Positions 1 to 64,000 of a DNA stretch of 64,000 bases are shown one piece after another (position 1 is the first letter of the stretch; every line of letters starts with the position of its first letter). The position numbers and the translations under genes were made by a program. The notes under the pieces are model-generated. The model searched no databases. It saw only the letters and a list, made by a program, of their open reading frames with translations, and was not told where the DNA came from. This stretch comes from Pecten maximus (taxonomy: Eukaryota): contig NC_047018.1 of NCBI RefSeq assembly GCF_902652985.1, positions 39,618,001-39,682,000 of the forward strand, read 5' to 3'.

Positions 1-145
1 AAAATACTGTTTCTTTTGTTAAGAGATTATTTTGATCGATGCAAATCACACTTTGTTTAGAGAGTATTTGACCGATGATAATAACACATCTATTTAGAGA
101 TTATTTGATCAAAGATGATTACAACAAACCAAAATTCCCAAATAA

Positions 146-1035
146 GATCTTCATCTCCCTAACTACAAACCTATTTCTCATTAGAAAAATCTCAATCTCC
201 CTACCTACAAACCTACTTCTCATTAGAAAAATCTCAATCTCCCTAACTACAAACCTACTTCTCATTATAAAAATCTCAATCTCCCTACCTACAAACTTAC
301 TTCTCATTATAAAAATCTCAATCTCCCTACCTACAAACTTACTTCTCATTAGAAAATCTCAATCTCCCTACCTACAAACCTACTTCTCATTAGAAAAATC
401 TCAATCTCCCTACCTACAAACCTACTTCTCACTAGAAAATCTCAATCTCCCTACCTACAAATCTACTTCTCATTAGAAAAATCTCAATCTCCCTACCTAC
501 AAACCTACTTCTCATTAGAAAAATCTCAATCTCCCTACCTACAAACCTACTTCTCACTATAAAAATCTCAATCTCCCTACCTACAAACCTACTTCTCACT
601 AGAAAATCTCAATCTCCCTACCTACAAACCTACTTCTCATTAGAAAAATCTCAATCTCCCTACCTACAAACTTACTTCTCACTAGAAAAATCTCAATCTC
701 CCTACCTACAAACTTACTTCTCGATCATTAGAAAAATCTCAATCTCCCTACCTACAAACCTAATTCTCACTAGAAAAATCTCAATCTCCCTACCTACAAA
801 CCTACTTCTCACTAGAAAATCTCAATCTCCCTACCTACAAACTTACTTCTCATTAGAAAAATCTCAGTCTCCCTACCTACAAACCTACTTCTCACTAGAA
901 AATCTCAATCTCCCTACCTACAAACCTACTTCTCACTATAAAAATCTCAATCTCCCTACCTACAAACCTACTTCTCACTATAAAAACCTCAGTCTCCCTA
1001 CCTTAAAACCTACTTTTCACTAGAAAAATCTCCAT
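146..1035. repeat. Minisatellite, 41-42 bp unit (AAAAATCTCAATCTCCCTACCTACAAACCTACTTCTCATTAG)
   Basis: About 21 tandem copies visible directly. Confidence 0.95.
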
Positions 1036-1499
1036 CTAGATAATTTCAGTATTATGGCGATTTAATGGTGTTGATATGTCCTGTTTATAGTTTAACTTAG
1101 GAAATGTCCCTACAAACACATTTTAATTGCTTCCCCTGTATAGCGACAATTGACAAGTTTTTTCACCATGGAGACAATATTTTGACATCAGGTACAATAG
1201 CATGACATATAGATGATGTCACAAACTGTCACAATAGTGACACTGGTCTTTGGGCTCATTTGCATATTTATCATACATATTATACTGTATAACTGGTATT
1301 ATTCATAAGGTGTTAAATTTGGCTGTATTTGGTTCTCACTAAGAAAAGCATGAAAATAAATTCTAAACCATGGAGTTATGGTAATATGTTATATACATGT
1401 GTATGTATATATAAACCGAAATGTAAGTTTGGACAAAATTTAATACCCATAAACTAGGTCCGACGAGACAACTGAGAAATATTAGCCATGTGAAACTAA

Positions 1500-1823
<324 letters not shown>

Positions 1824-3428
1824 TAAGTATTGATGTTTATGTTTTCTTTGACCTTTTGAAAGTGACAGAGCTCGAATTTCAACAGACAGAATTGTATTCC
1901 AACTTTTGCTGGTTCCATGTTGAATTGATGGCAACAATGAAAAATATGTCTAGTATAGATGGTTTTTATACATTCGTATGCTTGTGTAAAGGGTTCAAAT
2001 AAATATCTTTAAAATGCTTTTCACTGTAATTTTTATTTCTTTATGAAATATTGGAAAAGGGTATTACTTTAACTGCATGTAAATATCACATTTTATACAA
2101 AACATATTTTTAGTTTGACAGTTATTTTGCTAAAGGCTGTCTTGAAAATGTTCTATGCAATAATTTTGTGACATGTCTTTAGAGGACTGAAAAAAGCTTA
2201 ACGTGAAGCTACTTTGAAATGTATTCCTAGAGCAGAGAAAAGGTCTATTGAAGGATGAAGGTCAATTTCAATAATATTTGTTTTTTGAATTGTCAATTTT
2301 CAATATCATTCTTGTGATTATGTGAAGGTCATGATAATTGAGATTATCGAAAGGTCAAGGTCATCATTAAAAAATTAACTGTTATGGTTATCATTCTTGT
2401 AATTCCATCAAGGTCAGTATTAACTTGACTACGATTTGAGGTCAAAGGTCATCTGAACCTTTCTCGTGATTGGATAAAACAAATCCATTACGAGTGAAGT
2501 ATGAAGATTTGATATGGGAAAGAAGTTGTATAGATATTTTGGGGAAAGGAAACCGATATGGAAGATTGTTCTGGGAATGTCGAGCTGTGTGTTACGTAAT
2601 GGGACGAGTAATTAATGAGAATTGTGATTGGTTAGCGCAGACAATAAGTCGAATCCAATGGTGTACTTGTCCCTTGGAGCCATGCATACAGATATAGTTA
2701 CGTCCAATGGATGAGTCTTCTTATTGGAGCGGCCGACTAAAACACAAGCACTTTGGCTAATAAATGATCCAGTCTATTGCTTTAAAGCAACACGAAGGAG
2801 ATTCTGTGATGAATGGCCAATACGTGGATTACAGAGACTCGGACAAAGCACCGTGTCCAAACACATTTATCATTACCCAAAGTTTGTTGTAATGAAGGAA
2901 ATCTCTCTGGGGTAATACATGGTACACGCCATACAAATTATTGAAAAATATTGAAAATATGACATATTGAATAAATTTTCGTAATGATGTGAAAAATGAT
3001 TTTCCCTTTCCATTTTTCATGTTTATGTGCAGGGAAATGATGCAATTTGTTTTGTGGGTGATTAGTGTGGCAAATTTATTGGTATTTAACATTGTCTTGG
3101 ATTTGGAATAAATGTGCCCAGGGGATCTCGGCCTGAAATCATAAACTATGCTGTCAGCTTAATCCTCATTCCATTTACTGTATTCAGTGAGGCGTCGGCT
3201 GTATTATCATTCTTTTCTCTCGGCAGTACAACTTATTCTAACAGTTTGTGTGGCTTTAAAATAGCGCTTAGCATTGTTAATTTGGCACGTTAAGTTGTCA
3301 TTAATGTTTAAAAATTCAAGTTATAAATTCAGGTGGATTATTGTAGAAATATTTAGCGCACTGTAGAAAATATGTATCTGATTATAGGATATTGATAAAT
3401 TATTACAGTCCAATAATGTAGATAGCTA

Positions 3429-3593
3429 CAGTCAAACCTGTCTATAAAGGTCACTCAAGAGGACAGAAAGGTGGCCTTTATATACAGGGTTATTAAAAAA
3501 TAGTTAAATCACAAATTGCCTCTGAGATTTTGAACATGTGGTCTTTATAGACAGGCTTTTGTATATACAAGGGTGACCTTTAGGGCTCGGCTG
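3429..3593. mobile_element. Short degenerate MITE, Tc1/mariner-pogo (Tigger)-like
   Basis: TA|CAGTCAAACC ... GGCTCGGCTG|TA imperfect terminal inverted repeats with TA flanks. Internal inverted CCTGTCTATAAAG / CTTTATAGACAGG motifs. Confidence 0.6.
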
Positions 3594-3635
3594 TATTTGT
3601 TGTGTAATACAGGTTTCTGGGTACATTGTTTGTGA

Positions 3636-4835
3636 GACAGCCACTCCCCCACACAACAATCAACACAGCCAGTCCCCCACAACAATCCACATGGCCACTC
3701 CCCGACAACAATCAACACAGCCACTCCCCCACAACAATCCACACAGCCACTCCAACCCCCAATCAACACAGCCACTCCTCCACAACAATCCACACAGCCA
3801 CTCCAACCCCCTCCCCCCCACAACAATCCACACATCCAGTCCCCCACAGTGGATTGTGTGGATTGTTGTGTGGGGGAGTGGCTGTGTGGATTGCTGTGGG
3901 GGAGTGGCTGTGTGGATTGCTGTGTGAGGGAGTGGCTGTGTGGATTGTTCTGTGGGGGAGTGGCCATGTGGATTGTTGTGGTGGACTGGCTGTGTGGATT
4001 GTTGTGTGGGGGACTTGTTGTGGGGGGAGTGGCTGTGTGGTTTGTTGTGGGGGAGTGGCTGTGGATTGTTGTGGGGGGACTGGCTGTGTGGATTGTTGTG
4101 GGGGGACTGGCTGTGTGGATTGTTGTGGGGGGACTGGCTGTGTGGTTTGTTGTGGGGGGAGTGGTTGTGTGGATTGTTGTGGGGGGACTGGCTGTGTGGA
4201 TTGTTGTGGGGGAGTGGACGTGTGGATTGTTCTGTGGGGGACTGGCTATGTGGATTGTTGGGGGGGGGAGTGGCTGTGTGGTTTGTTGTGGGGGAGTGGC
4301 TGTGTGGTTTGTTGTGGGGGGAGTGGCTGTGTGGATTGTTGTTGGGGAGTGGCCATGTGGATTGTTCTGTGGGGGAGTGGCTGTGTGTATTGTTGTGGGG
4401 GAGTGGCCGTGTGGATTGCTGTGTGAGGGAGTGGCTGTATGGATTGTTCTGTGGGGGAGTGGCCATGTTGATTGTTGGGGGGGGGGCTGTGTGGTTTGTT
4501 GTGGGGGAGTGGCTGTGTGGATTGTTGTGGGGGGAGTGGCCATGTGGATTGTTTTGTGGGGGAGTGGCTGTGTGGATTTTTGTGGGGGAGTGGCTGTGTG
4601 GATTGCTGGGTGAGGGAGTGGCTGTATGGATTATTGTGGGGGAGTGGCTGTGTGGTTTGTTGTGTGTGTGTGGGGGGGGGGGGGTGGCTGTGTGGTTTGT
4701 TGTGGGGGAGTGGCTGTGTGGATTATTGTGGGGGAGTGGCTGTGTGGATTGTTGTGGGGGAGTGGCTGTGTGGATTGTTGTGGGGGGGAGTGGCTGTGTG
4801 GATTGTTGTGGGGGGGGGGGGAGTGGCTGTGTGGA
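3636..4835. repeat. G-rich ~25-27 bp minisatellite (GGGGAGTGGCTGTGTGGATTGTTGTG) with an inverted left arm; degenerate copies continue to about 5220
   Basis: 3636-3848 carries the reverse complement (CACACAGCCACTCCCCCACAACAATC) and 3849-4835 the forward unit. Confidence 0.93.
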
Positions 4836-5943
4836 TTAATGTGTACATGTTTATTTGGATTGTAATGTGTGAGAGTGGCTATGTTGATTATTGTGTGCAA
4901 GTGGTCATATGGATTGTTGTGCGGATGACTTGCTATGTGGATTGTTGTGTAACTAGCTGAGTGGATATGTGGATTGTTGTGTGGGTGGGTGGGTGGGTGA
5001 CTATTTAGATTGCTATGTGGCTGAGGTTATGTTCATTGTTAAGTGGCTGAGTTGATTGTTTTGTAACTGAATAGTTATGTGGATTGTTGTTTGGGTAAGT
5101 GACTATTGATTGTTGTTTGGGGATGTTGCTATGTGGATTGCTTTGGTGATATTTTTGTTGTGTTGGGTGAGTGGCTATGTGGATTATTTGGTGGGGGAGT
5201 GGTGTTGTGGGTAGATAGCTTGCCAATTGAATGGTAGACAATGGTTTAGATGTCTATTTGCACCCCCAGAAGGTGTTGATGAGGAGGGGAAGCCAGTGTA
5301 GTGATTTATGAATTATCTCTGTATGTTATCCTGGCCACATGGCCGATGTTATGGAGGGGTGTGGTGTTGTGTGATAAACACACATCTGTCCCAATATAAT
5401 GATCTCCTCCGCTATAGATGGCCCCACCCCCTCAACTAACGGTGATGAAAGTCACTAATTGGAGGTCATGTCCCCAATGATAACACACTACATTGCTGCA
5501 CCAAGGCGGCTTGTCTTACCAAACTTTAACACTGGTATAATGTTAGTAATTAATTCTTATGTCAGTCTCTAGTGGATGTGGAAGAATTCTTGTTAAAATG
5601 AAATGAAACCTTATCATATTGAAATAAACAACAGTCGTAAATATCTTAATGACTGATAATTTTAACAGATTGTCACCTTTTATCTACCCTGCGAAAAATT
5701 AAGTGATTTTCACTTTAATACAAAGTATAGATATTTTGTTTGAAGAAGAAAAAAAGTGACAACTATCACTTACCTAAACGAACATTTAACAAGGCAGGTA
5801 GAAAAATATTTTACTAATTACCATTTCTTTACAAATCAAAATGGAAAATCAGGCTTCTTAGCTTTTGTAGTTGACTTCTTGTACCATGAATGTTTCTACA
5901 TTCCGCTCATCATTATAGATCTTAAAGGAAATAATCATTATTA

Positions 5944-6786
5944 CGGTAAACCTCCGGTTAGTTCGAACAAAATTAAATAAATATTGACGAACCTGTTCGA
6001 ATTATTCGAAATTATGCTTCAGAAAATATGCGCGAGTTCGAACTATTCGAGACAATATCGGCGAAAATCTCTGCCGAGTAAAATCATTAGACACAAACAC
6101 ATCCATCGTAAATCTGATACGTAACAACGACGGTCTGAACAATGGCACATTTATAAGTTAGTAAAATGATAGTATTTTATTTAATTCAATATTAATTGAT
6201 CGTTAAATGTTCTTCATTTCGCGATAATTATGATGGTTTTTGCGCGAAGCCGCTCGCGGATCGGGCAATGCTTATACAGTAGCCCCAACACGTTTCATTT
6301 GTGACACAAAAGTTAAACATTTGTACAGTATAATCTTTGCATGATTATATTTTTTATCTGAGAAACTATCAATTTATTATTGTAATAAATGGTCTCTTAA
6401 ATACATCAAAAGCAGTCTTCATAACCTGTTGCGTTTACGAAACCACTACTGTAAAAATAGGCGATATGTGGCATATATTAAATCACAGACGCTCTAATGA
6501 TCACGCATACAATCTTATAACCTAAACGTGCTTGTTGATCAAATTTAAATCTTGTTATTTTTTCTGGGCCGGTCATCGGGGCCGGGTCGTCGCGATCTTT
6601 CAATTGAGTTTGCCGATAAAAAAACCTTACTTTACGTTCTTCATTTGACAAGTTCGAACTATCCGAAATGGTGTCAGTTATAAACAGCCAGAGTTCGAAC
6701 TATTACTAGCTAAAAAATTACTGTTTTTCTAGAAAAAAATGTGTGTTCGAACTATCCGCGTGTTCGAATTAATCGGAGGTTTACCG
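5944..6786. mobile_element. Non-autonomous DNA transposon (MITE), Tc1/mariner-pogo-like
   Basis: TA|CGGTAAACCTCCGGTTAGTTCGAACA ... TGTTCGAATTAATCGGAGGTTTACCG|TA: ~26-bp TIRs with 2 mismatches and a TA target duplication. Subterminal TTCGAA repeats, CpG-rich interior, no transposase ORF. Confidence 0.9.
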
Positions 6787-7164
6787 TACTTTAATTGGAT
6801 TTCAACGCCTGATGACCCCATCTGACACTGTCTAAGCTAAGTTGTTTCCACCATCCAATAATTAATGATTACAAATTTTGCAGACAAAAAAATAAAATAT
6901 GATTAATGTGCAGAGGTGGTCAAAAACAAATATATTAGAGATGACCGGCCAAGTCTGAACGTCCACACTACATTTTTACCCTGTGGCCATTGTGGCGGTC
7001 AGTCGGTAACACTAGCACTCGATGGACAGGAAATATTTCTCTAATTTGATGTTGTTTCTGGACAAATGACCAGAGCTAAAATATCAGACCATTGAGGAAC
7101 ATTAATTTCCTGTTCTATCATTGTAAGACCAGGCCGTTATATTTGTATGTTTTGTTCTCGACAG

Positions 7165-7322
7165 ACAAGGGTACAACATGTGGCGGGATCCGATGAAACC
7201 CACTCAGATTCTGGCCAAGCTCTGTAAAGAAGGAAAAGTGGATGGACCACACTACCAGCCCGGCAAAGTCCGCATTGCCAACCGTATCTTCACCGCCTCC
7301 ATGGACCAAGATTTTGACAACG
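7165..7322 (+). CDS. OTOF: Otoferlin-like coding exon (inter-C2 linker)
   Basis: Acceptor gacag| and donor |gtaac. Translates (I)[52 protein letters not shown]. Phase 2 in, phase 1 out, consistent with neighbours. Confidence 0.95.
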
Positions 7323-7490
7323 GTAACAATTCATTAAAAAAAAACATTGGAGACAATTAGTTTTTGCTAATAAAATATACTATGTTTAAAAAATGTGTTT
7401 CTTTTGAAAAAAGAAAAGGCAAAACAAACAATTTTCAAGGAAATATGTAAATTTTCATAATTTCAAGGTTTTCATAAACAATTCAGAAGT

Positions 7491-7985
7491 AGTCAAACCT
7501 GTCTATAAAGATCACTCAATTGTGCAAATAAAGTTTAACTTTATAAAGAAGTACATATGTAAAATATGGTCTTTATAGACAGGTGTATGTCATATACAGG
7601 TGGCCTTTATATACAATTTTTTGTTATACACAGGCGGCAAATATTTACAATTTTTTGTAGATGACCTTTATAGACAGGTTTTCATTATATACAGGTGACC
7701 TTTATAGACAGGTATTCATTACATACATGTGGCCTTTATAGACAGGTTTTGACTACATACAGGTGGCTTTTATAGACAGGTATTTATTATATGTAGGTGA
7801 CCTTTATTGACAGGTATTCATTATATACATGTGACCTTTATAGACAGGTTTTGTCTACATACAGGTGGCTTTTATAGACTAGACAAGTATTCATTATATA
7901 CAGGTGACCTTTATACACAGGTTTTCATTATATACAGGTGACCTTTATACACAGGTTTTCATTATATACACAGGCAGTCTTTATT
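7491..7985. repeat. MITE-derived tandem array (ATACAGGTGACCTTTATAGACAGGT..., ~34 bp)
   Basis: Starts AGTCAAACCTGTCTATAA like the 3429 MITE, then about 12 tandem copies of its subterminal motif. Confidence 0.75.
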
Positions 7986-10900
7986 GTATGTTTGATTATA
8001 AAGAATTTTCTTCAGGGTATACCTTTCAACAGCTTCATATAAAAATGGTTAGAAAAAGGTGCAGACTTTCCATTGATTGAAATGTGGTTGCGAATTATTT
8101 TGTGGTGTGTGTGTATTTTCCGTAAATGTCACAAGAGAAAGGATATTCCTCCATTTATACGATAATACTGATCACAATCAGTAACATTTGAATTTGGTTA
8201 AATGCTTCATCAACTCTTCTGTAATATTATCCAATATATTCGGCTCTGATCGAGAACAGCATTGTCTGATTAAAATGAGTAATGCCGAGTGTTAACTGAC
8301 ACTCGGAATCTCTCCAGTGGGGTGGACTGGCCAGGCTAAAGTCGGACCAGTGTCGGTAGTAATAGGGACCAGTGTCATTCTGCCACCAGGGAACATCACA
8401 AATATTGAAGACCAGGTTTAAATTGGTAATCGGAGGCCTGGAGCATTGGTACATACCCACCCTGTAGGCATCTGACATTTCTTACCCACCAGCTTGACAT
8501 AATCGTAGCCTGCCACCAGATATATACGCAACTAATTCATACTCACTATTTGACAATCGGGATGAATAAATATGATTAGGATGATTAGATAATTAGGTCG
8601 ACATGTCTGCCGTTCTCGTTGGGCCAGTCCGTTACATTCATTTGGCCATGTTTGGTTGTACTCGGTAGCATGTGAAATTGTATAGGCCAGTACAGGTTGG
8701 GTTTTTTTTTAGGTGAATTGCATTTTGTCGATTTAAAAAATTAAGTCTGTATTGACATGTATGATTAACAAAAAAATATCAGGTGTTGTATTCTGTTGTG
8801 TGTTTATTAGGATTTCAACAGAAAAGTTGAATAAAAATTTATTGGAAGAATCAGATCAGGTAAACAGTGATTAGAATCTAACCCTGGATTAAAACATTAA
8901 AATATTGACAGATGTCAAGGAGATGTTCGTGGTAGGTCGGCAGAGGATAATTATCCAGAAAGATGATTTAGGGAGCTGGTAAAATGAATGTTTGAATTTA
9001 ACTGGACACAAAATAAATCAGAATTAATGTTTGATTTGTCACCCTACAGAATTTTTTTCCACAAAAAAACTAATAAATCGTCTCAAAGCATAATTTAATA
9101 TGAAACTGACTCACTTTCATTCCAAACTGTTACATTTGAAATCTATGTGCTTCTAAAATCTGGCATCCATTCTCAAGTTCAATTTCTTAATTGTGTCGAA
9201 CAGCTCAAATGAATAAGTAAGCTGCTATATTTTGTCAGATATAAATTTTTACAACTAATTTTTCTCGTCCATTTGAAATTTGAAATTTGACATGTATGTA
9301 ATTTAATGAATATTGATTTATTTAATTGTATAGACATAAGTTTAAAGACCATCATGTGTCTAAATAACTGTTGTAGTCTTCAGTACTCTTCAATGGTAAA
9401 GCTGTATGTAAGTGGTGTTGGTAGATTTGTACCTATGTGTAGGAATTGGCCTCTCATACCTGCTTTCTGTTGATCTAGGAATGCTTGTTGTTCATCTTGC
9501 CAATTAAATGACAAGTAATTTCTCCCCTTCCTCCCTCCTGCTCTCCTCTTCCTATCCTCTTTAATCTGCCAACCCCTCCCCGCCCCCGCTACCCCCTCCC
9601 CCTCCCCCATTCCCCCCCACCCCCTTACCTCCCACCCATCTATGTCAGTCGGCTATAATACATTGTGATAGGGGAGCTGTTTTTCTGGCCTAACTTTGAC
9701 TGATAGGTGTTAATTAGATATTAGAGTAAGTAGAGAGACCAGACACTTTATTTTTATAGCTGACCTTTGATGCATGAGTTAGTGCACAGTCTGACCCTGA
9801 AAGGTCAGATTTTCACACCAAAAGGTCAAATATAATTTCACTATATAAATCTTTTCATGTGCTGTTTTTTTTCAAAACTAGTTATAGCTTTGCTTTTAGT
9901 CAAATAGCGATTTGGAATGTGTGCGATATATTGTCACCAACTTTACCAAGAAAATTCATTCACGCAAGATATTGAAAATTGAAAACATTTTCAAATTAAA
10001 TCAAATAGAGTTATCCCCCTTGGGTATTTAGTTAATTGTTTTTTTGAGATATTATAAGAGTTGGATATTTATGACTATTCTCTCCCATCCAGTCTATGAG
10101 ACTTGTTAAATTTATGGGTGTTTTTATTAATATCACCATGTGATATACATCCTCCAGGTCTCCTTAAGCCAACCCAAGCCTGTAATAACTAGGTAAACTT
10201 GATCCTGTTGGAAATCTACGGCTCTAATTGGCCTTAATGGCAGTTGTAATTGTGACTTAATTCCAGCTGGGGGTTGGGACTGATCTCCAGTCTTAGATCA
10301 GAAAGATAAGGTCAATGAGATGGTGTTTGTGTTCCACTTATACTGCTGGCTGTATCTTGGTCGACAAGGCTCTTGTTTCCTTCCTGACTTCATACACTTA
10401 CACCAAACATCTTCATAAGCCTGATTAGCTTAAACAGAAAGTTTCCTTAATCTGTTTTAAATTTGAAATATTTTCTAAGTACCAATTTCTTTAATTATGT
10501 CTATGGATTCAAAATGATCCTTGGAAGACCAGATTTATGATTTTATGTATATAACTTTAAATTGTTTTTAATTTGATGGAGCTTATTTAGCTTTGAACTG
10601 GTATTTTGGTCTTGGTGTGAGATTTGTAACCATCTGTTGTTAGTAACTTGGATAGCCCTGTGCTGATTAGGACTATAGCTTACCTAGATAAGTAAGCAGA
10701 CTATAACATACCTAGATAAGTTAAACAGCCAGTGTGTTTACTAAACTTAACATCAGCTACACAGCCAGGTTATATAATAAACAGATAGATAGGTACTGCT
10801 GATTGAGTGTGATGGGCATGGAGGAGGGAAGGAAGATTGAGGGAGAGATAGAGGTATATGTCCTGTAGGGAATGGGTGGGGGAGGGATGGAGAGATGGGT

Positions 10901-11051
10901 AAGAGGGTTGGGGAGAGGATAGAGGGATGGGTAAGAGAGTTGGGGGGGGGGGGGGGGGGGGGTCCTGTAGTAGGGGGAATGAGTATGGGTTGAGTAAGAG
11001 GATTAAGAGAGAGATGGGGGGGGGGGGGGGGGGGGGAGAGGTCCAGTGTTG

Positions 11052-11435
11052 GTTACTTTTGATTTTGAGGGAGGGATGGGGGGAGGGATGGGTTAGATAC
11101 TTTTGAGATTGAGGGAGGGATGGGGGTAGTCCTGTGTTGGTTACTTTTGAGATTGAGGGAAGGTTGGTTACATTGGAGATTGAGGGAAGGTTGGTTACAT
11201 TGGAGATTGAGGGAAGGTTGGTTACTTTGGAGATTGAGGGAAGGTTGGTTACATTGGAGATTGAGGGAAGGTTGGTTACTTTGGAGATTGAGGGAAGGTT
11301 GGTTACATTGGAGATTGAGGGAAGGTTGGTTACTTTGGAGATTGAGGGAAGGTTGGTTACATTGGAGATTGAGGGAAGGTTGGTTACTTTGGAGATTGAG
11401 GGAAGGTTGGTTACTTTGGAGATTGAGGGAGGGAT
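11052..11435. repeat. 27-bp minisatellite (GGAGATTGAGGGAAGGTTGGTTAC[A/T]TT), preceded by poly-G runs at about 10942-10962 and 11016-11036
   Basis: About 11 near-identical tandem copies with largely alternating A/T variant. Confidence 0.95.
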
Positions 11436-12483
11436 GGGGGAGTAAATAGTTCCCTACCCCTGATATTAAGGATTGGTACAGTCTCTTACTCTGGCTACAC
11501 AGGTTAACCTCCTGGTAACAAAGGACCACATATCAAGGTGTGGTGTCCACTGGCTGGTACATTAAAAGATGGCTGATTGATAAGAATCAATTGTTTAGCT
11601 GGTGATAGAGCTATTTTTATGACCTCACTTTGTTATGACAGCACCTAGAATGATACCAATTAAAACATGGTAATTTGGGAGAAAATGTTATGATAACCTC
11701 ACGACATGGAAACAAAAACTGTCCGGTGATTTAAATGACCAATAAAATCGGCACAGATAGTAAAATTAACATTAGAAAGAAATTGGAACAAAGAAGCCCC
11801 AGACAACCGTGGTCGTAGCTTATTTTGTACAATTATAGCTCTTAAAGGTAAAAAATAAATCATAAAACTGTGTTTTCTGACCTAATGTGATTTTAGCTCA
11901 TTTGGAGTATGATATCATTGTAAAATCTGTAAGTTCTTTGAAAGTATCACTGAACAGATAGTCTGATTATACATATTCTGGTGAGAGAATGAAGTGTCAG
12001 GTGAAATATGAGTGTGTTAATGGGTGATTTCTATGAAAATTAATCCCTTGTGAATTAGAGTAAACAAATAATGAACAGTATTAAGGATCCACCTGCAGAA
12101 CTAAGGATTTATTCTTCTTTGTCTTAAACATTGGCTGAGGGACATGGATTGTTGACCCATTGTAAATTAGAAGATCTTCATCATCAACATTCTCTCCCCA
12201 TGTCTCCCTAGGCAGCACTGGTTAGGTCTTTATCAGAATGCTACAACTCCCTGGCTGTGACGTTTCAGTGTGAGTGCACTTTAAAATTACCTGACCATCT
12301 GTAGACATATCGTCATATGACCTTTGCACTTTCAAATGACCTGCCATCTTGTAGATGTATCTTTCTATGACCTTTGCATTTTAACATGACCCTGCCATCT
12401 GTAGACATATCATATGACCTTTGCACTCAAAGATAAAGGATGGGTTTATTACAGGACAAGGACATAGCATTTGTCTGCAATAT

Positions 12484-12830
12484 ACATGGCTTATTGCCAG
12501 ACATGGGCTTATTGCCAGACATGGCATTATTGCCAGACATGGCGTTATTACCAGACATGGGCTTATTGCCATACATGGGGCTTATTACCAGGCATGGGCT
12601 TATTGCCATATATGGGGCTTATTACCAGGCATGGGGCTTATTGCCATACATTGGGCTTATTGCCATACATGGGGCTTATTACCAGGCATGGGCTTATTGT
12701 CATACATGGGGCTTATTACCAGGCATGGGGCGTATTGCCATACATTGGGCTTATTACCAGGCATTGGGCTTATTGCCAGACATGGGGCTTATTACCAGAT
12801 ATGGAGCTTTTTACCAGACATGGGCTTATG
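12484..12830. repeat. 18-19 bp minisatellite (CATGGGGCTTATT[G/A]CCA..)
   Basis: About 18 tandem copies ending about 65 nt before the 12895 exon. Confidence 0.92.
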
Positions 12831-12857
12831 GCAAAATATACATGGTTCCAGCAGTGA

Positions 12858-13079
<222 letters not shown>

Positions 13080-13998
13080 TAGATTTAAAAAGATTAATAA
13101 ACAATGTTATACTGACTTGTGTGAACATGTTTCAAGGCCTTGGATAGGAAAAAATTAATTTGAAAATAATTAAATGAAATTTAGGAAAATTTGTTCCTAT
13201 TCAATTAAAAACAACTAAAAAGTACTTTTTGATCTGTTAAAATTATCACAGACATTTAAATTTCCTCTATCTCATTTTCCTTTTCATTTTTGTATAATTT
13301 TCAACCTTATGTTTCCTACATCTGATTTTCTTTTCTGCTTTAAATCAAGTGCCAAAAGATAACTTTCACCAAGAGTTGCTCTGGGGTCTCTTTCATTTAT
13401 GTAAAGGGGGAAGGATATTGTAAATATTTCTTTTAGTTTGAAGACATTCTATAATCAAAATCATGTAAATCTTTGTTTTGGATTATGTTTTGAAATGTTA
13501 AATACTCATTTTTATAAAACTTTGTTGAAAAATTGTTAAAATTGCTAGTTAATATGTATTAATATGATTCCGAGCAAACAACGTGTTCCCAGTAACCAAT
13601 ATTGTAAACTATGACACAATTTACAATTATGTGATTCGTCACGATGGGTGTTACATGGACATGTCATAAACTCCTTCTGGATGCCAAATCCCTCCATCGA
13701 GTTGTCACCAAAGTATGGCATGACCAAAGTGTGAACCGTCTTTATAGAACTCTTTTATGGGGACATGAGTAGGTGTTACCTGACGGTGGGGCACATACAC
13801 CCTTAAGGCCACCTGGTCTCTCTAACTCAACAGAACGTAGGTCTCATTACACCAGAAACAAAATAGACAAAACAGAACCAAGCAGATATGTTAAAAGTTT
13901 GGGGCTCTGAACAGCTGTCATAATAACCTGGTGATTTTGATAACATTTTCTGTGCATTAAAAGAGATTTTGTAGAATACTGTTGGTTTTCATCCTTAG

Positions 13999-14124
<126 letters not shown>

Positions 14125-14641
14125 TAACTAAGGAATTTATTTTCATGTGTAGCTCCAATAATTGCTGCTTTTTGTCTATTTCTCTCATTGCAATAATTTG
14201 ATGTAACTGTTGACGGAATGATAAAATGTAGGTTGCTGTGACTGCAGTTCTCCTTTAAATTATCCAATAGGATAAAGATAACGAAAACACGTGAATGTAT
14301 TTCACAGCGACAGAGGTACCGCATGATTTTAATGAAATCAAACACATATATAATACATATGTATACAGAAGGCAATATTTAATGCCTGCTCAACGAGATG
14401 TACATACTCAAGATCAATTACATACTTTTTAACATCACCCTAACCCACAAAAAAAAAAAAAAAAAAAAAAATTTCACGTGTACACACCGCTACCTGTGTC
14501 GCCTGAATGACCAACCCAGGTACGACCACGTGTAGGCCGATATTTGCACCACTCGCACGTGCAAATATACACACAACGCCACCTATTGGCGTAAACATAC
14601 CAAGGAGAAAATAATTTCATCCTAATACCGTAAACGGATAA

Positions 14642-15060
<419 letters not shown>

Positions 15061-17629
15061 ACATGAAGGTCAATGTTAAAAACAAACCATAGGTCAAACA
15101 ATAACTGAAAGGTCATATGCTCACTATACATACAGTCATATACTTTATACTGGTAGGTCAAAAGTCATATGAAACATATAAAGGATTATAAGCATATATA
15201 AGTCAAACTGGATATATCTGGAGGATAAGTACATGTATATGGCCTTCAACACAGACAGTACAAAACACAAATTTGTCATCACATTCACATACGTTGATTT
15301 TCGACATCAGGTGAAGACCGAACATGGTCTGATCTCGTAGCTATAGTCTGTTCTTACATCAAATCAGATTACAAGATGAAAACTAGAGACCATTAGTAGC
15401 ACCGTCACACAGGTGTATATGGAGACATTTAGTCAGGGACATATGACATGTAAAAATCATAAAATCTAATTAGATGTATTGCTTGCATCAACTGTATAAC
15501 TATGTATTGCTGTATGGATTTAGAATACTAAGATGCAATGCTATGTCTTATGATAATGGTGAAAGAAATTAAGTAAAAAGCAACCTTGGAATATACAAAA
15601 AAAAATCCATTTTTAGGTCAAATATAAAAATTGTAAAAGTAATGAATGAAAGGTCAAAAAGGGCAGTTAGGTCAAAGTTAATTTACTTCAGATAAGTGTG
15701 TGAAATCATAGAGAGGTTTTGTCATCTCGACAAGGACCTATGAATACACTTAATGTTCTTGGCGGAATGATTGTAGTAACAATCACAGAAATACATGGAA
15801 AGAAAAAAAATCATAAGGTACATTTTGCCAATTGATGAAAGATTCCTACAACTTTTGGCAAATGTGCATTGTTTAGTAACGCAGTCTTTCATCAGAAGTA
15901 TGATTGGATTGTGAGAGTGACAGAAACGTGAGTGGGTTCTGGTGTACGGAACGTTTGTGTCCCACTGACTGTACAGACAGTGTAACTTGGAAGGTTGTAC
16001 CTGGACCAGCCCCTATCTATTACTAACACCACAGCCTTGGCAAGGAAAGGTTTTCTGGGGGTGGGGGGGTAACAGGGGAGTGCCCCCAGGACAACAGGAC
16101 TTTACACAGTGACAACCTTCCCTAGATTCAGTCATACTAATTGTGGGGGTTCAGTGGTGGAAGGTTTCACCAAAAGGACCAAGGGTGTTAGGTTTCCACA
16201 TTACACTAAAGACAATTGACCATCAGAGGCGGGCCCATAATAGTACTAATGAGACCCATCGTCTCTCCGATCTATGTCTCCTCAGTACGATTCAATAGTG
16301 TCTCTATACAGCGCTGGCTTCTGTAGAAACAGTTTTCCATGTTATATTCTAATGATAATGACCCAATCATGAATGGGGGGAAGAATTTGGGTTCTGCTTT
16401 TTTGCGTCTGTCAGTCGGTACAACATCAATGGCTCTACTTTGTGTTTCTGACACCAGAACCCCAGGAGTTATCAATCAATCTTAGCACTATACTATCATA
16501 TCAAATGTAGGTTACGGTAACCTTTAATATTTCTCCTGCAGACTTTCAATCTTTATTTATTTTTTTATTTTTTGGGGGGAATTTGAACCATTTTTAAGAG
16601 ATACACCTTTGACATTTACATGTACTCAACTTCAACTTCCAGAATTTTCTGTTTTTGTTTTTTGTTTTTTCTTTGTTTCGGAGGGGGGGTTTCTCTTAGG
16701 AAGCAAAACTTATAGATAACCTCATCCATTTTACTGTACATGATGGTATTGAGCTCCCATTGAGAACTAAAGCCATGAGTGAAGATAAAAGTACCGATGA
16801 TCACCTACAGGTCTTTATAGCCTCACATGACCTGGATTTACCTTTCACCTTAGCTGGCTAACTCACCTGGCGGGTGGTAGGTGGAGGTTGATACACCTGA
16901 CATACAATTAATCAGCGATAAGTCGTCAATAAACCCCGACCAACACAATGGTGCTTCCCAACTTTACAACAGCAGTCATGTCCGAACTCCGCATGGAGAT
17001 TGTCGGCTATGTTTTTTATCGCTTCCCTTTCGCTGTCACCTGCCAGGGTCACCAATTGTGCCGTCCAGCTACAAGAAAGCGTTTACGATGTGCCCTGTAA
17101 TTTAGGAATTCCAAGGAAACACTGACCACAGTTTGGCCATTCTGTATCTTTCCAGGGATTTTCCAATATTGAAATGTGGACATGTGATTTCACTGTGATT
17201 TCCTGTATGGAATACATGTATTTGCCTCAATACTTTGTAAAGGTGTTAATGTTCATAGGGCAATTACAGGCTCATAGCTGCCATGTAAGCACATAAGCCC
17301 GTACTTACACATTATTTTCCTAAATAAATGTATTTAAGTCAAGAAATTTTTTTTCTGAATATTTTACTGTAAACCTTTTGTGTTGTCTAACTTACTGACG
17401 AGTATGTTTCCAGTTTTTACGTGTTTCCATAATTTTGATTTATCCAGATATTTGTTGTATCTAGTACATGGATAGTCCAAATACCGCCAAATGCCACTAT
17501 TTGATGTTCAAATATCAATTTTGTTATGGGGTGGATGCCTGCAGAACCCCCTAGAATGACTGGGCTGTCAGGGTAGGATTGCCAGTGGTTACACAGGAAA
17601 TATAGTCCAGCTATTCCCCTGAATTATAT

Positions 17630-18525
17630 TCAGTAAAACCTGACTTTAATGGCATCCTGTAATATACAGCGAAACCTGACTTTGTTGACCACTGACTAGC
17701 GACATCCTGTAATATACAGTGAAACCTGAATTAACTGACACCTGACTTTAACAACATCCTGTAATATACAGTGAAACCTGACTTTACAGACCACTGACTA
17801 GCGACATCCTGTAATATACAGTGAAACCTGACTTTGTTGACCACTGACTAACGACATCCTGTAATATACAGTGAAACCTGACTTTACTGACCACTGACTT
17901 TACTGACCACTGACTAACGGCATCCTGTAATATACAGTGAAACCTGACTATACTGACCACTGACTTTAATGACATCCTGTAATATACAGTGAAACCTGAC
18001 ATTACTGACCACTGACTTTAATGACATCCTGTAATATACAGTGAAACCTGACTTTACAGACCACTGACTAGCGACATCCTGTAATATACAGCGAAACCTG
18101 ACTTTACTGACACCTGACTTTAATGACATCCTGTAATATACAGTGAAACCTGACTTTACAGACCACTGACTAGCGACATCCTGTAATATACAGCGAAACC
18201 TGACTTTACTGACACCTGACTTTAATGACATCCTGTAATATACAGTGAAACATGACTTAACTGACCACTGACTTTAATGACATCCTGTAATATACAGTGA
18301 AACCTGACTTTACTGACCACTGACTAACGACGTCCTGTAATATACAGTGAAACCTGACATTACTGACCACTGACTTTAATGACATCCTGTAATATACAGT
18401 GAAACCTGACTTTACTGACCACTGACTTTAACGACGTCCTGTAATATACAGTGATACCTGACTTTACTGACCACTGACTTTAATGACATCCTGTAGTATA
18501 CAGTGAAACCTGACTTTACTGACCA
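17630..18525. repeat. ~52-bp minisatellite (ACATCCTGTAATATACAGTGAAACCTGACTTTACTGACCACTGACTTTAATG)
   Basis: About 17 tandem copies. Confidence 0.95.
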
Positions 18526-19189
18526 TGAGGATATTTTGTCCAATTTTGTAATGACAGATGAATTGATCAAGATCTAACCATTATACTATTGGTTTAAACT
18601 AGGCCACTACCGTTGGATTTTGTCAGCATCATTTTCAGAATTTGATAGACCTTTCAGGTCCATGATGTCACAAGATGTTGCCATTAGAGACAAACGTCTG
18701 GCAATATTCTTGAAAAATGAATCATAATAACATTTTACAGTTCTTCGGGCGACTGGTTGGTGTGCAGTAATGACAGTTATAGGGACTGTAAGGTGAGATT
18801 TGGTGATGATATAGCGAGAGAGATAATGAATATCTACTGGACTTGCCGTCAGACTGAAACACCTGAGGTCGACTACTTTGGCTGTGTGACACGCCGCCAT
18901 TCCTGTACAGATTAACACTAGTATTGTCTCGGTAGCTTGTTACTACATCCAATTTTTTGGTGTACATACGTTGGTATCTCGTTCCTCTTATAAATCCAAC
19001 ACTCAGGCTATGTTTGCCCAGAAGTGTCTTTGACACTTGTGTTACTATGTGTCTTAAGAAAAACGTATCTTACTTTGACTGTGTTGCACATGTGTCTTAA
19101 TTTGTGACTTTACGATACAAGCTAGTGACTCCTACGTTTTTACGATACAAGCTAGTGACTCCTACGTTTGTATCTAACAAAGCTGGTTG

Positions 19190-19645
19190 CTCTCTGACTT
19201 CTTGCCTGGTGTCTTTGAGACATACATATCTTGTACACCTTGTGTCTTTATGACATTGGTGTCTGGATTTGTCTCTGACATACAGGTATGTGTCTTGCCA
19301 GGTGTCTTTAAGACACATATATCATATACATTGTGTCTTTTTGACATTGGTGTCTTGTTTTGTCTCTGACATACAGATATGTGTCTTGCCAGGTGTCTTT
19401 AAGACACATATATCATATACATTGTGTCTTTTTGACATTGGTGTCTTGTTTTGTCTCTGACATACAGATATGTGTCTTGCCAGGTGTCTTTAAGACACAT
19501 ATATCATATACATTGTGCTTTTTGACATTGGTGTCTTGATTTGTCTCTGAAATACAGGTATGTGTCTTGCCTGCTGTATTTAAGACACATATATCATATA
19601 CATTGTGTCTTTTAGACATTGGTATCTTGATTTGTCCCTAACATT
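19190..19645. repeat. 91-bp tandem repeat
   Basis: GTCTCTGACATACAG recurs at 19271, 19362 and 19453; about 4.5 copies. Confidence 0.9.
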
Positions 19646-19900
19646 TGTCATACTTGTTTCTCCTGCTGTGACACTGGATGTTCCACCAACACACACTGAC
19701 TTTCTTGTCCTCACCTTTGTGTCCTGATTGGTGGAACCTGAGAACATATTGCTGTTAACCTCAGATTAATTCCTTTGTAGCTGCTGATATCTAAACTCCA
19801 TTTCATTTCACCCTGCTGATTAGAATCTAGGCTAATAAGACAGCGACAGTTTTGTAACAATATTGGTATATGATTACTTCCCCTCATCTGCCTCCTTTAT

Positions 19901-20169
19901 NNNNNNNNNNNNNNNNNNNNNNNNNNNNNNNNNNNNNNNNNNNNNNNNNNNNNNNNNNNNNNNNNNNNNNNNNNNNNNNNNNNNNNNNNNNNNNNNNNNN
20001 NNNNNNNNNNNNNNNNNNNNNNNNNNNNNNNNNNNNNNNNNNNNNNNNNNNNNNNNNNNNNNNNNNNNNNNNNNNNNNNNNNNNNNNNNNNNNNNNNNNN
20101 NNNNNNNNNNNNNNNNNNNNNNNNNNNNNNNNNNNNNNNNNNNNNNNNNNNNNNNNNNNNNNNNNNNNN
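19901..20169. other. Assembly gap (269 N)
   Basis: Run of N flanked by pyrimidine-rich low-complexity DNA. No otoferlin exon appears to be missing across it, because 14835 joins 27636 in frame with contiguous homology. Confidence 0.99.
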
Positions 20170-20493
20170 CTCCTCACTTCTCCATATCTCCATTTCCCTT
20201 TCCTTTTTCTCATTAATTCTCTGTCTAATTTCTCATTCCTTTCCATCCTGATGGATTTTCTCCTTCCTTTTCCCCTTTCTCCTTGTTTTTCTGATTTCTT
20301 CTTTTCCTGCTTTCTCATCTTTCTTTTCATGTTTTTCCTTTATTTCTTTCCTCCATATCTTTCACATCCATATATCTTTCATTCTTTATCCCTTTCCCCC
20401 ATTTATCTGATACTCTTTGTTTTTTATCCTCCATCTCTGACCTAATATATCCCACACGGCCCCTTTATTTTCCCTTCTAAATCCCTCTACATT

Positions 20494-20590
20494 ACCCTCC
20501 ACAGCTATCTCCCTCAAACCCTCCACGGCTATCTCCCTCAAACCCTCCACGGCTATCTCCCTCAAACCCTCCACGGCTATCTCCCTCAAA
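20494..20590. repeat. 24-bp tandem repeat (CCCTCCACGGCTATCTCCCTCAAA)
   Basis: 4 copies. Confidence 0.9.
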
Positions 20591-21674
20591 ATTTCCTCTG
20601 ATATTTATTACATTGTTTCCCTCAAATTCCCTCAAATTTTTTTCTTCAAATAGAAGTCTTCTGAAAAACCTTGTTCTGTCGAGTTGTCTATATACTACGT
20701 ATCATGTCAATATTGATAGGTCTAAATAAACAATGATCTTTTATACACAAGCAATACCTTGGCAATCTTCATATTCTTGAGCAGAAAACTCCAGAGGAAA
20801 CAAAAAATGAAAAAACTTCTGTTTTGCATGTTTTTTCGTGAGAGATTTGCCTGAATATACATCGGCTGTCCAACAGTGGGAGCTAAACAAATAGCTTTGT
20901 CTGGGAAAGCCGTTAAGAGATCCCTCGTTAAAGCACAGGTGTTAGAGTAAGGGTCCGAAACTTGTCATAACAGCGTACACCTTGTTTTTACAAGCACATG
21001 GTCCTGTTGAATTATTTGGCGTTTTGTAAGCTGTTTTCCTGCTTCCATCGACAAGGGACTTCCTCCAATCCAGCTGTCAAAAAATGACTGATGATTTTGG
21101 ACCAAGCGTTTGTTTATCCTGACTTAACTGATAGGAGGAAAGTAAAAATCGTTCTGGAGCAATGATAAAAAGCTAAATTTCTAAAATAAATTCTGTAGTT
21201 CTAGAGTTTTCTTCTGTTTTTGCTGATATGTTGTTTTTTTCTTTAAATTTTTGGATGAAGTTGTATTTTTATATTATTTATATAAAACTTTGAAATTGAG
21301 ATGAACATTATGCATTATGTTTAAACGGAAGATTTTTTCAGAAAATGCTGGTATGTCTTACTATATTGTGATATTATTTTTAAATTTTAATGTTTTGAAT
21401 TCAAGGCAGCAAGTAAAAAAAATGCTTCAGTATTTATTTGAAGAATTTTGTGTGTTAATGGATGGTTTTGTATTGAAATATCAGTTGACCTGTTGAAGCT
21501 GATGAACTTATATCTGGTTCTTTAAGTTAAATACATTTATAATATTAAGTTCCTCAGCTTCAATGTATTTAACTTAAAGAACGGGATATAAGAAATCTAT
21601 ATGTAACCCACAACATTTTTACATAGGAATGCCTTTTGTCATACTCAAGTATATCCGTACATGTCATGTGTTCA

Positions 21675-22135
21675 TACTATGTCCCAGACTAAAACGCTCT
21701 CACACCATGTCCCAGAACGGCCACATACCATGTCCCAGACCAGAACACCCTCATACCATGTCCCAGACCAGAACGTTCACATATCATGTCCCAGACGACC
21801 AGAACGCCCTCATACTGTGTCCCAGAGTAGAACGGCCACATACCATGTCCCAGACCAGAACGGCCACATACCATGTCCCAGACTAGAACACCCTCATACC
21901 ATGTCCCTGACTAGAATGCCCTCATACCATGTCCCAGACCAGAAAGGCCACATAACATGTCCCGGACCAGAACGGGCACATACCATGTCCCAGAGTAGAA
22001 CGGCCACATATCATGTCCCAGACTAGAACACCCTCATATCATGTCCCAGACCAGACCGGCCACATACCATGTCCCAGACCAGGACGGCCCTGTGTCATAT
22101 CCTCAACTAGAACACCCTTAGGTCATGTTCTAGAT
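21675..22135. repeat. ~28-bp minisatellite (ATACCATGTCCCAGACCAGAACGGCCAC)
   Basis: About 16 diverged tandem copies. Confidence 0.92.
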
Positions 22136-24639
22136 GACAACATGCTGTCAACATAAATTATCTAGATAAATGACTTGTTTCTCTCCAGTCTTCGTTGTCA
22201 AGCATCAACTGTTAACTCATTCCCCGTGTTTATTGGAAATGACACATTCCAAACTTAATGATGAAAAAACAAGTCGGGGATGAGAATCCAAACTGTGAAG
22301 TGTTTGTGAAGGTTCCGGTGTAAACCTGTTCCGCAGAGTGGAATGAGTTGCAAGCGTACAGGGATCTGTCACCCATGCTATTTTCTTAAGCCTTTCACAA
22401 CTGTTTCCACCAGTTGGAAAAAGTTTTGCTAACTATGAACCATGACATGGCAGCTTTAAAACTAATTTACCTAAATTGTTTGCATAACAACATGTACCAC
22501 AGGTCTGAACTAAGTTCTGTGGATAAAATTAACTTGTCATAAGATAAACAAGGTCTTCTCTCAAAAATCTCCTTCAGAAATTATTTATATATTTTTAGGG
22601 GAAAGGGCGGAGGGGGAGGGGGGAATCCATTATTGATGCTAGGAGATGCTTGTTTCTGCTGTTTGACACATTTTGATGGCGGTCTATTCACCAATGTCTT
22701 TCCCAGATGCTGGCACTTTCCTTCACTAAGACCCCTCGATTCATTCTCCCACTTACCATCAAGCCTATAAATTTTGGCTGATTGGGACCATTTTTTCCCC
22801 TACTTACACTGGAGCTCGTACACTGGTAACTGTCAAACAGGATTTGCTCAGTATGGTTTGAATTAGTCCATTTTTTTACTGTGAGAAAATTTACAATTCA
22901 ACATGTGGTGGGTACTGCAGGTGGACAGATTTCTCCGATGTTGACCTCCCTACCATTGGGAGAGGGAATCCTTCAACTGACCAGGAGTTTATATCTATGG
23001 TTTTATAGGGGTGTTCACCTATTGGAAAAAGGACAATACCCTAGATGTTAAAAAAAAAAAAGACAATCACAAAATCTTAATTTTTATTCAGGCCTTGTTA
23101 AGCCAGATTTAAACATTTCTTTTGTTTTTCTTTTTTTTCTTTTTTTTTTTTGCAAATTATTGTTTTTTTTTTTAATGAGTTCAAATTTTTTCTATATTTG
23201 CACATCATTATTTTTATTTAAAAAGTTCATGTGACGTAATGATTTTTATTTTTATTTTTTTCGATGGATCACTTGATGAATCCATCAGATTCTAATTTAA
23301 CAAATCACTGAGAGAGAGAAAAGATAAAAAGTATTAAAAAAATTTACGGCCCAATCTTAATTGCGGATGTGTGCTAGAATGTTGGTATTAATTTGTACGC
23401 CGTAATTAAACGTTTGCTTGATTGCATTTACAGTATACGTCACACGTTTCCTTAATTTGGTGCAACCCTGAATCTCCTTAAATTAAACTTCGTAATTAAA
23501 ACTGTGTTTTAGAATGAAAATTTTAGTAGAGAATATTGAGAAAAAGGCCATGGCTAATTGGGATTTGATGTAAAGACATCTGTGTAGTTGGAGATCTGCT
23601 ATGGTAGAGTATTCTAGACATATACTTGTTACAAATACCAAGTAGATTTGACAGAGCAGAAAAACATTAAACTGCGGTCCCTCCCACAAACAATGGCGAC
23701 CCTGGTGATTGGTGTTGCGATTAGTTCTTCTCTTCCCGCTTAATTCCATGTTTCATATTTCTTATCTTTTGAATAAAATAAACAAAAAAAGATCGGGTAT
23801 TGTGTTGGGGGTTGAAAACATTGAGAATGGAGGGAACTGATATGTCCATTTTGAAACCGGATGATACTCGGGGTTAGAAAGACTCGTAAAAACTAGGAAC
23901 ACTAAGGCTAGTATACCATGCACAGGCATATTGCAGCGTTTCATGCTTATTTTCAGCTTGAAAAGACCACTTCAAGCTGTATTTGTACACCTAATCCCCA
24001 AAACATGATGGGGGGTTAATATGTCTCGAGATTGGGCAGATTAATTTTCATTATTAGGTCATGAAACATATGTTTGAATGAGGTAGTTTAACAGATGCTT
24101 GTGTATAGATTTACCGGAGGCCAGCTCCTACAGGAGTCGCCCAAACCTTGCCGAGGGGCTCCGCAAAGGCAGAGGGTATTTGTCTTCCAGCAATATCTGC
24201 ATGTTAACAGGAAAATAAAGAGAAAGATTATACTCAATTGGAGATGAAATCTACCAAAATTTTATGTGACAAGTTTAGGCTTGCTGTGTAGTTGAGTGGG
24301 GATGATGTTCCAACTGTAGTGTGTCTAGTTTCAGGAGAATTAGCAGGCACTGTCTTGTTTATTCAGAAATCGCATTTCCCATCTTCCCTGTAAATTGAAC
24401 AGATATTTGAGTCGTGACAGATTTAATAGCAGTTTTGATGACATGCAGCCTCCGGAGCGCCCTATCATCACTTGTATGAACTACAAACAAACACCTTTTG
24501 GTCTATACAGAGCCATTCTCCCACCTATTGATACTTATTGGTACGGATGCTGTCAGTGTGGTATATAGACTTGAACACTGTTTTACTCGGTAATAATTAG
24601 GTATTTAGTTTCCTGTACAGTGGAATCTCATTACGCTTG

Positions 24640-25929
24640 ATTCCGACTGTGAAACCTCATTATTTTGGACACACTTTGGTTTGTGTGTTAAGTGGAAACT
24701 TATAAGTCAGAACACTTTGCTCCGTGTGTATATTATAACCTTTTTAATCGGACTTGTTTGTATGTAAAACAGAACCTTGTTAGTCTGGACCCTTTGGTTT
24801 GTGTTTACAGTAAAACAAGTGGTTTGTGTGTACAGTAGAACCTTGTTTGTCTGGACACTTTGGTTTGTGTGTACAGTAGAACCTTGTTAGTCCTGGACAC
24901 CTTAATTTTTGTGTACAGTGGAACCTTGTTAGTCTGGACACTTTTGTTTGTGTGTACAGTAGAACCTTGTTAGTCTGGACACTTTTGTTTGTGTGTACAG
25001 TGGAACCTTGTTAGTCTGTACACTTTGGTTTGTGTGTACAGTAGAACCTTGTTTGTCTGGACACTTTGGTTTTTGTGTACAGTAGAACCTTGTTAGTCCG
25101 GACACCTTAATTTTTGTGTACAGTAGAACCTTGTTAGTCTGGACACTTTGGTTTGTGTGTACAGTAGAACCTTGTCAGTCTGGACACTTTGGTTTGTGTG
25201 TACAGTGGAACCTTGTTAGTCTGGACACTTTGGTTTGTGTGTACAGTAGAACCTTGTTTGTCTGGACACTTTGATTTGTGTGTACAGTAGAACCTTGTTA
25301 GTCTGGACAATTTGGTTTTTGTGTACAGTAGAACCTTGTTAGTCCGGACACCTTAGTTTGTGTGTACAGAAGAACCTTGTTAGTCTGGACACTTTGGTTG
25401 GTGTGTACAGTAGAACCTTGTTAGTCTGGACACTATGGTTTGTGAGTACAGTAGAACCTTGTTAGTCTGGACACTTTGGTTTGTGTGTACAGTAGAACCT
25501 TGTTAGTCTGGACACTTTTGTTTGTGTGTACAGTAGAACCTTGTTAGTCTGGACACTTTGGTTTGTGTATACAGAAGAACCTTGTTAGTCTGGACACTTT
25601 GGTTTGTGTATACAGTAGAACCTTGTTAGTCTGGACAATTTTTAGTTTTTGTGTACAGTGGAACCTTGTTAGTCTGGACAATTTGGTTTGTGTGTACAGT
25701 AGAATCTTGTAAGTCTGGACAATTTGGTTTGTGTGTACAGTAGAACCTTGTAAGTCTGGACACTTTGGTTTGTGTGTACAGTAGAACCTTGTTTGTCTGG
25801 ACACTTTGGTTTGTGTGTACAGTAGAACTTTGTTAGTCTGGACACCTTGGTTTGTGTGTACAGTTGAACCTTGTCAGTCTGGACACTTTGGTTTGTGTGT
25901 ACAGTAGAACCTTGTTAGTCTGGACACTT
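24640..25929. repeat. 41-bp minisatellite (GTACAGTAGAACCTTGTTAGTCTGGACACTTTGGTTTGTGT)
   Basis: About 30 tandem copies. Confidence 0.96.
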
Positions 25930-26047
25930 AGGATTCTGATGATTTTTAAGATAAGGTACTAACAGGTTGTCGTATACCAACTACCTATAATGACACACCC
26001 CTCTCCCACCCTTATTAATCTTGGTAGTATAGTTATAATTATTGAAA

Positions 26048-26235
26048 GGGGCCACGGTGGCCGAGTTGCTAAGGTGTCCAGACACCTTATCACTAGCCCT
26101 CCACCTCTTGGATGCGAGTTTGAAACCCACATGGGACACTTGCTTGGTACTGACGGTAGGCTGGTGGTTTTCCTACGGGTACTCTGGCTTTCCTCCACCT
26201 CCTAAACCTGACATGTCCTATTAACAGCCACAAAC
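26048..26235 (+). mobile_element. tRNA-derived SINE with V-domain-like core
   Basis: GGGGCCACGG 5' end, A-box-like TGGCCGAGTTG and B-box-like GAGTTTGAAACCC. The core GGTTTTCCTACGGGTACTCTGGCTTTCCTCC resembles the V-SINE conserved motif (GGTTTTCTCCGGGTACTCCGGTTTCCTCC). Confidence 0.8.
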
Positions 26236-27635
26236 CACATATAGTTATTTATGTATTTACAAAAGGCTCACTTGCTATGTAATAATTTCACCCTTGAAAT
26301 ATTTTCTATTTTCGTCTCTGGGACTGGGAGGCTTGTAATTTAATTAAGCAATATCTTGTATATAATTAACATGTATGACAAATTAGATAATTATGTAAGT
26401 GGCTCCAGAATTTATATGAAAATTATTGAATTATTCAATTATACTCTTTACAGTCATTGATGACATCAGCTCTCTCCCTATTTTCTCTAATTATGACTTC
26501 TGATTAATTCATTTCTTAATTAATACAAATTTTATCAGGTATTTAGCTTGAGAATTAATGTCATAGGTCATTTATAATGAAATTTAAATTTTTCAAAATT
26601 ATTTTTGTATTTCAGTTTATTTATCTATTTATTTGTTTATTTATTTTTTAATTGTATCTGATAAAAATTTGTTGACCCTTGAGCATACAAGTTTCTTATA
26701 TAACTTTGTAGGTTTCTTACTAAATCATTTGGGAGTTGATATATATATATAGTTATGATATATATATATATAGTAGTTTTTTTATCCGAAGGTGGTTCCT
26801 AAGTTGCATTCTGATTTTTTTGATTTTTTTTTTTTTCTGCTGAGTAATTATGAATTACCCCTTGGTGTACCCCAGAGTCGCCAATACTTCTCATTGCATA
26901 ATCTTTTGTTGAAATTGTTCATTTGAGGATGAAATTTTGTTTCACCAGCAACGCATATAAAAGCGGTGTTCTGGTAGGGTAGAAAATGAAGGTAGTCATA
27001 AATGTTATGGTATCAAATTACCGTAACAATGTTGCCATTTAAAATGTATATTTTGAAATGTATATTTATGATAAAAGCTTCGTAATTTGCATACTTGTGA
27101 CCCTTGCTCACCTTTAAAGAGATAAGCGTGATTTGAATATATGCTTGCGTGCTGGTGCTAGGACGTATCAATTAGCCAAGCCAGTGTGTTTCTTTTTAAT
27201 CATTATCAGATATTTCTGATGTGGTAAGATAACCGATTCGGCCATTCACCGAAATTTCATTTATAGTCGAAAGAAGAAACAAGTCTTTCACGGCGTGTTA
27301 AAATATATACCATGATTTGCTAAAATGAAAAGTTTTGATGGAATTTAATCTTTCAGTTGAATAAGATGATCCTTTTAACAAACAAAGGAAAACCATAAGA
27401 AGATATTTAAGAAAAAAAACATTCAACTAACGCAAAATATCTTATTTCTGAATAAAGAATACTGCATTTGTCAAAAAGTGAGTTTTTATCCAACTTCAAA
27501 TGGGGGAAAATAAATGGTTTATTAAATGAGGTATTAACGAGATGCTTATTTACATTTAATGTATATATTGTTTGTTCAGCTACAAGACAAGATTTTAAAA
27601 ATTTAACAAAAGGATATTGTTTGAATTGTTTACAG

Positions 27636-27826
27636 GTCCCTAACCGGGGAGGGAAATTTTAACTGGAGGTTTGTCTATCCGTTTGAATACCTGATTGCTG
27701 AGGAAAAAATTGTCATCTCACGAAAGGAGTCCTTATTTTCTTGGGATGAATCGGAAACAAAGATCCCAGCCAGACTTAACCTACAGGTGTGGGATGCGGA
27801 CCATTTCTCCGCGGACGACTTCCTTG
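27636..27826 (+). CDS. OTOF: Otoferlin-like coding exon (final C2 domain core)
   Basis: Acceptor tttacag| and donor |gtaaat. Translates [63 protein letters not shown], containing the ferlin motifs GEGNFNWRF and [13 protein letters not shown]. Confidence 0.97.
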
Positions 27827-30800
27827 GTAAATAAATAATAATTATTTATCGTGAATGTGCTTATCAGTGTTTTCCATTTATTTTACACATATTGAACTTA
27901 TACTTATTGTGTTTTATATGAAATTTTTAATTGTTTTAAAATACTTTGTAGCAGAAAAAAATTTCTATTTATCCCAGAATTTTATTAATGATTTTCCTTA
28001 TTGAATATTTTATTGTATTAAATTTTTTTTTTAATGTATAATCAGTGTGCAATTTCTTAGATTCTAATAGACTCGAGATTTGACTGTATTAAAATCTAAA
28101 TACATCTTCATTATGCACACTTTATAACTAAATGTGAAAAACATTAATTATGATAATAAATGTAAAGTTCAGGAAAATTGCCTAAAGGAGTTTTTTCACT
28201 TTCAAATATTTTTAAGTTGTTTTGAAAAAGTTTTTTACTGATTTAAGTTGCATTTATTTTTCAATTTAGACAAAATAATGAAAGTTTCTATTCTGGTTTT
28301 GTTTGCTTTTATTACTATTCACACCCAGGGGGGAAAAAATTGACAGTATTTTTATTTTTATTTTTACAAAAAAACTTTACAAACAACCGCTAACAAGATC
28401 AAGGTACATGTATATAAAACTTGATGGAGGCTGTAACAGAATAAAATATGCTGGGAAAATTAAATTATAATTAAGATTATTATCGTTTGTATATAAAATT
28501 AATTTATCAAACAGGTATTTTATTTCATTATAAAAAAATAACTTTTGTTACAATATTACGTCACAACAGCTTATTAATCTTATGATAAATACTGGCTTGT
28601 GTATTAAATTAACTATTGTACTTAGAAAATGATTCACGATAATCTTTATCCAGTATGAATATTGTTCTGTGATGAATATAGACTCTTCAGTTCAAAAGCA
28701 TGCTCATCTAAATCAATTGGTAATTGAGGGAGAACATTTTCGGTTATTATTTTTTATTTATTTTTTATTTTTCTATTTTTATTAGGAAAAATTCTTTTTT
28801 CTTCAATACAAGTGAATTTCATTCAGAAAACATGACACTACTGTTTGGTCAAGACCTATCATTTAAAAGCAAATATCAATTGTTAAGTTTATTTGATAAA
28901 TTTGCCTTTGGCTTTTTGATGTATCTTTGGTTTGAAGGTGTTTTATTGATAAACTGTGGAAACTTTTTTTTATATATCAAAGAGAACAAAAAAAAGCTGA
29001 AGCACTTAGCAATATTTATAATTGTTTAAAATAGAAAAAAGATCATCTGACATGGAAATGGCCAATAGTATTTTCCTCAGAAATTTGGATTTTTTCTTTC
29101 AATTTTTCTTCATTGAATTTTCACTTAAGTTTATTTGCTGAACTCTTGAATTTTTGGTAAGTGAGTTTTTTTTCTGAAATTATAATAAAAAGTGTTTTCC
29201 TTTTCAATTTGCAAAAGATAGATATTTACCAAAGTATTCCAAATTTGTATAACCTCATATGTTAAAAACTAAATTTTATAAGTTTGTGACAAAATATGCC
29301 AAAAATTTATATATTATATATATTATAAAGACTGATTTAGTAAGTCAATTTCACATTTGGTTGACAAATCATTGATGAGGAAGATCCACTACTGTTTCGT
29401 TAGGCCACCAAATATGTTTGGAAGCATTTGCAGTAAATGTCATAATTCTGATCTGCGATGAAAATGTTGTAATTATGAAATGAATTGGAACAGTATTTTG
29501 ATATGAAAATGATGCAATGTACATCTGTTTAGTAATGTACCTCAGTTACATATACGTATCTATCGTAATAGATATTGAAATAAATTACCCTATTGATTCA
29601 TGTATCAGACAGATTACGTAGATTTCATATTACACTTTATAAGGCCTTTATTGTAGATTGCAAAACATTGATTGGTCAGAAGTCTACATCTCAACAATAC
29701 AATCATACTACCCCTATTTAGGAGAGAAACTCCTCATTTTTTAAACCAAATTTTAGACCTCTATAAAATTTGTTAATTAAGATACAATTATTCCACCAGA
29801 AAGAACAACAAGAAATGTTCTTTTCTGAGGCTAGAAATTTTACCCCAAAAATATCCCATCACGGTTACTTATGAGAAAGTATGAGTAATTGCTTGAAATC
29901 AGTTCATTATAAAAATACATTTAGTAAAGTTGACTTTTTTGCTATAAGTAAAGTACTTGTGTTGAAATTATTGTGTTTTATGACTAGTTAGTCAATGTTT
30001 AATAATAAAAATAGAAAAAAAAAACATTTTTTTTAAATATCTTAATACTGCAGAAAATGAAAATCAGAACAAATCACTAATACAAATCTAAATCTACAAA
30101 AAATGTGAAGTTGAGGTTCTTGCATATCAAAATAAAATATTTCAAAAATCTTGCTTGTTACAGTATTATCTAAATAACCATAAAAAATCCTAAATTCTTT
30201 CTTTTTTTTCTTTCTTTTTTTTTGAGAAATTTCGCCTTTGTTAAATAAATATTTTTGAGAAATTGAAACATTAAGGAAAAGTATGCTGATGTAATGGTCT
30301 TTGTTTATCAAAACAATAGTTATCAGGGATGGAAATGATCTGAGACGAAAATTATCTCAAATAGGTTGTTCTTGTCGGGAGGTGAGATTAAACATACCAG
30401 CATCTGACTTTCTGATGAGGAAAAAACTGAAATCTTTCAGACTGAATTTTGAAATGTTGAAACAAAATGAGTATATGATATTTATAGAATGACTCACGCA
30501 AGTTGTATAGGGAATTTGGCTGCCAAGATATGAACCTCTCTCACAAGCATTCGTATGTACCACTCGGATCGACTAGTTTCTGGCAGAAGTTTTGTTTTCT
30601 TTTAGCATTTACAAGATTCTTTATACCGCCATGCCTTAGAATGAACTGATAAACCGTATTTATTCAAACGAACACCATCACACTAAACTAGCTCAATTAG
30701 TCGGTACAGGAAACGGAGAATGGCCTGGACCATTGGTACCTCGTGCTGGGCATTCGATAACGACTCATGTCGACTCATCTTAGCAGCAATCTCTCTGATT

Positions 30801-31470
30801 TCAAGGGCAGCATTTCACAGAGAAAACCAAAGTCGTGGCTATGTTGAAAGAAAAACAATAAAGCTGTGTTTTATCTATATATATACATAAGTATTACGAT
30901 GATATGCCTTATCTAGCAGTCGATCCAAACTGGTCAGTTTATCTAACAAATACAAACACGTTTTATGTCAACTGTCTGGATAATGGTGTTTTTCTCTGTA
31001 TCGGTGGAATTTTTGTGTCAGTAAGTCAAATTTTTAAGAAATTAATGCTTTTAAAGTACGTGTATATTATAATTTCATTTCACAAATTCTTTCTGTATTT
31101 GTCAGCAAGATTTCTACCTGATTTCACCTTAGGGTAGAGAGAGTCCCACCATTTTTGTGATTTACAGAGATATTGAAAAAATTATTATGAACAAAAAGAC
31201 TAATATAGGGCGCTGGGTTTTTTTAGGGAGCTGGAACATTTTGAAAGTATTTTTAATTAAGTTTGAACAAGACAATAACAAAATCAATTATGATTTCAAA
31301 CATATTTGATCAGCTTCCTGCTTTATATACTGTATATATGGTAATTTTTGTGAGAAATTAAATTTAGCTATCGTCACATGCCATATAAGATAACATTTAA
31401 TTAAAGACCCAGTAAATATCTATACCACAAAATAGAATATCCATGACAGTATATTCATATGCTTGTAATA

Positions 31471-32046
31471 CAGTCGAAATATATTTCATTGGTTAATTAG
31501 ATTACTTTCAAATTATTTATATATTTTTTTTTAATTCCTGAAATCTTGGTCCGGATTTCCGCTCCGATTATTATTTACGTTCCTGCATTTCTTACTTTAA
31601 AAACGGCGACTTTTTCACTGGCAAATATCTGTTTTAATGTCTCAAAAAAGATAACAAATCACGATTTAACAGTAAGTTAACTGTTTATGCATTCCTTCAT
31701 CGTTATATTTCGCATGCAAATTGATATATCGTATGTAAAACGTCTGAAAATCGTCAGAATTCCAGACGGTCACTTCGCCTCATCTCCCGTCCTTTTGCAC
31801 GAAAAGTCAAACTACTTGGGTGTTATTAAGGCGAAAATGGTTATGTAAGGTATTTTGGAGACTTCTGGTCGCTTATTGGAGAGTTATTTTTATCACGGGA
31901 ACGAAAAATTGTGGTCACTGGTCGCGTAAACAGAGGGTCGCTTAATAGAGTTAAAATATATAGCGAAAACGCTCGGGAGGAATTGAAATGGTCGCTTAGA
32001 ACAGAGGGTCGCTAAATAGAGATGGTCGTTTGGACAGATTCGACTG
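31471..32046. mobile_element. Non-autonomous pogo/Tigger-like DNA transposon, partly deleted at its left end
   Basis: TA|CAGTCGAA ... TTCGACTG|TA, with several subterminal GGTCGCTTAATAGAG-type repeats on the right side. Confidence 0.75.
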
Positions 32047-32359
32047 TATAAATATTCATTAATATATATTTACCTGCTTACTGAATGTTGCTTAGATGGA
32101 ATATTGCAAAATTTAATCGTTGCTAATCACCCTGGGCAACCTCAAAATATTCCCCAAGAAATTAAAAAAATTAATGTTTTGTGTATTAATTCATTGGTAT
32201 TGAAGTCTAATAAATATTCAACTTTATGATGAAACTACATGCTTTCTGTGCAGATGTTATTTATATTTGTCATGGATTTTGTAAATTGGCTTGAAATCTG
32301 TAACTGTACATGCAGGAGTCATTTGATGGAGAAAAATGTTTTTAAGCATGACATTCTTG

Positions 32360-32626
32360 AGATTACTTCCCTTTGTTAAGATTACTTCCCTTTGTTAAGA
32401 TTACTTCCCTTTGTTAAGATTACCTCCCTTTGTTAAGATTACTTCCCTTTGTTGTTAATTTAGTGTTGCAAAACAACTTTGCCTATTATTATCTCCTTTT
32501 GTTAAGAATTCTTCCCTTTGTTAAGATTACCTCCCTTTGTTAAGATTACCTCCCTTTGTTAAGATTACTTCCCTTTGTTGTCAATTTAGTGGTACAAAAA
32601 AACTTTACCTATTATTACCTCCCTTT
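32360..32626. repeat. 19-bp minisatellite (GATTACTTCCCTTTGTTAA) running into an exon acceptor
   Basis: Two blocks of copies. The last degenerate unit forms the pyrimidine tract before the 32637 exon. Confidence 0.88.
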
Positions 32627-32636
32627 ACGTCCACAG

Positions 32637-32821
32637 GTGCCCTGACCCTTGACCTGAACCGGTTCCCACGTGGTGCCAAGTCAGCGAAACTATGTTCACT
32701 GGACATGCTAAAGACCGATGGAAGTGTACCACAGATGTCACTCTTCAAACAGAAGAGGGTCAAGGGGTGGTGGCCATTTGCAGTCAAGAGTGACGGAGGA
32801 GAGGAAGAGTATGAACTCACA
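32637..32821 (+). CDS. OTOF: Otoferlin-like coding exon (end of final C2 domain)
   Basis: Acceptor ccacag| and donor |gtgagt. Translates (G)[61 protein letters not shown]. Confidence 0.96.
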
Positions 32822-33754
32822 GTGAGTCAATTTAGATTTCATTCTATGAAAATTAATAACATTAAGTTTGTTTTGTCCTTGTTTTGTTGCATGACCTTCC
32901 TAACTCCCCGCTGTTGTTTAACCTTGAGATGACCTTTAATGACCTTAGTTGTCAGTTTTCCAAGACAACCAATGAATTTCAAGCTACATGTAATTATTTG
33001 AATTGTTGTATGTTTATGAAAATGTAAATGTTAAATGTTTCTTGTAATTTTATAAAGTTCTGGAAAATATCCTTACTTGATTTTGTTAATTTTTTTAATT
33101 ACATCAATCAGTGCATATATCTTTGGTGTAATCCAGATTATTTCAACAAATTTTTTTTTTCCCAAATTCAGTTCCATTAACACTTGTTTACATGAAAATA
33201 TTTTATTAGAAATAATAAGAATAAATTGTCTTATAAAATGTGGTTTTGTAATTCACATGTCAATTTCTGCTTTAATTCTTGACTGAATTTTGAAGAAAAC
33301 AAAAGAAAAAAAATCCAGACTTATTAGGTTCAGACAATAAGCTGCTGATATTTCCATAACAGAAAGTAGTCTTACAGATGTGGTTAATTCAAAATTCTAT
33401 CAAAAAGGAATTCTATTTCTGTTCTAAAAAATATAAATGGTAGCTGCCGTAATGATAGAGAAAAGACAGTATTCATGAATTCTACATCACTGTTGCCATG
33501 ACAATTGAAAATTCATTTCAGAATGGATGGCAACTCCAAGTAAGTTGTTATGAACACAAACGGTTTATGATATGTTGATATTTCACACATGAAAATATTT
33601 TTTCTAGGTCAAGGTGATGGGGTCTCTTCTTTATGTGCACCTTGGTATATAATGTAGGTTAAGGTGACTGTCAATTTGTATTTGCACACCTTGGTATATG
33701 ATCTAGGTCAACATGAAAATATATTTTCTATCTGAGTATGTTACCTTGGTCAAG

Positions 33755-35530
33755 GTGACTTTCTCTTGTATCTGTTCACCTGGGTATCTTATCTAGGTCA
33801 AGGTGACAGTGTCTCTTGTATCTGTTTATCTAGGTATCTTATCTAGGTCAAGGTTACAGTCTCTTGTATCTGTACACCTGGGTATCTTATCTAGGTGACT
33901 TTCTCTTGTATCTGTTCACCTTGGTATCTTATCTAGGTCAAGGTGACAGTGTCTTTTGTATCTGTACATCTGGGAATCTTATCTAGGTCAAGATGACAGT
34001 GTCTCTTGTATCTGTACATCTGGGTATCTTATTTAGGTCAACGTGACAGTGTCTCTTGTATCTGTACATCTGGTATCTTATCTAGGTCAAGGTGACAGTG
34101 TCTCTTGTATCTGTTTACCTGGGTATCTTATCTAGGTCAAGATGACAGTGTCTCTTGTATCTGTACATCTGGGTATCGTATCTAGGTCAAGGTGACAGTG
34201 TCTCTTGAATCTGTTCACCTGGGTATCTTATCTTATCTTATCTAGGTCAAGGTGGCAGTATCTCTTCTATCTGTACACCTCAATGTATGATCAAGTCAAA
34301 GTGACTGTCTGTGGTATCTGTACATCTAGGTCAAGGTGACTTTCCCTTGTTTCTGTACATCTGGATATCTTATCTGGGTCTAGATGACAGTGTCTCTTGT
34401 ATCTGTACATCTGGGTATCTTATTTAGGTCAAGGTGACAGTGTCTCTTGTATCTGTACACCTTGGTATCTTATCTAGGTCAGGGTGACTTTCCCTTGTAT
34501 CTGTTCACCTGGGTATCTTATCTAGGTCAAGGTGACTTTCTCTTGTATCTATACACCTTGGTATCATATCTAGGTCAAGATGACAGGGTCTCTTGTATCT
34601 GTACACCTGGGTATCTTATCTAGGTCAAGATGACAGGGTCTCTTGTATCTGTACATCTGGGTATCTTATCTAGATCAAGGTGACTTTCTCTTGTATCTGT
34701 TCACCTGGGTATCTTATCTAGGTCAAGGTGACTTTCTCTTGTTTCTGTACATCTGGATATCTTATCTGGGTCTAGATGACAGTGTCTCTTGTATCTGTAC
34801 ATCTGGGTATCTTATTTAGGTCAAGGTGACAGTGTCTCTTGTATCTGTACACCTTGATATCTTATCTAGGTCAAGGTGACTTTCTCTTGTATCTGTTCAC
34901 CTGGGTATCTTATCTAGGTCAAGGTGACTTTCTCTTGTTTCTGTACATCTGGATATCTTATCTGGGTCTAGATGACAGTGTCTCTTGTATCTGTACATCT
35001 GGGTATCTTATTTAGGTCAAGGTGACAGTGTCTCTTGTATCTGTACACCTTGGTATCTTATCTAGGTCAAGGTGACTTTCTCTTGTATCTGTTCACCTGG
35101 GTATCTTATCTAGGTCAAGGTGACTTTCTCTTGTATCTATACACCTTGGTATCATATCTAGGTCAAGATGACAGGGTCTCTTGTATCTGTACACCTGGGT
35201 ATCTTATCTGGGTCTAGGTGACAGTGTCTCTTGTACATGTATCTGTACACCTGGGTATCTTATCTAGGTCAAGATGACAGGGTCTCTTGTATCTGTACAC
35301 CCGAGTATCTTATCTAGGTCAAGGTGAGTTTCTCTTGTATCTGTACACCTGGATATCTTATCTAGGTCAAGGTGGCAGTGTCTCTTGTATCTGTTCACCT
35401 GGGTATTTTATCTAGGTCAAGGTGACAGTGTCTCTTGTATCTGTACACCTGGTTATCTTATCTAGGTCAAGGTGACTGGGTCTTGTACATGTATCTAAAT
35501 ATCTCGGTATATTATCTGGGTCAAGGTGAC
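33755..35530. repeat. 48-50 bp minisatellite (TATCTAGGTCAAGGTGACAGTGTCTCTTGTATCTGTACACCTGGGTATCT)
   Basis: About 35 copies in two length variants, with signs of higher-order duplication. Confidence 0.96.
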
Positions 35531-36298
35531 TGGGATCATTGCATATACATTGTAGCTTGCTTAGCATCTCATTATTGCCTCAATACACAACCCTGATCTG
35601 CTTCATCTAATTTCTACTTATACCATCAGAAGTGTCGAGTAGATCGCTGCATATCCGAACACCAGCTACTCAGACATCTTAAACCGACTCCCGCCATTTC
35701 ACCCACATAACAAGTTTTCCTGTTGTTATTCACTTAGAAAACAGAACATCTACATAAGAGAACAAAATATTAGGCCCCCAAACAAATCGGATATGCAGCG
35801 TTCCTCTGAACTTTGCATGTAAAAAAAAAAAACAATGAACAAAGGGAAATTGCTATGGTTTATCTATCTTTTCTGATACTATATACATAAAAAATTTACA
35901 TTTTTTTACAGGTTTGTCACAAATAGCAAGCAATCTAATTTTGCTTGTTTTCTCTCTGAAAATTAACAATGGGTGTTGACTGCATGACATATACATTTTT
36001 TTTTTTTTTTCATCGTGGAGTGGTTCTGGAGATGATGAAAATATGTTTCTTGATAGTATTTTGAAAACATTTGTTGTATATTTATTTCATAATATGAAAC
36101 AGTAGATGTATTACCAAGCATACATTATGTTAAATGTACCAGCTAGGGTGCCATCTAAGAATGTGTATATATATGTTTTAGATTATCACCTTAATTGAAA
36201 TGTATAACTCAATAAGAACTGGCAAAGGGTTGGACCCACACTGTTGAGTTAATGGCACAGTGATAGTAAAAGTTGTTATAGAAATGAACCTCACTAGC

Positions 36299-36317
36299 CC
36301 GCCACTAGGTGGCGCTA
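36299..36317 (+). promoter_or_regulatory. Candidate CTCF binding site
   Basis: CCGCCACTAGGTGGCGCTA closely matches the CTCF core consensus (nnGCCAsyAGrkGGCrsyn). Motif match only. Confidence 0.55.
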
Positions 36318-38402
36318 TGACTTTGACAGTCTGACAGAGACTTAATAGTATTAGCACCACTGTCTAAAGAATTAGTATTACGCCTAATATCTCTGATCAG
36401 ACTAATAAATTCACTCATTCGACGCATATTACCCTCTAATGATCAGAAATAAAATTGTTGTCTTCTTCATTACTACAAAAAGAACTTGTATAATTGTGAC
36501 GCGTGCCACTGAGCTTATCAAAGACTTGTCCCGTCTGCCCCGGGAATGTCGGACAAAGACAATGACAGAAAAACATGGCCATTGTACTCTGTTTACCCCA
36601 CCTCGGTCTCCTCCCAACACTTAAATGTGTTCTTAATATAATGTTTGAAGAAGTTCTACATTAACGCTAAACATGGGGCATATCGACCTCATCATAAGAA
36701 AAATGTTTAAAAAGTAACTACGAAAATTTCAGAATGTAAATCCTTCTGCAAAATTTATGCAGTTTCACACCCTTGTGAAAGCCTATATTTTTCTATATTT
36801 AGTATGAAAATATAATACATTATTTTGGTTTTATGTCATTGCAAATTCTAAGTCAATGAAATACTTTTATTAGTTGATTTGTGAAAGACCTGATGAAGAA
36901 TTACATACACTGTCTATACACTGCAGTGATATAACTCCATTTCTGTTATCCAATATCTGAAATGTCCATTTCAGAATTATGCAATATTTCTTTCGGAACC
37001 AAGGACCATTAACAGTTGTATGACACCATACTGGTGTGTGATGTCACAACGTAATCCGTTTCCTAATTCGAGTGTCAGGTTAACGATGTAATTATGGTAA
37101 ATTAGCTAACAGGTAGAAGATTGAATGTGTCAAAAAGCTGTAGCAGTGATCAAATGTCTAGTCCTCAAAATCAAATCTAGCGTGGAAGGGTGTTTTGAAG
37201 GGTCGCAAAGTAAAATACCTTTATATTAGTTTAATCAAATAAGTCACATAAATTATTAGTATATATTCAGTTATCTGCTGAAAACAGCTTTCTCATCGTT
37301 TCATATGAATAGGTTTGAAATGTCAAAAAAGAATATAAATTAATATTTATTTCATAACTTGGGAATATTTTTTTTAATTTGTTTTAACAAAACGATGAAA
37401 AGATTAATGTAAGTTTATTCATACCATGTACACCAATCATGGAGGTATCTGCTAAATGGAATATTTTGTTCATCATTTGACCTTTTATCGCTAGCGTGAT
37501 AGGTACATAAATACATAGGTAAGCTGACCTTGAGAAGCGACAAAGGTCACCTAACATTGTGAGGTCTTTAGTACAGCCCCACCCCTAAGCTACAGACATA
37601 TTAAATACTGCCTAAAGAACTCTTTACAGCAAGTCCAAGTGGTATAATGATTTTTGGGGGACTAATGATGTTTTCTAGTCCTTCCATGTCCTAGTAGCTT
37701 TGACAAGCTGCAGTATCAGGTTGACTGTAGCCGACTGTCCAAACTAGATAGGTTTTCTTCCAATTTGTTGTGTTACCATCAAAGGCCGCTCCGATACTCT
37801 CAATTTAAGTGTTTCTTACAACTGCTAATGAATTGACAGTCATATCTGCCCTGATGAGAAATCTTCAAATGTCATTGTGTAGTAAATTTTGGACATTATT
37901 AGTACAGTTTTATCAAGGGTGTTGGTGCTGTTTTATAGAAGACAAGACATATTACAATTGGCAATCGTACAAACACCAGTGTGGCAGGTACACAGCCAGA
38001 CGACCATCACTGTTGTCGTAGAAACCATCGCCAAGTCAATATGATTAGTGTGTTTTTGTCATAACCTCCGACTAATTGCGTAGAATAAAGGCTGCCTCAA
38101 TCAAAAAATCATCTCCCGAAATTAAACGACACAAGACGATATTTACACCAAAGACTTGCTTCTTGGGTCCAATCCAAACATATGAGGACAAACTGCTTTG
38201 GAGGTGGCACTGTAAGAGATAGTGGGGGTTACCATTTATAAATGGTATGTTTGTATAAATTATGTTGTTATAACTGTCATGGCTGTGATCCATTATAAGA
38301 CTGTCTTTGTTTATTATCATCATTGGGGACCTTCATATCTCCCTCCATCTTTAATTCTCATACACAATCAGGTATTTGTCATCTTAATTACCAACACCAA
38401 GT

Positions 38403-40633
38403 AAGACACCTGGACTTTGTGGGTACTGGAGACATCAGACACCTGGTTGTGTGTTAGTACTGGAGACATCAGACACCTGGTTGTGTGTTAGTACTGGAGA
38501 CATCAGACACCTGGTTGTGTGTTAGTACTGGAGACATCAGACACCCGGTTGTGTGTAAGTACTGGAGACATCAGACACCCGGTTGTGTGTAAGTACTGGA
38601 GACATCAGACACCCGGTTGTGTGTGAGTACTGGAGACATCAGACATCTGGTTGTTTGTTAGTACTGGAGACATCAGACACCTGGTTGTGTGTGAGTACTG
38701 GAGACATCAGACACCTGGTTGTGTGCGAGTACTGGAGACATCAGACACCTGGTTTTGTGTTAGTACTGGAGACATCAGACACCTGGTTGTGTGTGAGTAC
38801 TGGAGACATCAGACACCTGGTTGTGTGTGAGTACTGGAGACATCAGACACCTGGTTGTGTGTGAGTACTGGAGACATCAGACACCTGGTTGTGTGTGAGT
38901 ACTGGAGACATCAGACACCTGGTTGTGTGTGAGTACTGGAGACATCAGACACCTGGTTGTGTGTTAGTACTGGAGACATCAGACACCTGGTTGTGTGTTA
39001 GTACTGGAGACATCAGACACCTGGTTGTATGTGAGTACTGGAGACATCAGACACCTGGTTGTTAGTGAGTACTGGAGACATCAGACACCTGGTTGTGTGT
39101 GAGTACTGGATACATCACACACCTGGTTGTTTGTTAGTACTGGAGACATCAGACACCTGGTTGTATGTGAGTACTGGAGACATCAGACACCTGGTTGTGT
39201 GTGAGTACTGGAGACATCAGACACCTGGTTGTGTGTGAGTACTGGAGACATCAGACACCTGGTTGTGTGTGAGTACTGGAGACATCAGACACCTGGTTGT
39301 GTGTTAGTACTGGAGACATCAGACACCTGGTTGTGTGTTAGTACTGGAGACATCAGACACCTGGTTGTATGTGAGTACTGGAGACATCAGACACCTGGTT
39401 GTTAGTTAGTACTGGAGACATCAGACACCTGGTTGTGTGTGAGTACTGGATACATCACACACCTGGTTGTGTGTGAGTACTGGAGACATCAGACACATGG
39501 TTGTGTGTGAGTACTGGAGACATCAGACACCTGGCTGTGTGTGTGAGTACTGGAGACATCAGACACCTGGTTGTGTGTTAGTACTGGAGACATCAGACAC
39601 CTGGTTGTATGTGAGTACTGGAGACATCAGACACCTGGTTGTGTGAGTACTGGAGACATCAGTCATCTGGTTGTGTGTTTGTACTGGAGACACCTGGTTG
39701 TGTGTTAGTACTGGAGACATCAGACACCTGGTTGTGTGTGAGTACTGGAGACATCACACACCTGGTTGTTTGTTAGTACTGGAGACATCACACACCTGGT
39801 TGTGTTTGTGAGTACTGGAGACATCAGTCATTTGGTTGTGTGTTAGTACTGGAGACATCAGACACCTGGCTGTGTGCGAGTACTGGAGACACCCGGTTGT
39901 ATGTTAGTACTGGAGACACCTGGTTGTGTGTTAGTACTGGAGACACCTGGTTGTGTGTTTGTACTGGAGACATCAGACACCTAGTTGTGTGCGAGTACTG
40001 GAGACACCCGGTTGTGTGTGAGTACTGGAGACATCACACACCTGGTTGTTTGTTAGTACTGGAGACATCAGACACCTGGTTGTATGTGAGTACTGGAGAC
40101 ATCAGACATCTGGTTGTGTGTGAGTACTGGAGACATCAGACACCTGGTTGTGTGTTAGTACTGGAGACATCAGACACCTGGTTGTGTGTGAGTACTGGAG
40201 ACATCAGACACCTGGCTGTGTGTGTCAGTACTGGAGACATCAGACACCTGGCTGTGTGTGTCAGTACTGGAGACATCAGACACCTGGCTGTGTGTGTCAG
40301 TACTGGAGACATCAGACACCTGGCTGTGTGTGTCAGTACTGGAGACATCAGACACCTGGTTGTGTGTGTGAGTACTGGAGACATCAGACACCTGGTTGTG
40401 TGTGTGAGTACTGGAGACATCAGACACCTGGTTGTGTGTTAGTACTGGAGACATCAGACACCTGGTTGTGTGTGAGTACTGGAGACATCAGACACCTGGT
40501 TGTGTGTGAGTACTGGAGACATCAGACACCTGGTTGTGTGTTAGTACTGGAGACATCAGACACCTGGTTGTGTGTGTGAGTACTGGAGACATCAGACACC
40601 TGGTTGTGCGAGTACTGGAGACATCAGACACCT
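38403..40633. repeat. 34-bp minisatellite (AGTACTGGAGACATCAGACACCTGGTTGTGTGTG)
   Basis: About 65 highly similar tandem copies. Confidence 0.98.
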
Positions 40634-40946
40634 ATAGTTACACAACTAGGATTATCCCTGTGCCGGTTGGCTTGCTTTGTCACAGCTAATTATTGGAGTC
40701 AGCTGTTCTACCTGTACTGGTGATTAGATGCCATTATTTGATTCGTTGTCATCTCCTCTATAGTTATCTTCTACTGTAGCACAAGACTAACCACTCTTTA
40801 CTCTTGGTGAGGGGTCTTGTGTGCTGATTACGTTGATACTTTAGAGGCAATGCATCATGTATCAAAAGTCGGTCACTTTAATAATATAAGTCAAAGGTGA
40901 AAATGTAGGTCAAAGAAAAAAGTATGTCAACCTGATTAAACTAATA

Positions 40947-41580
40947 TGTACTGTATCGTCACCCGTTTACATCACGATGTACTGTATTGACACCTGTTTA
41001 CATTATGATGTACTGTATCGTCACCCGTTTACATTATGATGTTCTGTATCGTCATCTGTTTACATTATGATGTACTGTATTGTCACCTGTTTACATTATG
41101 ATGTACTGTATCGTCACCTGTTTACATTATGATGTACTGTATAGTCACCTGTTTACATTATGATGTACTGTATAGTCACCTGTCTACATTATGATGTACT
41201 GTATCGTCACCTGTTTACATTATGATGTACTGTATAGTCACCTGTCTACATTATGATGTACTGAATCGTCACCTGTTTACATTATGATGTACTGTATAGT
41301 CACCTGTCTACATTATGATGTACTGTATCGTCACCCGTTTACATTATGATGTACTGTAGTCACCTGTCTACATTATGATGTACTGTATCGTCACCTGTTT
41401 ACATTATGATGTACTGTATCGTCACCTGTTTACATAATGATGTACTGTATAGTCACCTGTTTACATTATGATGTATTGTATAGTCACCTGTCTACATTAT
41501 GATGTACTGTATCAACACCTGTTTACATTATGATGTACTGTATCGTCACCCGTTTACATTATGATGTACTGTATCAACAT
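40947..41580. repeat. 31-bp minisatellite (ATGTACTGTATCGTCACCTGTTTACATTATG) ending about 18 nt before an exon
   Basis: About 20 tandem copies. Confidence 0.96.
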
Positions 41581-41598
41581 GTTATCATTCTTCCCCAG

Positions 41599-41698
41599 GG
41601 TAAGGTAGAGGCAGAATTACACCTACTGTCCATGGAAGAAGCAGAGAAACACCCTGCAGGCCTGGGTAGAAATGAACCTGACCCACTGGAAAACCAAA
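41599..41698 (+). CDS. OTOF: Otoferlin-like penultimate coding exon (Ferlin C-terminal region), apparently missing one A near its 3' end
   Basis: Acceptor ttccccag| and donor |gtaagc. Translates [31 protein letters not shown]. It is 100 nt long and ends in phase 1, whereas both downstream exons need phase 2. Adding one A at 41690-41693 restores EKPN. Confidence 0.93.
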
Positions 41699-41899
41699 GT
41701 AAGCTACACGTTTCATTTTTGTCCTCTCATTTTTCTACTTTTTCCATTCTCCTCTTCTCTCATGTGAAGTAACACGCCTCTTGGTCTACAATAACAAGGT
41801 CTATAGTAGAAATATCTACATGACCTGTTGTATCTATCAATGAAATAGATCATTTTTCCAGTATTTGTGTCGATAGTCAATACTTTCATGTAACAGGAG

Positions 41900-42162
41900 C
41901 ACTTGAGGATTACCTCCCTTCTCACTTGAGAATAACACCCTCTTTAACTGGAGGGTTATCTCCCTTTTCTCTTCTCCCTTTTCTCTTGAGAATAACACCC
42001 TCTTTAACTGGACGGTTATCTCCCTTTTCACTTGAGAATGACATACTGTTTAACTGGAGGGTTATCTTCCTTTTCACTTGAGAATAACACCCTCTTTAAC
42101 TGGACGGTTATCTCCCTTTTTGCTTGAGAATGACACCCTCTTTAACTGGATGGTTACCTCCA
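41900..42162. repeat. ~46-bp tandem repeat (CTTGAGAATAACACCCTCTTTAACTGGA.GGTTATCTCCCTTTT)
   Basis: About 5 copies. Confidence 0.88.
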
Positions 42163-43824
42163 GGGTTGCCTCTTTCCTTGTTTAAGGTAGCCACTGTTTA
42201 TAGAATAGTGTTATACATAATATAATTGGATGTCTGGCTTTTTATCCTCTGCCACTAAGATACTTTCTGAATATTTCTGCAATATACACAATGCCACTAA
42301 AGAATGTTTTTTCTGTAACCATATTTATCCTGCAATAAGACCCCTGATATCCCCAGACCTAAAAAAATGTTGGCTTAATACAAGACAATGGTATTTGCAT
42401 TTGTTTGTGATTCTACAGACTTATTGCAGGATAGATATGAATTCTTGATGCATTTTGTGACATTTTGAGTTGTTGAATATCATGAAACCTCCTAAATTTG
42501 AACACATCAGATTCAAAATTGTAATATAATAAAATAAAAATTCAGAAATAGTGCAACAATAATAGACTAAAGAAATCCTGATTCCTATATACAAACATTC
42601 CAGAATTTTTTGACATTTGAAGTTCAGATTAATGAGGTTTCACAACAAAACAACAACAACATATGCATGTGCTTAGTGACTAATTAATCACCATGGTTAC
42701 AGGAGTAAGTCTGTCACTTAAGGTGTTATTTGGTTTCTAGTCTCTTTCCACAGCTTCCCATCGTGGTTCCATCTTACTTCCAAAGACTAACATATAATTT
42801 GGACTTGTCTACTGGTACCTTCATATATTTCGTATTACTAATAAATTCTTTGCTTTTTAGCATAATTACGACAATTTAGATTCTTTTTTTTGCTTGAAGG
42901 CTTGGAAGATTTTTTCATTCTGCAGATTTTCTATTCAGCGAAACCCTGATTTTTCTGGCATTATGAAAGGTCGGGTAGGAAAGGGTGTCGTTAAATTGAG
43001 GTCTCGTACCTATTTTAATTGGGTATGTTGCCCTCTGTATTCCAACATGTGTTTATTGTCCTCCAACGCGTGACGAGTACAATATCAATGATAATAAATT
43101 GCACATTTAAGGTATTATCAACAGTTGTCTCCCCTTTGCATATGTGCTTGATGTTTCACAGATGAATGTCAGACCAAAAACAAATCAATGTTTAGTTGTA
43201 TAATTTGTCAAGTTGTCTCCTTTGAAAAACTTTATGAATTTGGTAAAATCTTGGATAAAACCTGGACACTGTTCAATGCTGTTTTTTTTTTTTTCTCTTG
43301 TCTTTCCTTCTTACACTCTTTACACATGAGGGAAATGTTGCATTCAATGTTTTTTTTCTTTTTCTCCATCATTTAATCTATTTTAACAATTTCTGGTCTA
43401 TCTCACTTAAAATGCATACAACTTAGTCAGTGATTTTGCCTGAATTTGATTCAGAGTCGAGCTAGGATCTTTTAACACCTTACTCATGATAGCATGATGC
43501 AGTTTTGATAAAGAAAATTCTTTGAAATTCTGTTAATTTTTGTCTTGCTTACCTTTGCATGAAACTCAAATACATGAATCCAGTCTAGATAAAGATTATT
43601 TACGATAATAATGAATGAATGCATCATAACAATATCCGGAGTTCTCATGTTTGGCTTGAATAAGATTGATTCAATTTAAGGTAAAAAAAAAATCCTAATA
43701 TTTTGATACATTTTCAAGTAATAATTCAATTAATGAATATGCATGAATTTTTACAAAGCACTCGCGTGAAGACATCATTTCCTTCCGCTTGTTTTTAGTT
43801 TTGTAATTTTGTGGTTGTTTACAG

Positions 43825-44005
43825 TCGCCCAGATACTTCGTTCATCTGGTTCCTGAGTCCCCTCAAATCCATTCGCTACATCTTGTGGAACAACTACAAA
43901 TGGGTAATCCTCAAGATGCTCATCTTCAGCGCGTTGACAGCCATCTTGGTTCTCTTCTTCTACGCCATGCCGGGTTATACCGTCAAGAGGATGTTCGGCG
44001 CTTAG
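43825..44005 (+). CDS. OTOF: Otoferlin-like terminal coding exon A (tail-anchor TM, Trp variant)
   Basis: Acceptor gtttacag|. Translates RPDTSFIWFLSPLKSIRYILWNNYKWVILKMLIFSALTAILVLFFYAMPGYTVKRMFGA*, with a hydrophobic C-terminal TM. Stop TAG at 44003-44005. Confidence 0.94.
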
Positions 44006-44164
44006 GTAGATTTGTTATGCTATTGGCTGAAATTCATAATTAGAAGATTTTTGTTGGTCATAAGCTTGTACCTGCCTAATTTAAGATTGTAACACTTCAT
44101 TTTTATCTGACATCCTTTTTTACTTTTGACTTCACAGAAACCCAATTAATGTTAAACTCAAATT

Positions 44165-44512
44165 CTACAGCAACACCTCCTGATGTAACACAGATTTTAC
44201 AGCAACGCCTCCTGATGTTGATTTGTCCAATTTTGTCTTTGCAGAGAGGAATAGTCAAATATTGTCTTTATAGTGATATAATTTTATATATATATACAAT
44301 GTATATCATAGCGATATTGAATTGTCATATTTTGTCTTTACAGCGACCCCTCCTGATGTTGAATTGTCAAATTTTGTCTTTATAGTGATATAATTTTATA
44401 TATGTACACGTGTATATATATCATAACGATATTGAATTGTCATATTTTGTCTTTACAGCGAACCCCTCCTGATGTTGAATTGTCAAATTTTGTCTTTACA
44501 GCGACCTCCTGA
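44165..44512. repeat. Local tandem duplications between the two terminal exons
   Basis: Recurrent CCTCCTGATGTTGAATTGTCAAATTTTGTCTTTACAG modules and a duplicated ~115-bp block. Confidence 0.8.
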
Positions 44513-44650
44513 AATGTCAGCACTGTTTACTAATATTTTACAATTGTTCCCTTGTAGGTTGCCAGCCACACCCCTTTTCTGAAATGTTACCTTTATTTTC
44601 TTAGCCTGATAATGCTACGAAATCCCTAATGTTGTATTTTGTCATTTCAG

Positions 44651-44831
44651 TCGCCCGGACTCGTCGTTCATCTGGTTCCTGAATCCCCTAAAATCTATCC
44701 GCTATATTTTGTGCCACAACTACAAATGGGTTATAATCAAAGTGCTGATTGTCTTAGCACTGGCAGCCATTTTGGTTCTCTTCTTTTACGCCATGCCTGG
44801 TTACATGGTCAAGAGGATGTTTGGGGCCTAG
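44651..44831 (+). CDS. OTOF: Otoferlin-like alternative terminal coding exon B (tail-anchor TM, Cys variant)
   Basis: Branch-like CTAAT near 44626 and acceptor catttcag|. Translates RPDSSFIWFLNPLKSIRYILCHNYKWVIIKVLIVLALAAILVLFFYAMPGYMVKRMFGA*. Same length and phase as exon A; stop TAG at 44829-44831. Confidence 0.94.
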
Positions 44832-46920
44832 GATCCACAGGACAGTCTCGAAAACACCGACTGAGGACGTTCATATCCAGTGTATACCCGCAAACTAGCG
44901 TAGACTATTTTGGTTTTCTTAATATCATACAGATACATCATTAGTGGTCAGGAAGGAAGCCACATTTCCGGGATTGATCAAATATTGATCACCATGGTAA
45001 CTGTGTCTGTCGAGTAATAGACAGTTGGAATCCTATATACCACAGGAAGTAGGGCTGTCGAAACAATAGCTGTACGGAAATGTCAATACTCTCGACGCGC
45101 TTCACTGCTTCAACTCGGATAGCCAAGGGTTTAAAATATCCTAATATACAAAAATGCTCCTTACCTATTACGGAAAGTGCTCATAAACCTTGTGTACAAT
45201 AACACTAACCTCCGAAGTGCAATAAACTCGTTATACCTGTTTCATTTTTACATGTTGACACAATTTACCTTGTACAAAATGTATTATAGTCAAAACATTT
45301 TTATATGTTTACAACTTTTTCAAGTCTCATTTTTTTTTTTTTTTTTTTCATTCATCATCATCTCCATACATAACTAAAAAATTCCTCAAACTTTCTCCAT
45401 TCAATAAAAAAAAATACTGGGTAATATTGTATTTGCTCACACATTCCATTTATCTTTATTTCCTGGCTGCTTTACGGTATCTGCCCATCGTTCTTGATAT
45501 TACGGTAGATTTATTCGTATTTGTACTTGAGAAAACAACTTCTGACTGTGCAAACGATAATCAGCATATATTTGTGCAATAGAAATTTTTGATAATTTAA
45601 ATATAAACAATAACATAATTCGGTGTTGGATATTAATTCAGGGGTTCCCAGTAATGTGAACAAGGGTGGATTTAACATCGGAAGTGTTTAAAAAACGTGG
45701 TAAGACAGGGTTGAATCCTGTAATATTTTGTTTGGTTGTTTCATATTCATATGAATGAAGTTTTAATACACAAGAACTGAGAATTGTGATATACGTTTAT
45801 GCATACATTGTATATAGATGTTTATTCAATGTTTACACTTGTACATAGGGATGTTTTTACTTGTATGTTTACACAATGTTTTTGTGATGTTTGCTCTGTG
45901 TTGATTGGTCACCCATCTCTCATTCACGTAGGACAATTGACCAATGGTCATTAGCAGACAACATTTAGAGGTGAAGGTCTTCTAGATAGCACAGTAGTGA
46001 TAAATGACTTTTCTATTAGCAGAGCACAGGAAAGTTCAAGGTCATTTGGACATGTAGGCTGTAGCTGTATTTCATCTACAGTGAGAATTGTAAAATTTTA
46101 CTCATACAATTAATTATTATGAAATTCATGCGACAAACCAACATTTCACCTGTCACAAAAAAAAAGTACACAAGCAGTTCACAAAAAATTCTGGGCAGTT
46201 CATCAACTTTTCAAAACTGTTCATCAATTCATGAAAATGTTCATCATTCACTCAGAAGTGTTATTTGTCCAAATCACAAATCTTAGATAATTTATGCACA
46301 GTGATGACCGCCTGCCTAGTACCCTGTTCAACGATTGCCATTCATTGGTCACTCTAGGTGTATCAGCTGTTGGTCATAGGTAGGTGTAAGTCATTGGTCA
46401 ATAGTAGTCACATGACCCATCATCAGTCACTAGTTGTAATAGCCAATGGTCAAAAATAGTGTAAGTCATTGGTCACTATACATATGTAGTTGTAATAGTT
46501 GCTGGTCACATCAGCCATCGGTCAAGTTTCAAGAAGACCTATAAGCATCTTGGTCATACATGTTCCATATATTATATTGACAATTTCAAAATGTGCATGT
46601 CATTTTTCTGGACCAAGGTCATCTGGAACATGCAGAGGTCAACTGTTAAGATGTATCTATCAACAATTAGTAATTAACGACCAACAACAATGAAATGGAA
46701 ATATTTAAGTAATCTTGACAAGCAGACCTGACACCTGATGTTTATAAACTGTGATTAATTGTTATTTGTTAAGTTTACAACAAAATACTGGTTGTGTCCT
46801 TTTTGTGTTTATTTCAAGAATATAAGTGTATATATCTTTTACCTATGCCAAAGTGTACCCTGTTTCTTCTTTCTACCATTTGTTCAGAAATAAATCTTTT
46901 CAAAACTTTAACATTGAGAA
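44832..46920 (+). other. Probable otoferlin 3' UTR (end uncertain)
   Basis: Follows the last stop codon and is AU-rich. AATAAA candidates at 45221, 45403, 46889 and 47054, with a distal one at 51117 followed by a GT-rich tract. Confidence 0.45.
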
Positions 46921-47089
46921 TTATGACATACCTTTTACTATTAGTAATTAATTAGTAATATATATACAAAATGCAGAAAAATGAACTCAAAACTTGATCA
47001 TATAGCTGTTCTGTCTTTCCAGCATAGCATTTGGCTCCTCAGTCTGAGAATTCAATAAAACTGGGAGCTGTTTTTCTTTTCACAAAAAG

Positions 47090-47880
47090 TTCTGCTGTAC
47101 AGTTGTCATAACACGAGCTCAGCACTGTACAGTTGTCTTGATACCAGTTCAGGACTGTACAGTTGTCTTAACAGGTCAAGACTGTACAGTTGCCATGACA
47201 CCAGTTCAGGACTATATAGTTGTCATGACACCAAGTCAGGACTGTACAGTTGTCTTAACAGGTCAAGACTGTACAGTTGCCATGACACCAGTTCAGGACT
47301 GTAGTTGTCATGACACCAAGTCAGGACTGTACAGTTGTCATTACACCAGTTCAGGACTGTATTTGTCATGACACCAGTTCAGGACTGTACAGTTGTCATG
47401 ACACCAGGTCAGGACTGTATAGTTGTCATGACACCAGGTCAGCACTGTACAGTTATCATGACACCAGGTCAGGAATGTACAGTTGTCATGACACCAAGTC
47501 AGCACTGTACAGTTGTCATGACACCAGGTCAGGACTGTATAGTTGTCAGGACTGTACAGTTGTCATGACACCAAGTCAGCACTGTACAGTTGTCATGACA
47601 CCAAGTCAGCACTGTACAGTTGTCATGACACCAAGTCAGCACTGTACAGTTGTCATGACACCAAGTCAGGATTGTACAGTTGTCATGACACCAAGTCAGG
47701 ATTGTACAGTTGTCATGACACCAAGTCAGCACTGTACAGTTGTCAAGACACCAGGTCAGCACTGTACAGTTGTCATGACACCAAGTCAGCACTGTACAGT
47801 TGTCATGACACCAGGTCAGCACTGTACAGTTGTCATGACACCAAGTCAGCACTGTACAGTTGTCATGACACCAGGTCAGT
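47090..47880. repeat. 30-bp minisatellite (ACTGTACAGTTGTCATGACACCAAGTCAGC)
   Basis: About 26 copies. Each unit contains the palindromes ACTGTACAGT and TGTCATGACA. Confidence 0.96.
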
Positions 47881-50649
47881 ATTCATTTAGTCATAGGTAA
47901 GACTTATCTAGTTGTCATGGTAACAGTTCAGATCAATTTAGCAAATGGATCCAAGGAGTGTCTTGTTTACCCATGAAAGAAATAGACAGAAGTGTTTATT
48001 CTTAGTTAATGTAAGTTATCAACTTGTATAGATCTACACACCTAGAGATTTTCACAATGTTAGATATCTTATAATGATATACCCAGCCTACTTACTAACT
48101 TACTCTCACAGTTCAGGGAAGGATAGTCAGAAATCGTTAATGCTTCAAAATTGTGTCACAAATTTTGCCCCAAGTTACGAATGGTAGAGTATTGTTAAAA
48201 ATTGATACATACTTGTGGATGCTAGTGTCCACATTTGTTTGTGACTTGCATTTATGTTACAAGTTGCAAATTAACCAGGTTCTAGTTTGAAAAAATTATA
48301 TATATCAGATTAAACTTCAAATCGAGGAGCCTTCATTTTTTTTTTTTTTTTTTTTCTAAATGACACCAAACACAGAAATTGTTAATTATGAATATACACC
48401 AGCTGCAGGAACTGATGTTAAATAGATAATCTATATATCGTGTAGGCTTCGACACCTGCCGACGGAGGTGGATCGTCTATATATATAGATATACACTCAG
48501 CACACCTGTAATTATTGAGGTGTACACTGCCGGCTGGTTACGGCCTACCATATCATACATCTATTATCATTGTATTACACGGAAATGATCTAGTGTTTCG
48601 TTACGTAAACCTTTGACCTGTAATGTAGACGGGTGACATATGTACAATGATGATGAGTATTCCGATGTCAATGCTGGGTTTTCAATATCTTTTTGCTACT
48701 GTTCATCACTATATGGTTTAAATTATTTAAAAAATACAAAAATATATATATATAGTTTAACAAAAATGGGGATCTGGTTCGATTGGGGAGAAAGAGGATT
48801 ATTGAAGCTGATTAGGAAAAAAGACAGCAAATTAAAGAGAAGAGCTCAATTTCGGATATACATATATTTCATGTACAAGTATAAATGAGAGATATTGGGA
48901 TTTGATAAGAATTTTTATCTTAATTATCAAGGCCGATATAGGAAGAAAATAAAGTTTTTCATGAGAATACACACACATCCACACATCCCTCACCCCCAGG
49001 ACAAGCGATACCAGAGGCAACCAATCAGGTGTCACATGAGCCTTGGCCATCCGAGAGCTGACCTAGGATGACATGAATTTGATAAGTGTACATTGAGAAG
49101 CAGGTAGAGTTCGCTCATTGTGTCTCTCGATTACAGCTGGTATCTTAGTTAGATTTTATCTCTGTAAACTCCTGTATATCCCAGATGTTGTTTTTCCTGG
49201 AAAAAAGATATTTGTAAATAAATACAAAGTGCGAAATCCTATCTAAGCATTGAGGAAATATTTGATTTACATGAATTTTGAGCTGGAATTCCGTAATTAA
49301 ATTAAATATTTCAGAGGGCTGCCTAACAGGAAGTTGTTTGTAATAAATATTCAAAGAATGGCTCATCTTTAATACAATTTTTTTTTTCCAAAGTACATTT
49401 AACTTTTCTATTTTAACCAAATTGAGGAAGAGAGAGTTCCCCATCTGTGGTAGGTTGTACATAATATTAAAATCAAATCTATAAACATTTCATACAAATG
49501 TGAACAGTGAAAAAATCTTTGTTAAGTGAAGTCTTTTTTTTTTTCTTCTGCCCTTATGAAGATTTATCAGAAATTCTTCATTCACGCAGAACTGATGTTT
49601 CACCGACGTGTAAATGCAGGGTTTTCCCTCCGTCTAGTGATCTTTGCTAGGTTTTCTACGGGACAGAAAGCCTAGCCATAAAACTCAAGTACGCAAACAT
49701 TTTAAATGCCTTTTTATCAAACTATATTTAACAGTTATGCCCACTGAACTCCCAGGATCTTTTTTATGAAAAATGGTTATTTAAGAATTAGAGCTCATTT
49801 TGTAATCTGATTTATTTGCAGCACTAAGGCAGTAGATATGGGGCTTCGTGGACGTGTCTGACACGCAGAGTACGCACAACTGTAGGAAAAATGAAACGAG
49901 AGAAAAAATAGCCCTAGATAAAATGAAATATTATTAATTACATATACATTATCAACAGAGCATAAGTTTTAAATGACGTACATGGATCTGTATCAAATTT
50001 TCCCATTTTGACTAACCCGAACATGATAATTTTTTTTATTGAAACTATGCAGTGAGAATGCTATTTTGTAGAACAAAGACATTTAAAACACCATACAATT
50101 TTAAAAGAGTATAATTTCATGATTAATTTTTTTCATGTATAATGAAATGGTTTTTCCACTGAACTAACAATGACTTCACCACAGGAAATATGACAATAAT
50201 ATTCAGTTTCAAATATCTATAATTTTTTCTCGGTCCAGTTGATGACTTTTATCTTGATAAAGTTAACCATAAAATAATAATGATTTGGCACACGAGTACA
50301 GAGTTATATAGAATTCAGTGCTGTCAATATATTAGTTTTATTTAATGTTTTATCATTGACATGTTTGTTAAACATACATTAGGGGAAAGTTGTGTGCAAT
50401 AACATTGTTTAAAGGCAGTCCTAGAACGACAATAAAATTGTTTAATTTTAGCACATCACAGTAAGTACTAGTGTCACAGTTAAATGTACTAGAGCTACTA
50501 CATTAAGTTGAAATGTTCTCATTAAAATTCTCAAAGTGTCTACCAGTCTATTGTTATTTGGATTACCAAGGTTCAACACGTTGGTACTGTAGGCTTAGTA
50601 ACAAAAGTCACACCGCATACAGTATTTTGAACATTAGTGAGTAACTTTC

Positions 50650-51010
50650 GCTGTAACCTTGGTTACCAAGGCTCCACTGTACAGTTACTGTGGCCTTGGT
50701 TACCAAGGTTTTAAAGTACACTGTCACTGTAGCCTTGGTTACCAAGGCTCCATGGTACAGTTACTGTAGCTTTGGTTACCAAGGCTCCACTGTACAGTTA
50801 CTGTAGCCTTGGTTACCAAGGCTCCACTGTACAGTTACTGTAGCCTTGGTTACCAAGGTGTTAAAGTACACAGTCACTGTAACCTTGGTTACCAAGGTTT
50901 CAAAGTACACAGTCACTGTAACCTTGGTTACCAAGGTTTCAAAGTACACAGTCACTGTAGCCTTGGTTACCAAGGTTTCAAAGTACACAGTCACTGTGGC
51001 CTCGGTTACA
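50650..51010. repeat. 37-39 bp tandem repeat with palindromic core CCTTGGTTACCAAGG
   Basis: About 9 copies with two alternating linker types. Confidence 0.92.
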
Positions 51011-53019
51011 GAGATATCACTGCACAGTTACTTAGAAAAGTTGTTAATTAACAAATGTCTTTCAAGTTTGAATTTAATGCAATCTTAGTTCTGTTGTCAT
51101 AGTAACATGTGTTGTCAATAAAATGTTTGTGTCACAATCCTATGGTTGTTTATTTTATGTTGGGATAAAGGACTATGAGGTTTGTTCAAGTTAATGACCT
51201 TGACCGACTTTCAATGTCACAGTGGTCAACGAACAGAGAACCAGTGCCATGATCATTCTAAGAAGAAAGGCTACCAAGTTTGAAAGTCATGTCATTCATT
51301 AAGGTCAAATGGACTAAAATCTTCAATTGATTTTCCTCAATACCAACATTGCAAGAATATTAAACATGTAACATTTCTTGAAAAGAAGAGATATGAGGGT
51401 TTAGGTCCACATCCATGACCTATACTGTTTGAAAATCACATGAATTGAACTTCAAACAAAAAATGTCTTCATGAGCTGCAGATCATGTGAGCTAGTTATT
51501 GATGTGCTCATTGAGCCTCTTTTGCCTTTCATCAACCTCTCCATTACAAAGATGTCAAAGACTATGATGTAAGGGGTAGAGCACACAAACACAGGAATTA
51601 AAACTATCTAGTCTAGTCCAATGTGTGAAGGGCTACAAAGTATGTATACAAAAGAACTGGCATTTAATTTGATATCCACATCGATGACAACTATCAACTT
51701 TAAAAGTCAGAGAAATAAAGTTCCCAAGAAATTATATAATGGTTGAGTGATACAGGCTCATTGGACCTCTTGTTATTTTTTTTTATTTTCTTTATCTACA
51801 ATTGAAATGAAAACATTTATATATTGAGAAATAATAATGTACCAAATGTGTATGCGTCTCAGACAGATGGTATGGTGTCCAGGTATGACTGGGTCAATTA
51901 AAAAAAATTCACAACAGCTAGCCAGTCCTTCTTAACTCAGCTGAAATTGAACATGGAACAGACAGCAGCAATACCAAGAAAAGATGAAAAGACAATTATC
52001 ATATATATATACATGTATATATATAGATCTGATACAACACTGAGGACAAAGCTTTCAAGTTTGGAACAAAGACATCACAACAATATGATGGACATGTAAA
52101 ACAAAAATTACACATTTTTTTTCACTATATCTTATTTTCATTTTTATTCAGATTTTCCACAAAGTATTCACATGATACAGAAAGAAACAAAGACGACTTT
52201 TACACACACTTACATACACAAACTATATATATCTCGAATACAATGTAGGTAGCTTAGCTATAGCTAGTAGGTGAATAATACATCAAAAATCCTTTACATA
52301 GAAAATCAGCATAATTACCATAGTATAAATTTATTTTTCACATCCAATGACAAAATGAAGTGCAAAAAGAATTATTTAAACAATTCTATTGTCTAATGAT
52401 CAAAAAGATATTGAAAAAGCCTCCATTTAGGAATGAATAGATACACATATTTTATATCGGAGTTTTATATGCCCTCACATTCTCAGAATACAAATTTTAA
52501 GCAGACTTCAAAATTTTTTATTTTTATTTTCCCCCTGAAAACAACAAAAAGAACCTTCACCTTAATAAATTCTCAGTATACTGAGCCACCATGTGTAGTT
52601 ATAGACGTGTTAATATTGATGATTACAAGCTCCAACTTCACATAAATATGACATTTTCAACAACAACAAAAAAAGGAAAGAAAACACTCTTCGTGAAAAG
52701 TGAAAAGAAAATACCTCTAACATATTGCAGAACTTTCCCCAATTTGACTATAAATATCAATTTGCAAGTCAATTTGGGGAAGCAATATTGATGTTACATA
52801 TATTATAATAATTTCTTAAAGACCAAAAAATGTACAAACAATTTAAAATTTGTGTAATCTGTGGGCTGTGTTGAGATGTCGTACTACAATACAGCTATAT
52901 CCTTGGTTTAGATGAAATAACATTGACACTTTTGGAGAAAGTTTAAAAGTGTAGATTCCAAGCATCAGCAATTTCCAGAGTAATTGGACCAAAAATTCTT
53001 AATGTTATTCCGTAAATGA

Positions 53020-53165
53020 AGAGTTTATAGAAATATTCACCATGTGATCTAACTGTATACCAAGTTTGATTAAATTTGGACTTCCACTTTTGAAGCGACG
53101 AATCTAAATGCAAAAAAAATGTTGACGACGATGACGACGCCGGAAAAGCAAGACCATCCCGGACG
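53020..53165 (+). repeat. Fragment of an interspersed repeat (second copy at about 61290-61440)
   Basis: Shares ...ACTGT.TA.CAAGTTTG...ATCTAAATGCAAAA..AAATGTT...GACGCC(GCC)GGAAAAG with 61290-61440. Confidence 0.65.
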
Positions 53166-53199
53166 ATGAAAGACTATTAAAAGTCATTGAACACATTCC

Positions 53200-53300
53200 A
53201 CATAGACTAAATGCGCGGTACCCTGTGTCAGGGATGTAACAGGCCAAACCAGGATTCGAGCTCGGGACTTCGGGGCTTTTAACCAGTTGAACTACCGACA
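53200..53300 (-). mobile_element. Degenerate tRNA-derived SINE head
   Basis: Minus strand reads TCGGTAGTTCAACTGGTT (A-box-like) ... GAGCTCGAATCCTGG (B-box-like). The anticodon arm is truncated and there is no full cloverleaf. Confidence 0.55.
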
Positions 53301-56300
53301 ATAGATCTGGTCCGACCGCTTCATTCCTTGTTTTCATCCAAGTCTTCGACCTTCAAGTTTTGATTTAAACATATTTTATTGTATCTTAATATATACATGG
53401 GAATTGGGCACAAGTTATCAAACTTATATTAAGCCCTTTCCCTATATAATTTTACTTTCAAGTTGAACACACACCTGTGTGAAAATCCTTTGACCGGCTC
53501 CCTCTTTTAAACCCCTATGGTGAGAATTAATTAACAATTAACACACTCCACAATAATCTGTAATTATCCACTGTATTTAACAAAATGATATTTTCAATTC
53601 ATATGAACAAAAGCGCAAATTCTTTTATGCAATTCATTACAAATCGGCAGCTAAAGTTATTTGTCGAAAAGGAGGAAAACCCAATGATGTACATCAATAT
53701 TTTACAGATTATCCCCGCATTGTGTAGACAGTTTATATTTGTTTTATAAAAGAGGCGTACTGTTAAAATAACAAAACGAACCTGGTCGTAAAATGACATA
53801 CATGCATATTAATGCTTTCAGAATGAAACCTGAAACGTCATTGTGTCAGTTGACAAAGGAGAATTAGAGAGACTCTGTGACGTCATCATTACTGCTATAT
53901 CCCTTACTCAATTTTTAATTGATGCTAATAATGATTCATTAATATCTTTCTTCAGTTTAAAACCTATATTTACATAAATATGAATATCATAAGTTTGCCG
54001 ATACCGAACGATCAAATTTGCGATTTGAAAAGAAAAAATCTGCTCGTAAATTGTATACCAACATCTGTTTTTCGTTGGGTTTTTTTGGGTTTTGTTTTTT
54101 TTTTACAAGAATTAAAATAAAGCTAATAGATAAGTTTCTGTATAATATTTTTCTCGTTTCTCATTTGAATTAAACTTTTTTGATAAGAATTGGTAGATAT
54201 CGTTCGTGTTAAAGACCTTGTGTTATAAAACTAATTGCTTTATGCTGTAGATATTTTGAGACAAATGACTTGGAAACAAAGGCGTCACGCAGGAAGATCG
54301 GTAGTATTTCATTCTGTTTGAAATTAATATGTTTTTTCTCCTTAATGATCATTAAACATGATTGTTCAAACACAGTTTCAGTGAGGAGGTATAGAAATGG
54401 CTGGACTGTTCTTCAACAGGCGACACGTTGTCGGAAGGACCTCATTGACTTCCCCAGGACATTTCCGTCTTTTTTTTCAGTTTTTTTTTTCATACATATC
54501 ACTCACATAGGAGTATATTGGCTATGTCATATCATTGTGTTCTAAAACGAAATGCAAATTAACCTGTTGCTATGATCATAAAAATATACAATATCGTAAA
54601 TCAAATATTGAAGATTGTGAAATTTTATTGAATGATTTTGACATGTCTTTCGATAGGTATCAACACTTTTAACCCATAGCATCACTTAGCATCGAGTCCA
54701 AGAAGACGAAATGGCAGTATTGTACATTTTAATTCGTTTTTGGCACAACTGTATCTATTTTTCAATTAGTATTGAACGGTCCTATTAGCTTGTGTGTCTA
54801 GAGGTGGCTGTTTCGCAATCATATAAGTTTGAGAGTGAACGCTATGCTTGTCAGTTGAGAAATGTCACACGGCTGTCAAATATATTGCATGAAATCGACA
54901 CTCAGTTATAGGACCATTATCAAAGTAAATGCTTGATGTTATTAATTAATTGAAATACATTTCTAATATTAAAAAAATATATAAATAATGTTGTTGAAGA
55001 AGATACAAATGCGAACATGGGGAAGCGATGAAATCATAGTCTATGACAATTGTTTAATCAGACAATATTCTCACATAATACCCATTTTTTGTGAGTGTAT
55101 GCTCGCGGAAGGTGTTTGTTACTGAATAAATAAATGAAAATTTCTGTGTGAAATAAATATATAATACGACAGCAAGTGTTTCTTATGGTGTTTCAAGTAT
55201 GAAAAAAATAATTAATGGTTTATAAAATATGTAAAGATTTGATAAAAACAAACAAACAAAACAAAACAGGTTGATATTTTAGCTTACAGCACGCTGCTTT
55301 GACATTTTTCTAAAAACCACTTGAACAAAGGGTCTGAAAAATAGAAATAATAATATCAACACCTAAATATGAAAAATGTATCATTCTACAAGATTAGACA
55401 CAAATAAATATGAATATTTTATTATTAATTTTCTACAAAATTTATTAAAACTGAAATGAGACAAATTCCGTCCGTGTACAATACGACAGCATATGGACTA
55501 TGCGATTGTATCTAAGTTCAGCGGTCGGTGTTTGAAACCACAGCACGGAAACGTGTGGTGTTGTTTGCTGCTCGTCAACAAAGTCTAAACTTTTTTCCTG
55601 TTTTTTTTCCCGTATTTTGAGGTTGTTAAAATAAACCTTGTAAATATACGTTGATTTAAGTTAATTTACCCTCCGACCCAATTTTGTAGAGCCCGTCGAT
55701 TTACAACCGCACTCCAATTGGACACATAATTTGATCGTCAAAGTAAACAAGATAATCTTACACATTATAATCATGAATTATCTAAACTCGGTTGGGCGAG
55801 AATAAGAAGAGCACACAGCCTTAACCAACTGTCTCCGAAAGAGAGCTTTTTTCCTTAAATAAAAATATCGCATGGCCTGTGAGTTGTGAATATCACATAC
55901 GCAATATGGTACTTGAGTAAAGATAAGGATATAAATTTGACACTTTCCTTGTTCGGATCACGCACGCTTGGACTGTCTGGTGGGATAATTTGCATAAACT
56001 ACAAACCCTCTCATATACCACGCTCCAACCAGTTAGATAATAAGTCGTTTTGTATCAAGTTATTCATTGTTACAAGTGGTTTGTAAAAATATATATTTCA
56101 CGTAGTGTTTGTCTTAACAAGCGGTAAACTGTATCACTTATGGAATCCTACTGATAAAAATAAAATATACCCGGCAAATTACAATAAACTCGGGAATTTA
56201 AGAGGCAAATATCTTAAATAATATCTTATATAAGTACGTGTACAATTCAATATACATGTTTAATATTCATGATGTCATCTGCTTGCATGTTATATTTTAC

Positions 56301-59224
56301 AATGTATTCTCATTTCCTACAAGTATCCTTCTTTCTCTCTCTTCCCCATCATTCCCCTTTTCCTTTTATTTTTCTGCTCTGTTTAAGATAGTATAATAGA
56401 ATTATGATATACAGTACTGTTTATCATTAGGCCATTGGTAAGTTTTGTATACATGTATGTATAATTGTATTACGGAGAGGACATTGATAAGTTGTGATAA
56501 CTTGTGTCCAATCCTTTTGTGTATCGCTAGCAATAAAATTGATTTAAATTCAAAATTAAATCAGATTATAGGAAGAAGAAAAAATAAATGTGATATCCGA
56601 GTTGTAAATATGTCCTGCCCGGATCATCTTTTTATTGTGTCAACATGGTGTCTGAAAAACCTGTTAAAATTTTATCCTGTATACGTCCCGAATGCTGTCA
56701 TTAAATTTCATTCAATAAGTGATGTAAATGCTAGAAATAAGCATTAAACTTTTTACTTTTAACAGCAGACATAAAAACACGAATTACCTATAGTGCGATG
56801 GTCAGAATCTTTCATCTGTTAATATCCGAATTTAAAAAAAAAAATACTTTCGTTCATTACATCGCTAAAAATGCACATGCGCAGAAAGGTTCAATGAAGA
56901 ATTGCAGAGAAAGGAATCAACTTTCGTCTCCTATAGGTAACGAAAAAGTTATGTGACAGAATAAATCACTAATACAACTCACAAGTGCGTACTGACGGCA
57001 TCGAGGTAAATTCCATAATTCAATAGGTATTTATGAATGAAACATAGATGTACATTTCCATGAATGAAACATAGATGTACATTTCCTTGTATAACGATTG
57101 ATCTGAGCGAGAAAGGACAAACAGCAGTTATTGTAATTAAAAACATTGTTTACAAAAGTTAGCAGCGACGTGAACAGATTTAAAACTATTTCAAAAACAC
57201 ACATTTTATCAACATATCTTAGTTTAAACATTTGCTGTGACGTATCAACGAGGGTAGGTTTTTGTTTACATATCATAAAAAATGTACTTCTATGAAGTTT
57301 GAAATCTAAAACCGGTGTTTGTTTCCATTATTTACGTTTTGCTACTCGCTACTACTACTATTAGTGTTTAAAAGGCCATGAATTTTCCAATACAGTATTA
57401 TACGTACAAAAATAACGAACCATCATTTTTTACACGAGTTTCTATCGGAGAATTTATCGCAAAATTGTTTGGGCGTCACCAGAAACTAAGAATAATTTCC
57501 TCCAAGTTCCGAATCTGTCGTCACGCTAAATGTGATTTAAACTTAGAAATACACCAACTTCCGGAAGTTAGGTACAATCGTATTAATTAAAAACGATGGG
57601 AAAATAAATTACTATTCGTTTTATCTGTGTGAAAAACACATTCTGATAAGGTTTTCTGGAGGTCAAAACGTTATGGTATTTCATGGTTTTTTTCTCTCTT
57701 TTTTTCGCGTTTAACTCCCAAGGAAAAAAAACAACTTCGTTGAACTTTACTCCTTTTTTATCCAAAAGCACAGCTGCGACGTAGGGACTCGAAAATTCTT
57801 TTTTCTGGCAATAACCGAGGTTGATCCGATGACAAAATCTGGGGAACTAAACGTCTTCTAACCGCGCTGATCAAAGCCGAAATGTTGTCTTGTTTTATCT
57901 TAACTGTCAGACTTCTGTAATGCTGCTAACTTTATCGGTTTCCTAGACACTTCACTTGCTATCTTTGCGGGCAACAAATTTTGTTTATACGCTCAGCATC
58001 AAAGCTGCCGTAATGTTATCTTATAGGAAACACTTTTCGCTGAGCGAGATGTTCGCCATTGGAAGATGAAGGTGTGGAAAGGTTATCAAACTCATTGTTT
58101 AATCATGACGTGTGTGTCACGTGTCTGGCAGGACCGTGAATTACCAAATAAATTATGTCAAAAAATTTACTTTTTATCATTTTATGCTAAGTCTCGGACT
58201 TTAATCATTTACAGTTTTTTTCCTTGTGAGTTCGAAAAACAGTTTCTTATCTTCATATGATGATTCATGCCAAAATACCTGACTGTCATGCTCGTCAAGG
58301 AGTTGATGGATAGGCTGCTATTAAAAATCAAAGTATATACCAGTTCCGCGATCCGTGACCCGATTTCGTAAGATATAATCGCCAGAAACAGCAGTATTCG
58401 CGCTCTATAAACCGCCAGACTTTGCAAATGTCATTTTGATGTCAAACTCCCGCGGTTGACGGCTCTGGGGCAGGTGAATAGTCAACTGTTTCAAAAGTTA
58501 TGACGAATTATGACATATGTTCATATCTGAAACGAAAGAATAAAATAAGAAACTCGATAGTTTCTTTGAAGTTGTTCGCCGTTGATCAAACGATATAGAA
58601 ATGACGGATTCTCGTGAAAATTTACTATCGACTCTTAGCCGCACAACCAATCGCGCGCGCTGTTGTTGTGTGTGCATGTTGTTTAAGTGTAATTTTCCAT
58701 AAATTTGAAACATGACATGCAACTTGTTTCTTGTCAAATGCCACCGGCAGATCCAGAGAACGGGATATATATATAAAGCGTTGTAGGTGGTATATATGAC
58801 GTAGCGAGTTTAACTCGAGCCGAGTATTATTAACATTATCGTATCGGTTTCAAATCCAACACATTTTAACATGTTCACCAATACAAAACAATTCTGGTAA
58901 ACACTTGCTAAAGAAATTAAGGGGAAAAAACATACATTCATCTAAAAAGAGCATTCCTTGTAATGAATTAAAAACAACAAAAAGCGAGAAACAACCCATC
59001 AATACATGCCATGTGAAGGTGCCACAGAGATATCGGGGGTGTACATGTGTGTATTTATAAAGTACATCCTCCGTCACTGGCCATATATAAATATCTGTTA
59101 GATTTATATATAAGAAAGTAAAGTCTTAATTCATCAATCTATGACCTCTATGTAGAAAGCAAAGAGACGTCAATATGATTTGCACACATTTCTCATTGTC
59201 TCGACATACTGTAGGCCTATCTAC

Positions 59225-60680
59225 CAATATATCGACGGTTTGTAGGCATTTATTGTGGCTGGTGGACATTTCTTCCGATATCGTGATGGTTTGTATACAT
59301 TTTCGGGTTCCGACGGTTTGTAGACATTTCTCCCGATATCGTGACGGTTTGTAGACATTTTCCCCGATATCTTGATGGTTTGTAGACATTTCTCCCGATA
59401 TCGTGACGGTTTGTAGACATTTCTCCCGATATCGTGACGGTTTGTAGACATTTCTCCCGATATCGTGACGGTTTGTAGACATTTTTGCCGATATCGTGAC
59501 GGTTTGTAGACATTTCTGCCGATATCGTGACGGTTTGTAGACATTTCTGCCGATATCGTGACGGTTTGTAGACATTTCTCCCGATATCGTGACGGTTTGT
59601 AGACATTTCTCCCGATATCGTGACGGTTTGTAGACATTTTCCCCGATATCGTGACGGTTTGTAGACATTTTCCCCGATATCTTGATGGTTTGTAGACATT
59701 TTCTTGTTTGAACAATTTGTAGACCGTTTTCGCGATATCGTGATGGTTTGTAGACATTTTCTGGTTCCGACGGTTTGTAGACATTTCTCCCAATATCGTG
59801 ACGGTTTGTAGACATTTCTCCCGATATCGTGATGGTTTGTAGATATTTTCGGGTTCCGACGGTTTGTAGCCATTTCTCCCGATATCGTGACGGTTTGTAG
59901 ACATTTTCTGGTTCCGACGTTTTGTAGACATTTCTCCCAATATCGTGATGGTTTGTAGACATTTCTGCCAATATCGTGACGGTTTGTAGACATTTTCGGG
60001 TTCCGACGGTTTGTAGACATTTCTCCCGATATCGTGACGGTTTGTAGACATTTCTCCCGATATCGTGACGGTTTGTAGACATTTCTCCCGATATCGTGAC
60101 GGTTTGTAGACATTTCTCCCGATATCGTGACGGTTTGTAGACATTTCTCCCGATATCGTGACGGTTTGTAGACATTTCTCCCGATATCGTGACGGTTTGT
60201 AGACATTTCTCCCGATATCGTGACGGTTTGTAGACATTTCTGCCAATATCGTGACGGTTTGTAGACATTTTCTGGTTCCGACAATTTGTAGACATTTCTC
60301 ACGATATCGTGACGGTTTGTAGACATTTCTCCCGATATCGTGACGGTTTGTAAACATTTCTCCCGATATCGTGACGGTTTGTAGACATTTCTCCCGATAT
60401 CGTGACGGTTTGTAGACATTTCTCCCGATATCGTGACGGTTTGTAGACATTTCTCCCGATATCGTGACGGTTTGTAGACATTTCTCCCGATATCGTGACG
60501 GTTTGTAGACATTTCTCCCGATATCGTGACGGTTTGTAGACATTTCTCTCGATATCGTGACGGTTTGTAGACATTTTCTGGTTTCGACGATTTGTTGACA
60601 ATTCTCCCGATGTCTCGTTGTTTGTAGTATTTCTCTCGATATCCTCTAGATATGTAGACATTTCTTCCGATAACTCGATG
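59225..60680. repeat. CpG-rich 31-bp minisatellite (GATATCGTGACGGTTTGTAGACATTTCTCCC)
   Basis: About 45 copies, many identical, with interspersed shorter GGTTCCGAC variant units. Confidence 0.97.
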
Positions 60681-61289
60681 ATCATGGAGATCCATTAGGA
60701 AGGAAAAACTTACTGAGGGTAAAGTAATTATATGTCGCCTCTTTCCCGCTTTGTCGGTATAATAAGTTCAAAAAATTACCCCAAAACTTCCATATAATAG
60801 TATGTAAGCACTTTGTATACATTATAGACATGTGTAAATATTAATGTATTGCAAAACAAATTCAAATTTTGTAAAAGTTTTGTAAAATCGCTCATTCCCA
60901 AAATTCATATAAATGTCATTTTTACCTCAAAAATCAATATGTCTGAAAAGTGGGAAGAAAATATATTTCAATTATTATAGAATTATTTCTAATTTGGCTA
61001 TAAACTAATTTGTAAATCAATTGGAGAAGCAATACAGATTATATATCAATTTCTCAAAATCTAATTTTTAACCAAGAAATACAGCAAAAATTAGAATTCG
61101 TCTTATCTGTAGGGTGTGTTAAGATGTCCATACTAAAATGCATCTATATTCCAGGTTTGATTGAAATAATATTGATACTTTTTAGGAAACTGAGCAAAGA
61201 CGTCCAGGCTCCGAGCATCCCTAATTTCCAGAGATACTGGGCTAAACTTTCTCGATGAAAGTCAACAAATAAAGGCCGTGTTGAGATGT

Positions 61290-61440
61290 CCAATATATTA
61301 TTCAATATATGATTCAACTGTCTATCAAGTTTGGGCTTAAACGTTTTTAGCAACGGATCTAAATGCAAAACGAAAATGTTTAAGTCGTCATTGTCGTCAT
61401 CGACGCCGCCGGAAAAGTAACGACTTCGTCCCAGACTAGA
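61290..61440 (+). repeat. Fragment of an interspersed repeat (same family as 53020-53165)
   Basis: Direct similarity to 53020-53165 seen by eye. Confidence 0.6.
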
Positions 61441-62773
61441 CAGATAGTAGCGGATCAAATTTGGTTTCCAGGATTACCTGTAGACGAAAAAGGAAGAGAA
61501 AAGAAAACAACACAGAAAGTGCAAAGACAAGTCGCATTAGTCGCCTCCAACAATCAGACATGTTGATATGTTCCTTGACAACTTCAGCGAATATTGTATC
61601 AATAATTATCACAATTTTTTGATTTTATTCAACAATGATGAGTCAGATGATGTCGTAAATTGATAGTTAAATATAAAAATGCGTTTTATTTTGTTTGTTT
61701 TTTCTAATGATTGTTCCGTCTGGTGAACAATACAATGTACCTACAAGTCTCTGTGATGTCCTGTACCTACTACAACAGCTGTTGATTGGTCAATACAGTC
61801 GACGTGACCCCAATTAACATCAATGGAGTTGGACAGGTGAAAATCACAGGTGTGCACATTTATCTCTAACTCTTGAGTGACTTCAAAAGGTTGTTATTGT
61901 TCTAGTGTCATGTTCGATTTTATACTGATGAAATAGTTTATAAAGTAATTTAAAAGTCTTTGATGTGAACGGAAGACAATAGATTTAATGTATAACAGTT
62001 GCTTCCATTTCACGATTGAGTAATTAACAAGTCAATACACATAAAGCGATCAGAAAAGACGGTTAGACATTTATAGAAATAGAAAAAAAAATCGATAGAT
62101 CATATGGCGGACTCAATTGCATGTTTTTAATATTACGTATTTTTAAGAAAGACGATATCTTCATTCTCAGAAACAAAATATTTCCACGAGGAAGAATTTT
62201 CGTTTGAATCACTTTATAATTTCCGTACTGTATTACAAGATGCTGGCTGATTTTAATCTCGAAGTGATGTAATATTTTCAGCTGAGAAGACCAGCGTCAA
62301 CGCCTGTCTATAAGAACCATCACCATATATTAGCTATAACTATGTCAATACTTATGATTTTGCTATGTTAGCATGTATGTATATTGGGCTCAAGCCATTT
62401 ACCTGGCGAAAACAATTTTGCATGAAACTTTTATGCATTCTGAGATAATTTTTAATTAGTATAGCTGTGATAGTACTTTAAACTCTGTCGATTACATAAT
62501 GACATTATGTAACTTTTATGCAATGCTTCTATTTTATTGGTAAGAATGTTTATCATATAATCAATAGCGCCATGCATTAATATGTCATATCAAGCATACA
62601 TGTATGTGTTTTACTAACAAGAGAACCATGTGGAAGATTAGACATTGGCTAAACATGTACTATTCTCTATAAATAAGGTTTATTATTTTCATTATTTATT
62701 ATTATAATATCACCTGTATAAAATGGCAACTTAAAGAAAATAACTATCATTGTGTTTATATTAATCGCAAAAG

Positions 62774-62827
62774 CTCGGCCAATTCCGTCAAGACTCGAAA
62801 TCCCGAGTCATAACGGAATTGGCCGAG
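62774..62827. other. 54-nt inverted repeat / hairpin
   Basis: CTCGGCCAATTCCGT pairs perfectly with ACGGAATTGGCCGAG (15 bp). Inner GACTCG/CGAGTC stem (6 bp) and a 6-nt loop. Confidence 0.9.
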
Positions 62828-62904
62828 ATAGACGAGATGTCGCTATATGTCGTCTTTAGAGGTTATGTGATTAAAATGATAACACATTTATACGGACGGT
62901 TATT

Positions 62905-64000
62905 ATAGACACCTGACAGTAAATATAACACCTGTATATAGTGGTCACCTGACAGTAAATATAACACCTGTATATAGTGATCACCTGTCAGTAAATATAA
63001 CACCTGTATATAATGATCACCTGTCAGTAAATATAACACCTGTATATAGTGATCACCTGTCAGTAAATATAACACCTGTATATAGTGATCACCTGTATAT
63101 AGTGATCACCTGTCAGTAAATATAACACCTGTATATAGTGATCACCTGTATATAGTGATCACCTGACCGTAAATATAACACCTGTATATAGTGATCACCT
63201 GTATATAGCGATCACCTGACAGTAAATATAACACATGTATATAGTGGTCACCTGTATATAGCGATCATCTGACAGTAAATATAACACCTCTATATAGTGG
63301 TCACCTGACAGTAAATATAACACCTGTATATAGTGATCACCTGATAGTAAATATAACACCTGTATATAGTGATCACCTGTATATAGTGATCACCTGTATA
63401 TAGTGGTCACCTGACAGTAAATATAACACCTGTATATAGTGATCACCCGTATATAGTGATCACCTGTATATAGTGATCACCTGTCAGTAAATATAACACC
63501 TGTATATATTGATCACCTGTCAGTAAATATAACACCTGTATATAGTGATCACCCGTATATAGTGATCACCTGTATATAGTGATCACCTGTCAGTAAATAT
63601 AACACCTGTATATATTGATCATCTGTCAGTAAATATAACACCTGTATATAGTGATCACCCGTATATAGTGATCACCTGTATATAGTGATCACCTGACAGT
63701 AAATATAACACCTGTATGTAGTGATCACCTGTATATAGTGATCACCTGTATATAGTGATCACCTGTATATAGTGGTCACCTGACAGTAAATATAACACCT
63801 GTATATAGTGATCACCTGTATATAGTGGTCACCTGTATATAGTGGTCACCTGACAGTAAATATAACACCTGTATATAGTGATCACCTGTCAGTAAATATA
63901 ACACATGTATGTAGTGATCACCTGTATATAGTGATCACCTGTATATAGTGATCACCTGTCAGTAAATATAACACCTGTATATAGTGATCACCTGTCAGTA
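62905..64000. repeat. Composite minisatellite of 17-bp (CACCTGTATATAGTGAT) and 19-bp (CACCTGTCAGTAAATATAA) modules; runs off the window
   Basis: Tandem modules mixed in variable order. Confidence 0.96.

Follow-up and report, generated by a model that had tools for sequence, protein, structure and literature searches.

Can an invertebrate otoferlin gene exchange the membrane anchor of its protein, as the human gene does? In human OTOF, exon 47 ends in a stop codon and gives the brain form, and skipping of this exon exposes exon 48, which gives the cochlear form (PMC7768390, PMC10394277). The reason why human otoferlin needs two anchors, one in brain and one in cochlea, bears on the choice of isoform in OTOF gene therapy. 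The question arises at a locus of the scallop Pecten maximus (assembly GCF_902652985.1, contig NC_047018.1, positions 39,618,001 to 39,682,000 of the forward strand), a stretch of 64,000 nucleotides referred to here as the window and numbered from its first letter. Near the 3' end of a ferlin gene in this window, two similar exons, A and B, follow each other, and each encodes a complete set of juxtamembrane segment, predicted transmembrane anchor and short luminal tail. The reading that we prefer, with a probability of roughly two in three, is that these are tandem-duplicated terminal exons that are used alternatively through a stop-containing cassette.

The window covers the last ~455 residues of the protein, which is the 3' third of the gene; the 5' two thirds lie outside it. 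When residues 1609-2063 of the annelid protein P0063 (Owenia) are aligned by tblastn, eight exons are placed between 1650 and 41698, followed by both tails, and exons A and B compete for the same last 60 residues of P0063. All exons lie on the forward strand. The first seven, with approximate boundaries, are at 1650-1823 (53% identical to P0063 residues 1609-1666 and 88% to Pinctada P0263), 7142-7324, 12900-13034, 14032-14121, 14687-14836, 27625-27828 and 32636-32809. The penultimate coding exon, which encodes the segment ..EPDPLE.., is at 41599-41698, with acceptor cag at 41596-41598 and donor GTAAGC from 41699; it matches positions 65-96 of the Pfam Ferlin_C profile (PF16165, 154 positions; E 3e-8). 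Both tails score above the curated cut-off of this profile. The window exons match the otoferlin-like proteins of Haliotis and Pinctada at 83% identity, a fish otoferlin at 67% and DysF-type (type 1) ferlins at 43-49%. Since identity to otoferlins is higher than to DysF-type ferlins, and with the Ferlin_C matches in agreement, the gene is by this ranking an otoferlin (type 2) orthologue, as an earlier note on this DNA had held. The only relative with a solved structure is the dysferlin tail in 9b8k, which aligns with both tails (exon A, E 7e-11). A search of the whole assembly with a tail profile (918,306,378 bases in 3,983 contigs) returned exons A and B and one weaker place on another contig (L003, G000:C12:3196542-3196688). 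The latter is a single copy that covers profile positions 1-49, has no tandem partner among the scored profile matches and presumably belongs to the second, DysF-type ferlin gene of the scallop. The introns of the otoferlin gene contain a run of 269 N (19901-20169) and, in the 8.8-kb intron before the penultimate exon, three large minisatellites: one with periods of 50/196 nt at 33732-35530, one of 34 nt x 66 at 38404-40633 and one of 31 nt x 20 at 40946-41575, which ends 23 nt before the penultimate exon acceptor.

The two tail exons are where the earlier note had placed them: exon A at 43825-44005 and exon B at 44651-44831, both on the forward strand, 181 nt each, with 645 nt between them. 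A direct-repeat scan found them as a single long pair (43819-44006 and 44645-44832), 81% identical and 826 nt apart from start to start. Both acceptors read cag followed by an exonic T that completes a split codon. Each exon thus consists of 1 nt of split codon, 59 codons and TAG; translations from 43826 and 44652 both open with RPD.SFIWFL and match Ferlin_C positions 99-153 (E 6e-12 for exon A, the Trp type, and 1e-11 for exon B, the Cys type). The hand counts made earlier were exact, with 10 of 59 amino acids and 21 synonymous codons differing and no stops or indels. At the nucleotide level, 35 of 180 positions differ (8 at first, 3 at second and 24 at third codon positions), which corresponds to dN ~0.09, dS of 0.8-1.3 by four methods and dN/dS of 0.08-0.11 for the A-B pair. 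In simulations that placed 35 random substitutions on exon A, a mean of 24 residues changed; none of 20,000 trials produced 10 or fewer residue changes, and the frame stayed without a stop in 28%. The low dN/dS fits constraint and, with the simulation, upholds the view that both exons are under purifying selection and that neither is a dead copy. Outside the exons, identity reaches background within 10-20 nt. The synonymous differences are evenly distributed along the exon, which argues against a recent gene-conversion tract between A and B. With unrelated flanks and a divergence of 19% that falls mostly at third positions, the pair is an old duplication, and both copies have been kept by selection.

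The two anchors differ unevenly along their length. In both, tail residues 27-45 form a hydrophobic window of 19 residues, after which come ~14 residues and the stop; the best 19-residue Kyte-Doolittle mean reaches 2.60 in A and 3.21 in B, the more hydrophobic of the two. At the cytosolic border, A and B differ at positions 4 (Thr/Ser), 11 (Ser/Asn), 21 (Trp/Cys) and 22 (Asn/His), and in the first, cytosolic half of the helix at positions 29, 31, 34, 35 and 38. A single difference lies on the luminal side, at position 52 (Thr/Met); apart from it, A and B agree throughout the luminal tail and the second half of the helix. Twelve other mollusc genera (Haliotis, Mytilus, Mya, Octopus, Physella, Patella, Mercenaria, Mactra, Solemya, Liolophura, Pinctada and Gigantopelta) have, among the isoforms listed, a single tail each, which is of the Trp type and resembles B at positions 4, 11 and 22. 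Polarised against these genera, A is derived at 4, 11 and 22, and B at 21 (Cys) and 52 (Met); the five helix positions are too variable among the molluscs to polarise. Exon B is also 51/59 identical to the tails of Haliotis and Lineus. As judged from these comparisons, B represents the usual tail of molluscs, altered at two sites in an uncommon way, A is the additional copy, and neither of them appears to behave as decaying sequence.

That only one exon is used, most likely B, with A an unused or very recently silenced duplicate, is the first alternative to be weighed. It would agree with the single, B-like tails of the mollusc isoforms listed, with the weaker hydropathy of A and with the weak donor that follows A. 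At dS ~1, however, a copy that had evolved neutrally for most of the time would be expected to have gathered many replacements and probably a stop: the probability that no stop appears is 0.28, and that of 10 or fewer amino acid changes was 0/20,000. Exon A moreover matches the Trp-type tail of the hemichordate Ptychodera at 50/59 residues, and its acceptor is no worse than that of B. We regard use of a single exon as unlikely.

The sequence between and after the tails suggests how both could be used. The stop of exon A abuts a GT: TAG is followed directly by GTAGAT (44003-44011), so that a donor-like site, although a weak one, lies at 44006-44011 on the forward strand, whereas GATCCA comes after the exon B stop. 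The acceptor of exon A is as good as that of exon B. A scan for the canonical signals AATAAA and ATTAAA found none in the 645-nt A-B interval; the first ones are at 45221 and 45403, 390 and 572 nt past exon B, and lie in the probable shared 3' UTR (44832-45408, forward strand). The earlier note had drawn a parallel with human exons 47 and 48, and the layout resembles the human one: a stop and a potential donor end the first scallop exon, and no poly(A) signal of the two canonical types precedes the second. Under the preferred reading, when exon A is spliced in, translation would end at its last codon and exon B would become 3' UTR; when exon A is skipped, exon B would supply the anchor. Nonsense-mediated decay spares a stop codon that lies at an exon junction. 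Because the exon A stop occupies such a position, exon-A transcripts are expected to escape decay by the same rule. The switch would leave the C2 domains untouched and, as the A/B differences fall at the juxtamembrane border, in the helix and at one luminal residue, it would alter the membrane insertion, sorting or lipid interaction of this Ca2+-sensing fusion protein. Alternative use in RNA, cell-type specificity and a functional consequence of having A or B are what we infer from this arrangement.

The intron that would separate the two tails (44006-44650, forward strand) contains a 32-nt x 2 repeat at 44155-44218 and a 112-nt x 2.2 repeat at 44249-44498. Each unit of these repeats (44155-44498) carries a strong acceptor-like TTTTGTCTTTACAG; the repeats may serve as decoy acceptors or represent a small mobile element. 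Exclusive splicing of the Dscam type, by pairing of docking and selector RNA, was considered and dropped: an inverted-repeat scan of 41699-44660 gave short AT-rich pairs only, with none linking the penultimate intron to both acceptors. Short-peptide searches with the two tails returned nine single-exon open reading frames each and no scallop transcript fragment.

Comparable layouts occur in environmental DNA. A scan of metagenome contigs yielded 72 host-derived loci with the tail. In five of them, on independent contigs, two complete tail exons stand in tandem; each exon has an acceptor and a stop to itself, and a GT occurs no more than 16 nt past the first stop. These five comprise L010 (exons 92 nt apart, upstream exons closest to protostome otoferlins), the invertebrate loci L013 and L014 (Cys-type exon first, Trp-type second), L019 (first copy highly divergent) and L029 (exons 818 nt apart). 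These loci bear on a second alternative, in which both tails are used through alternative polyadenylation and exon-A transcripts end within the A-B interval. This is a common route to alternative last exons, and L029 does have ATTAAA/AATAAA between its tails. In the scallop, however, the interval lacks both hexamers and a GT stands directly past the stop, and a poly(A) signal between the tail exons is likewise absent in the other four of the five tandem loci, so that we consider this route improbable for the scallop gene. Three further loci (L021:1823-1999, L023:224-400 and L026:5906-6082) have a tail directly after ..EKPN without an intron, and the 360 residues before it align without a break. 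Either these loci are cDNA-like sequence, or they derive from an organism that has lost the introns at these places.

One feature of the assembly interferes with either tail. Exons A and B share a phase, which part of the earlier statement on phase stands, but the junction proposed there, from 41698 to 43825 or 44651, is out of frame in the assembly: the penultimate exon ends in CAA A before gtaagc at 41698, with 1 nt left over, and each tail exon needs 2 nt. The sole canonical GT-AG junction as assembled therefore puts either tail out of frame, with a stop ~11 codons in. Comparison with more than 30 homologues (all those retrieved) points to a run of four A at 41690-41693 on the forward strand as the site of a candidate one-A shortfall. 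The homologues read ..(D/E)PL(E/D)KPN and then, across the junction, RPD; the window reads ..DPLENQ. Adding one A changes CTG GAA AAC CAA A into CTG GAA AAA CCA AA, which with the T of the tail exon encodes L-E-K-P-N. As a single extra A restores both the conserved LEKPN and the phase, a homopolymer error in the assembly is favoured over a frameshift allele: the shortfall is probably a one-base assembly error, which breaks the gene model of the scallop, and a real frameshift allele is less likely. Other rescues of the frame, through GT donors from 41709 onward or an AG inside exon A, suit one exon only or need non-canonical sites, and were rejected.

If the shortfall were real, the gene would be broken in this animal, with neither tail translated from the allele and no anchored protein made from it. 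The assembled CAA A before gt, with a canonical GT-AG junction leading to an early stop in either tail, is what such an allele would look like; but the missing base lies in a homopolymer run, a typical site of long-read consensus errors, and its addition restores the conserved residues up to the RPD of the tails. Long-term constraint on both tails would be unaffected either way. We think it very improbable that the gene is broken. That assembly produced the duplication, for instance by collapsing or doubling a haplotype, is a general possibility that we virtually discount, because the exons diverge by 19% of their nucleotides, mainly at third positions and far over allelic divergence, between unrelated flanks, and because other species share the arrangement.

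How far this arrangement extends beyond the scallop was followed with a profile of both tails, which gave 359 matches among 1.84 billion representative proteins; the last 66 residues of the named members were compared. Starfish have the richest set of alternative anchors found. Asterias (amurensis/rubens; P0222, P0347, P0351, P0354) has at least four tails, two Trp-type and two Cys-type, in isoforms that are otherwise identical, and Patiria miniata (P0256, P0361, P0363) has at least three among the matches listed; some pairs of these starfish tails are merely 26-35/59 identical. The hemichordates Ptychodera flava (one Cys-type, one Trp-type) and Glandiceps talaboti have at least two tails each. 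In the amphioxus Branchiostoma belcheri, two neighbouring models, P0010 (KAI8499153.1) and P0011 (KAI8499151.1), consist of fused tail units only, two and three respectively, which points to at least five tandem tail exons that have been annotated as separate small proteins. In one model of the annelid Owenia fusiformis the first tail runs on into the second, and a teleost model also has two tail units. Single tails were found in insect-like metagenome loci (10 kb flank) and in a Mya-like locus (2 kb flank). Tandem alternative tails therefore seem widespread but not universal. Another match, P0012 (cluster members P0392-P0397, Logan), is 50/59 identical to exon B; its stop is read as Trp and followed by 40 more residues, probably by a gene call that applied a TGA=Trp code to an animal contig.

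The earlier expectation that only one exon would be annotated outside vertebrates was too broad, because alternative tails are already present in models of invertebrate deuterostomes (Asterias, Patiria, Ptychodera and Glandiceps), and an Owenia model includes its two tails. The literature searched, in which subscription journals are thinly covered, yielded no account of alternative tail exons for invertebrate ferlins. As far as could be seen, the tandem tail pair is new for molluscs and for protostomes generally, and the window adds a tail exon that the mollusc isoforms listed all lack. The presence of the cassette in a mollusc and its recurrence in an annelid, hemichordates, echinoderms, amphioxus and other invertebrates suggest that the choice of anchor is selected and general rather than a vertebrate oddity.

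The age of the scallop pair is harder to read from the tails themselves. A tree of 50 tails of 59 residues each, in which the vertebrate rows are database representatives (P0052 we take to be the mammalian exon-48 peptide), does not place A and B as sisters. Exon A pairs with the Trp-type tail of Ptychodera (95/95), and exon B falls among canonical mollusc and nemertean tails, outside the deuterostome Cys clade; the exon-48-type tails of vertebrates group with the Cys-type tails of ambulacrarians in a single clade (97/93). With 59 residues, a constraint that joins A and B lowers the log-likelihood by 7.4 units (p-AU 0.33), and one that places B in the deuterostome Cys clade lowers it by 7.9 (p-AU 0.34); the AU test rejects neither. 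So few residues are too few to date the duplication, and both a lineage-specific and an ancient pair appear compatible with the tree.

Alternation of Trp and Cys at tail position 21 recurs in vertebrates, echinoderms, hemichordates, the scallop and the invertebrate loci L013 and L014. For the scallop, we favour parallel change at this position over shared ancestry, because in other respects B resembles the Trp-type tails of molluscs. A broader reading, which is possible but doubtful, is that alternative tails are ancestral or repeatedly re-invented in bilaterian otoferlin and that the Trp/Cys switch at position 21 is their core, possibly toggling palmitoylation and hence the membrane or vesicle pool that the Ca2+ sensor occupies; as part of this tentative reading, the scallop alternation would have arisen from the Trp-type tail that is canonical for molluscs. 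A literature search, again with thin coverage of subscription journals, turned up no report of otoferlin palmitoylation. The ten differing residues and the recurrent Trp/Cys site narrow what the switch could change.

Among known systems, the closest is the vertebrate pair of OTOF exons 47 (TMD2, brain) and 48 (TMD1, cochlear). As in the scallop, two tandem homologous terminal exons of ~59-60 codons share the same RPD start, and a stop ends the first exon, with the human second exon used when the first is skipped. Position 21 is Trp in the first exon and Cys in the second in both animals, an order that is reversed in L013 and L014, and scallop B has Ile29 and Met52 in common with vertebrate tails of the Cys type. 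The scallop exons are, however, more alike: A and B are 83% identical, whereas the representative vertebrate tails P0031 and P0038 share 45/59 residues, and a review gives the similarity of the human transmembrane domains as <57% (PMC10394277). The ambulacrarian isoforms of Asterias, Patiria, Ptychodera and Glandiceps resemble the scallop in having several 59-residue tails with Trp and Cys types together, and the fused multi-tail models of Branchiostoma belcheri and Owenia likewise hold several 59-residue tails per protein; these ambulacrarian, amphioxus and Owenia tails differ in being known from database models and in their larger number of copies (at least four in Asterias and at least five units in amphioxus). 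In the exocytosis machinery, exons 5a and 5b of SNAP-25 are also tandem-duplicated alternative exons. As the scallop pair would, they exchange a stretch close to the membrane in a fusion protein, and with it the positions of Cys residues that are used for palmitoylation. The SNAP-25 exons are, however, internal and mutually exclusive, whereas those of the scallop are terminal and the first carries a stop.
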